This document shows positions 1 to 64,000 of a stretch of 64,000 bases of DNA, piece by piece. The DNA comes from Bryobacterales bacterium (lineage in GTDB: Bacteria > Acidobacteriota > Terriglobia > Bryobacterales > UBA6623), in the NCBI GenBank assembly GCA_965224215.1, contig CBDCYS010000027.1:10304-74303 (forward strand), read 5' to 3'. The position numbers and the translations under genes are program-made. Within the stretch, counting starts at the first letter, position 1. Every line of letters begins with the position of its first letter. The notes under the pieces are model-generated. The model ran no database searches. It worked only from the letters and a program-made list of their open reading frames with translations, and was not told the DNA's origin.

Positions 1-456
1 AGTAGTGAGGAAGCGGGGTAACGCCCGTGGAGCGAAGGAGCCTTGCTGCACATGAAGTCTTGGTCAACACAGTGAGGCAGGGGCGAAATGATAAAAGCGT
101 CCGGTAGTCTGCAGGATCTGAGACGAAGACTATACGGCAAGGGGAAGGCTGAACGGACTTGGCGTTAACCCAAGGCCTCGGTCGGAAGCGGTGGAGTAGT
201 CAATGGCGAGAGCAGACACCTGGATTCGGATGACGGCTCCCGAGCTGTCGTCGAAAGCAACTCCGATCGGATAGGTCTCATAAACCTTGTCGTGAAGTGT
301 GCAGGAGCGCGTAGTGAAGGCAATCTTCATGCTGCGTGCGAGGTGGCGGGAGCTGGAAACGGAGCCACGGACACGGTTAACCGGGCACGAAGGGGGAAAC
401 CCCGGATACAGCCAAGCCAGGTCCTGACGGGCCACCGCGCCAGTTCCCGACCCTAC
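1..456 (+). mobile_element. Group II intron, 3' portion (5' end lies outside the window), intron-encoded protein internally deleted
   Basis: Domain V-like hairpin CGCGTAG-TGAAG-GCAAT-CTTCA-TG-CTGCGTG at ~308-338. It is followed by GGCGGGAGCTGG...CCAGTTCCCGACCCTAC, an extended domain VI ending in AC at 456. An RT remnant lies upstream. Confidence 0.85.
88..233 (+). pseudogene. Group II intron reverse transcriptase/maturase remnant (N- and C-termini only)
   Basis: ATG88 gives MIKASGSLQDLRRRLYGKGKAERTWR*, a typical IEP N-terminus. It directly abuts GLGRKRWSSQW, a typical IEP C-terminal motif. No YADD core is present. Confidence 0.75.
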
Positions 457-628
457 GGCTTGTTCTCGCCATCTATCCCGCGCGGCGGCATTATCGTCCC
501 CACGACGCGGCGCACTGGGTGTTCGTTAATAGGATCGCCCGTCCTCGCATCTGTTCGACTCCGACGACGAAAAGCACGGATCACCGTCGAGTCCCCAAGC
601 CGCTGGCGGCTTGACGGTGCATGCCGGT

Positions 629-1706
629 TCAATTACCGAAGGCTAAGCCCGTCGCTTGGCCGATTACTTCGCTGCCTCGCTCTAAGACGGTTTGTCGCCA
701 AGGCTGATCATCCGGAGAGAACTTCTCCCTTCGTTCATTCCTCGTCGGGTGATCAACCATCCCATCTCCGTAGTGGTGCCCGCGATTCTCTGCGCGGAGC
801 GCTCTCAGAACCCTTACTACGTGGTAGGTACCGAACTCCTGGCAAAGGAAAAACACTTCCGCAGCCGGCAGGACGCGGGGATACATGGAGTCGTAGACTC
901 CCTTTACTTTGTAGGCCGGGCCGCGATTCGGGTCCAAGGACGCAATGTGCACTCCAAAAGTTTTCTTCATTACTTGGTAGGTCCTGGAACCTTCGTCATC
1001 AGCGTGAACGAACAAAGTATCAAAGGCAAATGGCCCCAGCCCAGTGTGCACGTCAACGACTACTACATGCTCGGCGGATGGTCCCAGACGCTCGCGCACG
1101 AATTCCTCGACCTTGCGAGGTCCTTCTTCGAGTTTCGATCCGCCGAAGAAAAGCCCCTTGGGATACTCGTATTGTCCCCCCGCAATCACTTCTTTGAGGG
1201 GTGACATGCCGTGCCGGGCAATGAGCCAAAGAACACGAGCGTAGTACAGATCCCTACCAGGTGGGCTGGGAGGGTTCACGAACGGGTCAGGCTTGTCGTA
1301 ACCCGTTGGGGCACCCCGGTATGACTCTCCTGATCCGAGGAAATTTCGATTCAAGTCAACGCTGTTTTTCGTTGAATCTTCGGAGCCAGGCCATTCCAAA
1401 CGGGTTCAGCACATGGACCAGCATAATCGCCGAATCCGAGGATGTGGACGGAATGCCCTCGTCCAGCCACTGTAGCTGGACGGCAGAGCCAGCGAATACC
1501 TCTACGCCATGTAGCCCACTCGAATGCACGAGCACACGCTTGGGCGTTTCCGCGCCAAACCACGCGATGTCGATTGTTAAATCTTCCCCATTCGGACCCT
1601 TGGCATCGATTTGCAGCGCCCTCAACCGCCCGCCTGCCTTCTCCACTGCGGTTCGGAATTGGGTCCGTGCCGTCGCGTAGTTGGGAGAAAAATACTTGGC
1701 GGACAT
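629..1706 (-). pseudogene. M14-family metallopeptidase (DUF2817-like), frameshifted
   Basis: N-half (ORF 1356-1775; YFSPNY, SSGLHGVE, VLNPFG) and C-half (ORF 629-1399; VDLNRNF, DVHTGLG, QEFGT) join through a 1-nt shift in an A5 run near 1365. Confidence 0.8.
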
Positions 1707-2017
1707 GGTGTCCCCGACGGTTTGCTTTTCTGCTGCTTCACCAGTCACAAGGTTGAGAACCGTTGTGTCCAGCAAACGAAGAGCCTACCATATGGGCGTT
1801 GAGCGAACCGGCACTACGGGTAGTACCGACATCCAACCGAAAACCTCCGATAGGGCCCACTCAGGCCCGCACACTATTAGCAGGTCATTGGTCCTGGTGG
1901 CTCGGGCGCAACATACGCCCTTGCCGAGTGCGGCGGGGATGCAGCCGGCCGCGGTCCAACAACAATCATCTGCGCGGCAAGCAGCAGGCGAGGTGGTGGC
2001 CTCCAAGGATCTGGTCC

Positions 2018-2515
2018 CTCTACGGCGCCGGGCTGCGCTTGGACGAAGCGCTGCGGCTGGAAAGCAGCGACATCGACAGCCAGCGGATGCTGATTCAGGT
2101 TCGCCAAGGCAAAGGACAGAAGCCGCGACAGGTCATGTTCGTGCCCAAGCTTCTCGCACTGCTGCGCATTTACTGGCGCCGCTACCAACCGCAGCTGTTG
2201 CTGTTCCCCGGCCGCATACCCGGCGCGACGTTGCGACCCTCGGGAGTTCGACAAATCTGCCAAGAACTCGCCCGCAAAGCCGGCCTCAACAAAGCGGTGA
2301 GTCCGCACGTGTCGCGGCATTGCTTCGCCACCCATCTGCTGGAGGCCGGGACGGATCTGCGCACGATCCAAGTTCTGCTGGGGCATGCCAGCCTCAAGAC
2401 TACGGCTCGCTACCTGCACGTCTCCGAGCACAGGCTAAAGACAACCACCAGCCCTTTGGAAGATCTGGCGATCCGTGAGATTCTCCACGACGACGGGGAC
2501 GGCCGCCGACGGTGA
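2018..2515 (+). pseudogene. Tyrosine recombinase of an IS91-like element, 5'-truncated
   Basis: [40 protein letters not shown] catalytic motifs are present. Sequence upstream of 2018 does not resemble an integrase. The stop overlaps the transposase start (GTGA). Confidence 0.85.
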
Positions 2516-3717
2516 GACCCCATCGGCTCGAAGTGGCCGATGTGGTTCGCGAACACGGACAGGAGTTCCTCGAGCGTTGCGGGCGCTACGCTTCCCCGCA
2601 ACAACGCAAGGCTCTCCACGACATCGGCGTCTGTCGCACGGCCGCTCTGGGCGGCCATCTCGAGCAGTGCGATTCTTGCTCGCACCACCTCGTTGCCTAC
2701 AACTCGTGTCGCAACCGGCACTGCCCGAAGTGTCAGTCCACGGCCCGCGACCGCTGGCTCGCCGAGCGGGCCGCGGAGTTGCTGCCCGTGCGCTACTGCC
2801 ATGTCGTCTTTACAATTCCTCGACCACTGGCGGCGCTGGATCTGCACAATCAACGGGTCTTCTACCGTTTGCTATTTCGTGCCGTTTCTCAGACACTGCT
2901 GGAGATCGCAGCCGACTCTCGACGCCTCGGCGCACGAATCGGCTTCTTCGCGGTCTTGCATACCTGGAGCCAAAGCTTGCTCTACCATCCCCACATCCAT
3001 TGTGTGGTTCCGGCCGGAGGCATCTCTTTGGATCGCTCACGTTGGATTCGCTGCCGCAGGAAGTTCTTCCTTCCGGTGCGAGTGTTGAGCCGGCTCTTTC
3101 GTGGGAAAATGCTGGCCTTCTTGCGCCAAGCGTTTGCCCAGGGTGAGTTGGGGTTCTTCGGACGCTTGAGCGAACTCGCCGAGGCCGCCCGCTTCCATGC
3201 TTGGCTTGAAAGCTTGAAGAAGAGCGAGTGGGTTGTCTATGCCAAGCCGCCTCTGCGACGGTCCCAGCATGTGCTCAAGTATCTGGCCCGCTACACACAT
3301 CGCGTGGCCATCTCCAACGGGCGGCTGGAGTCGCTGGAAAGAGGTCGCGTTCGCTTCCGCTGGCGCAACGCGAAAAAGAGCAATCGCATCCAGACAATGA
3401 CTCTCGATGCGGTCGAGTTCACCCGGCGCTTCCTGCTGCATGTGTTGCCGCGCGGCTTCGTCAAGATCCGGTATTACGGCTTCCTCGCGAATCGCCATCG
3501 CTCGGCTGAGCTGGCTCGCTGCCGTGAACTGCTGCAGATTTCTGCAACCGCAGCCGACGCGGCGACCATCTTGAGCAGCAAACAACGGCAAGCTGTCGAG
3601 CGCCGTTGTCCCCTCTGCCGCCAAGGTTTCCTGCGCATTGTCGAATGGCTTTCGGTGCTTGAGTTGCACACGCGCCGGCACAAACTCACGCTGCCCGATC
3701 CGATCGATTCTTCATGA
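2512..3717 (+). CDS. IS91-family rolling-circle (Y2/HUH) transposase
   Basis: Zn-binding [16 protein letters not shown] motif [27 protein letters not shown]-terminal CPLC. Confidence 0.95.
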
Positions 3718-4130
3718 AACCCCACCGCGCCTGCCTCGAATCCACGACGATTCCAACGGCCGCCTGGCACCGCTCAATAGTGCTGCGTCCGGACCGTCCT
3801 GCTTGCCTACGTCATCTGAACGCAAAGGTCCAATTCCATGCACTGCACCTGCAAAACCTTTGTTGATTCCTACACCGGCCACACCGCTGTGAGCCCTCTC
3901 ACCGGGTCTCTTGCACACTTCCCAACTATTGAATTCCCATAAGGAATCTCCGAGGCCGGCTTACTGCAACAAACCGTATCAGCAATGCTCCGGCGGGTCG
4001 TTTCCTCGGCCCTCCCCGGACACCCTCTCGCCGGATCACTGCCGATACGGCCCTAAGGTGTTACCACCACCTATCGCAGCAGGGTAGAATTGGACGGAAG
4101 TGATCAGCTGATCCGTGGATGGGTCGCTAA

Positions 4131-5120
4131 TCAGAATCGTTCGCTGACACGGCCTGTCAGAGACTTCAGGAAGGCGAGCAAGTCACTTTTTTCCTGACTT
4201 GTTAGCTTGAGCGGCCGGATCTCCTTGTCGCGGTAAGGGTTTTTGCGGCCGCCGTCGCTATAGAAGTTGATGACATCCCTGAGAGTGGCGAGGCTGCCGT
4301 CATGCATGTACGGAGCAGAGCGGGCAACCTCGCGCAGGGTCGGAGTTTTGAATGCGCCTCTTTGGTTGGAATCGCCCGTGATCGCAAAGCGGCCTTCATC
4401 CTGAAGCTTGCCGTCTCGCCAAGCGACACCGGTGTTGTGGAACTCTTCGTCCGTAAGAGTCGGGCCGATGTGGCAGACGGTGCAGTTGCCTTTTCCTCGG
4501 AAGACCTTCAACCCTCGGCGGGCTTCGTTTGACAAGGCGTTCCGATCGCCATAGATGTAGCGGTCGAAGGGCGAGTTGCCCGAATGGATCGTCCGGACGT
4601 AGCTGGCCAGCGCCCGCGCTAGATCTTCGCCGTTGATTTCCCGTCCGAAGGCTTGCCGGAACATCTTCCGGTAGCGGCGCTTGTGGTTCAGGCGTTCAAC
4701 GGCTTCCGGGACCGTCATGTCCATCTCGCTCTCGCTTTCTATGGGCTTGACGACCTGCTCTTCAAGAGTCGATGTGCGCCCGTCCCAAAAGAACGCCCGG
4801 CCATAGGCGCGGTTAACCAGCGTCGGGACGCTGCGGTTTCCCCGGCGGCCGTAAACTCCCACCGGCTTGGCGCGGCCATCCGTAAAGGCCTTCTTCGGTT
4901 GGTGGCAACCCCTGCACGCAAGGCTACGGTTACGGGAGAGGAGCTTGTCGCCAAACAGTTTCTTGCCGAGCTTTACTTTTTTAAGGGTAGGCGGATTGTC
5001 TTCGGGGATCGGGCGGTAGAGGTCGAGCCCGAGCGGGGGACGAAACTCGGCGAAAGCCTCCGACACTGGGACTAGGATCAACGAAAGATAGGCGACGAGT
5101 CGAACGACACCTTGTCTCAT
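4131..5120 (-). CDS. Di-heme cytochrome c peroxidase (CcP/MauG family)
   Basis: Signal peptide, two CxxCH motifs (CRGCH, CTVCH), FFWDGR, FKTPTLR, APYMHDG. Confidence 0.93.
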   Translation of the reverse strand: MRQGVVRLVAYLSLILVPVSEAFAEFRPPLGLDLYRPIPEDNPPTLKKVKLGKKLFGDKLLSRNRSLACRGCHQPKKAFTDGRAKPVGVYGRRGNRSVPTLVNRAYGRAFFWDGRTSTLEEQVVKPIESESEMDMTVPEAVERLNHKRRYRKMFRQAFGREINGEDLARALASYVRTIHSGNSPFDRYIYGDRNALSNEARRGLKVFRGKGNCTVCHIGPTLTDEEFHNTGVAWRDGKLQDEGRFAITGDSNQRGAFKTPTLREVARSAPYMHDGSLATLRDVINFYSDGGRKNPYRDKEIRPLKLTSQEKSDLLAFLKSLTGRVSERF

Positions 5121-5251
5121 CGTTCCCGGATCCCCATGACGGCCCTTACCGGATTACGGTCCTTGGTGGGAATGCCCACCGTCGCGGCGAGCGCGAGGAA
5201 GCACAGCGTCCCCACGACTACCACCATTGCTTCAGCAAAGATTCTTTTCAA
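5117..5251 (-). CDS. Small 44-aa hydrophobic/single-TM peptide (not in ORF track)
   Basis: GAGGT RBS and TTG start give MKRIFAEAMVVVVGTLCFLALAATVGIPTKDRNPVRAVMGIRER*. The stop overlaps the peroxidase ATG (ATGA). Confidence 0.45.
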   Translation of the reverse strand: MKRIFAEAMVVVVGTLCFLALAATVGIPTKDRNPVRAVMGIRER

Positions 5252-5293
5252 TATGACAACCTCACGTGGGGCACACTTCTTCCGCCACGTCGC

Positions 5294-5370
5294 TCATTTT
5301 GCTGCTATCACCTCGGGCAGGAAGTTCTCCATCATTTCGCCGCTCTCAACTCGGGTAGAAAATTTTCCAT
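5294..5370 (-). repeat. Tandem diverged duplication of the last 13 codons of the TolB-like gene
   Basis: 5332-5370 encodes MENFLPELRAAK*; 5294-5332 encodes MENFLPEVIAAK*. There are 8 differences in 39 nt, 6 of them synonymous. Confidence 0.85.
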
Positions 5371-7443
5371 GACCCAGACTTCTTCGTCATAGACCCCGGA
5401 GGTGAAGGCGATGCGCTCCCCGTCCGGGTGGACACTCAATCCCTCGATCTTGTAAAGCTCCAGATCCAGCTTTCGGGGATCTTCTCCACCGTCGGCGGAG
5501 ACCACCCAAATATGGCTCCTCGAGTTGTTCTCCCAGGTACCGAACAGCAGCCGGCTTCCATCGGGCGTCCAAGCAAGCGAGTTTTGGAAAATACGGTTCT
5601 CTGGCCGGGTGATTTCGCGGCTGGATCCTTCTGCTAGCGACATCACGTTCAAGGCTTGCTCGCCGATTGCATTCTGAATAAAAGCTAACTCTCGGCCATC
5701 AGGGGAAACCGCTAGCCCGGAAATGGAATAACGATCGGGAGTCCGATGGAGCTCCTTTTCTTTGCCGCTCTCAACGTTCCGCGTGATGATCTGCTCGAAC
5801 TTGGAACCCTGACGCGTCCGCCGAAACAAAATTGCTTCCCCATCCGGTGACCAGGAATGCTTGGAGAGGTGTTCCCCCGGTCCGCTCAACACCAGCGCAC
5901 TTTCTTTTCCAGTCTCGACGTCGACACGAAAGATGCCTTGGCGTCCGCGCCGGTCGCTGGCCCGAATCGCCAGCGCGCTTCCGTCCGGGGTCCAGCGCGG
6001 CTGGGTCAAGACATCGCCGTCGCTTATACTGAGCTTGAGGGGAGGTTCTCGATAATCTCCGGATTCGAGGGACTGAATGCAGAGCACTTTGGAGGCTTTC
6101 GCGTTTCGACGCGAGAAGTAAGCCAAATGCCTGCCGTCCGGGGACCATTCAGCGGAACGGTTCGATCCAAGGAAGCGCTCGGTCGCGCGGACGGCAGTTG
6201 CCGGTACAGCTTCCGAGTCGAGACCCAGCGAGGCTACGTACACATCCTCCCGGCCGGAGCCGAGACCATAGAAGAGGGCGCCTGTGTCAGTGAGACCTAG
6301 CGGCCTCTTCAATCCTACGTCGCGTTTCAGCAGCAAGGCTTCTCCCAGCGGCCGACCGTCCGCGACCGGAACAGCCCATAGACTTAGCGTTTCTGTGCGG
6401 TTACTTGCGAACATAACCCGCTCACCGTCAGGGGTCCAGATCGGAGAAAAGTCGTTGGCCGAATGGCGCACCAAGGAGATTTCGCGGCTTCCGTCCGCCG
6501 CTAGCAGAAAGATATCGCGAGCCGTCTGAGGGCCATCCCTGGGAAAGTCGTAGGCAATATAGCGTCCATCAGGCGAAAGGCTGGCCTCGACGTTATCGTC
6601 CCAGTTGAGCGTCCTCACAACGTGGACAGACTGATCTTCGGCAGATATAAGCGCGAGTTGGGTGGTTCGGTCCTTTGTGAAGAACGTGGCCAGAATCAGC
6701 TTGCCGTCAGCCGACCAGCCCTTCGGCTTGAGGTAGGGGACCTCTGGGTTACGATATAGCAACCGGGGTTCGGAGCCGTCAGTTCCAACAAGTCGAAGTT
6801 CATAGAAGCCCACATCCGGGTCCCAATTACCCCAGGCATAGACAACCTGCTTGCCGTCGGGTGAAATCGCCGAGGATTCGGCGTAGTTTTCGGATACGTC
6901 CCACGAACCCTTGGAGGTAAGCAAGCGGTTCTCTTCCCTTTCCAAGTCCCGCATCCCCAAGTCTCCCGTCGCCCAATGGACGTAAGAGAGAAAACGACCG
7001 TCCAGCGAAACCGTTCCCAAGGTGTCCACATCCGGTCCTGTCCAAACCTGCCGGACGATGACTCCTGAGCCTGCGGCCTCGGCCAGCGGGTCGGGCGGGT
7101 TGAGGATCGGTCCTCGCAGAATGGCTGCGGCGAGGGCCAGCAGCGCCAGGCCGCCTCCCAGCGCGGGGACAAACCGCCGCCCGCGTAGAGGCGACTCTGA
7201 CTCGGCAGCCTTCGGCTTGCGCGCCGCGCGCCAAGCATCCAGTTCGCTCGCGTAGGTGTAGACGCTCGCTCGTGAGCCATGCTGGTGCCGGCGGACGGGG
7301 AGCCCTTCTTCTTTCTCCCATCGGCGTGCAGTTCGCTCGTCGCGGTTGAGATAGGCAGCGATTTCTTTCCACGACTCGAGTGGAGAGCCACTTCGGGGGT
7401 TTTGCCTTGAGGGATCGACAGTCTGCTCGTTGTCTTGCGTCAT
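5332..7443 (-). CDS. N-terminal HTH DNA-binding domain + TM helix + TolB/PD40 beta-propeller protein
   Basis: LESWKEIAAYL..DERTARRWEKEEGLPV N-terminus, a hydrophobic segment, then many SPDG/WSPDG/WTPDG repeats. Confidence 0.85.
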   Translation of the reverse strand: MTQDNEQTVDPSRQNPRSGSPLESWKEIAAYLNRDERTARRWEKEEGLPVRRHQHGSRASVYTYASELDAWRAARKPKAAESESPLRGRRFVPALGGGLALLALAAAILRGPILNPPDPLAEAAGSGVIVRQVWTGPDVDTLGTVSLDGRFLSYVHWATGDLGMRDLEREENRLLTSKGSWDVSENYAESSAISPDGKQVVYAWGNWDPDVGFYELRLVGTDGSEPRLLYRNPEVPYLKPKGWSADGKLILATFFTKDRTTQLALISAEDQSVHVVRTLNWDDNVEASLSPDGRYIAYDFPRDGPQTARDIFLLAADGSREISLVRHSANDFSPIWTPDGERVMFASNRTETLSLWAVPVADGRPLGEALLLKRDVGLKRPLGLTDTGALFYGLGSGREDVYVASLGLDSEAVPATAVRATERFLGSNRSAEWSPDGRHLAYFSRRNAKASKVLCIQSLESGDYREPPLKLSISDGDVLTQPRWTPDGSALAIRASDRRGRQGIFRVDVETGKESALVLSGPGEHLSKHSWSPDGEAILFRRTRQGSKFEQIITRNVESGKEKELHRTPDRYSISGLAVSPDGRELAFIQNAIGEQALNVMSLAEGSSREITRPENRIFQNSLAWTPDGSRLLFGTWENNSRSHIWVVSADGGEDPRKLDLELYKIEGLSVHPDGERIAFTSGVYDEEVWVMENFLPELRAAK

Positions 7444-8570
7444 GGCTGTGTTCCTTGGTGCGAACGGGTCATGCGTTTCCGATTCGCCATGACGATACTA
7501 ACCCTGGACGAGCACGCATTCAACAGGCAAGTGCGGGCACGGCTAGAAATGTCCGCTGATAACCGGGTCGAACTAATTCCCGCGACGCCAAAGAGCTCAG
7601 GAACTGGACCATGGGGAAACCAGACTTTAACGGTGGTGCCGCGCGAACATAAACGCGAGTCAAGACTTTGGTGTTCGCGAAGTGCGGCCCGCTGTTCAAA
7701 GACCTTAGTCTGGGCTGTAAGCCTTGGCGCTACGACGTCTCGGGGGATGGGCGCTCGGTCACGGTGGAGAGCGTTGTTGCGGAAGAAGAGTAGCGGCGCA
7801 CACCCGCGATCCACATCACCGAAAAATAGGCTCGCCGAGTTCCGCGACCGCGAGCAGGACTAAGTCCCCCGAAACGAACCACATAGGACTCGTTCGCGGA
7901 TACCTGTTGTGATATCCCGTTACCACCAGAAATCGACGCTCTCCAGATTGTAACATCTTCCGATAAAGTAACTTAGCTCCGATTCCAGGTCGAGTGGCAG
8001 CATACTCGGCAAACCGGACAATTAGCCGAGCACACGACGCCTCGAAACCGACATTCGGCTTCAGGTAGATCCTCTGTCGGCTACTGTCGGCTAGGGTTCA
8101 CCGAAATGACGCGAGCCCTGACGTTGGCAGGTCTCGACGACGCTTCAGAAACGGGTTAGGAGTGTGGCACAGGAGAGGGGAAGGACAATCGTTGTGTATT
8201 GCTGAGGGCTGTTGGCTCTTCCTCAGCTACTGGGCTCTGCCGTGACGTTCACAGTATTCTCGTTCGCATGTTCGCGGGCCTCTCGAAACTGAGGAATGTA
8301 TAGCTCGCCACTGCGGCACACGTTACGTTGCCCGCTATGTTGTTGAAAAATAGCTGTGGCCGCCTTTCCACGCGACTCATCCCCGGAACGATGTTTTGTA
8401 GTCGTCGCAGGTGTGACGGTTTAATCATCGATCGCAACTGCGACCCGGCAAGCTGGCTCGGGCGCCCCCAACAGTCGTAGCCCTAGCCGCCTTTCTGGCT
8501 TCCGGCCATGGCCAGTTCATCAACGGGACGGAGGTTGTGGTGTGATTCTGACAATTTGAATGAGGTTACT

Positions 8571-9020
8571 ATGACAGCTCAATCTGCAACACGTATCATC
8601 GAGCCCCCGGATAACTTGAATGATGCCCTGAAGGCCGAATTTGTCCGGAATCAGTTGAGCGGACGTGTGGGTCACGTCCTGCTTTCCGAAAGCGATCGTG
8701 TACGGGTTTGGTCAATCCATTTGAAGCCCGGGGAAAGACTCCCCTTTCACCGTCATGTCCTGGACTATTTCTGGACAGCAATCACCCCTGGACAAGGCTT
8801 TTCTCACAATCACGACGGCAGCGAGGAACCCTTCAGTTTGGAAGCTGGCAGCACTCGGCATCTGCCCTTCGGGCTGGGTGAATTCCTGGTCCATGACCTC
8901 AACAATACCGGTGACTCCGACCTTATTTTCACAACGGTGGAGTTTCTCGATAGCGCCAATAATCCGATCGAGCTCCCCGATGAGGTGCGCCGTGAGGAAC
9001 GAAACAGAACTGTTGCATAA
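8571..9020 (+). CDS. Cupin-domain protein, copy 1
   Basis: GAGG RBS before ATG8571. Cupin motifs RVRVWSIHLKPGE..PFHRH and VHDLNNTG..LIFTTVEF. Confidence 0.85.
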   Translation: MTAQSATRIIEPPDNLNDALKAEFVRNQLSGRVGHVLLSESDRVRVWSIHLKPGERLPFHRHVLDYFWTAITPGQGFSHNHDGSEEPFSLEAGSTRHLPFGLGEFLVHDLNNTGDSDLIFTTVEFLDSANNPIELPDEVRREERNRTVA

Positions 9021-9137
9021 TCAACGCAGGACACATTCTCGAAGTGGGTTGTTTGTGAGCACGCCTATCCGTTCGCGCCGCCGGAGTCTCGTGGTTCGGG
9101 TCGGACTCAGCGCCCCCACAATCTGAATGAGGTTACT

Positions 9138-9581
9138 ATGACAGCTCAATCTGCAGAACGTATCATCGAGCCCCCGGATAACTGGAACGATGCACTGAAG
9201 GCCGAATTTGTCCGCGATCAGTCCAACGGGCGCGTGGGCCAAATCCTGGTTTCCGAAAGCGATCGTGTGCGGGTTTGGTCAATCCGTTTGAAGCCCGGGG
9301 AAAGACTCGGCTTTCACCGTCATGTCCTGACCTATTTCTGGACAGCAGTCACCTCTGGACAAAGCTTATCCCGCTATCACGACGGCAGAGAGGAAACCTT
9401 CAATTATGAAGCTGGCAGCACCCGGCATCTGCCCTTCGGGCCGGGTGAATTCATGGTCCATGACCTGACCAATACCGGCAACTCCGAGCTTATTTTCACA
9501 ACGGTGGAGTTTCTCGACAGCGGCAACAATCCGATCGCGGTCCCCGATGAGGTGTGTCGTGAGACGCTAAGAGTGAGCTAG
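9138..9581 (+). CDS. Cupin-domain protein, copy 2 (tandem paralog)
   Basis: Closely similar to 8571-9020, including the upstream TGAATGAGGTTACT. Confidence 0.85.
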   Translation: MTAQSAERIIEPPDNWNDALKAEFVRDQSNGRVGQILVSESDRVRVWSIRLKPGERLGFHRHVLTYFWTAVTSGQSLSRYHDGREETFNYEAGSTRHLPFGPGEFMVHDLTNTGNSELIFTTVEFLDSGNNPIAVPDEVCRETLRVS

Positions 9582-9711
9582 AGGCCCCCGCTCTGAGAAT
9601 TGAGGGAAATGAGTTCTCTCTTGGATGTAACCGTTAGTCCCTGTTAGTTAGGGCCGGATTAGGGCCAATACTGTTCACTGAGAGCCTTCCGAGCCACGGA
9701 GCGGCGCCGGA

Positions 9712-9750
9712 TCGTAGCCCATGGGTGGAGCGAAGCGGAACCCTGGGTGA
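9712..9750. repeat. REP-like palindrome
   Basis: GTAGCCCATGGGT-GGAGCGAAGCGGA-ACCCTGGGT: GTAG-headed imperfect hairpin. Confidence 0.5.
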
Positions 9751-9924
9751 GAAACCCCGCGCCGCCGAGCCCGCAAGGGCCGTGGGAAAGCCAACCCGTG
9801 ATGCCGCCGCCGGCCCGCCTGTGTCAACAAGAAACACCACGGTCATGTCCAGCCAAACCGGCCCAGAAACCACCTGCCGGTAGGTTCGTGTGCGACTGAA
9901 AGTCGCCTGAAGCGACCTGGCCGA

Positions 9925-10035
9925 AACAGAGCGGCGCCCGCAAGGGTGCGGTCGAGGGTAGTCAGTGTGTCGAGACCGCCATCGGAATGCGGTCACTGCC
10001 AGAGTGGACCGCACCCTTGCGGGCGCCGCTCTGTT
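9925..10035. repeat. Perfect 29-bp inverted repeat pair (REP doublet/REPIN-like)
   Basis: AACAGAGCGGCGCCCGCAAGGGTGCGGTC (9925-9953) and its exact reverse complement (10007-10035). Confidence 0.85.
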
Positions 10036-10186
10036 CAGAACCCTCGCTGGAAGCTGACCGCCTGAAAGACGCTGGGTTAGACCTGGCGATTAAAATCCCG
10101 CCAATCCCAGGCCCGCCCGAAAGGAAAGAACAAACCCAATACCGAGAACATTTCTATAATTATCTACAATTTCCCCCAAAAACACC

Positions 10187-10384
10187 AGCCCGCTTTTCAT
10201 ACCAGTGTAGCAAGCCGAAGCGCGTGAGAGGCCCGTCAGTACGAGGCGTGCGCCGCTCAGCCCCTCAACTCCGGAAAACGCTCGCGCACTCGAACAGTAC
10301 GGTGAGCACGGCGAGCAAGCACACCGACGTAATGACGGGCCTGTCGCGTGCTTCGGGCGTCAGGCGGGGACAAATGCGGACTAG
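10187..10384 (+). mobile_element. MITE family copy (diverged)
   Basis: Shares GTCAGTACGAGGCG, GAGCACGGCGAGCAAGC, GCGTGCTTCG and AAATGCGG.CTAG with the copies at 39366 and 51291. Confidence 0.7.
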
Positions 10385-10542
10385 ACGCGGACTAGACGTC
10401 GACGATGCGACGGACCGTTACGATTGCATCGAATGGATCAGCCGTCAGCCCTGGTGAAACGGGAAGATTGCCATATATGCTCACCTCCCTTGCGCTATCC
10501 GATGGTCCTTGCAGACCAGATTGCTGTTCTGATCACGACGAG

Positions 10543-12342
10543 CTAGCTACCCTCGGCACGAAGCCTTAGACGCAGCTCTTGGGTGGCCTGCCTGTCAAGC
10601 TGGAGTGTTTCGGAATCGATCACGACGCCGTAGAGCTCTTCCGCTTTGGCGATCGACACCTTGTCGTCTTGTACGTCGCGCTCGACGGCAGTGGGATCTC
10701 TCTGAAAAGGATCTCCCCAACCGCCTGCGCCGGGTTGAATGTGACGAATCAGATCCCCCGGTTGCAGAGTGTCGGTAACCATGGTCCGCAGGATCCTTTC
10801 TTTCCCTGTACCCGGGTTGACAACGTTTGAAGACGGAGAGCCACTGAGACCGCCGGACAGGCCGTAAGGGGGGTGGTCGCGTCGGTCGGAGCGGATCGTC
10901 AGATTGGCAGGTTCGTCGCCCACATAGCGCCAGTCCCGAATAATGGCAACTCCGCCCCGGTACTTGCCGGCGCCTCCCGTGTCCCGAGTCAATGCGTACT
11001 GCTCGATTCGAACGGGGTAGTCCAGTTCCATCAACTCGGCGGGTATGTTCGAAATAATCGAGCCGGGATTGGTGAGCCCGTCGATACCGTCCTTAGTGGG
11101 ACGTGCCCCCCAAGTGCCGGAAATCACGTCGGACATGATGAAGGGTTTTCGCTCGCGGTCGTAGCCCCCAATGCAGATCAACGAATTTCCGCCTTCACCG
11201 GCAGCCGGAATCCTGTGCGGAACGATCTGCGCCATAGCGCCGAACAGCGCGTCTGCCATGCGAAAACCGACGACCCCTCTCATGCCCGACGCAGCCGGCA
11301 TCACCGGCTTAACAACCGTGCCCTCGAGAGCAATGATTCGAATCGGCCGAAACATGCCCGAGGTGTTCGGGATATCGGCCTGCATGATCGATCGCACTGC
11401 GTAACCGCAGCACGAGATGGTGAAGGCGTAAGGCGAGTTGATCCCCCCTTTTACTTGCGGAGACGTGCCGGTGAAGTCGACCGTGAGAGAATCCCCTTCG
11501 ACAATCATCTTGACCTTGATGGGTATCTCACCGGCATCGACACCATCATCGTCGAGATAGTCGGTGAACGAGTACTCTCCGTCGGGCCAAGTCCGAAGTT
11601 CAGCACGGACCATAGCCTCGGTATAGTTGAGCAGTTCGGCAAAGTAGACTTCGAGTGACTCCACGCCGTACCGCCCTGCCAACGAGAGAAGCCCCTTCTC
11701 GCCCATGCGTAAGGCCGACAGGTTGGAGCGCAAATCGCCGAAAGTCTGAATCGGAACACGGATGTTCTTCTCCAGTAACTGAAAGATGGCTTCGTTGGCG
11801 ACACCCCGCTCGTAGAGCTTCAGCGGTGGAATGCGGATCCCGTCGTGGAAGATCTCGGTGTTGTCACACGCCACACTGCCGGGAACACGCCCTCCCAAGT
11901 CGAGGTGATGTGAGACTACGGCTGAGTACCCGAGCAACTGGTCCTCACAAAACACTGGTTTGAAAACGAAGATGTCTGGGATATGAATTCCACCCTGGAA
12001 GGGGTCATTCATCAGGAAGATATCGCCCGGGAAGATCCTTCCCTGATATTGGCGAATAACGTAGCCGAGAGCTGTATGCACGGAGCCTAGGTGCACCGGG
12101 ATGGTCACCCCTTGCGCAATGGTTTGACCGCTCCTGTCGCAAAGCGCCGTCGAGAAGTCCATGCAATCGCGGACGATGGTTGAGTACGCCGTGTGAAAAA
12201 CAAAGATGACCGTGTTTGCCATCTCATCCGCGACGCTCGACAGGTAGTTGCGAATCAGCCCCAGGGTGATCGGGTCGACCTGCTGATTGGCTGGCTTTTG
12301 GGATCCTTGCATGGGTGTCTGTTCATTGATTGGTTGACTCAT
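10543..12342 (-). CDS. Hydantoinase B / 5-oxoprolinase family protein
   Basis: DPITL, TAYS..VRD..DFS, NDPF.GG.HIPD, GGAGKYRGG, GAGGWGDP motifs. Confidence 0.93.
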   Translation of the reverse strand: MSQPINEQTPMQGSQKPANQQVDPITLGLIRNYLSSVADEMANTVIFVFHTAYSTIVRDCMDFSTALCDRSGQTIAQGVTIPVHLGSVHTALGYVIRQYQGRIFPGDIFLMNDPFQGGIHIPDIFVFKPVFCEDQLLGYSAVVSHHLDLGGRVPGSVACDNTEIFHDGIRIPPLKLYERGVANEAIFQLLEKNIRVPIQTFGDLRSNLSALRMGEKGLLSLAGRYGVESLEVYFAELLNYTEAMVRAELRTWPDGEYSFTDYLDDDGVDAGEIPIKVKMIVEGDSLTVDFTGTSPQVKGGINSPYAFTISCCGYAVRSIMQADIPNTSGMFRPIRIIALEGTVVKPVMPAASGMRGVVGFRMADALFGAMAQIVPHRIPAAGEGGNSLICIGGYDRERKPFIMSDVISGTWGARPTKDGIDGLTNPGSIISNIPAELMELDYPVRIEQYALTRDTGGAGKYRGGVAIIRDWRYVGDEPANLTIRSDRRDHPPYGLSGGLSGSPSSNVVNPGTGKERILRTMVTDTLQPGDLIRHIQPGAGGWGDPFQRDPTAVERDVQDDKVSIAKAEELYGVVIDSETLQLDRQATQELRLRLRAEGS

Positions 12343-14477
12343 TATGAACTTCCCGACCGGATTCGGATGTTACCGTGCAGATCCAGCCACGCCCCCCAAC
12401 CGGGTGGCACTACCGTGGTCGAATCATATTCATCAATAAGGAGAGGCCCCTCAGTCCGCTCGGGTCGAAGGTCGGCTCGGCCCAGAACCGGCGCTTCGAG
12501 AAGATCATGACTGGGACCGAAATACGCACGCCGGCTTCGATGCGTTGGCTCAAAGCCCTTAGCAGCAGCGGGCGGATGACAAACCGTCTCTTTGCGGACC
12601 CGGCCCACGATGCGGAAGTTCACAAAGGTGTATTCCTCTCCCGCGCCGCCCCGGTGTCCGTAAGTCCTTTCATGTTCGGCGTCAAAAGCCTTCTCGATGT
12701 CGGTGATCGAACTCCAATTGAGGACGCCAGAAGGGATCGGAACTATCAACTCGTAGGACTGCCCTGAGTAGCGCACGTCCGCGTGGCGGTCAATGTGGAT
12801 GTCCTGTTCCCCGAAGCCCTCGCTGCGTAACAGTTCGAAGACCTCCTTCTCAATGCGGGTAAGCAGGCCGTTGAGCGTCGCCAAGTCCACTTCGCGACTC
12901 TTTTTGAGATAGGTTTGGGAGTAGGAATGTGTGATGTCAGCCGACAACAGGCCGAATACGCTGTACACACCTGGATGGGGAGGAACAATGACTTCCTCCA
13001 TCTCGAGCGACAGGGCCATCTGACAAGCGTGAACAGGCCCGCTTCCGCCAAAGGCGATCAGGACGTAGTCGCGCAAGTCACGGCCTCTCTCGGTCGAAAC
13101 CGCACGCACCGCACGCATCATGTTCGAGTTGGCCATCAGGTGGACGCCATGTGCGGCCCCCAGTAGATCCATGCTGAGGGGGGAAGTGATCTCGTTGCGG
13201 ACGGCCTCCTCGGCCTGAGCCCGGTCAAGCTCCAGTGCGCCCCCCACTAGCCCGTCCGGGTTGATATACCCAAGGATGAGATCGGCATCGGTACTGGTGA
13301 CCCGGCTGCCACCTTGGCCGTAGCAAACGGGTCCGGGTGAAGCGCCGGCGCTCTCGGGACCTACATTGAGCGCACCACCCTCATCGATCCAGGCGATGCT
13401 GCCCCCTCCCGCGCCCACCTCGGCCACATCGATAGCGGGGACACGAACCAGGTGTCCGCCTCCTTTGATCAGCCGACTGACGAGTGACAGAGATGAACCA
13501 ACTTCGTACTCGGCAGCCGTGCTCAGCTTACCTCCTTCGATGATCGAGGCTTTCGCGGTCGTTCCACCCATATCGAACGTTATGGCATTCAGGACGTCCA
13601 GCCGGGTCGCCAAAGCGTGGGAAGCAATCACCCCGGCGGCAGGGCCGGATTCGATCATGAAGACGGGCCGCTGCAGGCAAGCTTCCGCCGTCATCACTCC
13701 CCCGTTTGACTGCATGATCAGCAGCGGAGCAGCGATACCGAGATCGCGCAGCGTCCGGCTCAGCGATTCAATGTAGCCCCGCACGATTGGCGCAACATAA
13801 GCATTCACCACCGTGGTGGCCGTACGCTCATACTCCTTCACCTCACGTAGGATTTCCGTCGAGATCGACACGATGACACTCGGGTGACGACTACGAATCA
13901 ACTGTGCCAGAGCTTCTTCATGTGCGGGATTCGCATAGGAATTGATGAGACACACCGCTAAGGACTCAATCTTCCGAGCAATGATCTCCTCCACCAGGTG
14001 CGATGCTTCATCCAGGTCCAGAGGGGTCAGGACCTCGCCCCGAGCGCCGATCCGTTCCGTCACCTCAAACCGAAGGCGCCGCTCGACCAAATCAGGCGGC
14101 TTGTCCCAGTGCCAGTTATAAAGCTCCGGCATGCGGATTCGCCGGAGTTCCAACACGTCTCGAAATCCTCGGGTGGTGATGAGTGCTGTTGGCGCGCCTT
14201 TCCGTTCAAGGATAGCGTTGGTAGCTACTGTTGTACCGTGTATGACCTCGCGTACCGCTCCTGCGGGGGATCCGCAGGCATCCAGCAACTCCGGCAAGGC
14301 TTGACGGATCGAACGACTGTAGTCATCAGTTGTCGAAAGAACCTTGCGGATTGTGAGGGCTCCATCGTCGCCAATGCCGACAAGGTCCGTGAAGGTTCCG
14401 CCAATATCGATTCCTAGACGCACTGAGCCTTTGTTGTTGATGCAACGTGTTTGAGCCAGGAAAGCTGTTTTGCTCAC
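12342..14477 (-). CDS. Hydantoinase A / 5-oxoprolinase family protein (exact start uncertain)
   Basis: GIDIGGTFTD, HGTTVATN, ESGPAAG, DMGGTT, GAGGGS, AFGGSGPVH. Stop overlaps the B-subunit start. Confidence 0.95.
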   Translation of the reverse strand: MSKTAFLAQTRCINNKGSVRLGIDIGGTFTDLVGIGDDGALTIRKVLSTTDDYSRSIRQALPELLDACGSPAGAVREVIHGTTVATNAILERKGAPTALITTRGFRDVLELRRIRMPELYNWHWDKPPDLVERRLRFEVTERIGARGEVLTPLDLDEASHLVEEIIARKIESLAVCLINSYANPAHEEALAQLIRSRHPSVIVSISTEILREVKEYERTATTVVNAYVAPIVRGYIESLSRTLRDLGIAAPLLIMQSNGGVMTAEACLQRPVFMIESGPAAGVIASHALATRLDVLNAITFDMGGTTAKASIIEGGKLSTAAEYEVGSSLSLVSRLIKGGGHLVRVPAIDVAEVGAGGGSIAWIDEGGALNVGPESAGASPGPVCYGQGGSRVTSTDADLILGYINPDGLVGGALELDRAQAEEAVRNEITSPLSMDLLGAAHGVHLMANSNMMRAVRAVSTERGRDLRDYVLIAFGGSGPVHACQMALSLEMEEVIVPPHPGVYSVFGLLSADITHSYSQTYLKKSREVDLATLNGLLTRIEKEVFELLRSEGFGEQDIHIDRHADVRYSGQSYELIVPIPSGVLNWSSITDIEKAFDAEHERTYGHRGGAGEEYTFVNFRIVGRVRKETVCHPPAAAKGFEPTHRSRRAYFGPSHDLLEAPVLGRADLRPERTEGPLLIDEYDSTTVVPPGWGAWLDLHGNIRIRSGSS

Positions 14478-14573
14478 CTCTTAGCGATTCACCCGAGTTG
14501 AGGATAAAGGCTAGGGTTCTCTACCAACAAGGAGATGAACTGCTGCTCTACCCTGGCGTCGCGGCGTTCCCGA

Positions 14574-14903
14574 TCATCGCCAGCGGTCCGGAAATACGAC
14601 GGACAGCACAAGCCTCAGTCCGAGGCACGAAAATGCATGCCAGGATTTCCGGTGGTACGATCCGACTCCAACATGGTACATGCTACGTGCTACGGAACAC
14701 AACGAGCTTTCCAGCGGGAGCTCGACGAAAGAGGGATAGGGTACGGCTCCGACCGCATCGGTAGCCTGCCCAGATGGGGCGCCAACAGGTCCCTGGCGGC
14801 CCAAGCGGGCGACGACTCTTTGGCGGGGCTGGCCGTGCAGGCGATAAGACTCCACCAGGCGCAGGTAGGTGTGATGACCGGACTTGTGGGCGCACAGGAA
14901 CAC
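14574..14903 (-). pseudogene. IS1634-family transposase N-terminal relic
   Basis: MFL..HKSG.HTYLRLVESYR.HGQPRQRVVARLGR is the characteristic IS1634 N-terminus. The remainder is missing. Confidence 0.7.
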
Positions 14904-14958
14904 GGACGACTCGGTACACTAGAATCGTACTGCACTATATCCAATAAATAAACAGATA

Positions 14959-15988
14959 GATGGGTATCCGGTTGACTCAGGTAGCCCCAAGATGTAGTAT
15001 GCCGGCAGATGGAAGATTACCCTCAGAACCTGCCAGAGTTCGAGGCCCGTTTTAGCAGTGAGGAGGCCTGCCGGGAGTATCTGTTCCGGCTGCGCTGGCC
15101 GGACGGTTTCCGCTGTCCGGGTTGCGGTTGTGGAAAGTCGTGGCCTTTGCGAAAAGTGCTGCTGCAGTGCGCTGCGTGTGGGCGCCAAACCTCGGTGACC
15201 GCCGGGACCATCTTTCAGGACACGCGCAGCCCTTTGCCGTTGTGGTTTCGTGCGATGTGGTGGGTCACCACCCAAAAGACCGGAGCCAGCGCTTTGGGAC
15301 TGCAAAGAGTGTTGGGGCTCAACAGGTACGAAACGGCTTGGACCTGGCTGCACAAAATGCGGCGCGCGATGGTGCGGCCGGGACGGGATTTGCTCGCCGG
15401 GACAGTGGAAGTCGATGAAAGCTACTGGGGCGGGCTCGAAGAGGGCCTGCGGGGCCGAAACCTGAAAAACAAAGCATTGATCGCAGTGGCCGCTCAAGAG
15501 GATGGGCGGGGTATCGGCCGGATTCGCATGAAGAGAATCGAGGATGCCTCGGGCGAGAGCCTGTTGCCTTTCGTGGAGGAGTGCATCGAGCCGGGCAGCG
15601 TGGTGCATACCGACGGCTGGCCCGGTTACTCCGGGTTGAAAAAGGAAGGCTACGTCCATCAGGTCACAGTTGTCAGCAGGCAGGAGCAGTCCGCGTCGGA
15701 ATTGATGCCCCGCGTCCACCGCATGATGTCACTGCTCAAGCGCTGGCTGCTGGGCACCCATCAGGGCGCCGTGAGCCACAAACATCTGGACTACACCTGG
15801 ACGAGTTCACCTTCCGTTTCAACCGCCGCAACTCCAAAAGCCGAGGCAAACTCTTCTATCGGCTCGTCCAGCAGGCGGTAGCCGTGGATCCGGCGACTTA
15901 CAAGATGATTGTTCACCCGGTTACAGAACCCAAGAAAATCCCCAAACCACAAGATATTGGGGCTACCTGAGTCAACCGGATACCCATC
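14959..15988 (+). mobile_element. IS1595-family element type A, copy 1 (transposase 15009-15970, frameshifted near 15795)
   Basis: TIRs GATGGGTATCCGGTTGACTCAGGTAGCCCC; 8-bp TSD AACAGATA (14951-58, 15989-96). Zn ribbon, VEVDESY and HTDGW motifs. A 1-nt deletion relative to copy 2. Confidence 0.95.
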
Positions 15989-16007
15989 AACAGATAAATT
16001 ACGATCA

Positions 16008-17037
16008 TCTGGTTATCCACTTTACTCTAGTGATGAATCAAGCTATCCTTGGACTCGCGCTGTTGGCGGCGAAGACCGAGTCTGTTGAGCGACGATTTTC
16101 CAAAACATCTGGTGGAGTTCACTGAACGGTTTGCCAGCGAGCAAGCTTGCTGCGAGTATCTGCTCGGTGTCCGCTGGCCAGCGGGGTTCGTTTGTCCGAA
16201 CTGCTCGGCCACGAAGGGTTGGACGACCCGACGAGGCACGATGTGCTGTAGCGGGTGCCGACGCCAGACCTCTCCCACGGCGGGAACCATCCTGCACAAC
16301 TCGCGGGTGCCGCTGCGGAGTTGGTTTCTGGCCATGTGGCTGGCCTGCACTCAGAAAACAGGGCTGAGCGCCAAGGGTTTGCAGCGTGAACTCGGTCTGG
16401 GCAGCTATCAGACCGCCTGGCTGATGTTGCAGAAGTTGCGGCAGGCGGATGGTTCGGCTGGGTCGGGAACGGCTGGACGGAAGTGTCGAAGTCGACGAGA
16501 CTTACTTGGGCGGCAAGGAGAAGCACGTTCGCGGGCGAGAGCTGGTGGGCAAAGCCTTGGTTGTGGTTGCGGTGGAACTGCAGGGCCGCAAAATGGGGCG
16601 AATTCGTCTGCGTCATGTCCCCGACGCATCGGGACCGAGTCTGGTGGGTTTTGTGACCGACTGTGTGGCGTCAGGCAGTCTGGTCCATAGCGACGGCTGG
16701 AGGGGTTACCGGGGCTTGAAGAAAGCCGGCTATCGCTATCGGGTCACCCACACAGCGGGAGACTCGCAGATAGCCGCCGAGGAATTCGCGCATGTCCACC
16801 TGGTTGCCTCGCTGCTCAAGCGCTGGTTGGTAGCGACGCACCAAGGGAAGGTGAGTAAAGTGCATCTGCAAGGCTACCTCGATGAATCCACCTTTCGCTT
16901 CAACCGTCGAAAGTCCCGCCACGTAGGCAAGATCTTCCACCGACTCGTCGAACAGTTGGTTCTCCGTAAGGCCTTGACCTATCGAGACATTATCACCAAG
17001 CCCCAGCCCACCAACTAGAGTAAAGTGGATAACCAGA
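16008..17037 (+). mobile_element. IS1595-family element type B, copy 1 (transposase split at ~16448)
   Basis: TIRs TCTGGTTATCCACTTTACTCTAG; flanking duplication TTACGATCA. ORFs 16049-16690 and 16449-17018 with VEVDETY and HSDGW. Confidence 0.95.
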
Positions 17038-17503
17038 TTACGATCATACTAAATAAAATTGTCACTACGTTTTCCGAGTCGCCAAGAGTCGCCGTCAAAC
17101 CTCTCCGAGGCCCCAGATGAGCCATCCGATCAGGCTCCGCCTCTTCGCCCTGCTCCTGTGCGCGGCCGCCATCGTCGGCAATTTCGGCATAATCTACCGC
17201 CTCCAGCAATGACTGTTAATACTGAGTTGGACCGTTCTCGTCGCCTTTGTGATAGCGGCCAGTCCTTGATCCAGCTGGGGTCAACAGGCAAAAAGATGAT
17301 CGCTCTTATGCGGGAAACTCCTTTCCTCCCTGTACCTCCGCCTCGTTGTTTGAGTCTTCTCAGCGCAGGGTTGTCATTCGGCAAATAGACGCCGGCTGCG
17401 TCCTGGTAGAAAGTGTTGCCATGTTCCTCACTCTTGTGAGCGCGACCAACGATGACTCGGCCCTGTGACTGGGAAGCTCCGGGTTAGGTAGAGTGAAAAC
17501 TCG

Positions 17504-19048
17504 ATGACGACGGACACGGACTGTATCATCGTGGGCGCCGGCCACAACGGCCTTGTGGCTGCCTGGTACCTGGCGCGCGCAGGGCTGAAGGTGACGGTGT
17601 TGGAGCGCCGGAGTGTCGTCGGAGGCGCCGCAGTCACGGAGGAACTGTTTCCGGGCTTCCGCTTGAGCGTTTGCTCCTACATTTGCCACATGCTGGAACG
17701 AAAGGTCATCGACGATCTAGAACTTCGCCAGCACGGCCTCCACATCTACCCAATAGACCCCGTTTCCTTGTTTCTATTCGTGGACGGGAGCCACTACTGG
17801 GCTTGGCACGACGCCGAAAAGACCAGCGCGGAGATCGGTCGCATGCAAGGTGTCCCTGCGGCCGACGCCGAGGCCTACCCGAGGTGGATTCGGTTCTGCG
17901 AGCAAGCGGGCGGCCTGTTAAAGCGTTACTTTTTGAGGCCGGCGCCGACGGTCGGAGAGGTTGCCTCGGATGTGCGCGGTACGCCCGACGAGCAGGTCTT
18001 TGAGACTCTGAGAACAACATCAGCACGGGACCTCGCCGGGGCGTACTTCCGCGACCAACGGGTCGCTGCCACTGCGGTTGGGAGTCCCGACTATGGGCAG
18101 ATTAGCCAGCCGGGCAGCGCTCTCGCACAGGCCTATTTCAAAACCAATCTGCATACGGCACACGAGGATCTGGGGATCGTACGCGGCGGAATGGGAAGTA
18201 TCACCCGGGCAATGGCCCGGTCGGTCACGTCCGCCGGTGCGACGATCCTTACCGACGCCCCAGTGAAGAAAGTAGTGGTTGGGCAAGGGGGCGTCCGTGG
18301 TGTCGAGCTAGAGAACGGTGAATCGCTCATCACTTCTCTTGTGCTGTCGAATGCCGACCCGAAGTCGACCTTTCTGCGTCTGGTCGACGAATCGAATTTG
18401 CCCAGTGGGTTCGTCTCCCAGGTGCGGTCGCTCAAGACTCGTTCGGCGTCCCTGAAATTTCACGCCGCTCTCAAGCGCCTGCCTGACTTTGACCGTTTTC
18501 TCCGGCCGGGACTCGACGAAACGAGCCTTGCTATGATTCGCGTCTTGCCGAGTGTCGATGCGATCGAGGCGAGCTGGAATGACGCCATGTCGGGAATACC
18601 AACCCGCTACCCTCTGATGCAAATCCAGATTCCTTCGGTCCTCGATCCGACGTTGGCTCCGTCCGGAGAGCACGTAATGTCCGTTTGGGTAACGTACCAG
18701 CCCTCTCACGTGCGGAACGCGTCGTGGGATTCGAGGCGCCAGGAGGTTGGGGAAGCACTGATCAATGAGTTGGCGAACTACGCGCCTGACATTCGAGAGT
18801 GCATAGTGGACTGGGATTTATTCACACCGGAAGACATCTCCCGACGGATCGCGATGACCGACGGGAATATCCGCCACTTGGACATTTTGCCGGGACAGAT
18901 GCTTTCTGACCGCCCCTTACCCGGATGGGCGGACTATCGAACGCCCATCAAGGGGCTCTACTTGTGCGGGTCGGGCACGCACCCCGGCGGCGAGGTGACG
19001 GGAGCACCGGGCCACAACGCGGCCCAGGCGGTGCTGGCTCGTATGTGA
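17504..19048 (+). CDS. FAD-dependent oxidoreductase, phytoene desaturase-like family
   Basis: IIVGAGHNGL dinucleotide fold, VGGAAVTEE, GGMGSI, GLYLCGSGTHPGG.VTGAPGHNAA. Confidence 0.92.
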   Translation: MTTDTDCIIVGAGHNGLVAAWYLARAGLKVTVLERRSVVGGAAVTEELFPGFRLSVCSYICHMLERKVIDDLELRQHGLHIYPIDPVSLFLFVDGSHYWAWHDAEKTSAEIGRMQGVPAADAEAYPRWIRFCEQAGGLLKRYFLRPAPTVGEVASDVRGTPDEQVFETLRTTSARDLAGAYFRDQRVAATAVGSPDYGQISQPGSALAQAYFKTNLHTAHEDLGIVRGGMGSITRAMARSVTSAGATILTDAPVKKVVVGQGGVRGVELENGESLITSLVLSNADPKSTFLRLVDESNLPSGFVSQVRSLKTRSASLKFHAALKRLPDFDRFLRPGLDETSLAMIRVLPSVDAIEASWNDAMSGIPTRYPLMQIQIPSVLDPTLAPSGEHVMSVWVTYQPSHVRNASWDSRRQEVGEALINELANYAPDIRECIVDWDLFTPEDISRRIAMTDGNIRHLDILPGQMLSDRPLPGWADYRTPIKGLYLCGSGTHPGGEVTGAPGHNAAQAVLARM

Positions 19049-19186
19049 TCGCTTTCATGCTTGAAGGTCCGGGGCACCTTCGTAAGACCCACCGCGAAAG
19101 GAAGGATGATCCACAGACCCCGGCGTTCCTCAGACGCTTTGGCAGTTCTTGAGCATTTGAATTGGCATGAACTCTTTGATTGCTGC

Positions 19187-20566
19187 TTAGCCGAATACCG
19201 CTTCAGTCGACTCCGACAGGATCTGGACAATGCGGTCGAGTTGCTCGCGGGTGGTGACAAAGGGCGGCGCGAGGTTGAAGACATCTCCTCGCAGGCGGCT
19301 GAACAGGCCCCGCCTCTGGACTTCGGTGTTGAGCTTCGCGCCAACTTGCTCTTCAGGCTCGAATTCGGCCTTGGTCGATTTGTCTTTGACAAACTCGACC
19401 GCACATATCAGGCCTTTGCCCCGAATATCCCCGACATGAGGTTGGTCGGCCAGCGCCGCTCTCAATCCGGCTAGCAGGTAGGCTCCTTTTTCGGCCGCTT
19501 GGGCGACCAGGCCTTCTTGTTCGAGAATGTGCAGATTACTCAGGGCCACGGCACAACCGACCGGGTGGGCGCTATAGGTGTAGGCGTGCATCCAGGGTGA
19601 CTTGCTATGATCGAGCACCTCGGCAATCCCCTCGGTGACTCCGACTCCGCCAAGTGGAAAGTAGCCGGATGTGATCGCTTTGGCAAACTGCACCACGTCG
19701 GGTTCCACTCCCCAATGCTCCAGGGCAAACCACTTCCCCGTCCGTCCAAATCCAGTGATCACCTCGTCGGCCACCAACAAGACGTTGTACTGGTCGCAGA
19801 TCTCTCTGATACGGGGAAAATAGTCGTCCGGAGGAACGATGACACCGCCTGATCCCTGGATCGGTTCTGCGAGAAACATAGCGATCGTTTCGGGGCCCTC
19901 CCTCAAAATCGCCTGTTCCAATTCGTCCGCTGCGGCGACCCCTGGGCTTACTCCGGCGGGCGCTTCGTAGCGATAAGGGTACGGAGAGGGAATCTGCAGG
20001 AAGCCAGGCACGCGGGGTTCGAACAGAGGCCAATAGCTGGATATGCCGGTCGCGCTCATCGCCGCGAGCGTGAGCCCATGGTAGCCCCACTCGAGGGAGA
20101 TAACCTTTGTTTTCGTGGGATACCCTCTTAACTTCCAGTAGGAACGTGCCAGTTTGAAGCTGGTCTCGCTGGCTTCCCCACCCCCGGACGTGAAGAAAAA
20201 ACGCGTGATCGAAGGGTAGGCCAACGCGGAAAGCTTCTCGGCCAGTTCGATGGCGCGAGGGTTCGAGCTGCCTGCGTATGCTGAGCAGTAGGCGAGGTCT
20301 TCCATCTGCTGCTTAGCGGCCTGGGCCAGTTCTTTGCGGCCGTGGCCCACCGCTACGTTCCACAACCCGGAAAGACCATCGAGGTACTGCCGGCCATCAG
20401 CATCAACCAAGAGAGCGCCCTCGCCACTTACCCAGACGTGGCCCTCCTGATGAGCTTTGGGGCTGTGCAAGGGGTGGATCAGGTGGTCGAGATCGCGCGC
20501 TAGAAGTGTGGGTTTCGTTGCCTGCATCTCAAAGAGCCTCGCTGGGACCGGCTGTGGGGCGGACAC
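19187..20566 (-). CDS. Class III PLP-dependent aminotransferase (omega-amine type)
   Basis: YLDGLSGLW, SGGGEA, YHG.T, AEPIQGSGG, DEVITGFGRTG, FAKAITSGY (PLP lysine). Confidence 0.95.
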   Translation of the reverse strand: MSAPQPVPARLFEMQATKPTLLARDLDHLIHPLHSPKAHQEGHVWVSGEGALLVDADGRQYLDGLSGLWNVAVGHGRKELAQAAKQQMEDLAYCSAYAGSSNPRAIELAEKLSALAYPSITRFFFTSGGGEASETSFKLARSYWKLRGYPTKTKVISLEWGYHGLTLAAMSATGISSYWPLFEPRVPGFLQIPSPYPYRYEAPAGVSPGVAAADELEQAILREGPETIAMFLAEPIQGSGGVIVPPDDYFPRIREICDQYNVLLVADEVITGFGRTGKWFALEHWGVEPDVVQFAKAITSGYFPLGGVGVTEGIAEVLDHSKSPWMHAYTYSAHPVGCAVALSNLHILEQEGLVAQAAEKGAYLLAGLRAALADQPHVGDIRGKGLICAVEFVKDKSTKAEFEPEEQVGAKLNTEVQRRGLFSRLRGDVFNLAPPFVTTREQLDRIVQILSESTEAVFG

Positions 20567-20655
20567 CCTAGAACTAAACCTTAGCAGCCCTCCTGCGCTG
20601 AAGGCTTACAAAGACCAGGAACCGGCCAAGGGTTGTTGCCTCTTTCAGACGACTA

Positions 20656-21316
20656 GGTCTCTGACCGTCTAGAAGAGTTCTTTTTGTAGTCAAAGTTTTT
20701 CCGAGCAGCCTTGCGGTCGAACGTCCAGTTAATCTTCACTTGGTCTCGGTTCACACGATCTTTCCACGAACTCGTCTCCTGCTACAATGTCTTCAGGTCA
20801 GGGATACGCCGACGGCCCGGCTTGAAGTCGTGGCTTTCAAGAAGTACCCGAATGGTTTCTCGCCCGGCCCGCAGCACGAGTTTGCGTTTGACCGCTTCTT
20901 GGGCGATCAGCCGCACCGTCCAGCGCGCTCGCCCCGCCGGCGGATCACTGCACACCATGGCGATGATGCGCTGCTTCTCGCTGGCCCCGAGCAACGCCGC
21001 CCCGGGCCGCTGTTTGTCGTGGAGGGCGCGCTCGAGGCCTCCCTGGTTCATAGCGCCGTCCAATCTCGCGCACCGCCTTGGAGGTGAGTTGAACATGGCT
21101 GGCCACCCCGGAAGCTGTCTGGCCGGCACCGAGCTGCAGCAGCGTCAGCGCCCGTAATACGGTGCGCCCGGGCTGGATTCCCTTCCGCAGCAACTGGCGC
21201 AGATCTTGACGGTCCCGCTGGGAGAGGCGAACGGAGAGACGACGATAGGCGCATGGCCTATTATAGGCCAAAACATTCTCGGGTGGTGAAATAACTTTTT
21301 CAGGCGGTCATCGACC
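20656..21316 (-). mobile_element. IS630-family element, internally deleted and frameshifted
   Basis: Imperfect TIRs GGTCGATGACCGCCTGAAAAAGTT / GGTCTCTGACCGTCTAGAAGAGTT, each flanked by TA. HTH fragments (PPAGRARWTVRLIA, GRETIR) and a C-terminal KINWTF segment are present; the DDE core is absent. Confidence 0.8.
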
Positions 21317-21356
21317 TAGGCCGGTCCCAGCGTCAGAGATTGGGGAGCTTTGCGGC

Positions 21357-22967
21357 TCAGTCTCGCAGCGCAAATGTAAATAAAGAGTGGCCGGCGCCCA
21401 CCGAAATGTACTGCTTGCCGTCGACCATATAACTCATGGGCGAGTTGGTCATCCGCCCGCCCAGATTGACTCTCCAGAGCAACTTGCCTGAATAGGCGTC
21501 CAGAGCGATGAACTGACCTTGCATAGTGCCGGAAAACAGTACGTCTCCCGCCGTGGAGATGAGCCCGCTCTCGGAAACTTCCACCATCTTGAATTCCCAC
21601 TCGACATCGCCGGTCTCGGGGTCCAGGGCTCGAACCGCACCATAGCCGGGTTCCTCTTCCCCCAACACATCGGGATAGACTGCCTGCGGCAGGCTGCCAA
21701 CGTAGCGATTGCCTCGAGTGTAGGTGGGATCGCCTTTGTGGTAGACGCCGGGATAGCTCTCCCAAACGGCCAAGTAGAAGAGCCCTGTCCGCCCGCTATA
21801 GGTGGGCGAGTACCAATTGGTCCCGCCCATGGAGCTTGGATAGACCTTTGTGCCCTCACGGCTGGGTCCCATGCCGGGGATTTTGATCGGCCGGCCCTTT
21901 GCGTCCAAACCTTTCGCCCAGTTTTGGTGCACAAACGCCTTGCCGAGCAGGAACTCGCCGGTCTTGCGGTCCAAAACGTAGAAGAAGCCGTTGCGGTTAC
22001 CCCACAGCATCAGCTTGCGTTGGCGGCCCTTGAATTCACGGTCGACCAGCACCGGGATCTGCGCCGAGTCCCAGTCCCACAGATCGTGCGGGGTGAACTG
22101 GTAGTACCACTGCAGCTTTCCGTTGTCGGGATTCAGCGCAATGACGGAATCGGTGTAAAGGTTGTCACCCTTGCGGACGTCGCCGTTCCAGTCGGGGCCG
22201 GGGTTGCCGATTCCCCAGTAGATCAAGTTCAGCTCGGGGTCGTAGGAGCCCGTCAGCCATGCTGACCCTCCGCCACGCTCCCAGGAATCCCCTTCCCAAG
22301 TTTCGTGACCGGGTTCGCCGGGTCCGGGGATCGTGTAGAAACGCCAAAGTTTTTTGCCGCTGGTCGCCTCGTAGGCTTCCAGAAATCCCCGGATGCCGTA
22401 CTCACCGCCGGCCGTGCCGATAATGACTTTGTCCTTGACGACGAGCGGCGCCAGGGTGATCGAGTAGCCGGCCTTGTAGTCCATGACGGTGACGTCCCAT
22501 TTGACCGCGCCCGTTTTGGCGTCGAAAGCCATCAAACGCCCGTCGACGGTTCCCATAAACAGGGTGTCTCCCAGGATCGCCAGGCCGCGATTCACGCGCC
22601 CGCAACAGACGTTGACCCTTTGGGGCAGGTTATGGGAGTACTTCCAGTAGACCCTGCCGGTACCGGCATCCAGCGCTACGATGTCGTTCGGCGGCTGCGT
22701 GAGATACATCACGCCGTCGACGACAAGCGGAGTCGGTTGAAACTTGTCAAGAGATTCAGACTGAAAGACCCACTGCAGCTCGAGGTTCTTGACGTTTTCG
22801 CGCTGAACCTGATTGAGCTTGCTGAATCGCTGACTCTTGTAGCTGCCCGAATAGGTGAGCCAGTTTTCGGGCTCGTTCTCGGCGTTAAGGAGACGTTCGG
22901 AAGTAACCTGAGCAGACAGCGCCACGGCGCAAGCCGGCAGCAAGATGAACAGACGAAACGATTTCAT
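21357..22967 (-). CDS. PQQ-dependent dehydrogenase, methanol/ethanol family
   Basis: Signal peptide, vicinal CC (VCCGRVNRG), GGEYG, GNPGP, PHDLWDWD and W-containing propeller repeats. Confidence 0.93.
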   Translation of the reverse strand: MKSFRLFILLPACAVALSAQVTSERLLNAENEPENWLTYSGSYKSQRFSKLNQVQRENVKNLELQWVFQSESLDKFQPTPLVVDGVMYLTQPPNDIVALDAGTGRVYWKYSHNLPQRVNVCCGRVNRGLAILGDTLFMGTVDGRLMAFDAKTGAVKWDVTVMDYKAGYSITLAPLVVKDKVIIGTAGGEYGIRGFLEAYEATSGKKLWRFYTIPGPGEPGHETWEGDSWERGGGSAWLTGSYDPELNLIYWGIGNPGPDWNGDVRKGDNLYTDSVIALNPDNGKLQWYYQFTPHDLWDWDSAQIPVLVDREFKGRQRKLMLWGNRNGFFYVLDRKTGEFLLGKAFVHQNWAKGLDAKGRPIKIPGMGPSREGTKVYPSSMGGTNWYSPTYSGRTGLFYLAVWESYPGVYHKGDPTYTRGNRYVGSLPQAVYPDVLGEEEPGYGAVRALDPETGDVEWEFKMVEVSESGLISTAGDVLFSGTMQGQFIALDAYSGKLLWRVNLGGRMTNSPMSYMVDGKQYISVGAGHSLFTFALRD

Positions 22968-23540
22968 CGGCTCACCACCTTTCGTCGTAGACTCACCAGA
23001 TACGCCCCGATGTCATCGATCTCGCCCTCGCTGAGTACCCCTTCGTAAGAGGGCATCGCCGACTTCTTGATGATCTTGTGGCTCTGAAGCCCCGCGCGGC
23101 CGCCCTCGCCGCCCACCATGTGGCATTGGAGACACCCTCCGTTGCCGCCGACCAGCACCGCGGCCGGCGTCTCCGGGGCGCTGGATGCCCTTCGATTTCT
23201 CGCTCAGTGACCGCACGAAGGCGACGATCTGCCTCATCTGCCAGCCTGCGAAAAAGATAGCCGGCATTTCCGACCCTGGGATTCCTGCCGAGATCGTACG
23301 GTAAAGGTCCTGATCGATACCACCGTGCCGGAAGTTTCCGGTAGCGAGATCAGGGCCGCGTCCGCTGTCCTTTCCGTCGATGCCACAGCAGTTCGCACAG
23401 TGAGAGCGGAAAATGCGGCCCCCGGCTGGCCACATCTTGCGGGGAAGTGGAACGGTTGCGGACCCGTGCCTTCTTGGGCCGCAAGCGGAACCGCTAGGCC
23501 GGCGGCCAAGACTAGCAGATTCCGCCCTCTCAAGCAACAC
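22964..23540 (-). pseudogene. c-type cytochrome partner of the PQQ enzyme, decayed
   Basis: Fragments in different frames: IFRSHCANCCG.DG..GRGPDL..GIPGSEMP, then CLQCHMVGG.GG and SAMPSY..LSEGEIDDIGAYLVSL. Overlaps the PQQ gene start. Confidence 0.75.
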
Positions 23541-24118
23541 CTCCTGCGCACAGATTGCTTTTTGATAACCCGGCCGGCAGGGTTTGCAAGGCAATCGCCT
23601 TTGCCGTCAACCACGCGCCGGTCTGTTTATCTTAGCTTACTGGGAAACGGCCTTGCAGCTGGTGGCAGATGGGTAAAATCCTGGTCAGAATCGTTGCACT
23701 GGAACGCCCATCAGGCCTATACCATCGGCGGGCCACGGGCCCCCGATCGCTAGTCCTCATTGCAAGTCTTGCGTTCACCTATTTTTTTGACTTCCATCTC
23801 TTTGCCAATCGGAGCTCGGCGGCGGACCGGGAGGTCGAATTTTACGAACCTACCTTTGACGCAGTCTTCTGCAGGGCCAGCGGCCCCGGCTCTCGCCCAA
23901 TGTACCGCCGATGTGAATGGCTTCATGGAGGTGGAAGTAAACGCCCCTTCTACTCCGAGGCCCGGTGACAGTGGAGGCGTCAGGACCCTTGACGGTAACA
24001 GCTACTTCGCCGCTTATCTGAACCAACCTCCGGATCCCTGCGGGATCGTCGCAGGGGAGATGGAAGGAACCTCAGTGGTTCCAGCACAGACGGAATCGAC
24101 GGTTTGGAGAGGCTTGCT

Positions 24119-25330
24119 TCACCGGACCCACTCGAGCGCCTTCGTCAAATGGAAGACACTCATGCTGGCAATCAGTAAGACAATGGTCCAACCTAGGATG
24201 TTCGCCGTTGGACCGTTCTTGTATTTCCCTAAGAGATCGCCACGGTTCATAACCAGCAACAAGAACACCGCGCACACCGGGAGCATCAGGCCATTGGCCA
24301 CTTGAGCAAGAAGAATGGCCGCCACCGGGCGTGTGCCGGTCACCGCCAAGGCGGCTCCGATAGCGACGATCGTGATCCAGACGGCGCGAAACCCGCGGTC
24401 CTGGAGCCCGCCTTTCCATCCCATCACTCCTGTGATGGCGTACGCCGCCGCCAGCGGAGCAGTCACCGTACTGCTGAGCCCTGCTGCCAGCAAGCCCATC
24501 GAAAAAAACCAGTTGGCGCCCTGACCCAACAGCGGCTCGAGCTGAGTTGCCATAACGCCCGCGTTTCGAATTTCCACGCCGCTGTCAAAGAATGCCGCGG
24601 CCGCAGTGGCTGTGATCGCCATCGTGATGACGCCGCCGATGCCAATGGCAAGCGCCGCATCCCATCGGGCCTCGCTGAGTGCCCGCTCCCTCGGTATCGG
24701 ATCAGGCCATTTTTCTCGAACGGAGCTGGCGTGGAGAAAAAGGTTGTAAGGAACCACGGTCGTACCAATCAGCGCAATCACGGTCACCAAGGCTCCCGGC
24801 TCGATGCTTGGAATCAACACTCCCACCATCATGGTTTCGACGTCGGGTTGTACAAGCAGCATCGTCAGAAGAAACACGAGGCCCATGAGTCCCACAAGCA
24901 AGATCAAGAAACGTTCAATGAACCGATAGGCTCCCGTAGCAAGCACCCATGCCCCGCCGGCAGCAACCGTGAGAGCCCACAGGCTTCGCGGGAGACCGCT
25001 GAGGACCTCAAGCCCCATCGCCGCGCCGAGGATATTGCCTGCCTCGTACGCGGCGTTGCCAAAGCCGATCGCCACGATGACTAAAGCGGTCGTCGCCCCG
25101 CGCAAGACGGGCTGGTTAAACGTGGATCGCAGAGCTTCCGCAAGACCCTGACCGCTGATTAAGCCGAGGCGGGCGGACATCTCCTGCAGCACGAGAGTCG
25201 CCACCACCGCGAATACGATGGCCCAAAGCAAACTAAAGCCAAACTGCGCTCCGGCTACACTTGCTGTCGTGATGGTCCCTGGGCCGATGAACGCGGCCGC
25301 CACCACCAGACCGGGACCGAAGCGTCTCAT
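24119..25330 (-). CDS. Nramp-family divalent cation transporter
   Basis: GPGLVVAAAFIGPG, LQEMSARLG, GNAAYEAGN, IGTTVVPYNLFLH and multiple TM helices. Confidence 0.9.
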   Translation of the reverse strand: MRRFGPGLVVAAAFIGPGTITTASVAGAQFGFSLLWAIVFAVVATLVLQEMSARLGLISGQGLAEALRSTFNQPVLRGATTALVIVAIGFGNAAYEAGNILGAAMGLEVLSGLPRSLWALTVAAGGAWVLATGAYRFIERFLILLVGLMGLVFLLTMLLVQPDVETMMVGVLIPSIEPGALVTVIALIGTTVVPYNLFLHASSVREKWPDPIPRERALSEARWDAALAIGIGGVITMAITATAAAAFFDSGVEIRNAGVMATQLEPLLGQGANWFFSMGLLAAGLSSTVTAPLAAAYAITGVMGWKGGLQDRGFRAVWITIVAIGAALAVTGTRPVAAILLAQVANGLMLPVCAVFLLLVMNRGDLLGKYKNGPTANILGWTIVLLIASMSVFHLTKALEWVR

Positions 25331-25532
25331 CTCGGCCTAGAACCGGCGAAGCTGTCATGAGCCGCCATGTGGCTTTGGTGGACAGCTGATCTGAGCCCAC
25401 TACTCAGAAGCTTTTTCTAACCCAAAGAGCCGTCCCTAATTCATTATTAGTCGAGCTTCGTATCCCCAACCTTTGTACACCACACCCATTGTCGCCGAGT
25501 TTCTCGGTGATGCGGTAGTGCGAGATGGTTTG

Positions 25533-25795
25533 GGGGTGCGCGACATAAAGTGAGCATTTCAGCAGTTTCTTTATTGTGGCCTATATCCTTGCGTATCTAT
25601 TACGCTAGGAACCAGGAGGCCGCTTCCATGTCTGATTCCCTCGAGCAACTGCAGCAACAGCGCACTCAAATCATCCACCAGATCAGCGAGCTGGGCGATC
25701 TGCGCCCCGGTTCGATCACCAGCACCTCGGGGCGTTGCGGCAAACCAAGCTGCCGATGCCATCGCCCCGGTCAACCGGGGCACGGTCCCCATTCC
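25533..25795 (+). pseudogene. Left-end relic of an ISKra4-like element with its accessory small gene (DUF6788-like) truncated
   Basis: ATG25628 gives MSDSLEQL..GDLRPGSI....RCGKPSCRCH....GHGPH, then similarity stops. An upstream GGGGTGCGCGACATAAA resembles a terminal repeat. Confidence 0.6.
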
Positions 25796-26059
25796 TGGGG
25801 GGTCTGCGCCTCAAGCTCCAGCGGCCGCATGGTTCGGCCGACCATCGATAGGGAGATTGTACCACTACCGGATACCTGGTGGTGGCATTGTCAAGTTAAC
25901 GGATCACAAGCTGACACGGCCCCAAGAAAAGAAGAACCAGACGAGTCATCTTGTGGGTGAGCCTACGACAATCTCCCGGAGAAGCAACCCGGCCAGCGGT
26001 TCTCGGCAACCTGGTACTCGGCTGCCCCGTCTCTCGCGCGACGGCGTCGATGAGGTTGC

Positions 26060-27665
26060 GATCACGTCATAGTTCTCGTGCAGCCCGCCGTTCTTGATCT
26101 CGGCGTCGAACAGCGACGTGTAGGGGAACGCAAACCGCTCCAGCAGCCAGCGCGTCCAGCCCTCGTCCATGTTGCCGCCCAGATAGCGCTGATACATACC
26201 AATGCGAAGGCGCTTCACATCGTGCGTTCCTTCGCTGACATCTCCCGAAAACGCGGCGAAGTCCACACCGGTTTCCCTGGCTATTTCGGCGAGGGTGGAC
26301 GCTTGCGCGCGCACAACCAGGAAATCTCCAGGTCTCAAGCCCTCCGTCGGCTGATCCACGCGGCGCACCGAAGCACCCTTCTCCAGCAGCAGATTCAACG
26401 CCTTGAAACTGTCGTTGAACCGTCCGTCGAACGAGTACCCGCCTGTGCCGGCGGCCACCGTGCCCGCCGACTGGATCTCACCCTCCACCTTCTGAAGGTC
26501 GGCCTCACCCGTCTCGTCGAGCGCATCGACTCGCACCCCCATGAACTCGAACATCGTGTCCGTCGCCATGTCGTAAGGCCGCTTTGGTGAGCCGTCCCCG
26601 TTCCGCGTCCATTCATTGTCCGGATACCTCGTTCGCCCCAGCAAATAGCGAATCAGCCCCATCTTGGGCTGCGCCAACGAGACAACGTAGGACCCTTCCG
26701 GGTAGCTCATGCCATTCGCCGCCACAAACCCCGCTTGCGCCCGCATGACCTCGATACTCTGGCCCAGCAGCTTGTTAACCATCTTCACGGCCGTCAGACG
26801 GTCGTGTTGGCTTGCCGAAATCACGTACGCGGCCGGCCGGCCCGCAGCCCCGCGCTCGGTATGTCTCTTGGCCTTCAGGTAGGCGTTCCGAAGCACCGTT
26901 TCCCGGTTGCGCGCGGCCAAGTCCAACGGCGCCCAGGCCGAGACCTTCTGCCGCTCAACGATATCCCTCAGCCGCCACCACCCGCCCAGCCAGGGGTTGG
27001 GAAACGTCGTCTGCATGTCGTAGCTGGGCATCGCCAGCCTGCCGCCTCGCAACTGTTCCGGATGAATATAGAGCGGCGTCGCCAGGCTGGCGCTCGCCGA
27101 CTCGGTCAGCATGCCCGCGATGTTGTGGAACGGCGTGATCCAGTGAAAGCCAAAATGCCCCCAGCCCGCGTATATCGCCGCGTTAATCACCCCCGAAAGC
27201 CCCGCTTCCTCCTCTTTGTAGGCAATGTGAGCGCCATACCAGCTCATCTCGCGCCACACCAGCGGGTCCGCATACGGACGAACCGGCTCAGCGTAGGGGG
27301 GCACGTAAATCCGTGCGCCGTAGCTGCGCATGTGGTGGTGGTCCAGATATGCCTGCGGCTTCCACTCGCGGAACAGAATCTTTCCAACATACTGCGACTC
27401 CACCACGTTCGCCTGGAAGGCGTCACGATTGTTGTCGTGCCCCACGTACTTGTGATAAAGCCACGGCAGATTCGAGCCTTCGTACTCCGTGTCCAGCATC
27501 TTGCGGTACCAGTCGGTGACCATGATCTGCCCGTCGGGGTTGAACGAAGGCACGATCAAAGAAACTACGTTGTCCAAGATCCGCTGCGTCTCGTCGTCCC
27601 CTCGCGTAAGCAGATCATAGGTCAGCTCCGGCGCCATCTGGCTCCCGCCGATCTCAGCGGCACCG
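26060..27665 (-). pseudogene. M14 zinc carboxypeptidase-family protein fragment, truncated at both ends
   Basis: EIGGSQM, PSFNPDG, GHDNNRD, DHHHM, GMLTESAS, MDEGWTRWLLE. The N-terminal Zn-ligand region and the C-terminus are missing. Confidence 0.8.
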
Positions 27666-27807
27666 AAATACCGACATCCCACCGCGATAAAACCAACACA
27701 GTACCCTGCGATACTACGTTATACGGTCACGAGTGGCTTAAAACTGGTTTCGAGATGCGCGACGCTGGTACTGGCGAGGTGATAGCGGCCGGTGGTTACT
27801 GTTTTCT

Positions 27808-28773
27808 TCACAGCCCGAGCCGAGCAGCAGCATTCTCCCGGAACAAGCTACCCTCCCGAATATAGCGACGCACCATCTTCAACGAGCGGTGTCCCGTCTG
27901 GTTCATGATGCTGCGTTCACTTGCGCCGTTGGCGGCCGCTTGCGTGGCATGGCCCGATCGTAGACTGTGGCCGGCGTAGGTGCTAGCGGCCTTCCCCAAC
28001 GTCTCCGCATAGCGTTTTACCACCAGCGCGACGCTCTGGGCCGTCAGTCGTTGTGGCTTTATTTGGCCGTGGCGGTTGACCGGGCGGAAGACGGGGCCGC
28101 AGTCGATCCCGGCCGCCTCTAGCCAAGCCCTCATCGACCGCACCGGGCAGGTCTCAGGATTCGACCCGTAGGGAACTCCAACCTTGCGGCCTTCGCCCTC
28201 TTGGTCGGTCTTGGACCGCCGTAGGGTGACCACTAGGCCGTCGTCTGTGAAGCTCAGGTCCTCCACGTCCAGCCCTACCAATTCCGAGCGCCGGAAAGCG
28301 CCGGCGAACCCGGCAAGCAGCAACGCCCGATCGCGGAAGCCGAGTAGTCCATCGGGCAGGGCCGCGATCATCGAGCGGATATCCGCAGTGAGGACTGGCT
28401 TCTTGCCGTCCTGTGCGGTCCCTTTCGACCGGCGGATCCCGGCCATGAGCGTGCGAATCTTGATATCGCTGGTGGGCGAGGGGTGGCCGGCCATCTGATG
28501 AGCTTGCGAGATGGCCGTAACCCGACGCTCCAGCGTGGATACCTTGGCGCAGGTGGAGAGCCTCGCAAGATAGATTGCGAGTGTTGCAACGGAAGCGGGA
28601 AGCGATGTTAGTTTGCGCTCGGCACACCAGTCCTCGAAGTGTCTCCAATCCGAGCGGTACGCCCGGACGGTGCTTGGTGCTTTTGCTTGGCTGATGAATT
28701 TGTTGGCCTGCCGGGTAGCAACGGCAAGCGAGTCCGCGTGCTGGCTTTTAGTGAGGGACAGAGCGTTTTCCAT
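27808..28773 (-). CDS. Cre/resolvase-like tyrosine recombinase
   Basis: T.RAYRSDW, RDRALLL.GF.GAFRRSEL, RSKTDQEG, GHSLRSG, TGHRS...RRY; intact ORF. Confidence 0.92.
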   Translation of the reverse strand: MENALSLTKSQHADSLAVATRQANKFISQAKAPSTVRAYRSDWRHFEDWCAERKLTSLPASVATLAIYLARLSTCAKVSTLERRVTAISQAHQMAGHPSPTSDIKIRTLMAGIRRSKGTAQDGKKPVLTADIRSMIAALPDGLLGFRDRALLLAGFAGAFRRSELVGLDVEDLSFTDDGLVVTLRRSKTDQEGEGRKVGVPYGSNPETCPVRSMRAWLEAAGIDCGPVFRPVNRHGQIKPQRLTAQSVALVVKRYAETLGKAASTYAGHSLRSGHATQAAANGASERSIMNQTGHRSLKMVRRYIREGSLFRENAAARLGL

Positions 28774-28793
28774 GGTGTGTTTCTCTTCGTCTG

Positions 28794-28822
28794 ACTATCG
28801 ATAACGTTCCCTTATCAATAGT
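28794..28822. promoter_or_regulatory. Putative recombinase binding/crossover (res/lox-like) site
   Basis: ACTATCGATAA-CGTTCCC-TTATCAATAGT: 11-bp inverted arms (1 mismatch) with a 7-bp asymmetric spacer, 20 bp upstream of the recombinase. Confidence 0.6.
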
Positions 28823-28867
28823 GAGAATAGCACTTGCTTAATCAACGGTCAAGTGGTATTCTAGGCT

Positions 28868-29110
28868 GTGATGAAGAAAAAAGCCCGGCAACAAATGCCC
28901 GCCAGCCGGATTGTCACGAGTTCTATCGGTATGCCGGAATCCACTTGGCTGCTGCTGCGGGCCGTGGCCTTCAAACGCGCTGCCGCGAAAGGGGGCAGGG
29001 CCAGTGTTAGCGCCCTGCTCGTAGAGCTTGTGGAACGCAATCGGAAGAGCTTCGAGCGGGAAGCCGGGGATTACCTCAAGCTGATGACGAAAGATCAGAG
29101 GCCGGACTGA
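28868..29110 (+). CDS. Small basic protein, ribbon-helix-helix-like
   Basis: VTSSIGMP (strand), then helices W.LLR.VA and SVSALLVELVE. Divergent from the recombinase. Confidence 0.55.
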   Translation: MMKKKARQQMPASRIVTSSIGMPESTWLLLRAVAFKRAAAKGGRASVSALLVELVERNRKSFEREAGDYLKLMTKDQRPD

Positions 29111-29270
29111 GCGTCCGCTGAACCGGCGGGCAATGTTTAACCTTTAGCGGCCCCCGAGGGTGCTACCAACACCCCCGAGGGCCTACAACCCCACACGGGA
29201 TGAGCGTGTTAGGGCTGCTACCCCCTATTCTCTCCAAAACCGTGTGGGCTCCAACCAAACGGAGTCCACA

Positions 29271-29480
29271 ATGAACCCAGAAAACGAACAAGCGCTGAAC
29301 GAGACCCGTACCTGGGTCGTCGATGAGGCAAACGGCCTTTCCGAACTCGAAACGCGACTGAATCACTTGGAGGACGAAGGTTTTTCGGTCCATCGAGTCT
29401 TTCTGCTGCGCGGACTACAACCGCAATTTGTCATCCTGGCGCGTCGCGGTGAAAGAGGCGTCCCCAGAAGGCCACCCTAA
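29271..29480 (+). CDS. Hypothetical small protein
   Basis: GGAG RBS before ATG29271; ELETRLNHLEDEGFSVHRVF. Confidence 0.5.
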   Translation: MNPENEQALNETRTWVVDEANGLSELETRLNHLEDEGFSVHRVFLLRGLQPQFVILARRGERGVPRRPP

Positions 29481-30347
29481 GAGGGCAATGAGAAAGACTG
29501 CTGCCAGTCAATGCGAGCCGAGAAGTGAGGGGGGCGAGTTGATGCTGCTTCTCCGTCCCGCCAGTGCCCCACGAAAGCCTCGATAGCACGCTGAAACCGA
29601 ATACCTTCACGCTAACCGTCGCTGACCGCAGGCAGGGGTATAAGTTTTCTGCAAATTTTCACTTGCAGGTGTACAATCATGGCCGAAAATGGCGAGATCT
29701 CCACAGGCGGGGTATTTGTCAATAGCCGTTTTCGTGAGTATACGGTACCCCAACCTTGCTGGGGGATCACCCCAGAAGGCGTGTCCTGGGCAGGATTTAC
29801 CAGGACTGCTTGACACAAGTGTTACCTGAATTATGCACTGCGGCGTGGACCTGAGGAGGGCTGAGCCGCAAGAGACCATTTGGGACCCCCGAAAACATGG
29901 GGTAAAAAGGTAGGCTGGCAAAGATCCCAGCTTCGCCAGCCAACCCCAAGGAGGTCACCCACATGGTTACCAGACGAAAACAGCATAGCTCCCAAAGGCC
30001 CGTCCAACAAGGCCCAGCCGTGACGGCCTCGCGGCCCAATAAAATCGGGGCTTCGACGCCTTACCACTTCCGCGGCAGGAAGCCGACTCCCTACGGCGGC
30101 TTGCTGCCGGTGGTCGGGAGGGCGCTGATCTGAGAGCCTGGCTATGCGCTATGCATAAAATTTTATGCACTAGCCGTAACGCACGGGAAACACGTCACTT
30201 CCGAGCGAGGTTTTGACGACGCGGATTCTGGGCGGGAAGGGAAACCGGACACGGAGAAGCCAAAAGGCCAGTTGCCGAGCTACCACCTCACGACGACCGC
30301 CAACCCGCTACGAACGCAGCCACACTCGCAAAGTGAATCTGTGCATA

Positions 30348-31377
30348 TCTGGTTATCCACTTTACTCTAGTGATGAATCAAGCTATCCTTGGACTCGCGC
30401 TGTTGGCGGCGAAGACCGAGTCTGTTGAGCGACGATTTTCCAAAACATCTGGTGGAGTTCACTGAACGGTTTGCCAGCGAGCAAGCTTGCTGCGAGTATC
30501 TGCTCGGTGTCCGCTGGCCAGCGGGGTTCGTTTGTCCGAACTGCTCGGCCACGAAGGGTTGGACGACCCGACGAGGCACGATGTGCTGTAGCGGGTGCCG
30601 ACGCCAGACCTCTCCCACGGCGGGAACCATCCTGCACAACTCGCGGGTGCCGCTGCGGAGTTGGTTTCTGGCCATGTGGCTGGCCTGCACTCAGAAAACA
30701 GGGCTGAGCGCCAAGGGTTTGCAGCGTGAACTCGGTCTGGGCAGCTATCAGACCGCCTGGCTGATGTTGCAGAAGTAGCGGCAGGCGGATGGTTCGGCTG
30801 GGTCGGGAACGGCTGGACGGAAGTGTCGAAGTCGACGAGACTTACTTGGGCGGCAAGGAGAAGCACGTTCGCGGGCGAGAGCTGGTGGGCAAAGCCTTGG
30901 TTGTGGTTGCGGTGGAACTGCAGGGCCGCAAAATGGGGCGAATTCGTCTGCGTCATGTCCCCGACGCATCGGGACCGAGTCTGGTGGGTTTTGTGACCGA
31001 CTGTGTGGCGTCAGGCAGTCTGGTCCATAGCGACGGCTGGAGGGGTTACCGGGGCTTGAAGAAAGCCGGCTATCGCTATCGGGTCACCCACACAGCGGGA
31101 GACTCGCAGATAGCCGCCGAGGAATTCGCGCATGTCCACCTGGTTGCCTCGCTGCTCAAGCGCTGGTTGGTAGCGACGCACCAAGGGAAGGTGAGTAAAG
31201 TGCATCTGCAAGGCTACCTCGATGAATTCACCTTTCGCTTCAACCGTCGAAAGTCCCGCCACGTAGGCAAGATCTTCCACCGACTCGTCGAACAGTTGGT
31301 TCTCCGTAAGGCCTTGACCTATCGAGACATTATCACCAAGCCCCAGCCCACCAACTAGAGTAAAGTGGATAACCAGA
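30348..31377 (+). mobile_element. IS1595-family element type B, copy 2 (nonsense codon plus the same frameshift)
   Basis: Near-identical to 16008-17037; flanking duplication CTGTGCATA; TAG at 30776. Confidence 0.95.
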
Positions 31378-31526
31378 CTGTGCATAATTCAGGTGTTACA
31401 GTATAGTTGCAGGTCCAAAAGAGGAGATTGGATTCTTTTGGGGGTGTACACGAGCGGAAGCGCACCGAGTTCTACAGGGATACAGAGTACGGCTGGAAAC
31501 AAGAACTTTTCGGGGTAGATAAGGAA

Positions 31527-32557
31527 GATGGGTATCCGGTTGACTCAGGTAGCCCCAATATCTTGTGGTTTGGGGATTTTCTTGGGTTCTGTAACCGGGT
31601 GAACAATCATCTTGTAAGTCGCCGGATCCACGGCTACCGCCTGCTGGACGAGCCGATAGAAGAGTTTGCCGCGGCTTTTGGATTTGCGGCGGTTGAAACG
31701 GAAGGTGAACTCGTCCAGGTAGTAGTCCAGATGTTTGTGGCTCACGGCGCCCTGATGGGTGCCCAGCAGCCAGCGCTTGAGCAGTGACATCACGCGGTGG
31801 ACGCGGGGCATCAATTCCGACGCGGACTGCTCCTGCCTGCTGACAACTGTGACCTGATGGACGTAGCCTTCCTTTTTCAACCCGGAGTAACCGGGCCAGC
31901 CGTCGGTATGCACCACGCTGCCCGGCTCGATGCACTCCTCCACGAAAGGCAACAGGCTCTCGCCCGAGGCATCCTCGATTCTCTTCATGCGAATCCGGCC
32001 GATACCCCACCCATCCTCTTGAGCGGCTACTGCGATCAATGCTTTGTTTTTCAGGTTTCGGCCCCGCAGGCCCTCTTCGAGCCCGCCCCAGTAGCTTTCA
32101 TCGACTTCCACCGTCCCGGCCAGCAAATCCCGTCCCGGCCGCACCATCGCGCGCCGCATTTTGTGCAGCCAGGTCCAAGCCGTTTCGTACCTGTTGAGCC
32201 CCAACACTCTTTGCAGTCCCAAAGCGCTGGCTCCGGTCTTTTGGGTGGTGACCCACCACATCGCACGAAACCACAACGGCAAAGGGCTGCGCGTGTCCTG
32301 AAAGATGGTCCCGGCGGTCACCGAGGTTTGGCGCCCACACGCAGCGCACTGCAGCAGCACTTTTCGCAAAGGCCACGACTTTCCACAACCGCAACCCGGA
32401 CAGCGGAAACCGTCCGGCCAGCGCAGCCGGAACAGATACTCCCGGCAGGCCTCCTCACTGCTAAAACGGGCCTCGAACTCTGTCAGGTTCTGAGGGTAAT
32501 CTTCCATCTGCCGGCATACTACATCTTGGGGCTACCTGAGTCAACCGGATACCCAAC
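31527..32557 (-). mobile_element. IS1595-family element type A, copy 2
   Basis: Same TIRs as 14959-15988; 8-bp TSD ATAAGGAA (31519-26, 32558-65). Confidence 0.95.
31545..32507 (-). CDS. IS1595-family transposase (intact)
   Basis: 320 aa; Zn ribbon, VEVDE, HTDG, YLDEFTFRFNRR. Confidence 0.95.
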   Translation of the reverse strand: MEDYPQNLTEFEARFSSEEACREYLFRLRWPDGFRCPGCGCGKSWPLRKVLLQCAACGRQTSVTAGTIFQDTRSPLPLWFRAMWWVTTQKTGASALGLQRVLGLNRYETAWTWLHKMRRAMVRPGRDLLAGTVEVDESYWGGLEEGLRGRNLKNKALIAVAAQEDGWGIGRIRMKRIEDASGESLLPFVEECIEPGSVVHTDGWPGYSGLKKEGYVHQVTVVSRQEQSASELMPRVHRVMSLLKRWLLGTHQGAVSHKHLDYYLDEFTFRFNRRKSKSRGKLFYRLVQQAVAVDPATYKMIVHPVTEPKKIPKPQDIGAT

Positions 32558-33014
32558 ATAAGGAAAACAATTCACCGCGTCCCCAGCTAGTTGCAGCACG
32601 CTGGATTGCGGGCCTGACACGTTTTAGCCAGAAAACGATCTACAAGGCTGCGAGGGACGAAAAGTTGCCGGGGGCGGTACGCACGTCCTCGGCAGTCTCA
32701 GGTTCAACCGCAACTCTGTCTTGGAGTTTCGGTGGAAGACCGACTCCAAGTTCTAACTTCACCGAGAAAACTTTAATCGAAATCAGTCAACTGGGCACAC
32801 TCGACCTTTTCAGGTAACGAGCGAGTCCGGTGAGGTCTTTGTGCGCGTGGGCGTAGTGGCTCGATTTGGAATGATCCAATGCCGCTTGACCCAAGGATAG
32901 CTCGGGGCGACATTTAGGTGGTGCGCCTAGCCTCAAGAGAATGTGCTCTAGGCCGTCTAGGAGGCTCTTCTTTGAGCGGGAGTGTGGATCAAAGAAACGT
33001 GGCAGGAGGAAAGT

Positions 33015-33860
33015 GTGAGTAAGTCACCTGCATTTCAGTTCTATCCGAAGGACTGGCTCAGTTCGCAGCGGGTAGCGGCGATGAGCTCAGCCGAGAAAGG
33101 GGTCTACATCGACCTATTGTGTCATGCGTGGCTCGCGGACGACTGCGGGCTACCGGACGACGACAAGGTACTTTTGCGCCTATCTAAAGCCGACCATCGA
33201 AAGGGCGCAAAGTTGATCCAATGAGTGAGGCGCATGTTCCAACCACTGGACGGGCGACTTTTCAATGACCGACTACTGGAGGAGAGGGCTAAGCAGCAGA
33301 GAAAGAGGGAGTTAGCGAGCAAGGCTGGCCAGGCATCGGCAGTAGCGAGGCAACGGGTGTTCAGCGGACATTTAACGGACGTTTAACGGAAACTCAACTC
33401 TTCTTCTTCCACCCCAGTAAAGCCTATAGTCCCTTTGGACGGAAACCCAACCGAAGGCGTTTCGGAAACGGCTGTCGCCGAGTTCCGGGAAGCCTACCCA
33501 AGGCCCGACAGACTCAACGCATACCTCGTCGAGACGGAGTTCGCCGAGGCTGTGCAGCGGCACTCGGTGGAGACGATCATGGCCGGAGTCGAGCGCATAA
33601 AGCGGAGTAGCCGACTCGTGAAGTTCCTGCCGACAGCACCGGACTTCCTGAGGGAGGACAGGTTCCTAGAGAAGTGGACGGATGACTGCTTGGAGCCCAA
33701 CCCACTACCTGAGCTAAGCGACGAAGAGCTGGGCTGTGAAGGACGCGGGCCGTGGTGCGCGGACTGGAGCGAGGAGGAGCAGAAGGACTGGGAGAAGCGA
33801 TATAGCGGGGAGGGGGAGGCTGATAGTGGGACGCCGGATGATGACAGTGGGACATCTTGA
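33015..33860 (+). pseudogene. Phage replication initiator (YdaU/DUF1376-like N-terminus) with premature stops
   Basis: SKSPAFQFYPKDWL, GVYIDLLCHAW, LPDDD. TGA at 33222 is followed by in-frame RLFNDRLLEER. C-terminal EFREAYPR..FLP.A..FL...RF. Confidence 0.75.
33350..33398 (+). repeat. 11-bp-period iteron-like repeats inside the initiator gene
   Basis: GCAACGGGTGT TCAGCGGACAT TTAACGGACGT TTAACGGAAAC TCAAC. Confidence 0.6.
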
Positions 33861-34209
33861 AGCGGCTCTTGGCGAGCTGGAGAATGGCCAGGTGTTGCAT
33901 CAGTTGCACGAACTCATGAAGCATCTGGACAGGTACCAGGAAATAGCGACGCAGCTCGGTGCGCTGCCTGTGCGGATTCCGGGACAAGCCGATCAGCATT
34001 CCGGGATGAAGCCGATCACGATTCCGGGATGATGCCGATCAGCATTCCGACGGGATGCCGATCACTGATCGGGTGTTTTCGGAATGGTGATCGGGAGGTC
34101 GGAATCGGGTTGAGGAGACCACCCGCGACTCGGTAAGACGAACGAGCCGGGCTCTCCCGCGAGGGAGCGAGCGACGCTGGACGATCCGGCGGCGCGATGC
34201 CCTCCACTG

Positions 34210-35838
34210 ATGAGTGGAGGAAACATCGTGCCGCAAAAGAGATTGTCCATGCGCAAGACCAAAGAAGTTCTCCGTCTCCATTACGAGCTGGGACTCGGGC
34301 AGCGCCAGATCGCCCGCTGCTGCTCGATCTGGCAGAGCACTGTCCACGACTACCTGAGGCGGGCCGAGTCCGCCGGTCTGCCATGGCCTCTGCCGCCCGA
34401 CTGCGACGAGGCCCAGCTCGAAGAGCGCTTGTTCGGCGGACGTGCGGTGCCGCCACCGGGTCATCGGGGTCAGCGCCGCGCCGAACCCGACTTCGCCGCG
34501 ATTCATGAGCAACTGCAAATGCACAAACATGTGACCTTGCAGTTGCTGTGGGAAGAGTACATCGAGGCTGATCCCAAGGGCTACCGCTACAGCCGTTTCT
34601 GCGAACTCTATCAGCGCTGGCGTCGCAAGCTCGACGTTGTTCTCCGCCAGCAACACCGCGCCGGCGAAAAGCTCTTCGTCGATTACGCCGGGGCGACGGT
34701 TGCCGTCGAGAACCCCCAGACGGGCGAAGTCCGTGCAGCGCAGATTTTTGTTGCTGTCCTCGGGGCCAGTTCTTACACTTACGCCGAAGCCACCTGGAGT
34801 CAGGATCTGGCGAACTGGACCGGCTCGCACATGCGCGCCTTCGAGTTCTTCGGCGGCGTACCAGAGATCGTTGTGCCCGACAACCTTCGTGCCGGGGTGA
34901 GCCGCGCCTGCCGCTACGAACCCGATCTGAACCGCAGCTATCAAGAGATGGCGGCACATTACGGCGTGGCCGTTGTGCCCGCTCGTCCACGCAAGCCGCG
35001 CGACAAAGCCAAGGTCGAGGCCGGAGTGCAACTGGTCGAACGCTGGATTCTCGCGGCGCTACGTCACCGCCGTTTCACCAGCCTCATCGAGCTCAACCAA
35101 GCCATCGCCGAACTTCTCGAGAGAGTCAACCAGCGCCCGTTCCGCAAACGCTCGGGCTCACGCGCCAGCTTGTTCGAATCTGTTGACCGGCCGGCTCTGA
35201 AACCCCTCCCCGTCGAGCGTTACGAGTTTGCCGCGTGGAAGACCGCCAGAGTGAACATTGATTACCACGTCGAGATCGAGCACCACTATTACTCTATTCC
35301 CTATCAACTGGTGGGCCGGCAGGTCGAAGTCCGTTTGGCCGACCGCACCGTGGAGATCTTCCACCGTGGCCAACGGGTGGCTTCGCACGTGCGCAGTCGG
35401 GAGTCCTATCGTCAAACCACCGTTCACGAACACCGCCCCAAGTCGCATCAGCAGCACCTGGAGTGGACGCCTTCCCGGTTGATCGATTGGGCCCAGACCG
35501 TCGGTCTCTCCACTGCGCAAGTGTTTGCAAAGATCCTGGACGCCAAGCCTCATCCGGAGATGGGCTATCGCTCCTGCTTGGGCATCTTGCGGCTCAGCAA
35601 GACCTACTCCGCCGAGCGCGTCGAGGCCGCCGCCAAGCGCGCTCTGCGCTTCGACGCCTGTTCCTATCAAAGCCTCAAGTCGATGCTGGCCCACGGACTC
35701 GACCGCCAGTCCCTCGACGAATCACCGCCCGAGCGTGCTCCCGTCGAGCACGCCAACCTTCGCGGGGCGCAGTACTTCGATCCACCCGCCCTGCTGCAAG
35801 CACTCGATCTTGCCACCCGAGAGGAGAACCGATGCTGA
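34210..35838 (+). CDS. istA: IS21 transposase IstA
   Basis: [41 protein letters not shown]...HYYS.P. Confidence 0.95.
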
Positions 35839-36596
35839 CTCAACAGACTCTGGAAAAGCTCTACACGATGAAGCTCAACGGCATGGCGGACGCCTTCCGC
35901 CAGCAGCAAGAAGACACCGATATCGCCAGCCTCAGCTTTGAGGAGCGGTTTGGCTTGCTGGTCGACCAGCAGTGGATCTGGAAAGAAAACCGCGCCTTGG
36001 CCCGTCGCTTGGCTGGTGCTAAGTTCAAGCTCTCGGCGGCGGTCGAAGACATCGACTTCCGCCATGCGCGCGGTCTCGACCGCAGGCTGCTGCGCAGCCT
36101 TACCAGCGAGTCCAGCTGGGTACGGCAGCATCAGAACATTTTTCTTTTAGGTCCGACCGGTATTGGAAAAAGTTATCTGGCCTGTGCTTTGGCGCAAAAA
36201 GCTTGCCGCGATGGCTTCACCGCGCTGTACACACGTGCGTCCCAACTGTTCCGTGACCTAGCCGTGGCCCGCGCGGACGGCAGTTTGCCGCGCCGCTTGC
36301 TGCGGCTGGCTCACATCGAAGTCCTCATCGTTGACGACTGGGCCATGGCACCGCTGGGCGACGTCGAACGGCGGGACTTCTTGGAGATCTGCGACGACCG
36401 TTATCAGAGGCGCTCGACCATTCTGACCAGCCAGTTGCCGGTCGCCAAGTGGCATGCACAGATCGGCGATCCCACCCTGGCCGACAGCATTCTCGACCGT
36501 CTGGTGCACAACGCCCACCGCATCGAGCTACAGGGCGAATCGATGCGCAAGAAGCGGGCCCGCAAGGAAGCTGCGAGTGAGGAGGTGAACTCGTGA
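35832..36596 (+). CDS. istB: IS21 helper ATPase IstB
   Basis: Walker [42 protein letters not shown]. Confidence 0.95.
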
Positions 36597-37337
36597 AACC
36601 GCGCCTTACCCTCAAGCACTCCACGGGTTGGTTCGCCGCCGGGCGCGAGATGCAGCAGGCGTTAGGGATACTTTCCGACGGCGCCTTCAAGTTGTATGTC
36701 TACGTGTGTCTTCATGCTGAGCGCCACAGCGCTCGGCTGCGGTTTCGTCATAGCCGCTTGGCGCACTCGCTGGGCAAGAGTCCTCGCTCCATCAGTAGCT
36801 ATCTGAATGAGCTCAGCCGCCAGGGCGTGTGTCAGGTTCAAGCTGCTGCCAACCAGCACCAGATGGGTTCGATCGAGATCGCCGATCGCTTCTGGCCGTA
36901 CCACAAGCAGCTCTCTGGGACACCGGTTTGCGACCAGACCCGCTACATCGAACGCGTCCGGCAGCTCTTGCCGAGCCGGGCCTGCGTCCAAGGGACGTTC
37001 AGCGCGGCCGACGAGAAGCTTGCTGTGGAGCTGTATCAGCGTCACGTACCGCTGGAGCGCATCGAGCGGGCTTATCTGCTCGGCTGCGCCCGCAAGTACA
37101 TCGCACTGCTCAACCATCCGAGGGCAGCACTCATCTCCAGCCTGCACTACTTCACCGCGCTGCTCCGTGAGCTGGAGGATCTGAAGGTATCACCTGTACT
37201 GGTCCTATCTGAGCCACAAGGTGGACCGCCTCGAACAGAGCTGGCAGCGAGACTCGGCGGCCGTGCCGGTTGGTCCCGCAAACTTTGCGCCACCAAATCG
37301 GCGCTCAGCAACCCAAAACAAAGGAGAAACGAGATGA
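36593..37337 (+). pseudogene. Third ORF inside IS21 (HTH-containing), frameshift near 37195
   Basis: GTGA overlap with the istB stop and GAGGAGG RBS. LSDGAFKLY..LA..LGKS.RSI..YL.EL wHTH pattern. The alternative frame continues YWSYLSHKVDRLEQSW to TGA 37337. Confidence 0.7.
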
Positions 37338-37564
37338 TGATGACTGACCGATCCGGGGAGAAAACGACCCCGATACTTGACCGAAGCCGATCACTTCGAA
37401 GAAGATGAACACACCAGCGTCGCTTCGCTCCGAACTGATCGCCATCAGATCGGAATCACTGATCGACATCGCCGGAATCGCCAGCCTGGTGCCTGATTGC
37501 AATTAGTGAATCTACGGAGCCTTGAACTGATGAATTGGATGACCGACGGAGGACTGATCAACTT

Positions 37565-37837
37565 ATGAGGGACGCTTTCAACTTTGACGTGTTGATTGAC
37601 GCTTTGGCTGGCCGTCTGGCGCGGAAGCTGCGGACGGAGGGTTCTCAGGGAGCCGACGGACCTGCTATTCGCCCGCGCTTACTGACAGTCGAGCAGGCGG
37701 CTACCTAACTCGGACGCACGAAAACGAGCGTCCAGCATTTGATCTCCGCTAGCGCGATTCCCGTGGTCAGACACGACCGCAGGGTTTTCCTGGATGTGCG
37801 GGATCTCGACCGCTGGATCGACTCAGCAAAGATGTAG
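37565..37837 (+). pseudogene. Excisionase (HTH_17-like) with internal TAA
   Basis: RLLTVEQAAT*LGRTKTSVQHLI....IPVVRHDRRVFLDVRDLDRWI, directly upstream of the integrase. Confidence 0.8.
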
Positions 37838-37850
37838 TATCCTTCGAGCC

Positions 37851-39070
37851 ATGCCACGCAAGCCTCAGTTTGGACGAATCTACAGGCGCAAGAAGCGCCT
37901 ACCTGACGGAGACCTCGCGGAACTGAAGACCTGGACGATCGAGTACTACGTCAACGGAAAGCAGATACGCGAGAGCAGCAAAAGCAAGCGGTACAAGGAC
38001 GCGGAAGCGCTGCTGCGCAAGCGGATTCTCGAAATCGACACGGGAGCATACGCGGGACCGAGCGCCCAACGGGTGCTCGTTTCCGAGCTGCTCGACGACA
38101 GACTGAAGCACTACCAACGACACTATCCGAAGTCTCTGGAGTGGGCTGAGATCGTGGATGGCCACCTGAGACCATTCTTTCGGGACATCCGAGCCGCCGT
38201 GTTGGGAACGTCTCATATAGACACCTACATGGCACACAGGCGAGAGCAGGGCGTCTCGAACAGCACGATCAACCGTGAACTGGCACAGCTTCGGCGGGCG
38301 TTCTCACTTGGTCGTGAGGATGTCCCTCCAAAGGTTGTGCTGATCCCGCGAATCCCCCACTTGCCTGAAGCGCCACCTCGAAAGGGATTCTTTGAACATC
38401 ACGAATTTGTTGCGTTGCGGTCAGAGCTGCCTGAACCGCTGCGGCCGATCATCACCTTCGGCTACCTAACAGGGTGCCGTAAAGGAGAGATCATCCGCCT
38501 TCGATGGGACCAGTTTGATCTGAGCGAACGGATCGTTGACCTCGGCCCCGACCAAACGAAGAATGGGGAGCCGAGGACTCTGCCGCTTTTCGGTGAGTTG
38601 TACGAGATGATCCTAATGATCAGTGAAAGACGCCGGCACTACTGGCCACAATGTGAATGGGTGTTCACTCGTGATGGCCGGGAAAGAATCAGAGACTTCC
38701 GAGGTGCTTGGGAAGAAGCCGCAAAGCGGGCCGCAAATGCGAGAAAGCGACCCTGTGAAGAGCCTGTGGGACTTTTCCCGAAACAAGCCGGCGAAGCTGT
38801 TTCACGATCTGCGCAGAACCAGAGTGCGGAATCTGGTTCGAGCCGGAGTGCCGGAAGCCGTCGCGATGCGAATCTCAGGGCACAAGACGCGGTCAGTCTT
38901 TGAGCGCTACAACATCGTAAGGACGCGGGACCTGCATGAAGCCGCAGCGAAGCTAGAGCGGCACATCAGAGAACTTGAAAACGCCCGCGACAAGGACACT
39001 TTAAGGACACCTCGTAGAATTTCGGATGAGCCACCCCATTTTCGCCTGGAGCCTCTTCCGCCACGCACTG
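37851..39070 (+). pseudogene. Phage-type tyrosine integrase, frameshifted near 38745
   Basis: TINREL, TGCRKGEI, TKNGEPR in one frame; [27 protein letters not shown] in another. The 3' limit is approximate. Confidence 0.85.
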
Positions 39071-39365
39071 CTAGGAGTCTGTCCCGCAAGTGCCGGACGA
39101 GGAGCGGAGGGGTCATCTCGGATCCATGCCTGTTGCGGCTTGGTGCAGTACCGCCCTGTCAAGGCTTAGCAATGTGATGGTTCGTTTCCCTAGGGCTGAC
39201 GCCCTAGGCTGTTATTCTTTTGCCGCTTCGCGGCTTTTGTTCCGCGCTTTCCGTCGCCGACAGCAGGCCGTCCCATGTACTCGCGGCCCAAACAAGCGTC
39301 GAGATGAGTCTCGACGCGGCAAGCCCGGGGGCTCGCGCCACGTCGGGTACCGAGGCCCCGTGCTC

Positions 39366-39531
39366 AGGTGGCGAGACAAGTGCGTAAGAGGCGCGTCAGT
39401 ACGAGGCGCGCGCCGCTTGACGAGCGCAGGCGAACTCAGACAGTACGTTGAGCACGGCGAGCAAGCGCAACGAAGTAATGGTGGGCCTATTGCGTGCTTC
39501 GACCGTCAGGTGGCGAGAAATGCGGGCCTAG
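39366..39531 (+). mobile_element. MITE family copy lacking one terminal repeat
   Basis: Closely matches the reverse complement of 51291-51455. Confidence 0.8.
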
Positions 39532-39534
39532 CCC

Positions 39535-40882
39535 CAATACTCTTCACTTCAGAACATTTCTGTGGCATACTGTTTCGGAGAACAGGAGGTCTCAGATGGC
39601 ACGAACGAGAGCAGCACTGCCGCCCGGCAGTCGCATTACCGACTACATCAGCTTGGGCGTGATCGCGCACTGGTTCCCGCGTCACGCGGTCGATCGCGTC
39701 TTGCGAGACTGCGGCCGGGCCTCGCGGCGACAACGCGACTTGCCGGCACCTGTCATGGTCTACTACGTCATCGCCCTGGCGCTGTATATGCAGTCGTCCT
39801 ACCGCGAGGGGCTGCGTTGCCTGCTGGAAGGATTGCAGTGGCTGCAGGATCCCGCTGCGCCGCTCAAAGTGGCGGGCGATTCGGGGATCTCGCAAGGCCG
39901 TTCGCGATTGGGGGTCGAGCCGGTCGAGCAGTTGCACGACGAGTTGGTGCGACCGTTGGCGACGAAAAAGACGTGCGGATTGTTTTATCGGGAATGGCGT
40001 TTGGTTTCGCTCGACGGTTCGACGCTCGATGTCGCCGATCAGGCCGCCAACCGCACGGCGTTCGGCTATCCGGGCGCCTCGCGGGGAGCCAGCGCGTTCC
40101 CGCAACTGCGCTTCGTCTCGTTGCTGGAGAACGGCACGCACGTGCTGTTCGCCAGCCGCATGGGGCCCTGCGCGAGGGGCGAGATCACGCTCGCCAAACA
40201 GGTTCTGCCGGCGCTCGCGAAGGGCATGCTGTGCTTGGCGGACCGCAATTTCCTCGGCTATCAGCTGTGGCGGCAAGCACGCGAGACGGGCGCGCACCTG
40301 CTGTGGCGAGCCAAGAAACATCTGCGCTTGGACGTGCTCGAGCGCTTCGCCGATGGCTCCTACCGCAGCGCGATCTACGCCTCGGAAGCCGACCGGCGCA
40401 AGCGCCGGCGGTGGAGTTGGCGGCGCTGTACTCGGAACGCTGGGAGATTGAGGGGGCGCTCGACGAACTCAAGACGCATCTGCGCGGCGCGCGGATCGTG
40501 CTGCGCAGCAAGACGCCGGAGTTGGTGCGGCAAGAGTTCTACGGATTACTGATGGCGCATTTCGCGATCCGCGGGTTGATGCACGAGGCGGCGCTGCGCG
40601 CCGACGAAGATCCGGATCGATTATCGTACCTGCATGCGGTGCGGGTCGTACGACGCAAGCTGGCCCGCGCGGTCGCGATCCCCCCCTCGGGACAAGGAAG
40701 CGTTTGATGAGGCGGTCTTGAGGGAACTCCTGGACGAGCGCGTGCACTCGAGCCGGGGGATGCGACGTCCGCGTGGCGTCAAGCGCAAGATGAGCAGCTA
40801 CAAACTGCGACCACCTGGCGCGCTGTCCCGTGAGCGGACTGACTTCGCATCGTGCGTCAGGATACTTAAGTGAAGAGTATTG
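39535..40882 (+). mobile_element. IS4-family element; transposase (from 39596) frameshifted and internally deleted
   Basis: TIRs CAATACTCTTCACTT / AAGTGAAGAGTATTG. SLDGST, LADRNF, and Y..RWEIE...DELK in a shifted frame. Confidence 0.9.
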
Positions 40883-40909
40883 CGGCTAGCTAGTGAAGGG
40901 GTTGGCGGA

Positions 40910-40936
40910 AAGGGCGTAGCCCGCTACGCCCCTACA
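40910..40936 (-). repeat. REP-like palindrome
   Basis: Minus strand GTAGGGGCGTAGCGGGCTACGCCCTT: GTAG plus a GC hairpin. Confidence 0.7.
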
Positions 40937-40995
40937 GCGGACCGATCGGGTCGGAAGTGTTCACGACGTGGTGAGAAATGCAGGCTAACCCTAGG

Positions 40996-43900
40996 CTAAC
41001 CCTGCTTCAATACCAACACCACTTCCTCCCCGTCGACGCTGGCCTCGCGCCGCTCTCCGTTTTCGGGAACCTCGCCGGCAGTCGTCAGCGATTTGCAGAG
41101 GGCTTCACTCATGAAATGATCGCGGCTGGCTTCGAGGACTCCCCGCACCCGCTCTGAACCGCTGATCCAAAGCCGAATCCGCTCCGTGTACTCGACGTCA
41201 AGCTCCTTGCGCAAGTTTTGGACCCGGTGCAGCAGCTCACGATACAGCCCCTCGTCGCGCAGTTCATCCGTCAGCTCGCACTGAAGAACCACAACGGTTG
41301 TTTGGTCTCCCGCGGCAGCGTAGTGCTCGGCGGCTTCGACCTGAACTTCGACGTCTTCGGACTCGAGTGCTAGCGGCTCGCCGTCGATCTCGATCGAAGC
41401 CGAGCCCGTGTCAAGCAGTTGCCGCCTCAGCTCTGCCGCGTCCACGGATTGAAAAGCCTTCTTGGCGGCCGGCATCTTCTTGCCCAAGCGCGGCCCGAGT
41501 CGCCGGTAGTTTGGCCTGACGAGATAGCGCACATGCTCCTGGCCCTCGCCGCCGAAGACGACCTCGTGGACATTGAGTTCCTCGGCGATCAGATTGGCGT
41601 AGCCGGCAAGCGCCTTTCCTTGCTGCTCGTTCGGCAAAATGATCTCGGCTCGCGAGAGCGGCTGCCGGACCTTCAACTTGTGGTCGGTCCGCACGCGCAG
41701 CCCCAACGAAACAATGTTGCGGACAGCCGCCATTTCCTGCGACAGCTTGCGGTCGATCAGCGCCTCGTCGCCGGTCTTGTAATCGCAGAGATGAACGCTT
41801 TCGGCCCGCTCGCCGCCGAATGGCCCGCGCACGAGATTCTGGTAAATCTCCTCCGCCATGAAAGGGACGAACGGGGCCGCCAAGTTCGTCACCGTCACGA
41901 TCGCCTCGTAGAGCGTCGCATAGGCGTCTTGCTTGTCGTCGTCGAGCCCGCTTTTCCAAAAGCGCTGCCGGCTGCGGCGCAGATACCAATTCGACAGCGC
42001 GTCCACGAAACCCGATAGCTCGGTCGCGGCTTCATAGGCGAGATAGGAATCCATCAACTCCCTGACCCGGCCCACAAGAATCGCCGCCTCGGAAAGAATC
42101 CAACGGTCAAGCAAGGCTCTCTCGGCCACCGGGCGCCCCTTCGACGTAACCGGATCGAACCCGTCGATGTTGGCGTAGATCGTAAAGAACGAATAGACGT
42201 TTCGCAGCTTGAGAGGAAACTCCTTCTGCAGCGTCCGAACGTTACCGAGCGAGTGCCGGGTCGAGGACCAGGGAGGGTTGGCCGCGAAGAAAAACCAGCG
42301 GAAAGCGTCGGCCCCCGGTGCGGAGCCTGTAGTGCTTTCGACCGTAATTCGCTGGTTGTCGGCCAGTCGCACGACTGCATTCGGTTCTACCCCGAGACCC
42401 TTCGGGTTGCTATCGAGACCGAGCGATTCGCAGTCCCCAGACGACAGAACGGCCACGCGCCGAGGCATCCTCTTACCCTGGCGAACGGTCACGAGAGTGG
42501 CTGCGTCATCCGAGTTCGTGAAAAGCTTCACCTGGACACCGGGGTGCAGGTCCAGCGCCTCGATCTCCTCGCGGCCCAGCAATACCTCGCCGTCCTCGAC
42601 TTTCATCTCCGCTTGCTCGCTGCCGACCACCGCGAACTCCTGTGCTACACGATCGAAGATGGCCTCGGGCGGCGTGAAGTTGCCCTTCGATTTAGACTCC
42701 TTCTTACCCGCGGGATCGGTCACGTGTCCCAGCACAATGCAGGTGCCATAAGGGTGAGGAAACTCGCGTTTCCTTTCGAGCCCGTAGCGCTGTTGGGTCT
42801 CGTCATCAAACACCAATGTCGAAACCATCAGCAGCGAGTAGAACCAGCCCCGGGTCTGATCAATCGCTTCGGTAATAAAATCGGCCGGGAAGGCCTCTTC
42901 GAAGCGCTCTCGCCCCTGGTGCGGAAAGCCTTGCTGCGCGAACGGCATGCACCCGGAGTCGAACCAGCAGTCGATCACGTCAGGAACACGGCGGTAGACG
43001 CCAGGCTCGCCGGGCTCGATCCAGCTCACTGCGTCGATCCAAGGTTTGTGGACCATCAAGTGTTCGGAAAGCTCTGGGGTTTGCTCACGGTCGCGGTGGA
43101 AATGGTCGAATGCATGGGGATTCTTCGCCTCGATCTCGGCCACGGACGCGGGAGCCTGCATCTTGCCCGTTTCGTCGTTGACCCAGATGTTGAGCGGGGT
43201 GCCCCAGTAGCGCTCGCGCGACAGGGCCCAGTCGACGTTGTTGGCCAGAAAATCACCGAAGCGCCCGGTGCCGATATGCTCGGGCAGCCAGCTCACTTTG
43301 TCGTTGTTCTTGATGGCGTCCTGAATACGTTCCGTCGTGCGAACGAACCAGGCTGGACGCGCGTACTGTATCAGCGGATCGTCGTCGGCCCGCCAGCAAA
43401 AGGGGTAATCGTGACGGTAGTTTTCGCGGTGCAGCAGGATGCCCAGCTCTTTCAGTTTCGCGACAATGTGGCGGTCGGCGTCCTTGACCCACATGCCTTC
43501 AAGATCTGGAGTTTCGGCGGTGAATTTGCCTTCCGAAGTCACTGGGCAGAGCAGCGGGATCTCGTCGCCGTTCTTGTATTCCGCGCGCGTCTTGCGGAAA
43601 AGGTCATAGTCGACCTCGCCAAAAGCTGGGGACTCATGGACCAGCCCTGTTCCGGTGTCGAGTTCGACGAAATCGGCGGCCAGGACTGTCCATAGGGCGG
43701 GGTGTCTGCTGCCGTCTTTTCGCTCGACTTCGAGGTCTCGATACTGCTGGTGGAAGTAGTCGAGCGGCGGCTTGTAGCGCCGGCCAAGCAGAGCGCTTCC
43801 CTTTAATTCCTTCTCAACGGAAAGCTCGCGGCCCAGTTTCTTTGCAATCGTTTCGCGCAGCGCCGCCGCCACGATGAGGCGGTGTTCTCCGTCGACGACC

Positions 43901-44649
43901 TGCACGTAGTCGTAGTCTTCGCGCACTGCGACGTACTGGTTCGACGGCAGCGTCCAGGGAGTCGTCGTCCAAATCAGCAGGAAGGTCGAAGGCTCATCCT
44001 CCAGCTCCAGCGCCACGTAGACGGCGGGGTCTTGGACTTCCTTGTAACCGAGTCCCACTTCGCCCGCCGACAGCGCGGTGCCACCCTGTGGCCACCACCA
44101 GACAATCTTGTGGCCTTGATACAGCAAGCCTTTGCGAAACAGCTCGGAGAGCGCCCACCAGACGCTTTCGACATAGCTTTTGTGATAGGTGACGTAGGCG
44201 TCTTCCAAATCGACCCAGAAGCCGACCCGGCTGGTCATTCGCTCCCATTGTTCGGTGTAGCGAAACACCGACTGCATGCATCGCAGAATGAAATCCTTTA
44301 CGCCGTACTCCTCGATGGCGGCCTTGCCGTGGATGCCGAGTTCTTTTTCGACCTCGACCTCGACCGGCAGCCCATGCGTGTCCCAACCCGCTTTGCGGGG
44401 AACGTAGAAACCCCGCATGGTGCGGTAGCGCAGGAAAATGTCCTTGATCACGCGAGTGAGAACGTGGCCGTTGTGAGGCAGACCGTTGGCTGTCGGCGGA
44501 CCTTCGTAGAAGATGAACTTCGGGGCAGCCTTGCGCTGGGCGAGGCTTTTCTCAAAGATCTGGTGCTCTTCCCAAAAGCGTTGAATCGAGGCTTCACTCT
44601 CTGGGAAATTGACGATGGATTGGGCTTTTTGAAACTTCGGCTCACTCAT
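40996..44649 (-). CDS. ileS: Isoleucine--tRNA ligase (type 2-like)
   Basis: FYEGPPTANGLPHNGH, GWDTHGLPVE, WTTTPWTLPSN, GTGLVH, DWALSRERYWGTP, DQTRGWFYSL, KESKSKGN, NWYLRRSR.RFW. Confidence 0.97.
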   Translation of the reverse strand: MSEPKFQKAQSIVNFPESEASIQRFWEEHQIFEKSLAQRKAAPKFIFYEGPPTANGLPHNGHVLTRVIKDIFLRYRTMRGFYVPRKAGWDTHGLPVEVEVEKELGIHGKAAIEEYGVKDFILRCMQSVFRYTEQWERMTSRVGFWVDLEDAYVTYHKSYVESVWWALSELFRKGLLYQGHKIVWWWPQGGTALSAGEVGLGYKEVQDPAVYVALELEDEPSTFLLIWTTTPWTLPSNQYVAVREDYDYVQVVDGEHRLIVAAALRETIAKKLGRELSVEKELKGSALLGRRYKPPLDYFHQQYRDLEVERKDGSRHPALWTVLAADFVELDTGTGLVHESPAFGEVDYDLFRKTRAEYKNGDEIPLLCPVTSEGKFTAETPDLEGMWVKDADRHIVAKLKELGILLHRENYRHDYPFCWRADDDPLIQYARPAWFVRTTERIQDAIKNNDKVSWLPEHIGTGRFGDFLANNVDWALSRERYWGTPLNIWVNDETGKMQAPASVAEIEAKNPHAFDHFHRDREQTPELSEHLMVHKPWIDAVSWIEPGEPGVYRRVPDVIDCWFDSGCMPFAQQGFPHQGRERFEEAFPADFITEAIDQTRGWFYSLLMVSTLVFDDETQQRYGLERKREFPHPYGTCIVLGHVTDPAGKKESKSKGNFTPPEAIFDRVAQEFAVVGSEQAEMKVEDGEVLLGREEIEALDLHPGVQVKLFTNSDDAATLVTVRQGKRMPRRVAVLSSGDCESLGLDSNPKGLGVEPNAVVRLADNQRITVESTTGSAPGADAFRWFFFAANPPWSSTRHSLGNVRTLQKEFPLKLRNVYSFFTIYANIDGFDPVTSKGRPVAERALLDRWILSEAAILVGRVRELMDSYLAYEAATELSGFVDALSNWYLRRSRQRFWKSGLDDDKQDAYATLYEAIVTVTNLAAPFVPFMAEEIYQNLVRGPFGGERAESVHLCDYKTGDEALIDRKLSQEMAAVRNIVSLGLRVRTDHKLKVRQPLSRAEIILPNEQQGKALAGYANLIAEELNVHEVVFGGEGQEHVRYLVRPNYRRLGPRLGKKMPAAKKAFQSVDAAELRRQLLDTGSASIEIDGEPLALESEDVEVQVEAAEHYAAAGDQTTVVVLQCELTDELRDEGLYRELLHRVQNLRKELDVEYTERIRLWISGSERVRGVLEASRDHFMSEALCKSLTTAGEVPENGERREASVDGEEVVLVLKQG

Positions 44650-44828
44650 GTGATTTCAACGCACCTCCGCGGGTGCAAGTCGTTGCTCGATTCTCTTGAA
44701 TCGTGTGGGCGCAGCACATCGTACGCCTGCATTCTCCGGCGCGGCGGAGAATCGGTGACACCGGCAGAATAGTCTTTCGGCACCTTATTTTTCCTGATGC
44801 GCATTTTCCGATAGGCACGCGCGCATGT

Positions 44829-44876
44829 AAAAACAAAAAAGCCACTAGCCGGTTTGTCTTTCCCCCGGCGAGTGGC
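44829..44876 (-). terminator. Intrinsic terminator (attenuator) in the ileS leader
   Basis: Minus strand GCCACTCGCCGG-loop-CCGGCTAGTGGC-TTTTTTGTTTTT. Confidence 0.85.
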
Positions 44877-44899
44877 CTCTGAATCCTTTTCCAGAGCCC

Positions 44900-45073
44900 C
44901 TAACCGGGGCCGCTAATGATAATGCCGATGGGAATTCGGCGTATCCGCGGGCGGGTGATTCCGATGGAAGAGCTCAGACGGGGCCGAGTGCTGAAACGAA
45001 CGGGCGAAGGACGACTGGGGTCAGCCGGTGGCTCGTTGCCGGTCGCGGTGCAATACGATTTCAAGGGTTCCAC
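44900..45073 (-). CDS. Ile-rich leader peptide upstream of ileS (57 aa, not in ORF track)
   Basis: GTG start gives MEPLKSYCTATGNEPPADPSRPSPVRFSTRPRLSSSIGITRPRIRRIPIGIIISGPG*. There are 8 Ile codons in the last 21 and none earlier. The start codon is uncertain. Confidence 0.75.
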   Translation of the reverse strand: MEPLKSYCTATGNEPPADPSRPSPVRFSTRPRLSSSIGITRPRIRRIPIGIIISGPG

Positions 45074-45343
45074 AATTCGCCCCTACCCCTAGAAGTTTAT
45101 CAGTTTCTTCGGGATAATCTCCACGCTAGCTGGGGAGCGGTGAGGGAACGCAGGCGGGACCTCTCGATGCCCTTACTGCTCATACCGTGACCGATACGGG
45201 CGCTTCTTCGCGGATTCCGCACCTGTGGGGATCGATTCCCCATCTCTGAGAAGTTCCTCGACGACCGTCCGCACAACCTCGTGAATGTGCTTTAGAGCTT
45301 CCCCTTCAGTGTGCCCCCACGTCGCCGCTCCCTGCTGCTCGCG

Positions 45344-45838
45344 CTAATCCAGCGTTGCCTGCCGAACCTTCTCGGCTTGCTCTTCTCGAAAAGCCCGCAG
45401 CTTCTGCCGCAACACAGGGTCGCCATTCGCAAGAATGTGGATCGCCATCAGAGCCGCATTCACCGCCCCGGGCTTTCCGATCGCCAGCGTCGCAACGGGA
45501 ATCCCGCCGGGCATCTGAACGGTCGCAAGCAGCGAATCCAGTCCGTTGAGGGCCGCGCTTTGGATCGGGACTCCTAGAACCGGCAGCAGGGTGTGAGCAG
45601 CCACTACGCCCGCCAGGTGGGCAGCACCTCCGGCAGCCGCTATCAGCACCTGAACTCCGCGGGCCTCGGCCGAAGACGCATACTCCGTCGTGATGCCGGG
45701 AGTGCGGTGCGCCGACATAACATTGCATTCATGCGGCACACCGAAACGCGTCAGCATCTCATCGCAATACTTCATCGTTTCCCAATCCGACTTACTTCCC
45801 ATAACGACCCCGACCAGGGGTTTTGATTCATCCGTCAT
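45344..45838 (-). CDS. purE: N5-CAIR mutase
   Basis: [33 protein letters not shown]. Confidence 0.97.
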
Positions 45839-46029
45839 ATTTTTACCCTTTCCTTGAAAGCGACCGGTTCCTCAACGATCCGGGCCAAAACGGCCGTCGG
45901 CTGATCCTTCGTTGCGTTGCTCGCGAGTGATCTTGCGCCGCTCGTGTCGGACCACACCCGGCATCGGATCAGCTGGAATCAGACGGCGCTCTGAAACCGA
46001 CATCGTCGTCGCGTGTCGCGGCTGTGGAC

Positions 46030-46140
46030 TCCAGGCTTCCACCTGGGGCGCACCCTGGCGGGTGCGATATGGCAGGCAAGGATGCCTGCCCCACGTAGCG
46101 GAATGTAGAAACTCCAGACCCCAGGCTTGCGCCTGGGGCT
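46030..46140. repeat. Cluster of REP-like palindromes
   Basis: CCAGGCTTCCACCTGG, GGCAGGCAAGGATGCCTGCC-CCAC (46071-94) and CCCCAGGCTTGCGCCTGGGG (46119-38). Confidence 0.65.
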
Positions 46141-46251
46141 CTGAGTTGCGCCATGAAAGTTTTTCCCTCGCTTGCCGGAACGAACGCCAAATAACCACCA
46201 GCCCCCGAAGAGTATACTGTAGCCGCGAACCCTATTACGATTGGAGGAACT

Positions 46252-47247
46252 GTGATTCGAGCGACCGGGTTGACCATTGTAGCATCGACGATTCTGATGA
46301 GCTGCGCCAGCGCGCCGCCCCCCCTGGAGTCGGCCAGCAGCGCCGAGCCGGCTGCTTCCAGCGCTCGGGTCGAGGTCGCCACGACAGTCGCCTTCACCGA
46401 GGGGCCGACTGTCGACCAGGAGGGCAACGTCTATTTCACCGACGTTCGCAACAGCCGCATCATGAAGCTGCCGGTGGATGGCGGCGTTACCGTATTCCGG
46501 CAGCCCAGCAACCATGCCAACGGATTGATCTTCGACGACCAATGGCGCTTGCTGGCCTGCGAAGGGAGCAGCGCGGAGCTGGGCAAGGCGCGAGTGACGC
46601 GAACCGACCTCTCGACCGGCGAAATCGAGGTGATAGCGGACCGCTTCGAAGGCAAGCGCCTCAATTCAACCAACGACCTGACCATCGACAGCCAAGGGCG
46701 CATCTATTTCACCGACCGCCCGGGCGAAATCGTGGCTCCTGATCAAGTCCCCGTGCATGCCGTCTACCGGATCGATCCAGACGGGACCGTCGCACAGATC
46801 ATCAAGGCACCGGACATCGAAATGCCAAACGGAATTGTCATCTCCCCGGATGACAAGACCCTCTACCTGATCGAGGCTAACGGTGACGAAGGAGGAGCCC
46901 GCATGATTCGCGCCTACGATCTGCAGGCCGATGGCACGGTGGCGAACATGCGCGTTCACTACAACTTCTATCCCGGACGTAGCGGTGACGGCATGACCAT
47001 CGACAGCGAAGGCAACCTCTACGTAGCAGCGGGGCTGCACCGCCGACGTGGCACCAGTGAAACGCTCGACACCAAGTGCGGGGTCCACGTGATCACGCCC
47101 CAGGGCGTACTGAAAGACTTTGTTCCGATCCCGGAAGACACGATCACAAACTGTGCCTTCGGCGGCCCCGACCTGAAGACGCTGTACGTCACCGCCGGAA
47201 AGACGCTTTTCAAAGTGAAGGTTGATGTGCCGGGTACACGGCGCTAG
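46252..47247 (+). CDS. SMP-30/gluconolactonase family lipoprotein
   Basis: Lipobox-like LMSC, TEGP, NGL, NDL, PNGI, DGM..DSEGNLYV, TNCAFGGPD. Confidence 0.92.
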   Translation: MIRATGLTIVASTILMSCASAPPPLESASSAEPAASSARVEVATTVAFTEGPTVDQEGNVYFTDVRNSRIMKLPVDGGVTVFRQPSNHANGLIFDDQWRLLACEGSSAELGKARVTRTDLSTGEIEVIADRFEGKRLNSTNDLTIDSQGRIYFTDRPGEIVAPDQVPVHAVYRIDPDGTVAQIIKAPDIEMPNGIVISPDDKTLYLIEANGDEGGARMIRAYDLQADGTVANMRVHYNFYPGRSGDGMTIDSEGNLYVAAGLHRRRGTSETLDTKCGVHVITPQGVLKDFVPIPEDTITNCAFGGPDLKTLYVTAGKTLFKVKVDVPGTRR

Positions 47248-47347
47248 GTACCCGACAATAGATGCCCAACAATACAAGGACCGTCGGCAACAGCACAGCC
47301 ACTTCACCCAGCCCCCCTGTAGCATGAAAGAAGTTCCCGGGCGGACC

Positions 47348-48928
47348 ATGTCCAAATTCGCGTCATCGATTCTTGCTCCTTTTTTGCTCGCTTCGGCGCA
47401 GCTTACCGGGATCGCCGCTACCCTCAACGTCAACAATCCCGTCGGGGGCATCAGCGTCCAGGTAACAACGGGGGCTCGCCTGCAGGTCCATGGTCAAGGA
47501 ATCAAGCGCAAAGCGACGAAGGACGACATCAAGATTACCCGCGACCGTGACGTCATCTTTGTCCGCTGCGAACCGCAGGACCAGGAGCCCATCGATCTCG
47601 AAATCCTGCTCCCGTTCGACTACACCCTCGATGCCTCCACCGAACACGGCAGCATTACCGTCGCCGGAATGTTGCGGCGGGCTAACTTGCAAACCAAGAG
47701 CGGCGGGCTGGCGATTAGTGCTCCCTGGCGAGCGACGCGGTTTCGATTGGATGCCGAGAAAAAGCCGCCCAAGATCACTCTTCCGCCAGGCTTTAAGTTC
47801 ACGCAGAGAAAGATCGAAGTTACCGAGAAGCGCACGATTTGGACGCTGCGGGATGCGCTCGCCGACTGGGACGTGGCCTATGGTCAGGTGAGAATCAAGG
47901 CGGACTCCCCAGTCGAAATCAAGCTGACCGACTTCGAGATTCCCGAAGACTCCCCGGTCAAGTTTCCCTGGCAGGCGCCGCGGATACTTAACGCGATCCT
48001 CGAGGCTCCCGCCAAGCTCCCCGCCCGGCCAGCGGCGAAACTGCCTGAAACCGGGAAGCCGATTGCGCCGGCCGAGGACCCTGTTTTTCGCTCGGACGTG
48101 AGGATGGTCAGCCTCGTGGTATCCGCCTATGGAGCGGGCGGCCGTCCCATCGGGGACCTTGTTCCTGAAGATTTCGAGATCATCGAAGACGGCGCGCCAC
48201 AGAAGGTGACTTTCGCCGGATCGGACGATATTCCCTTCAACCTGGCGATTCTGCTCGATTTGAGCGGTAGCACCAAACCTGACCGCGCGGCTATGAAAGA
48301 AGCCGCCCGGGGCTTCATCTCGCTCGCCAGCCCGAACGACCGGATAGCGGTCTACGCTCTGGCCGGCGGCGTCTTCCACGTTGTCTCGCGGCTCACCGAT
48401 GCGCGCGAAGAGCTGCTTCAGACGATCGAACGATTGCCCGAGGTGTCCGGGGCCTCGCCGCTCTACGACATGATCGCCCTGGCCTACGCCGAAGACCTGC
48501 AGTCGCGCCCCGGCCAGCGCAATGCTCTGATCATCATCAGCGACGGCATCGACAATCGCGTCAGCAAGCAGGAGCTGCCGTCACGTGTTTCGATCAGGAA
48601 GCTCACACGCGCCGCCGCCGAAATGAACGCGCTCATCTACCCCGTCTTTCTGCGTTCGGGCGAACGCTTCGGACGAGGCTGGTCACAGAAAGGCCGCCTG
48701 CATATGCAGCAACTCGCGCAAGCCACCGGCGGGAAACTATTCCCGGCGCTCTCCATACGAGATCTGCAGCCCGTCTTCCCCCAAGTGGGCCAGGAACTGC
48801 GAAGTGTTTATGGCGTCGCCTACTACCCGGAGAACCAAAACTTCGACGGGGTTTGGCGCGACTTGCAGGTAAAAGTGAACCGGCCCGGAGTGACCGTGCG
48901 CGCCAGGACGGGTTACTTCGCGCGCTAA
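47348..48928 (+). CDS. VWA-domain protein (acidobacterial type) with N-terminal beta-rich domain
   Basis: FRSDVRMV, DFEIIEDG, MIDAS-like DLSGS, ISDG.D, ATGG, ELRS.Y...Y.P, VRARTGY. Confidence 0.88.
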   Translation: MSKFASSILAPFLLASAQLTGIAATLNVNNPVGGISVQVTTGARLQVHGQGIKRKATKDDIKITRDRDVIFVRCEPQDQEPIDLEILLPFDYTLDASTEHGSITVAGMLRRANLQTKSGGLAISAPWRATRFRLDAEKKPPKITLPPGFKFTQRKIEVTEKRTIWTLRDALADWDVAYGQVRIKADSPVEIKLTDFEIPEDSPVKFPWQAPRILNAILEAPAKLPARPAAKLPETGKPIAPAEDPVFRSDVRMVSLVVSAYGAGGRPIGDLVPEDFEIIEDGAPQKVTFAGSDDIPFNLAILLDLSGSTKPDRAAMKEAARGFISLASPNDRIAVYALAGGVFHVVSRLTDAREELLQTIERLPEVSGASPLYDMIALAYAEDLQSRPGQRNALIIISDGIDNRVSKQELPSRVSIRKLTRAAAEMNALIYPVFLRSGERFGRGWSQKGRLHMQQLAQATGGKLFPALSIRDLQPVFPQVGQELRSVYGVAYYPENQNFDGVWRDLQVKVNRPGVTVRARTGYFAR

Positions 48929-48952
48929 GGTAAGTGCCCTCTGGTCTGGGCT

Positions 48953-49567
48953 CTAGCTGCCGTTCTTCGCGCCCGGAAACTCGGGGTGACTCAGCATTTT
49001 GTCGAGCCAGATCGCGTGGCGCTCGCCGTGGTAGACCAGGTAGTAGAGCCACTGCAGACCGGTTAGTTCGCCGTACGTCGCGGACGGGTGTTTGAAAACG
49101 TAAAGGCTAGGATCGGGAACGGCTCGAATCACCTCGAGAGCCTTGCGATGCGCCTGGTTGAAATACTCGGCGACTTCGGCCTTGCTCTGCAGGATGTTCT
49201 TCACCTTGTAGCTTTCCGCCTTGTTCTTGGGATCCAGCATCCGCTCCCGCAGAAACTCTTCCTTGCCAGAGAGCGTTTTTGCCTTCTCGGCTTGAACTCC
49301 CTGCTTCAGCGCTCTTGCAAACACACCCTGCAGATCCTGATGGGCCAGCGAGAGATGCTCCATCTCTTCCCCTATGGAATGCACTTGCCCGGTGGGCTTG
49401 AACTGCCAGTAAAGCTCATCCGTACGATCGAGCAGCGCGTTGATGTGGTCTCCGAGCGCCTTGAGCTGCTTTTCCACGTCGTCAATGCTGGCCTCGGCTT
49501 TGAGGTAGGCGGGCGTGAGCAACAGTTGGATAGAGAGTACTGCTGTGAGAAAAAGTAGTTTTTTCAT
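48953..49567 (-). CDS. Exported DinB-like protein
   Basis: Signal peptide MKKLLFLTAV; SIGE..EHL, HP...G.L...QW, H..RH metal-site pattern. Confidence 0.75.
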   Translation of the reverse strand: MKKLLFLTAVLSIQLLLTPAYLKAEASIDDVEKQLKALGDHINALLDRTDELYWQFKPTGQVHSIGEEMEHLSLAHQDLQGVFARALKQGVQAEKAKTLSGKEEFLRERMLDPKNKAESYKVKNILQSKAEVAEYFNQAHRKALEVIRAVPDPSLYVFKHPSATYGELTGLQWLYYLVYHGERHAIWLDKMLSHPEFPGAKNGS

Positions 49568-49683
49568 GGTTGCGTTACCTGGATACTGCCGAGCACCGGA
49601 CAAAGGGTGGCTTTGCGACGGTGTCGGTTGGCACAAAGTGGAACCTTCGCTTGGGCGCTGGGCTCTGTTCCGGCCTAGCCTAG

Positions 49684-51289
49684 GAGTCTGTCCCACAGAA
49701 ATCCGGCACGAAGGTAATACGGGGGCGAGATTGGATTTTTGAGGTCGGCAACGCGAGTGTCCGGCTGCGATCCGGATGCGATCCTTCGTTGCGGCAACAG
49801 CAGCGCCTCTGTGACTCGATAGCGGCTTCCGTGGGCGGCTTTTTTCACGCTTCGCTCCGCTTAGGCCGCCGTCGGGAGCGCCTCCATCCTCGCCATCCGC
49901 CGCAGGTTCAACGCCATCGTTACCAAGCTCCATTCTCCTTGTACTTTCTTGAGACCCCGCAGCGAAAATCGCCGGAATCCTAACACCTCTTTCACCCATC
50001 CGAACGCTGGCTCCACCATCCCTTTGCGGCGCGCGTATTGTTGCTTGCCGCGCTGCTGCTCGAGGCGCTTCGCCATGCGCTCGCTCGCCGCTTCGGTGGC
50101 CTTGTTGTTTTGCTTCTTTTCTTCCTGGGCCGCCTTGCTTTCCCGCCGCAGCGCCACGATGCCCTCGATCTCGCGTTCCTCCATTGCCAGAAAGTTCTTC
50201 TCGCTCCGATACCCCGCGTCCGCCAGCAAACACTCCGGTTTGCTCCCCGTGTTTTGCTCCACTTGATCCACCATTTCGATGAGCGACCCGTTGTCGGCCG
50301 CGTTCTGTCCCACCTGCCGCGCCACGATCAACTGACGGCCTTCTTCCACCACCGCCTGCGCGTTGTAGCACTGTTGGAAACTCTGCTTCGACTTCATGAT
50401 GCGGCTCTCGGGATCGCTGAAATTGCGTTGCGCTTGCGGCTTTGGCTCACCGAACTCCCACTTGAATTTCGAACAGCCGCCTTGCGGTCTCGTCTCCGAA
50501 GCCACTTTGCCGTCGCCGGGATGGCGCCCTTGCTGCTTGTCTTTTTCGGCCTGTTCGTCTTCCAGCGCCTGCTTGGCTTCCCTGATCTTTTCGAGCCGCT
50601 GCTCGCGTTTGTGCAGCTCGGGCGGCAGCTCGTCGCCGCTTTTGCCGGGGCCGTAGAGTTCGTCTTCGGCGGCGTCGGTTTGGTGCGCTTTCTCGAGCAA
50701 CTGTTGAATTTCTTTTTCGAGCTGTTGCTCTTCTTCCTTCATGCGCTGGTAGCTCATCGCCTTGTGTTTGGAGGCGTTGGCTTTGATTTTCGTGCCGTCC
50801 AGCGCCACCGTCCCCAGTTTCACCAAACCCATCTTTTGGGCCAGCTGCACGAGCGCGACGAACAGCTTGCCAAACGTTTCCAAGTGTTGCTGACGGAAGC
50901 GATTGATGGTGCGAAAGTCGGGCTGATTGCCCGCCGCAAGCAGGCGTAGTGCAACGTCGTCGATCAGCTTGCTGGCGATTCTGCGCGACGAAAACACGCC
51001 CGTCGCGTAGGCGTAGACGAGCACCTTGACGAGCATCGTCGGGTGATAGGGCTGATTGCGCCGGCCGTCGCCCTCGTAGGGCTGGTGCAAGGCGCTCAGA
51101 TCGAGTTGATCGAGTGTATCGGAGATGAAATAGGCCAGGTGGTCCCGCGGCAGCCAGTCCCGCGGCGACGGCGGAAATAAAAACGGCTGATCAGGCTCAT
51201 AAGGCCGGTAGTTGGTCCCCATGCCTCTAGTTTCGCCCTTCCATGCAAAACATTCCACTCCTTGCTGGCTTTTTCTGTGGGACAGACTC
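49684..51289 (-). mobile_element. IS1182-family element
   Basis: TIRs GAGTCTGTCCCACAGAA at both ends, each flanked by CTAG. Confidence 0.93.
49861..51222 (-). CDS. IS1182-family transposase (intact)
   Basis: YHP..LVKVL.Y.Y..G..SSR, PDFRTI, ALDGTK, DPESR, ADAGY, Y.RRK..VEP.FG. Confidence 0.95.
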   Translation of the reverse strand: MGTNYRPYEPDQPFLFPPSPRDWLPRDHLAYFISDTLDQLDLSALHQPYEGDGRRNQPYHPTMLVKVLVYAYATGVFSSRRIASKLIDDVALRLLAAGNQPDFRTINRFRQQHLETFGKLFVALVQLAQKMGLVKLGTVALDGTKIKANASKHKAMSYQRMKEEEQQLEKEIQQLLEKAHQTDAAEDELYGPGKSGDELPPELHKREQRLEKIREAKQALEDEQAEKDKQQGRHPGDGKVASETRPQGGCSKFKWEFGEPKPQAQRNFSDPESRIMKSKQSFQQCYNAQAVVEEGRQLIVARQVGQNAADNGSLIEMVDQVEQNTGSKPECLLADAGYRSEKNFLAMEEREIEGIVALRRESKAAQEEKKQNNKATEAASERMAKRLEQQRGKQQYARRKGMVEPAFGWVKEVLGFRRFSLRGLKKVQGEWSLVTMALNLRRMARMEALPTAA

Positions 51290-51290
51290 C

Positions 51291-51472
51291 TAGCCTGCAT
51301 TTCTCATCACCTGGCGGCCGAAGCACGCAATAGGCCCGCCATTACTTCGTTGCGCTTGCTCGCCGTGCTCGCCGTACTGTCAAGTACGCCTGCGCTCGTC
51401 AAGCGGCGCGCGCCTCGTACTGACCGGCCTCTTACGCACTTCGTCTCGCCACGTGGTGAGAAATGCAGGCTA
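51291..51472 (-). mobile_element. MITE family, complete copy
   Basis: TIRs TAGCCTGCATTTCTCATCAC / GTGGTGAGAAATGCAGGCTA; non-coding 182 bp. Confidence 0.85.
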
Positions 51473-52201
51473 CTAGTACTTCTCGTGAATGATTGCGTCT
51501 TCGTCAAACCCTCGCTGTAGCAATTGTGCGCGAACTTCGGCGACCATCTCAGGGCACCCACAGAAGTAGACGTCCACTTCCGGGCCGTCGTTTCCGATGG
51601 CTTCCTCCAAATGAGCTTGAACGTAGCCCTTACGGCCGCTCCAACCATTGTCTGCCCGGCTGAGTGTGGGGCGAAACCGAAAGTTCGGATGCCCCCGCTC
51701 GATCTTTTCAAACTCTTCCTGAAAGTATAGATATTCCAGCGTCCGAGCGCCAAATAGCAGCGTCATCGGCGGACGTTCCGGAGCTAGATCTCCGTCCACG
51801 AAAAGGTGCCGCAGCATCGCGCGAATCGGCGCAATCCCCGTTCCATGAGCTAGAAAAACCGACTTTCTCAGCGGGTCTCTCAGAAGGAAGTTTCCGGCCG
51901 GCCCTTCCAGCCCGACTGACACACCAGGCTCGGGCTCGGCAAGGAAGCTTCCTCCGACACACAACTCAAAGCGATTCGTGCCGTTGGGGGCGGACGCAAT
52001 CGAGTAGTAGCGGCGCGCTACTTCTCCTTCCTTTTCCTTTCCTTCGTGTTCCTTCATCATGCAAATGTACTGACCGGGCTGGAAATCAAACGGCGACCGA
52101 TCGAGGACCTCAAACTCCATCCGGGTCACTTCGGGCGTCAGCGTTTCCGAGCGAACAAGCCGTGCTGTTTGAACCGCGAGCGGCTTGAGGTCCTCGGTCA
52201 T
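51473..52201 (-). CDS. FAD/NAD(P)-binding oxidoreductase (FNR family)
   Basis: FQPGQY, RYYSIAS, GPAGNF, GTGIAP, CGCPEMV, C-terminal EKY. Confidence 0.9.
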   Translation of the reverse strand: MTEDLKPLAVQTARLVRSETLTPEVTRMEFEVLDRSPFDFQPGQYICMMKEHEGKEKEGEVARRYYSIASAPNGTNRFELCVGGSFLAEPEPGVSVGLEGPAGNFLLRDPLRKSVFLAHGTGIAPIRAMLRHLFVDGDLAPERPPMTLLFGARTLEYLYFQEEFEKIERGHPNFRFRPTLSRADNGWSGRKGYVQAHLEEAIGNDGPEVDVYFCGCPEMVAEVRAQLLQRGFDEDAIIHEKY

Positions 52202-52593
52202 GGCGCCAGCACCTCGTCGACGCGGGCGGCCAGAATCTCGACTAGCGCCGGATGTCCGTCCAGCGGCGGTGAGCAGGCAATTTCCACGCTGGGGTGCAGT
52301 CGAGAGGCCTGCTCGACGATCAGCGGCAGGTCTCTCTGCAGGTGAATTCCCATCGTGAGGAAATAGGGAGCGACCACGATCTTCCTGGCTCCCCTGTCAG
52401 CCAACAGACCGACGGCCGCGATCAGGTTGGGCTCAGCCTGTTCGAGGAAAGCCGGCTCCCAAAGGGAGAATCCGCATCGCTTTGCGGTCTCGCGCGCCAC
52501 GCGCCGCACAGCCTCGTTTGCGTCGGCAACACTCGACCCGTGAGCGAATACAACCAGCCCAACGCCATCGCCGGCATGTTCCAACCGTTCCAC
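52198..52593 (-). CDS. Short CbiX/SirB-type sirohydrochlorin chelatase
   Basis: AHGS, AFLE...P, PYFL..G.H...DLP, PLDGHP. Confidence 0.88.
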   Translation of the reverse strand: MERLEHAGDGVGLVVFAHGSSVADANEAVRRVARETAKRCGFSLWEPAFLEQAEPNLIAAVGLLADRGARKIVVAPYFLTMGIHLQRDLPLIVEQASRLHPSVEIACSPPLDGHPALVEILAARVDEVLAP

Positions 52594-52623
52594 TAAAGGA
52601 TCAGTTTAGCATTTGGTACTTAG

Positions 52624-52665
52624 GAGTCTGTCCCACAGAAATCCGGCACGAAGGCAATACGGTGC
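52624..52665 (+). repeat. Isolated copy of the IS1182 end
   Basis: GAGTCTGTCCCACAGAAATCCGGCACGAAGG.AATACGG matches 49684 onward, then diverges. No transposase follows. Confidence 0.8.
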
Positions 52666-53261
52666 CCGCTTCCTGGAGTTCTTGCCGTAGCGAGTTTTTG
52701 CCTGGCAAAAAGGCCCTCTTTCTCAGGGAGTTTCCTGTCTTTCGCGACTACAATATACGTTAACTGTCGACCCTGCGCGCCTTCGTGGAGGCTTCGAAGG
52801 AACTCGTAAGTCTTTTGTTTCAGTAAACCGCCAACCTGGATTTCAGAGTTTGGCAGGTTCTGTCATGATTTGCGTTTTTTGCCCTTCCGCCCCAACTCAC
52901 CTTTTCGTCCTTTCATGAATTGGCCTTTCGTGAACTCGCGTCAGTGAACGGCGCTGTGAATGATCGCTTGCCGGTCGATCATCTCACCGCTCTCAGCATA
53001 GCGGCACATTCGCAAATGTCAAGTCCCGAGCGGGCATATTTGTTGATAACAAAGGATTAATATTCTCACAAATCCGTGACTCGATGTTGGCTCGCTGGAA
53101 TTTTGGAGAGATCGGGGGCCGCCGTCGCGGCTCTGAGGGGCGGATTCGGGTGCGGGGCGTCACGAAAAAAGAACCCAGCTAGCCTTCAGCTTAGCCCGCT
53201 TTTCTCACGGTGCGGTAGTGGAAGTCGCGCTTGCCCGGCCTCTTCGGCGCGGATTGGCGGG

Positions 53262-53894
53262 CTAGACGCCGGGCACGATCAAGCTCTGTTCGGGCTCCCC
53301 CGCGACCCGGAAATGGAGCCGCAGGAAGTCCAGGAAGGCCTTGCCGTGTAACCTTCCATTGTCTCGATCAAGAGCCATGCGATAGAGAAACACCAAGATC
53401 GTGACGATGTCTGAATCACGCGTTCGGGCGAAGCCGAACTTCTGGGTTTCCTCCTGCTGAAAAGCTTGAATCGTGTCGCGAAGGTTCGAGTAGACCGAGC
53501 GCGCATAGAGGGAATCGGGCCGACTCTCATAATGGATTCCGCTCGACAGTGTCTTGTAGGTCTGTATTTGTGCGTCGAGGGCCTGCTGAGCATCGCGATC
53601 CGCTGCCCCGGCGACGGATAGGGTCCCTTCGAAAACCCCTCGCCCAAGGGCGGTCAACAACTCTTCGTGCTTGCCCAAGAAGCGTTCGTCAACCCGAATT
53701 TCCTTGTGCGGGAAGTTCTTCGGATCGAGGTTGCCTTGATAATCCCGTTCGCGGCTCTCCTCGAGATAGGGGCAATCGAAGGGGCAGTCGATGGTGACCT
53801 CCCGTTCCGTCCCGCAGCAGAGCGAACAGATCTTTCCGCCCGTGGCGGGACAAAAGCGCTTTGGCTTGCGTTGTTCGCAGAGAGGGCAGGCCAT
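53262..53894 (-). CDS. Hypothetical protein with Cys-rich N-terminal Zn-finger
   Basis: MACPLC...RFCP....ICSLCCG.......CPFDCPYL followed by a helical domain. Confidence 0.75.
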   Translation of the reverse strand: MACPLCEQRKPKRFCPATGGKICSLCCGTEREVTIDCPFDCPYLEESRERDYQGNLDPKNFPHKEIRVDERFLGKHEELLTALGRGVFEGTLSVAGAADRDAQQALDAQIQTYKTLSSGIHYESRPDSLYARSVYSNLRDTIQAFQQEETQKFGFARTRDSDIVTILVFLYRMALDRDNGRLHGKAFLDFLRLHFRVAGEPEQSLIVPGV

Positions 53895-54072
53895 CTGGAT
53901 TATTATATGTACCCCCATCCCAAATCGTCCGAGCGCCGCGCTCGGGACATTGAGAACAACTCGGATTGGCCAGCACTGCGTAATGTGCGGATCGCGCCTA
54001 TTCGCAATGGAAGGCAATGGAACAAGGAATGGCCGTTTCCGAACCACATGCTAGAATCGGGGAAATACTCCG

Positions 54073-54148
54073 GGGCCCTTAGCTCAGTGGTTAGAGCTGC
54101 GGACTCATAATCCGTCGGTCGTAGGTTCAAATCCTACAGGGCCCACCA
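54073..54148 (+). tRNA. tRNA-Ile2 (CAT anticodon, lysidine type)
   Basis: 76-nt cloverleaf with GGGCCCT/AGGGCCC acceptor, CTCATAA loop, GGTTCAAATCC and encoded CCA. The acceptor resembles ileX-type rather than Met tRNAs. Confidence 0.9.
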
Positions 54149-54169
54149 ATCTTTTCAATAGCTTACGGC

Positions 54170-55354
54170 TTAGTTCACCCTCGTCGGTAGCTCCTGGGTA
54201 GCCACGTTGGTAGCCACTGGGCTCAGAATCTCGTCCATTTGCGACGCAACCTCCTTCTGAAGCGCGGGGATCACATGGCTGTACGTGTTCATCGTAAGGC
54301 TGATCTGGCTGTGGCCCAGCGTTTCCATAACCACGCGTGGATGCACTCCTTTGAGCAGCAGCAAGCTGGCGCAAACATGCCTGAGATCATGAAACCGCAT
54401 CCGTCTCATGCCGTTTTTCTGTAGGAGTCTTTGAAAGCGCTTTGTTACGTTGCTGCCGTCGAGAGGTGTGCCGATCTTGGTTGTAAAAACGAACCCAGTC
54501 TCCCGCCAGCGTGAGCCAGCCACCAAGCGTTCCTCCTCTTGCATAGCCCTATGGCGCAAAAGAGCAGCCTTCAGGAACTGGGGTAGGTGCAGCGTTCGGC
54601 GGCTCTTCAGCGTCTTGGGCTCGACGAGAATGAGCTGCTTATCGACGCGCTGAAGCGCATAGCGCACGGTCAAAGTCCCCTGGTCGAGATCGACAGCATC
54701 ATCCCAGAGAAGCCCGAGTGCCTCTCCTTGCCGTAGCCCGACAGCGACGGCGAGGATGAAGAGTGCTTCGAGTCGATCTCCGCCGATCGCGTCGAGGCAC
54801 GACTGAAGCTCTGAGGGAGTCATCGGCTGAACTTCCGGTCGCCGGACTTGGGGGGTATCGACGAGTGCCGCAGCGTTTCGAGTAACGAGGTTCCACTTCT
54901 CCGCCTGGCCAAGCGCGACTCTGAGAACCGCGTGGATGTGTTGTATCGTTCGCGGACTCAGGTCGCCTTGCCTTCTTCCATTCAGGAACGTTTGGATCTG
55001 CTGCGGGTTCAGCTTGGCCAACCGGACGCGACCCAATCCTGGAGTCAGATGGTGATTGACGATCCAAGAATAGCTGCCGTAGGTTTTGGGCCGAACTTTC
55101 GGCTTGGCGCACTCCCTCAACCAATCAGACAGGAAATTGGCCACAGTTTAACGTTCGCCGGGCAGCGGCAAGCCTAGCTGCCGGGACCGAAGGGCGATCG
55201 TGAGCTTGTCTTGAACATCTCTGCGCGTCTTTGCGGTGAAGACTTTCCGCACCCTCTTGCCGTCCCTCCAACCCACGCTAACGGCTGCCCGCCAGCGACC
55301 GTCAGCCATCTTGTAGATGCTACCTTCGTTTTGTCCGCGTTTCCTTTTTTGCAT
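54170..55354 (-). pseudogene. Tyrosine integrase with one in-frame TAA (55148-50)
   Basis: RGQNEGSIY..DGRW arm domain, then GER*TVANFL in the same frame. GLRQGE.LGL.W, FHDLRH, LGHSQI.LT...Y.H. Confidence 0.9.
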
Positions 55355-55357
55355 TTT

Positions 55358-56299
55358 TCATCCTCCTAGATACCTGGGAGAAAGAAGTCTCTCCCGTGCG
55401 ACTTTTTTGGCTCGAAGAAAATTTGTTTTTACATCGTATTGCCACTTGGGGTTTTCGCGATTCCACTGCGCCAACCTCTTGGCGGTGCTCTCTCCCTTCG
55501 GTCGATAGGTGTCAAAGACAGCAAGCTCCAAATGCTTTTCTTCTTGCCTTCGGTGCCGTCCTTTCACAATCTGATTGCGAACGAGGCGATAGTACTCCGC
55601 TACTTGCCGTGGTGAAGCAGCAGGGTCGATACTGAGTTCAATCCGGCTGGTCCCGGAAACCTCCCTTCGCTTAAAGTCCCCCGTTATCTCGCTGACCAGC
55701 GGGGGAGCATCAGTCAACACAAACTTTGTAGCTTGCGCGGCGTCCCATCCAAACTGCCTTTCCAGGTGCTCGCTCAAAAGGCGCAGCTTGTCCAACAGAC
55801 CACCTTTCACCACAGAGATGCTGTGGCGGGCGTCTTCGGTGGGAGACGGAAAGTACAGCTGGTCAGGGAAGTCTTCGATATTTATGACTCCGTCCAGCGC
55901 GCCTTTACTCAGAATCCATGTTTGCGCACCGTCGTCGGCAACCCGCTCACCGTCCAGCACCTTTTTGCGAAAAGTCTGCACCCACTCGTCCTGAGCCGCA
56001 AGCTTAGCGACGAGTATCGATACCGCGATTTCGCGGGTCATGGTAGTCCTGTCCCGCGATTTCTTCTTCGGTACTCTCACGGTCTTCGGGGGCCGATGTT
56101 GTCCCGGCACGTGTTCCCCGTACCCTTGCAGAAGTTGTCTCGCGCGGTCAGCCAGCCCGTTCATGTCTAGCGGCCCTGTTTCGTACTCGTGGACGTAAGC
56201 GTCACTGACCAGTAGCCCCCAGATGCCATCTTTCAGTTTCGTCCTGAGGACCTTTTCGAGTTTCTCTCTCGTGCCGGTATGTTCATTTTGTCGAACCAT
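55358..56299 (-). CDS. Hypothetical protein upstream of the integrase (possible regulator)
   Basis: 313-aa ORF co-oriented with int and divergent from xis; basic helical C-terminus. No family recognised. Confidence 0.65.
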   Translation of the reverse strand: MVRQNEHTGTREKLEKVLRTKLKDGIWGLLVSDAYVHEYETGPLDMNGLADRARQLLQGYGEHVPGQHRPPKTVRVPKKKSRDRTTMTREIAVSILVAKLAAQDEWVQTFRKKVLDGERVADDGAQTWILSKGALDGVINIEDFPDQLYFPSPTEDARHSISVVKGGLLDKLRLLSEHLERQFGWDAAQATKFVLTDAPPLVSEITGDFKRREVSGTSRIELSIDPAASPRQVAEYYRLVRNQIVKGRHRRQEEKHLELAVFDTYRPKGESTAKRLAQWNRENPKWQYDVKTNFLRAKKVARERLLSPRYLGG

Positions 56300-56369
56300 T
56301 ATAGTGATAGTTTACACTAAGTCCGTAGTGGACCGCAAGAGAAATAACACAACAAGGGGGACATCCGAA

Positions 56370-56573
56370 GTGGACGACAAGCTGTTGTATCGGGTAGATG
56401 AAGCCGCGAAGCTGTGCTCGCTCGGTAGGAGCAAGATGTACCAGTTAGTTATGGCTGGAGAGGTGCCGAGCGTGCGCATAGGACGAGCCGTCAGAATTCC
56501 AGCCGGGTCACTCATGCAGTGGGTCGCTCGCCATCAGGAGGAGGCGGAGGCGCGAGCGCAGGGGGCGGCATGA
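56370..56573 (+). CDS. Excisionase/AlpA-like HTH protein
   Basis: LLYRVDEAAKLCSLGRSKMYQLV..GE.PSVRIGRAVRIP. Confidence 0.88.
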   Translation: MDDKLLYRVDEAAKLCSLGRSKMYQLVMAGEVPSVRIGRAVRIPAGSLMQWVARHQEEAEARAQGAA

Positions 56574-56911
56574 CCGCCCGCGACATCATCGACCAGGCGT
56601 CGATTGTGAGCGTCTGGGCCGCAGTTGGTGGCGGTCCGCTGCGCTACGGGCGGGGCAAGGCGTTCTGGCGCGATGGCGACGGCTACAGCGTCTCATTGAA
56701 TCAAGACAAGAATGTCTTTTTCGACTTCGTCACCAGCACGGGTAGCATTCTTGACCTGGTGCGAACCGTGAATGGCTGCGACCGCCGAGGAAGGCGATCG
56801 AGGAATGGCTCCGGCAGCAGGAGCAGGACCGAAGCGGCAGATAAGCCGCACACACAGAAAAGGTTTCCCTGGCGAAGATCCAATTCGCCAGGGAGAAAAA
56901 AAGGAGGGTAA
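56570..56911 (+). pseudogene. Degenerate primase zinc-binding-domain-like ORF
   Basis: DII.Q.SI..V, SVSLN..KNVFFDF....G.ILDLV resembles the CHC2 fold without Cys. The frame appears to break toward the 3' end. Confidence 0.5.
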
Positions 56912-56917
56912 TTACCA

Positions 56918-57370
56918 ATGCCAAATATACCACAAGAAATCAAAGATCGGCTAACTGCCGACGTTGAAAAACAGCGCGACCCGGTCCGGGCCTGGAAGCC
57001 ACAAACTGAGGGCGACCAGCTTGTCGGGACAATCGTGCGCCGCAATCTTGAATCCACCGATCGCGGCGATGAGGTCGAGGTATTGCACATCTCGACCGAG
57101 GAGGGTGAAACCGTACCGGTCTGGTGCTCGAGCAAGGTGCTTGCGGACCTGGTTCGGCAAAAGGACCCGCAGACCGGCGACCATTGCATGATCGAATATT
57201 TTGGTCTAGGTGAAACGCGGGCCGGGCGCGAATTTAAGCGTTTCGGGATGTCGTTGATCCGTCCGGGTGGAAAAACGTCTACAGCTCCCAAACCAATCCC
57301 GGCGGCAGTCGTGGCTGCGAATGGTAAGGCCGAGGAGTTGGGCATTACCGACGACGACGTGCCTTTCTGA
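56918..57370 (+). CDS. Putative ssDNA-binding protein
   Basis: Beta-rich core (WKP..EGD.LVG.I) and an acidic C-terminal tail DDDVPF typical of SSBs. Confidence 0.6.
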   Translation: MPNIPQEIKDRLTADVEKQRDPVRAWKPQTEGDQLVGTIVRRNLESTDRGDEVEVLHISTEEGETVPVWCSSKVLADLVRQKDPQTGDHCMIEYFGLGETRAGREFKRFGMSLIRPGGKTSTAPKPIPAAVVAANGKAEELGITDDDVPF

Positions 57371-57373
57371 GTC

Positions 57374-59569
57374 ATGATCCAACTTGAATCCAGCGAGGTG
57401 GCCGCGTACTTTCGTGCGCGGCTACCTGCGATGCCACAACGCGACTCGCAGTGGCGTACGGCCTGTCCGGTGCACGACGGAAAACGCAACTCGTTTGCCG
57501 TTGACCCGGATACGGGCCATGCCCACTGTCACAGCGAGTGCGGTCGTGGATGGGACATCCCCGGATTAGAGCAGGAACTCAGCAATTGCGATTTCAGGAC
57601 AGCTCTCGGAAACATCGAGGCGATCATCGGTAGACCCCTTTCGTCAAATGGGCTCCAGAGCCAAAAGCAGGTCACCGCGACTTACGACTATCAAGATGAA
57701 GACGGAACCCTGCTGTTTCAAGTGGTCCGGTACGAGCCAAAGGACTTTCGCCAGCGAAGACCGGATGGCCAGGGCGGTTGGATATGGAACGTTAAAGGTA
57801 TCCGCTTGGTTCCCTACCGCTTGCCTTCCGGTCTGAAATCGGAAAACATTTATGTAGTTGAAGGAGAAAAAGACGTTTATTCACTCGAAAGGCTCGGACT
57901 CGTCGCCACCTGCAACGCGGGCGGCGCTGGCAAGTGGCGTCACGAGTACCGTGAGCACTTCCAAGGCAAGACAGTCTACGTGATCCCCGACGCAGACGAG
58001 CCGGGACGGAAGCACGCGGAGTCCGTTGCTACGAGCTTGCAGGGTGTCGCGGCTTCGCTTCGTATAGTTTCTCTACCGACCGGCAAGGATGTGTCCGACT
58101 GGATCGGAGCGGGCGGGACGGCCAAGGAATTACACGGGCTGGCGGCGGCAGCTCCCGAGTATGTACCGGCGCCGCCCGAGCCGACCGGGATCGCCAGCCC
58201 AAGCCAACATCCCCGAGCGGCGGATCTGGATGGTTTTCGATTCACCGACTTGGCAACTGCCGAGTTGATGGTGAAGTGGTACGGACGGGAACTTCATTAT
58301 TCCCACTCATGGCATAAATGGCTCGCGTGGGATGGCAAACGCTGGAAAGTAGACGATACGGGCGCTGTCGTTCGACGGGCCGCGGATACCGTGCGACTAC
58401 TGTACGACGTCGCTGGCTCGATCAAGGAAAGCAAAGAACGTGAGCGGCTTGTACGCCATGCGCTCTCGTACGAAGCGAAGAAGAAGCTGGATGCGATGAT
58501 CGCACTGGCCGCGAGTCAGCTCGATATCGTAGTTCTGCCGGAGCAACTCGACCGGAATAAGTGGCTGTTGAATGTCAATAACGGAACCCTGGACCTGCGG
58601 ACTGGCGAACTGCGGGAACACCGGCGCGAAGATCTGATCACCAAACTGGCGCCCGTTCGCCATGACCCGGAAGCCAAGGCCACGCTGTTCGAGATATTTC
58701 TAAACGATATCTTCGCCGGGAATCAAGACGTAATCCGGTTTGTCCAACGCGCCATCGGGTATGCGATCACCGGCGACACGTCCGAGCAATGCCTTTTTAT
58801 CACGTGGGGCGGCGGCGAGAACGGCAAGTCCACTCTGATCGAGACGATTCTAGCGCTGGCCGGAGACTACGGCATGTTCACACCGCCGGAAACTCTGATC
58901 GCCAAGCGACACGAGGGAATCCCGAACGATCTGGCGCGGCTGAAGGGGCGGCGGTTCGTGGCGGCTGTGGAAACCGAAGAGGGCAAACACCTTGCCGAAG
59001 CCCGCATCAAGCAGATGACCGGCGGCGATACGATCTCCGCCCGCTACATGCGGGGGGAATGGTTCGACTTCAAGCCCGAGTTCAAATGCTTCTTAGCCAC
59101 GAACCATAAGCCCGCGATTCGCGGCACAGATCACGCCATCTGGCGACGTATTCGCCTGGTGCCGTTCACGGTGACAATCCCGAAGGACAAGCAGGATGGG
59201 CACCTAGCTGAAAAGCTGCTCGATGAACTGCCTTTCGTCCTGAACTTTGCCGTCCAAGGCTGTATCGAGTGGCAACGGGACCGACTGCGCCCACCGGTGG
59301 AAGTTACCAGCGCGACGGCTGAGTATCGCGAAGAGAACGACCAGGTTGGCCGCTTCATCAGCGAGTGCGGCATCACCGGTGAGTATTGCCAGTTCAAAGC
59401 CCGGCCACTGTACCAAGAGTACCGGCGCTGGGCGACTGAAGCGGGTGAGAAGGACTTGTTGACCGAGACAGCGTTTGCTCAGCGACTGGCGGAGAAGGGG
59501 TTCGCAAAGAAGCACACGAACAGCGGAACGATCTACTTCGGGATCGGACTGAAAAAAAGTGACGGGTGA
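57374..59569 (+). CDS. Primase-helicase (Zn finger + TOPRIM + D5/P4-type SF3 helicase)
   Basis: CPVHD..CHSEC, VEGEKD, PDAD..G, NGTLDLRTG, G.GENGKST, IKQMTGGD.ISAR, ATNHKP, AIWRR. Confidence 0.92.
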   Translation: MIQLESSEVAAYFRARLPAMPQRDSQWRTACPVHDGKRNSFAVDPDTGHAHCHSECGRGWDIPGLEQELSNCDFRTALGNIEAIIGRPLSSNGLQSQKQVTATYDYQDEDGTLLFQVVRYEPKDFRQRRPDGQGGWIWNVKGIRLVPYRLPSGLKSENIYVVEGEKDVYSLERLGLVATCNAGGAGKWRHEYREHFQGKTVYVIPDADEPGRKHAESVATSLQGVAASLRIVSLPTGKDVSDWIGAGGTAKELHGLAAAAPEYVPAPPEPTGIASPSQHPRAADLDGFRFTDLATAELMVKWYGRELHYSHSWHKWLAWDGKRWKVDDTGAVVRRAADTVRLLYDVAGSIKESKERERLVRHALSYEAKKKLDAMIALAASQLDIVVLPEQLDRNKWLLNVNNGTLDLRTGELREHRREDLITKLAPVRHDPEAKATLFEIFLNDIFAGNQDVIRFVQRAIGYAITGDTSEQCLFITWGGGENGKSTLIETILALAGDYGMFTPPETLIAKRHEGIPNDLARLKGRRFVAAVETEEGKHLAEARIKQMTGGDTISARYMRGEWFDFKPEFKCFLATNHKPAIRGTDHAIWRRIRLVPFTVTIPKDKQDGHLAEKLLDELPFVLNFAVQGCIEWQRDRLRPPVEVTSATAEYREENDQVGRFISECGITGEYCQFKARPLYQEYRRWATEAGEKDLLTETAFAQRLAEKGFAKKHTNSGTIYFGIGLKKSDG

Positions 59570-59670
59570 CGGGTTGTGACGGCTTTTCCGTATATATCTT
59601 ACGAAGGCTTAGACAAGGCGGTTATACCCAAAACCCTGTCACAACCCGTCACTTTGGCTAAACCCGTCAC
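59559..59670. repeat. Direct and inverted GTGACGG repeats (putative origin)
   Basis: GTGACGGGTGACGGGTTGTGACGG, an AT-richer spacer, then CTGTCACAACCCGTCAC and AACCCGTCAC. Confidence 0.7.
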
Positions 59671-59947
59671 CAAAGGCGTAAGCGGGAATACATGGACACA
59701 GGTCAGACGGCGGCGCGCACCCGTTTTTCCCTATCCATGCTGCACTCAAGCCGCCTCAAGCGTCCCACATCCTGCCCCAAGCTGGCAACAACTCTCCCAG
59801 TGACGTGAACGCCTCAGAGCGGCTCGGAAACGGGCCGGTGCTTGACACCGGATGGTAGAATGACGGCGTGGGCGCCGGAAGAATACTTTTTGGTGTTGAC
59901 TGTAATTGCTATTTGAGTGCATGATGAGGTTGGGAGAACACGGTCGA

Positions 59948-60361
59948 ATGCAACGGGACGTCGTCAGATACAACGTAAGGCTCCAAGCTTGGTTTCATAG
60001 AGATGGACGGGAGTGGGTTGTGTGGTGTCCTGGCATCGACGTCATGACCCAAGACCGAACAAGGAAAGGAGCCCTCGAATCACTCCGGGAGGCTGTTGCG
60101 CTCTGGTTTGAGTCCTGCATTGAACGGGGTGTGCTCAACGGAGCACTGAAAGAACTGGGATATAACAAACTGCCGCCCGACGAAGAAGCCCCTGAGGGGG
60201 TTGACTTTATCAGCGTCGTGAGGCAACCGCAACCCCCATTTGTTGAGACGGGGATGTCGTTTTCTCTCGGACACCGCAAAGGGTCCGACTACATTGAGTG
60301 CATCATCCCCGCCTACATTGCCGCTCAGCAGCTAGGGGCAGCTGCTCGTGCGCGCGGTTAA
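59948..60361 (+). CDS. hicB: HicB-family antitoxin
   Basis: WVVWCPGIDVMTQ..T...ALESLREAV.LW.E motif. Confidence 0.75.
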   Translation: MQRDVVRYNVRLQAWFHRDGREWVVWCPGIDVMTQDRTRKGALESLREAVALWFESCIERGVLNGALKELGYNKLPPDEEAPEGVDFISVVRQPQPPFVETGMSFSLGHRKGSDYIECIIPAYIAAQQLGAAARARG

Positions 60362-60573
60362 GTGGAAAGAACTCGTCAAGATTTGCGAAGGGGAAGGCTG
60401 CGAGCCGGCAAAAGGGTGACCACTACATCATGACGAAACCGGGATTGAGTCGCCCGATCGTCATCCCAAGAAAGAACAACCTGAAAGAAGATATCGTGCT
60501 GAGCGTGGGTAAGACTCTCGGGCTAGGCGGAAAGGCAATGCGTGAACGGTTGTCACCGACGAAGAGGAAGTAA
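60348..60573 (+). pseudogene. hicA: HicA-family toxin, frameshifted near 60402
   Basis: VKWKELVKI.E.EG in one frame; RQKGDHYIM.KPG..RPIVIP in the next. Confidence 0.75.
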
Positions 60574-61064
60574 AACCCTTCTAACCCTCGTCGCAAGGGG
60601 CTCAGCGCGTCTTCATGCGGTGCCCTACAAGCCGCAAGAGCCCCCGGTAGGCATCAGGGTTGGCCAGCCATCGCCTGCTAGCGTTCACCGTTCGCCGTGG
60701 GGCTGATGCGCTGTTGGAGGTCCACAGGAAAGCCATCGAAACCGCTGACGTAGATGCACGAATCGCAGACCTTGAGAGAAGCCGACAATGAACCTGCGGC
60801 GCTGGGTCGAGCCACCTGGAACCGCCCCCTGCCCCCATGATAACCTCACCCTAGCCGCACCCCCTACGTCCACTGAGTCTAGCAGCCCCCTAGCCGTTTC
60901 TGTCTGGCCAGCACGGCAAGACTGGCGGGAGCTTCCAGCCCAATTCACTTTAAGTTTTACCTGTAATCAACTGTAAAAAACGTAGTTGAATACTACTATT
61001 CTAGTTGTATACTACGACCAATGAAGTCTAGGAATCAACCCGGCGGGGGGCAGGTGGACTAGCT

Positions 61065-61460
61065 CTAAACGGTTGTTTCCTCGTCTCGGCTCCTGGCTGC
61101 TTTCCGGTCGCTCAGAGACCAGGCAAGGCCAAGCACGAAGAAAAGAGCCACCGCCCACTGGACCGCTAATCGAGAGATGCTTATTTCAGTCTCCCAGTAA
61201 AGCGGGGACTTCAGTGCGGACTCGAAAGCCCCTAGCCTTCTTCCCCTAATGCTTTCAGCATCATCATAGTCTGCCGTGTGCGGTACCACGGGGGCGTGAA
61301 TTCCTGGCGCTCCGGGAGGTCGCCAGATCCAAGAATATGTCTGGTGCCTGAATGGGAAGCCAGAATATCTGAACTCCTGGACCCATGGCGGATACAGCCC
61401 CATCGCCACGATCGGGACCAGCCCAATCCAGACAACGATTCTCTGCTTCCAGTTCATCAC
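61065..61460 (-). CDS. Hypothetical membrane protein (2 TM)
   Basis: N-terminal hydrophobic helix ending LYPPW and a C-terminal RLAVQW hydrophobic helix; GGAGG RBS. Confidence 0.65.
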   Translation of the reverse strand: MMNWKQRIVVWIGLVPIVAMGLYPPWVQEFRYSGFPFRHQTYSWIWRPPGAPGIHAPVVPHTADYDDAESIRGRRLGAFESALKSPLYWETEISISRLAVQWAVALFFVLGLAWSLSDRKAARSRDEETTV

Positions 61461-61629
61461 CGCCTCCGCTCGTCACCAATTCTTCCACCGGGCCGCTTTG
61501 CACAGACAACCACCCTTGCTTGCGGTTCACGAATCTGGCCCAGGACACGGCTCGGGAGTTTATGGGTCCGTGCTCGGAAGAAGTATAGCCGAAACCCTCG
61601 ACTACACGAAATACAGACCGTAGCGGTGC

Positions 61630-63424
61630 TGTCAACGCCAAGTAGAAATGTCCGCTTTGGGGCAGGTGGCTGGAGAGGCGATGGTAGAGTGGTTGGCGTT
61701 GAGGGCAGGGTCGCGCCTGCTCTTGATGCCCAAGGCCGAAGCGATGGAGCTGGCTCCCAAGCAATCGGCTGAAGCAGACGACCCTCTGGCCTCCCGGTCA
61801 GAGGGTTTTCTGTTCGTGACAGAGATTGCTTTGGTGAAGCTTCGGAGCGGAGGCCTTGGGCTTCGCCAACGCGACGATCGCCGGGCGCCGTTTGCCCGGC
61901 GCTCCCCATAGCGTCTTGGTTTGGCAGCGACTGCCAACTCAGCGCATCGGCCCGATGGGCGCTCCGCATAGAGTCTTGGTTTGGCAGCGACTCCTAGTCC
62001 TGCGTATCGTCTCGCCGAGCGCCGGATGCCTGCGCCGCTTGCCACACAGGCGGGCTGTCTTTCAGATCGAAGTCCTTCATCCAGTCGCTGCTTCGCTTGC
62101 CGGCAGCTTTGCCGCCAGCCTTCTCGGCCGCTGCCGCAGCGGGTTCCGCCTGGGCGCTCTTGGGCTGCGGGCGCTCCGATTGGGGCTGCGCGCCGCAGCG
62201 CTTCAGCGCCAGTTCGTGCTTGCCGCAGCGCGCGGCCAGGACGCCGTCCAGGCGTCTCTCCACCCGCACTCGGCTGTTTCGCAGACCCGGCACAATCGCC
62301 TTGCGGTCGATTTGATAGCTCTTTCCCCGGAAGCGAATCGTGTAGTCGTTGGCGACCCGCCGCGTCTCGACCTGGCTCAGCGCCGAGTCCAGATCGTGCT
62401 CGGGACCTAGCTCGCGATGCGCCTCGTCGGGGTGAGCCGGCTGCACCCGCAACGTGGCGTTCCACCAGGGCAGAAACTCGCTTTCCAGGTAGGCGTTGGC
62501 CTGTTCGATCGTCGTGGCCCCGGCCACCCGCAGACCCTTCACCAGGCGGTCCTGGGCGGTGCCAAAGCTGCGCTCGACGCGGCCTTTGGCCTGCGGCGAA
62601 TAGGCCGTGATCGATTCGATGTCCAGCTCCTGGAGCGCCCGCCCGATCTGCGTGGGAGGCCAGAGCTTGGGGTCCTCGCCGGCGCTGTTTTTGGGCGTGT
62701 TGACAAACAGGCTGGCGCGGTCGGTGTAGAAGGCTACGGGTCGGCCGTTTTGTTCCAGATACGTCTTCAGCAAACGGCGATTCTCTTCGCCCGAGTCGTG
62801 CCGGACGAAGCGCGCCAGCAACTCGCTGCTGGCGTCGTCGATCATGCCGATCAGGTACAGCTTCTCCCCGCGTCCCTCCAGCCAGTCGTGCTCGGAGGTG
62901 TCCCATTGCACCAGCTCGCCGCGGCAACTGCGGCGGGGCCGCCACGGATGCGGGCGTCCTGACTTGCGGCGGCGGGGCTTCCACAGGCCCGCGGCGGCCA
63001 TCCAACGGCGCAGCGTTTCGCGGCCGACTTGGACGCCGTGGCGCTGCTCGAGATACTCCGCCGCCAGAGTCGGGCCAAAGCCGGCGTAGACGGGTTGGGA
63101 GAGGATTGCCACGGCTTGTTTTTCCGCCTTGGCGCTGAGCTTGCGGTTGGACGCGCGGCCCCGCGCGGCATGGACCACGGCCTGGTCGCCTTCGCTGCGA
63201 AGCTTCGCCAGCAGCCGCCTCAGATGCCGTTCGCTGAGGCCCGTCTGCTGGGCGGCCTGCTTTTGCGTGATGAGTTTTTTGTCTGCTTTGCGCAGCGCCA
63301 CCAGCCGGTCGCGCTCTCGTTGTGTCATTAGTAGTTGTCCTTGCTTGCTCACCCCTCCAGGCTGACCTTGTCAATAGGACATTTCTACTTGGCACGTTTA
63401 GGACATTATCACTCGGCAGCGACA
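61630..63424 (-). mobile_element. IS481/ISNCY-type element
   Basis: TGT...ACA ends with GCCAAGTAGAAATGTCC repeats (doubled at the right end). No TSD seen. Confidence 0.85.
61994..63352 (-). CDS. IS481/ISNCY-type DDE transposase
   Basis: GFGPTLAAEYL, GELVQWDTS.HDW, IDDA, YTDR, SPQAKGRVER.F.TAQDRL. Confidence 0.92.
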   Translation of the reverse strand: MSKQGQLLMTQRERDRLVALRKADKKLITQKQAAQQTGLSERHLRRLLAKLRSEGDQAVVHAARGRASNRKLSAKAEKQAVAILSQPVYAGFGPTLAAEYLEQRHGVQVGRETLRRWMAAAGLWKPRRRKSGRPHPWRPRRSCRGELVQWDTSEHDWLEGRGEKLYLIGMIDDASSELLARFVRHDSGEENRRLLKTYLEQNGRPVAFYTDRASLFVNTPKNSAGEDPKLWPPTQIGRALQELDIESITAYSPQAKGRVERSFGTAQDRLVKGLRVAGATTIEQANAYLESEFLPWWNATLRVQPAHPDEAHRELGPEHDLDSALSQVETRRVANDYTIRFRGKSYQIDRKAIVPGLRNSRVRVERRLDGVLAARCGKHELALKRCGAQPQSERPQPKSAQAEPAAAAAEKAGGKAAGKRSSDWMKDFDLKDSPPVWQAAQASGARRDDTQD

Positions 63425-63533
63425 TTGCTTTACCGCCACATGTAGTCTTGTCTCATGCAAGGTGAGCCTGAACGAGGAGTTTGTTTCTCACTCAAGATGA
63501 GCCTGAAGGATCGGGGAGTGGGCATGCTGGGAA

Positions 63534-64000
63534 TTGACTATCCAAGTGCAAAACGCCAGCAAGCTGAACCTGCAACAGATCCAGCAGTTTCTCCACTCCA
63601 GCGAGGAGATTCGATTCAAAGGCAAAGGGCGGGCCGAGATCTACACGTGGGTGGCGCGCACGCTTCGCCAGGACGGCTACAGCCGCCAGAACCGCGCCGC
63701 CAAAGGGCTGCTGCGGCAGTATCTGGTCAAGATGACCGGACTGAGTCGGGCGCAAATCACGCGGCTGATCCAGCAGTACCGGCAGGGCGGAGAACTCCAA
63801 CCCGCCCGCTACCGGCGGCATCGCTTTGCCCGCAAGTACACGCCCGCCGACGTCGAACTGCTGGCGGCGGAGGACGAGGCCCACGAAACCCTCAGCGGCC
63901 CGGCCACGCGCAAGATCCTCGAGCGGGAATACCAGCAGTACCAGCAGCGCGAATACGAGCGGCTGGCGGGGATCTCGGTGGCCCAGATCTATCGCCTGCG
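63534..64000 (+). CDS. Integrase-core-type transposase, N-terminal part (runs off the window)
   Basis: KGLLRQYL.KMTGLSRAQITRLI, F.RKYT..D..LLA..D.AH.TLSGPAT, RLA.IS...IYRL. A TGT-initial end at 63441 carries a repeated TCTCA..CAAG.TGAGCCTGAA. Confidence 0.8.
   Translation, partial: MTIQVQNASKLNLQQIQQFLHSSEEIRFKGKGRAEIYTWVARTLRQDGYSRQNRAAKGLLRQYLVKMTGLSRAQITRLIQQYRQGGELQPARYRRHRFARKYTPADVELLAAEDEAHETLSGPATRKILEREYQQYQQREYERLAGISVAQIYRL

Follow-up and report, generated by a model that had tools for sequence, protein, structure and literature searches.

The window, a stretch of 64,000 nucleotides, carries a real and selected three-gene variant of the IS21 family, whose third gene (orf3) and a cis site near the right end of the element form a module common to unrelated transposon classes. 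Gene and cis module travel together across IS21, Tn554-like and rve-type elements of soil bacteria. On the best reading, which we put at about even odds, Orf3 would bind the module at its own element's end and recruit the host helicase or primosome for replicative copy-out. No description of orf3, of the module or of the three-way-junction motif reported below was found in searches of the full-text literature, including the available text of PMC5109545; entries for such elements, with the extra gene treated as a passenger, may exist in ISfinder or TnCentral.

Boundaries and coding content of the element

The IS21 element occupies positions 33971 to 37483, with the left TIR TGCGGATTCCGG starting at 33971 and the right TIR ending at 37483. 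It has TG...CA ends with internal repeats and is flanked on both sides by a 5-bp target duplication (TSD), GCCTG (33966-33970 and 37484-37488). The left end (33971-34066, positive strand) consists of the TIR and repeats spaced by 23 bp that are likely IstA sites, and the right end (37383-37483, negative strand) of repeats and TIR. Within these ends, istA (34210-35838, positive strand) encodes a DDE transposase with a Pfam rve/Mu-transpos_C_2 match and is followed by istB (35832-36596, positive strand), encoding an AAA+ ATPase (IstB_IS21, PF01695, E 5e-74). The features expected of IS21 are thus present, namely a DDE transposase gene followed by an AAA+ ATPase gene, TG...CA TIRs and a TSD. IS21 elements typically carry two genes only, a layout that is not strictly defining and from which this element departs by a third gene inside the TIRs. 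TG...CA ends, internal repeats, the istA-istB operon, a TSD of 4-8 bp and multicopy spread are all shared with the family as presented in the available text of PMC11208146, whereas the third coupled gene and the right-end palindrome with its A-box, both common to non-IS21 elements, are unlike the usual IS21.

The third gene, orf3 (36593-37337, positive strand), encodes a predicted winged helix and DnaD-like helical domain. It starts at GTG 36593 and shares a 4-nt overlap with the istB TGA, an arrangement present in 45 of 48 distinct Orf3-bearing IS21 junctions and in keeping with the preliminary description, which had placed a gene translationally coupled to istB inside a TIR- and TSD-defined IS21. 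The late frameshift proposed there is likewise real and maps near 37196: the homologue P0002 (248 aa) aligns across two frames, its residues 203-248 matching the frame that follows the one used for residues 1-201, up to the stop at TGA 37335-37337; the unshifted reading extends to 37408 and comprises 271 aa. Contigs from three studies (X1, X2 and X4, of which X1 is possibly the source of the window) carry the same letters, with no gap, at this position, ruling out an assembly error. The Orf3 protein of the window copy is probably damaged, because other residues take the place of its final conserved helix after the frameshift. The cis module is intact.

Searches recovered 827 Orf3 homologues at E<=0.001, mostly 232-251 aa in length among the best 120. 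The gene is under purifying selection, with dN/dS values of 0.07-0.34 (15 of 18 pairs computable) compared to 0.04-0.11 for istB, and 73 of 80 orf3 matches are free of stops over at least 205 aa.

The element in the window is the sole full copy in the host genome. It lies in what appears to be a decayed prophage, with DUF1376 replication-gene fragments upstream (32982-33860); on the downstream side (37550-39000) are an excisionase-like fragment and an integrase gene that carries a frameshift. Further transposase-like ORFs are found at 30389-32507 and 39494-40707 of the window, and two dnaB-type helicase genes are present in the host genome (L308 and L309; contigs C78 and C35 of G000).

Domains of Orf3 and their relationship to DnaD

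The Orf3 protein is laid out as a winged helix (residues ~18-96), which includes an HTH_36 match at residues 27-78 (E 1.1e-5), and a DnaD-like helical domain (residues ~108-225). A model predicted from alignment A1 (92 sequences; pLDDT 83.8) consists of winged helix, linker, helical domain and disordered tail, and the C-domain modelled alone reaches a pLDDT of 92.3. Foldseek returned winged-helix regulators, the best solved structures for the N-domain being of MarR/ArsR/CodY type, together with one weak full-length match to a Bacillus subtilis DnaD model (9a5c, E 5.8e-3, TM 0.24); for the C-domain it gave no match at E<=0.001. Sequence searches of the PDB with Orf3 gave MarR-type matches or none. 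BFVD matches include phage replication initiators and replisome organizers, and the PHROG family 'DnaD-like helicase loader' is matched by 38 of the 92 alignment members, with the N-terminal part covered in the member shown. A wide fold search with the C-domain placed AAA+ lid domains on top (Z about 6) and DnaD structures below them (2zc2, Z 4.7, 73 of 75 residues aligned; 2i5u, Z 4.4), a middling fold match to DnaD.

Compared by hhalign, the pure transposon C-domain profile matches a single-copy chromosomal protein of Acidobacteriota (97.6%, E 3e-12) and, more weakly, three phage DnaD-like/O proteins (83%, E 8.6e-6); in a three-sequence search the pure transposon profile scored the phage proteins only at E 0.008-0.02. 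Together with the BFVD and PHROG matches, these comparisons bear out the initiator/DnaD-type architecture anticipated in the preliminary description. The family DnaB_2 (PF07261) was matched by 0 of 61 Orf3 C-domains at E<=1, and the PF07261 search of genomes yielded NusA-like and doubtful matches that were set aside. Of the DnaD motif YxxxIxxxW, the Tyr is invariant in transposon Orf3 and the Trp is missing. On these profile comparisons, Orf3 is best classed as DnaD-related, yet outside Pfam DnaD membership. The only matches in the ESM Atlas were Acidobacteriota clusters without names, and no relative of Orf3 was detected in the viral contigs searched. A plasmid search with the stand-alone C-domain gave no match; plasmid matches of Orf3 span at most 40% of the protein, the best N-domain match being a gene directly before parA-parB.

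Phage replisome organizers such as gp77 of Brevibacillus phage Jimmer1 also combine an N-terminal winged helix with a C-terminal DnaD-related domain, and the signature I.S(L/V).Y is common to phage DnaD-like loaders and the Orf3 C-domain. Orf3 differs from these loaders in its shorter linker, in the lack of a visible iteron array, in being transposon-borne and in the position of its gene after, not before, a DnaC-like ATPase, or without one. RSF1010-type RepB' primase acts with an ssi hairpin, and its hairpin with an adjoining conserved box is reminiscent of the Orf3 module; of the 61 C-domains, 17 give weak RepB_primase_C matches, at best with E 1e-4, however the primase catalytic domain is absent from Orf3. 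The winged helix and helical C-terminal domain of Bacillus DnaD, as given in the available text of PMC10201434, have counterparts in Orf3, with only a middling match of the C-terminal fold (Z 4.4-4.7, below AAA+ lids); Orf3 differs in the lack of a PF07261 match and of the Trp, in being element-encoded and in its apparent site specificity.

Carriers, cis module and alternative occupants of the slot

Carriers of orf3 were counted among 203 genome loci, using the 80 best, which come almost entirely from Acidobacteriota and are not independent of each other. In this set istB lies upstream of orf3 at 56 loci and is absent from 24. At 22 of the latter, orf3 stands behind a Tn554-like tyrosine-recombinase operon (two tyrosine recombinases and a small gene, or the part of it that the contig covers); of the other two, one has an unrelated rve transposase in front of orf3 and one is an orphan. 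Several istA-istB-orf3 elements are multicopy and active, with TSDs of 4-8 bp, and within their TIRs the gene order is stable. The preliminary description holds in its architecture and synteny, however its suggestions of an IS21-specific three-component subtype and of a factor paired with IstB are not supported, given the Tn554-like and rve-type carriers. The C-domain also occurs alone, without the winged helix, in at least 5804 clusters. Of 79 metagenome loci with this form, 77 have it immediately after istB, and an ExeA-type ATPase precedes it in one case. IstB is therefore a frequent but dispensable neighbour. A quick few-column tree nests the Tn554-like Orf3s among those of IS21, and IstB and Orf3 trees are broadly congruent inside the main clade. 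Outside this phylum, 2 of 251 Planctomycetota genomes (the phylum of G401) match, one of them weakly.

The Tn554-like carriers encode two tandem tyrosine recombinases and a TnpC-sized third protein, a layout that fits the Tn554-related elements in the available text of PMC3414803, in which a short TBSSR and a long TBSSR are joined by a TnpC-like protein. They differ from Tn554 in a fourth coupled gene, encoding Orf3 or a primase, and in their insertion sites, which are PRTRC-C-like, DUF932 or RepB-primase genes or lie next to DUF6094. These targets (L042, L043, L046, L053, L054, L074; L039, L066; L016-L019) are typical of mobile elements; the interrupted genes include DUF932 and one that we take to be PRTRC-protein-C-like, and further sites lie beside DUF6094 methyltransferases. 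Several of these elements carry large ABC-permease-like genes as cargo, and on a Citrobacter plasmid (L307:9850-13086) a CBASS system adjoins a Tn554-like recombinase trio. Among carriers of the stand-alone C-domain, one operon (L085:6140-8590) consists of an rve transposase, an ExeA-type AAA ATPase and the C-domain, and some IS21 elements (L082:2484-3590, L091:2984-3430, L085-L087) contain a cysteine-rich zinc-finger-like or a ParB-like ORF inside their ends, the zinc-finger-like ORF lying upstream; 10 copies of such elements are listed in G015 and 11 in G370.

Downstream of orf3 lies a bipartite module, a palindrome followed by an A-box with the pattern AGA[AG]ACGA[AG]ATGATG. In the window, on the positive strand, the palindrome is at 37272-37296, with the core GCAAACTTTGC at 37278-37288, and the A-box AGAAACGAGATGATG, a candidate Orf3 site that co-segregates with orf3, at 37325-37339. 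The A-box is found in 39 of 44 Orf3-bearing IS21 right ends, in 0 of 24 Orf3-less istB ends and in 2 of 69 C-domain-only ends (background ~0.01 per 450 bp). It is single at each end, with no iteron array, and in most cases lies 115-150 bp inward of the TIR; 24 of 41 boxes have a GCAAAnTTTGC-like palindrome ahead of them. The palindrome covaries across 18 ends, with 8 of 11 pairs altered on both sides (0 of 500 shuffles; slid controls lower), and the module is retained where it is non-coding, with the orf3 stop codon far upstream. Both the A-box pattern and the junction model discussed below were built from positives, which leaves the negatives as the independent evidence; related elements, moreover, do not count as separate cases.

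In Tn554-like carriers the A-box points outward: of the 13 loci whose flank is long enough, 11 have it at the left end, and it is present at seven right ends. At five of these seven, the continuation of the interrupted target gene can be seen. The rve-type carrier also has an A-box. A k-mer search directly 3' of orf3 in Tn554-like loci found no common motif, because cargo lies between the gene and the right end. The A-box is absent from all five Orf3-less Tn554-like loci (one of them, L305, a partial sequence), three of which have recombinases 45-53% identical, and it therefore tracks Orf3 and not the recombinase. This absence, together with its presence in IS21, speaks against a function of the A-box as an arm site for the recombinase. 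In the ParB-type C-domain-only clade, 69 of 72 ends have a different hairpin, particular to that clade, and GATGA, and one IS21 subclade (L050, L058, L064, L069, L079) carries extra tandem terminal repeats between orf3 and the A-box.

Where orf3 is missing, other features may take its position. A control set of the 30 best IstB loci comprised seven with orf3 and 23 without (some incomplete); in 13 of the latter, of which eight built the model and five did not, a three-way-junction motif lies right after istB, and the remaining 10 (again, some incomplete) have neither occupant. The motif was found at no Orf3-bearing end (188 sources), and none of 30 further junction-motif loci has orf3. Transposase genes of IS3-type, IS110 and rve-type elements are followed by the motif as well, and these include, in the host, relatives of the rve element in which Orf3 is found elsewhere. 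In an IstB tree of 81 rows, which leaves out incomplete rows and most metagenome rows, three motif-bearing Orf3-less elements are nested inside the Orf3 clade. Among Tn554-like elements, G270 has one in two copies (99.65% identical) that lacks Orf3 and has a DnaG-type primase gene coupled behind tnpC, the position of orf3 in its relatives. Orf3 was never found together with the DnaG-type primase (one Tn554-like element) or with the junction motif. The slot is optional, since the 10 IstB loci with neither occupant are matched by two plasmid Tn554-like elements with neither Orf3 nor primase.

The junction motif is a covarying DNA/RNA three-way junction with TGGA/CCACA-rich stems, present in 37 of 151 genomes of the phylum (for example L173:2300-2424, L165-L167 and L183); the host has one copy just past the end of the window (G000 C27:75090-75231) and eight more. 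Rfam contains no match for it. A DnaA-box array is a weak candidate for its identity, since 300 nt contain 0.08 exact boxes and, with one mismatch allowed, about one versus 0.18 expected. The Tn554-like element with a coupled DnaG-type primase gene (L303:4270-10328, L304) also carries an RHH gene and is inserted in a RepB-primase gene. In G205, such a primase gene is just upstream of tnpA, not after tnpC, either inside or outside the element.

Proposed role, alternatives and the chromosomal relative

Copy-out/paste-in is the mode proposed for IS21 in the available text of PMC11208146, and it needs replication through the element. The available text of PMC10201434 assigns DnaD DNA binding via its C-terminal part and roles in helicase loading and restart. 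The co-travelling cis module points to an action of Orf3 on the element's own end. Orf3 is best read as a transposon accessory protein, with a winged helix and a DnaD-related domain, that would bind the palindrome and A-box near the end; bound there, it would recruit the host helicase or primosome, and the element would be copied out by replication. In the step served, replication would presumably resolve an intermediate, either a figure-eight made by single-strand transfer or a Holliday junction. The simplest reading of a loader, a primase and a folded single-strand signal that occupy one slot is that each is a means of initiating this replication.

The possibility that Orf3 is a transcription regulator, acting at the A-box upstream of an outward right-end promoter from which adjacent genes, or istA by way of the circle junction, would be transcribed, is doubtful. 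A -35-like hexamer, TTGACC, was spotted by eye at 37377-37382 (positive strand) as part of a possible outward promoter, most IS21 relatives have a TTGAC hexamer ~20-45 nt beyond the A-box (also by eye), the N-domain is structurally closest to MarR/ArsR/CodY-type proteins, and there is one A-box site rather than several. However, a promoter consensus scan of the window scored no promoter, including at TTGACC, and regulation leaves unexplained both the conservation of the DnaD-related domain, found behind istB even without a winged helix (77 of 79 loci), and the exclusion with primase and structured motif. It is rather unlikely that Orf3 is a true initiator and the module the origin of an excised circle replicating as a small plasmid. 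The two-domain layout of phage initiators, the N-domain match before parA-parB and the ParB-like gene in one C-domain-only IS21 clade would suit such a function, but an iteron array is absent, all copies examined are integrated, many with TSDs, viral contigs gave no relative and plasmid matches remain at or below 40% of the protein.

A role as IstB partner or target selector, comparable to the DnaD-DnaC pair or to TnsD/TnsE, is unlikely. The coupling in 45 of 48 junctions, the congruent trees, the stand-alone domain behind istB or, once, an ExeA-type ATPase, and the precedence of phage DnaD-like genes before DnaC-like genes all favour a partnership, against which stand the 22 Tn554-like loci and the rve-type locus without istB. 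Target selection is further opposed by the location of the conserved site inside the element, not at targets, and by the varied 4-8 bp TSDs of multicopy elements; inspection by eye of the sequences flanking ten multicopy groups gave no target consensus, although a bias to forks or structures would escape it. That Orf3 is a passenger with no part in mobility is very improbable: close IstB relatives transpose without Orf3 and the window copy is frameshifted, however purifying selection, 73 of 80 stop-free matches, the fixed position with its istB overlap and the cis module travelling with the gene argue against it.

The reading of Orf3 as an end-bound recruiter of the replication machinery can be widened, more tentatively and with odds somewhat against it, to a slot near the end that is interchangeable among unrelated transposons (DDE IS21, rve-type and tyrosine-recombinase Tn554-like). 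Such a slot would hold a DnaD-like loader with its site, a DnaG primase or a structured single-strand motif that calls a host factor, each letting the element start its own copy-out replication. The loader would then be akin to a DnaD-like gene that is nearly universal in Acidobacteriota and has gone unrecognised. To our knowledge, how replication starts on copy-out intermediates is settled only in part, with host restart proteins assumed. With a putative element-encoded loader, its defined site of 60 bp and, inside a single IstB clade, natural exchanges for a primase or a structured motif, the question becomes open to direct test; if the widened reading is true, Tn554-like tyrosine-recombinase elements would use a replication step.

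The findings also flag the chromosomal DnaD-like gene as a candidate replication or restart factor. The A1 profile gave a weak match to a chromosomal gene and, with three chromosomal proteins added, the profile matched in 274 of 401 genomes of the phylum (a tally that counts one unpublished genome, G024), mostly once per genome. The host's own homologue is at L160:5274-5963 (G000 C44:35273-35962). Searched with the chromosomal protein, DnaB_2 scores E 0.0014 and the phage 'DnaD-like helicase loader' E 4e-8, which bridges the transposon C-domain to DnaD-like proteins. The chromosomal protein has an N-terminal DnaD-like domain (also in L096-L098 and L149-L158) and a C-terminal LSLF ending, which we take to resemble a clamp-binding motif, and its gene is often located behind valS-birA.

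Follow-up and report, generated by a model that had tools for sequence, protein, structure and literature searches.

A probable isoleucine-codon leader-peptide attenuator upstream of ileS in Bryobacterales

Known control of ileS and of related operons

In proteobacteria the pheST operon is cited as the classical attenuation of an aminoacyl-tRNA synthetase operon, and in the same survey the synthetase genes of Firmicutes are described as using T-boxes, with classical attenuation used by none of them (PMC1262725). T-box riboswitches are moreover reported in that survey upstream of ileS in both Firmicutes and Actinobacteria, and in Table S0 of Naville & Gautheret the T-boxes account for 40 of the 58 ileS candidates; none of the 76 rows for Solibacter usitatus in their Table S8 is ilvB or ileS. 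For the branched-chain pathway, the ilvB-OMG, ilvB and ilvB-II uORF motifs are described from other phyla (PMC10272879). In Caulobacter crescentus, an "ileS leader CDS" (CCNA_03934) is mentioned as a small translated ORF that ribosome profiling placed upstream of ileS, and it is named as a control (PMC4117421). Our literature search found no description of an Ile-codon leader with a terminator before ileS, nor of an ilvB attenuator in Acidobacteria; related predictions may be listed by Lopatovskaya et al. 2010 (Mol Biol 44:128).

The locus described here lies on the minus strand of a 64,000-nucleotide stretch of DNA from a bacterium of the order Bryobacterales (Acidobacteriota), and this whole stretch is called the window in the following. 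Like the pheM-pheST system of E. coli, it has a synthetase gene following a leader ORF rich in cognate codons and a pair of alternative antiterminator and terminator hairpins, and the homeostatic feedback logic via tRNA charging would be alike. The pheM leader has 14 codons, whereas the leader here has 54-57; unlike pheM-pheST, moreover, the element would read Ile and not Phe, it has its stop codon inside the antiterminator arm, no 1:2 hairpin was found in it, and it occurs in Acidobacteriota with no sequence relationship to the E. coli system. With the ileS T-boxes it shares the regulated gene and the signal, namely tRNA-Ile charging, and in Firmicutes the output is also a choice between terminator and antiterminator; unlike a T-box, however, the sensing here would be carried out by a stalled ribosome and not by direct tRNA binding, and the element has no match to a T-box model. 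The parent family, which is located upstream of ilvB, resembles the enterobacterial ilvGMEDA and ilvBN leaders and the ilvB uORF motifs (as these are presented in PMC10272879) in combining a leader of branched-chain codons with a structured RNA, while the ileS copy differs from the ilv leader attenuators in being without Val and Leu codons and in having no Rfam 15 match. As for the small ORF CCNA_03934 of Caulobacter, it likewise stands upstream of ileS, in another phylum.

The ileS locus and its two alternative hairpins

The features of the locus are collected in Table 1. The identity of ileS is given by TIGR00392 (820 bits, with a cut-off of 621), and it is the single ileS in the 8.6-Mb assembly, the remaining matches being class I paralogues with 25-35% identity. 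The encoded IleRS is also hit by the MupA/MupB models, where its score of about 750 bits does not attain the cut-offs, and its closest relatives outside Bryobacterales are Polyangiaceae or Myxococcota records with 53-58% identity. On the minus strand the gap between purE and ileS amounts to 694 nt, and both the leader frame and the hairpins are situated inside it.

Table 1. Features of the purE-ileS region in the order of the minus strand (positions are those of the window)
Feature	Position	Strand	Description
purE (AIR carboxylase)	45344..45838	-	Pfam AIRC E = 1e-60; same-strand upstream neighbour, outside the element
Extended -10-like motif	45094..45102	-	TGATAAACT (TGnTAAACT); candidate promoter element of the leader transcript
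Shine-Dalgarno-like AGGGG	45080..45084	-	6 nt 5' of GTG 45073; read from the sequence; AGGGA at the same place in G001
Leader ORF	44900..45073	-	57 codons and TAG (44902-44900); start GTG 45073, alternative TTG 45064-45062
Antiterminator hairpin	44863..44909	-	Outer helix CCCCGGU/GCCGGGG; inner helix GGC-UCUGGA/UUCAGAG-GCC; leader stop codon in the 5' arm
Terminator hairpin	44841..44876	-	GCCACUCGCCGG / CCGGCUAGUGGC; 11 pairs, one C.U mismatch, 12-nt loop
U-tract	44829..44840	-	UUUUUUGUUUUU; U6GU5; read from the sequence
Sigma-70-like TTTACA-17-GAAAAT	44803..44831	-	9/12 matches; starts inside the U-tract, directly after the terminator; not conserved in G001
ileS	40996..44649	-	1217-aa isoleucine--tRNA ligase with C-terminal DUF5915; Pfam domains, TIGR00392; regulated gene

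Read from the GTG, the leader frame gives VEPLKSY...IGITRPRIRRIPIGIIISGPG and then the stop, the C-terminal stretch being RIRRIPIGIIISGPG. A minus-strand ORF with eight Ile among its last 21 codons had been claimed by an earlier sequence-only reading of the window, and the translation of 45073-44900 bears this out, as it does the accompanying claim that all three Ile codons are used including one AUA: there are four ATC, three ATT and one ATA, at codons -21, -19, -14 (the ATA, 44944-44942), -11, -9, -7, -6 and -5 relative to the stop, and the run ATT ATC ATT occupies 44923-44915. Set against these eight in the 21 final leader codons, the Ile share of IleRS itself is 3.8%. With the Shine-Dalgarno-like AGGGG in front of it, the frame is a same-strand short ORF having a plausible start and ribosome-binding site, where the start codon may be either the GTG or the TTG. 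Depending on this choice the leader comprises 54-57 codons in the source genome (G000), and it comprises about 36 in the ileS leaders of the genus g4, and the 57-codon leader is indeed unusually long, as had been remarked.

Downstream of the leader, the strong hairpin and the U-tract that the same reading had pointed out are found at 44876-44841 and 44840-44829. In this hairpin 44876-44865 pairs with 44852-44841, and the G+C-rich stem of 11 pairs followed by U6GU5 constitutes an intrinsic terminator between leader and gene, 181 nt upstream of ileS. A simple terminator scan does not list the hairpin of 44876-44841, because the loop of 12 nt exceeds the limit of 8 in the tool. Within the 181-nt spacer between terminator and ileS there is also an 8-bp hairpin at 44731-44752 on the minus strand, ATTCTCCG-CCGCGC-CGGAGAAT, which has no U-tract and is specific to the source genome, being absent in its congener G001.

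The second hairpin was revealed by folding the piece 44960-44815, whose minimum free energy (MFE), taken over its entire length, is -59.8 kcal/mol (z = -3.0, with 1 of 200 shuffles as good). The same MFE structure holds CCCCGGU..GGGGCUCUGGA paired with UUCAGAGGCC..GCCGGGG (44909-44863), its strands being CCCCGGU-UAGG-GGCUCUGGA and UUCAGAG-GCC-ACUC-GCCGGGG, and this is the pairing of the leader 3' end that had been claimed to sequester the 5' arm of the terminator. In fact the 5' arm of the terminator is the 3' arm of the antiterminator, and since both hairpins use 44876-44865 they are mutually exclusive. In nascent RNA where the 3' arm of the terminator is not yet made, the antiterminator is the MFE structure in all seven elements folded. 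For G000 it has -31.1 kcal/mol in such nascent RNA and the terminator segment alone has -24.3 kcal/mol; in six of the seven elements the terminator alone is no more stable than the antiterminator. In equilibrium folding of G000 the two states are nearly iso-energetic, with -39.2 and -38.5 kcal/mol.

A 1:2 (protector or pause) hairpin defines the trp-type four-segment form of attenuator and not the whole class of leader-peptide attenuators. In the folds no upstream leader segment pairs with the CCCCGG arm, so a trp-like 1:2 hairpin was not found; a weak CCCC/GGGG self-hairpin of the antiterminator arm appears in some of the MFE structures only. Because no such hairpin was found, the antiterminator would be the default state without translation, and the design would be one of two hairpins in which termination is caused by translation up to the stop codon.

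Conservation, genomic context and coding signature

When the whole gap was searched as DNA against 40 relatives, only about 85 nt (44913-44828) were conserved outside the genus, with 72-83% identity, and the matching sites are next to ileS in some genomes and elsewhere in others. A covariance model, R1, was then built from an alignment of 14 copies (A1) that includes the source site. It matches in 55 of 77 genomes and all 12 genera of the family f1, and in 106 of 151 genomes of the order Bryobacterales, spread over three families; in the rest of the Acidobacteriota sample it matches in 1 of 150 genomes, and that site also is upstream of an ilvB homologue. The source site itself scores 93.3 bits (E = 1.5e-22) over the full length with the stop codon one base after CCCCGG, a score that is partly by construction since the sequence was one of the 14 build members; the matches in genomes outside the build set are independent of the construction. 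As for known families, a scan of 44000-46000 with Rfam 15 at E up to 10 gave two unrelated weak matches only and no T-box, and eight related ilvB, ileS and cimA loci gave no match at E up to 1, so that membership of any curated ilv leader family is unsupported.

The pairing was counted on a larger alignment of 47 sequences with 45 distinct rows (A5). For the terminator, pairing holds in 88.7% of the cells and compensatory changes occur at 9 of 13 pairs, a result reached by none of 500 shuffles, and when the partners are slid by 1-3 columns the pairing goes down to 17-56%; in the family the stem is always G+C-rich and 11-13 bp long, with at least four U after it. For the antiterminator, 89.6% of the cells are paired and both sides have changed at 4 of 15 pairs; again none of 500 shuffles reaches the covariation score, and sliding by 1-3 columns leaves 33-66% paired. 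The outer helix CCCCGG/CCGGGG is nearly invariant and therefore offers little information for or against. Covariation of the stems, which the sequence-only reading had named as a check together with the Ile runs in relatives, is hence present in both hairpins, and with such conservation of sequence and structure across the order the element is far beyond chance.

The genomic context of the copies was examined at 44 of the 61 sense-strand R1 sites, namely all sites down to 65 bits and six weaker ones. Of these, 38 are located 58-137 nt upstream of ilvB, the large subunit of the biosynthetic acetolactate synthase (TIGR00118, 624 bits), and the other six 34-181 nt upstream of ileS. The ileS copies belong to two genera: in g1 they are those of G000 and G001, with gaps of 181 and 122 nt, and in g4 those of G005, G015, G024 and G063, where no more than 34-42 nt lie between the U-tract and the start of ileS, leaving little room for a separate promoter. 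All six genomes with an ileS copy also carry an ilvB copy. In the source genome, for example, there are exactly two R1 sites, the second of which (G000:C76:22506-22614) is 89 nt upstream of acetolactate synthase and has a leader ending in RLAILRISNTIIIVAVPSPG before a TGA stop. Eight further sites from the other two families were examined: six before ilvB, one before a citramalate synthase, and one apparent false positive, the second R1 match of G117 (E = 5e-4), which was rejected as it lacks a leader motif and neither ilvB nor ileS is close to it. The citramalate synthase copy, a third type, is from the genome G136 of the family f2 (element at L060 2021-2130, gene at 2163-3779; TIGR00977, 701 bits), and its leader of 19 codons, MLILLQGGILISLGISGPA and then the stop, is rich in Leu and Ile. 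The f2 leaders are generally short, with about 20 codons and an ATG start, versus frames of 36-70 codons in f1.

Beyond these copies, the element was present in only 1 of 78 ileS loci of other species of Bryobacterales and of Myxococcota. The sole candidate for an Ile-rich leader in the 78 ileS loci of other genomes, L084, turned out to be AT-rich sequence without a hairpin. In the source genome, valS and leuS have neither a Val- or Leu-rich leader frame nor a hairpin with U-tract within about 750 nt upstream. Within the source genus, the distance from purE to ileS in G002 is about 150 nt, the entire cassette being absent and the last 30 nt or so before the ileS ATG kept, from which it follows that the cassette is dispensable. 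The gap in G000 consists of the G002 block plus the cassette and that in G001 of the cassette only, and such block differences among the three genomes indicate that the gap is an indel hotspot.

The leader frame in these copies bears the marks of a coding sequence. None of the 45 distinct rows lacks a stop codon in the stop column, which reads TGA in 31, TAG in 8 and TAA in 6, and it lies inside the 5' arm of the antiterminator; the 39 columns up to the stop have no gap, and the Gly codon preceding it is GGC, GGT or GGA. In the nine codons before the helix the column entropy has its minimum at codon position 2 and its maximum at position 3, namely 0.68 and 1.04 for the ilvB rows and 0.85 and 1.22 for all rows. 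Between G000 and G001 there is a 1-nt indel directly 5' of the GTG, while the sole indel within the frame is of 6 nt and keeps the frame; the TTG 45064 of G000 is aligned with an ATG in G001, and the four g4 leaders all begin with M(V)HR(K/P)FQP, at a distance of 36 codons from the stop. It was also seen that the f1 leaders nearly always end with (S/G)-P-G-stop and the f2 leaders with x-P-x-stop (A5 columns 28-39), where the conserved Pro codon is part of the CCCC in the antiterminator arm and may be kept by a constraint on the RNA or on the peptide.

Moreover, the codon content follows the gene downstream. In the last 20 codons the six ileS leaders have 4-7 Ile, 0-1 Val and no Leu, and the 38 ilvB leaders have 2-6 Ile, 2-6 Val and 0-3 Leu. 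The Ile runs in relatives are there as well: a run III or INI 5-7 codons before the stop is kept in all six ileS leaders, each of which has exactly one ATA, at codon -14, so the enrichment of the cognate codon is conserved in relatives, all the counts on the leader frame being inflated by kinship as the six ileS leaders come from only two genera. Judging from the stop column, the entropy, the indels, the shared g4 start and the codons that track the gene, the leader is probably translated.

Ribosome position, alternative explanations and origin

A ribosome was assumed, from general knowledge of footprints, to cover about 12 nt downstream of the first base of the A site. The 5' arm of the antiterminator begins 7 nt before the leader stop codon. 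Under the assumed footprint, this arm would be buried by a ribosome that has come to codons -4 to -1 or to the stop, a stall at Ile -6 or Ile -5 would cover two or five of its bases, and with Ile -7 or an earlier one in the A site the arm would be free. A crude equilibrium model, in which the ribosome masks the RNA to A-site +12 and the MFE of the remainder is taken, was applied to 43 elements (G006, which has no T-run, was left out). The dependence on ribosome position that the sequence-only reading had proposed to check by masked folding appears in this model for most of the 43, where the antiterminator gives way to the terminator at codons -7 to -5, and the antiterminator would accordingly exclude the terminator in a position-dependent manner. 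It does not appear in G015, G024 and G089, which fold into the terminator at all ribosome positions and of which the first two are two of the six ileS leaders; and in G000 and G001 it comes early, as the antiterminator forms only with the A site at least 10 codons before the stop and the switch has happened already at -9. Both these genomes have additional Ile codons farther upstream, at -9, -11 and -14.

On the transcript itself the expectation of a promoter upstream of 45073 was answered in part: a promoter scan found there no sigma-70 consensus promoter and no -35 element, and an extended -10-like TGnTAAACT is conserved at 45102-45094, which we infer to be an extended -10 promoter element. 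The motif TGnTA(A/G)A(A/C)T is present in all six ileS leaders, where 139-200 nt separate it from the leader stop and 21-27 nt from the candidate start, both of which lie downstream of it, and also in six of the seven ilvB leaders of the genus g2; the stretch that G000 and G001 have in common starts a little way 5' of the motif. The sigma-70-like TTTACA-17-GAAAAT next to the terminator is possibly a second, constitutive promoter of ileS that would bypass attenuation. As for RNA, three runs labelled as such (one of them by guess) from two studies gave short contigs within 44300-45500, all of them inside 44835-45142, and one DNA run covers 44300-45500 throughout. The RNA contigs are 44835-45066 (232 nt, one mismatch; run X18, RNA by guess), 44870-45038 (169 nt), and 44945-45142 (198 nt; run X20), the last of which comes from a relative with 90-95% identity and reaches upstream of the guessed transcript start. 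Such contigs show neither ends nor strand nor level, and missing RNA contigs at 44300-44834 and 45143-45500 were not counted as low expression; one end of the 232-nt contig coincides with the final U of the first U-run, which hints weakly at a leader RNA that was terminated.

We consider it quite probable that the element is a ribosome-mediated leader-peptide transcription attenuator which couples the transcription of ileS to the supply of charged tRNA-Ile. The transcript would probably start near 45090 and carry the leader ORF with its Ile-rich last third. When charged Ile-tRNA is plentiful, the ribosome would reach the stop codon and cover CCCCGGU, by which the antiterminator would be blocked, the terminator with its U-tract would form, and most transcripts would end at about 44835. 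When it is scarce, either because Ile is lacking or because the amount of IleRS is too small, the ribosome would stall at the Ile codons 7-14 before the stop and leave the 5' arm free; the antiterminator would then form first and take up the 5' arm of the terminator, and RNA polymerase would continue into ileS. Most likely, then, more isoleucyl-tRNA synthetase is made when charged isoleucine tRNA is short. The interpretation as ribosome-mediated attenuation, already put forward by the sequence-only reading, is supported by the comparative tests, in which the stop codon changes its identity but remains a stop, the codons follow the gene, and the g4 copies leave just 34-42 nt between U-tract and ileS. 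Counting against it are the missing sigma-70 consensus ahead of the leader, the ambiguous start codon, a leader far longer than in classical cases, the failure to find a 1:2 hairpin, the masked folds in which two of the six ileS leaders keep to the terminator throughout, the small energy difference between the two states in G000, the partial covering of the arm by a ribosome at Ile -6 or -5, the absence of the cassette from G002, and the sigma-70-like site behind the terminator.

This reading has to be weighed with others, the foremost of which holds that the hairpin and U-tract terminate a separate short transcript, be it an sRNA or the message of a small protein, with ileS using its own downstream promoter and no coupling between them. 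The sigma-70-like site right after the U-tract and the 181-nt spacer of G000 would suit such an arrangement, as would the RNA-library contigs over the leader region only and the fact that G002 does without the cassette; however, that site is not conserved in G001 and in g4 the U-tract is too close to the ileS ATG to leave it much space. In addition, all 44 examined copies are immediately followed, on their own strand, by ilvB or ileS, and their leader codons track this gene, and the conserved alternative hairpin, which takes away the terminator arm, has no role in a plain terminator. We thus regard an independent transcript as unlikely.

Slightly less credit still is given to an attenuator that is switched by an RNA-binding protein, a tRNA or a small molecule, with the open frame being incidental. 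Start codons vary and an ATG is missing from several ilvB leaders, hardly any change is seen in the outer helix or around it, and long open frames arise by chance in GC-rich genomes; yet an incidental frame would hardly agree with a stop column that is always a stop, by any of three codons and at a constant spacing to the helix, with a third codon position that is the most variable, or with conserved NTN codons whose Ile/Val/Leu content shifts with the regulated gene, and neither a T-box nor any other Rfam family matches at the source region (E up to 10) or at the related loci (E up to 1). The least probable of the three, to our judgement a very slim chance, is that the leader is translated and senses Ile but acts through Rho-dependent polarity or through the translation or mRNA stability of ileS. 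Leader peptides without obvious terminators are known in other phyla, as noted in PMC1262725, and typical intrinsic terminators have smaller loops than the 12 nt of this hairpin, which the simple scan overlooked; against this, the G+C-rich stem of 11-13 bp is followed by at least four U and has compensatory changes at 9 of 13 pairs, and the ileS start, 34-181 nt away, is sequestered by neither hairpin. The leader-peptide attenuator is consequently the reading on which the following is based.

From an evolutionary point of view, a maximum likelihood tree of 47 elements over 113 columns puts the six ileS copies into one group with support 99/98, in which g1 and g4 form separate subgroups, and none of them falls with the ilvB copies of its own genus. 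On this sequence comparison the ileS attenuator appears to be a re-tuned duplicate of the order-wide ilvB attenuator without Val and Leu codons, recruited a single time and present today in two genera. Part of this grouping could be due to convergence, given the few columns and the shared selection on the Ile run. Furthermore, the g1 ileS leader (..TRPRIRRIPIGIIISGPG) resembles the g2 ilvB leader (..TPRIAILPISGAIRIIVGVSGPG), both of them having TGATAAACT and the ATA codon. One may speculate, with considerable doubt, about a portable module consisting of the extended -10-like element, the leader, the antiterminator and the terminator, which a single copying event would have carried from a branched-chain operon to ileS, an essential gene, and which would have been re-specified by deleting or replacing Val and Leu codons; it would work without a 1:2 hairpin, and the terminating ribosome would instead be parked by the invariant position of the stop codon within the antiterminator arm, after a conserved Pro at -2, until the terminator has formed.

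Altogether, the element is a conserved and very probably functional Ile-codon leader attenuator of the classical kind. Its mechanism is a textbook one, so the value of the finding is comparative and evolutionary rather than conceptual. The regulatory RNAs of Acidobacteria are almost uncharted and elements of this sort are unannotated in the phylum; here an order-wide attenuator family without a match in Rfam 15 would have a clear sensed signal. It would also offer a natural example of how the specificity of an attenuator is rewired by a few codons, with Ile/Val/Leu before ilvB, Ile/Leu before citramalate synthase and Ile alone before ileS, and it would place ileS in these bacteria under ribosome-mediated rather than T-box control.
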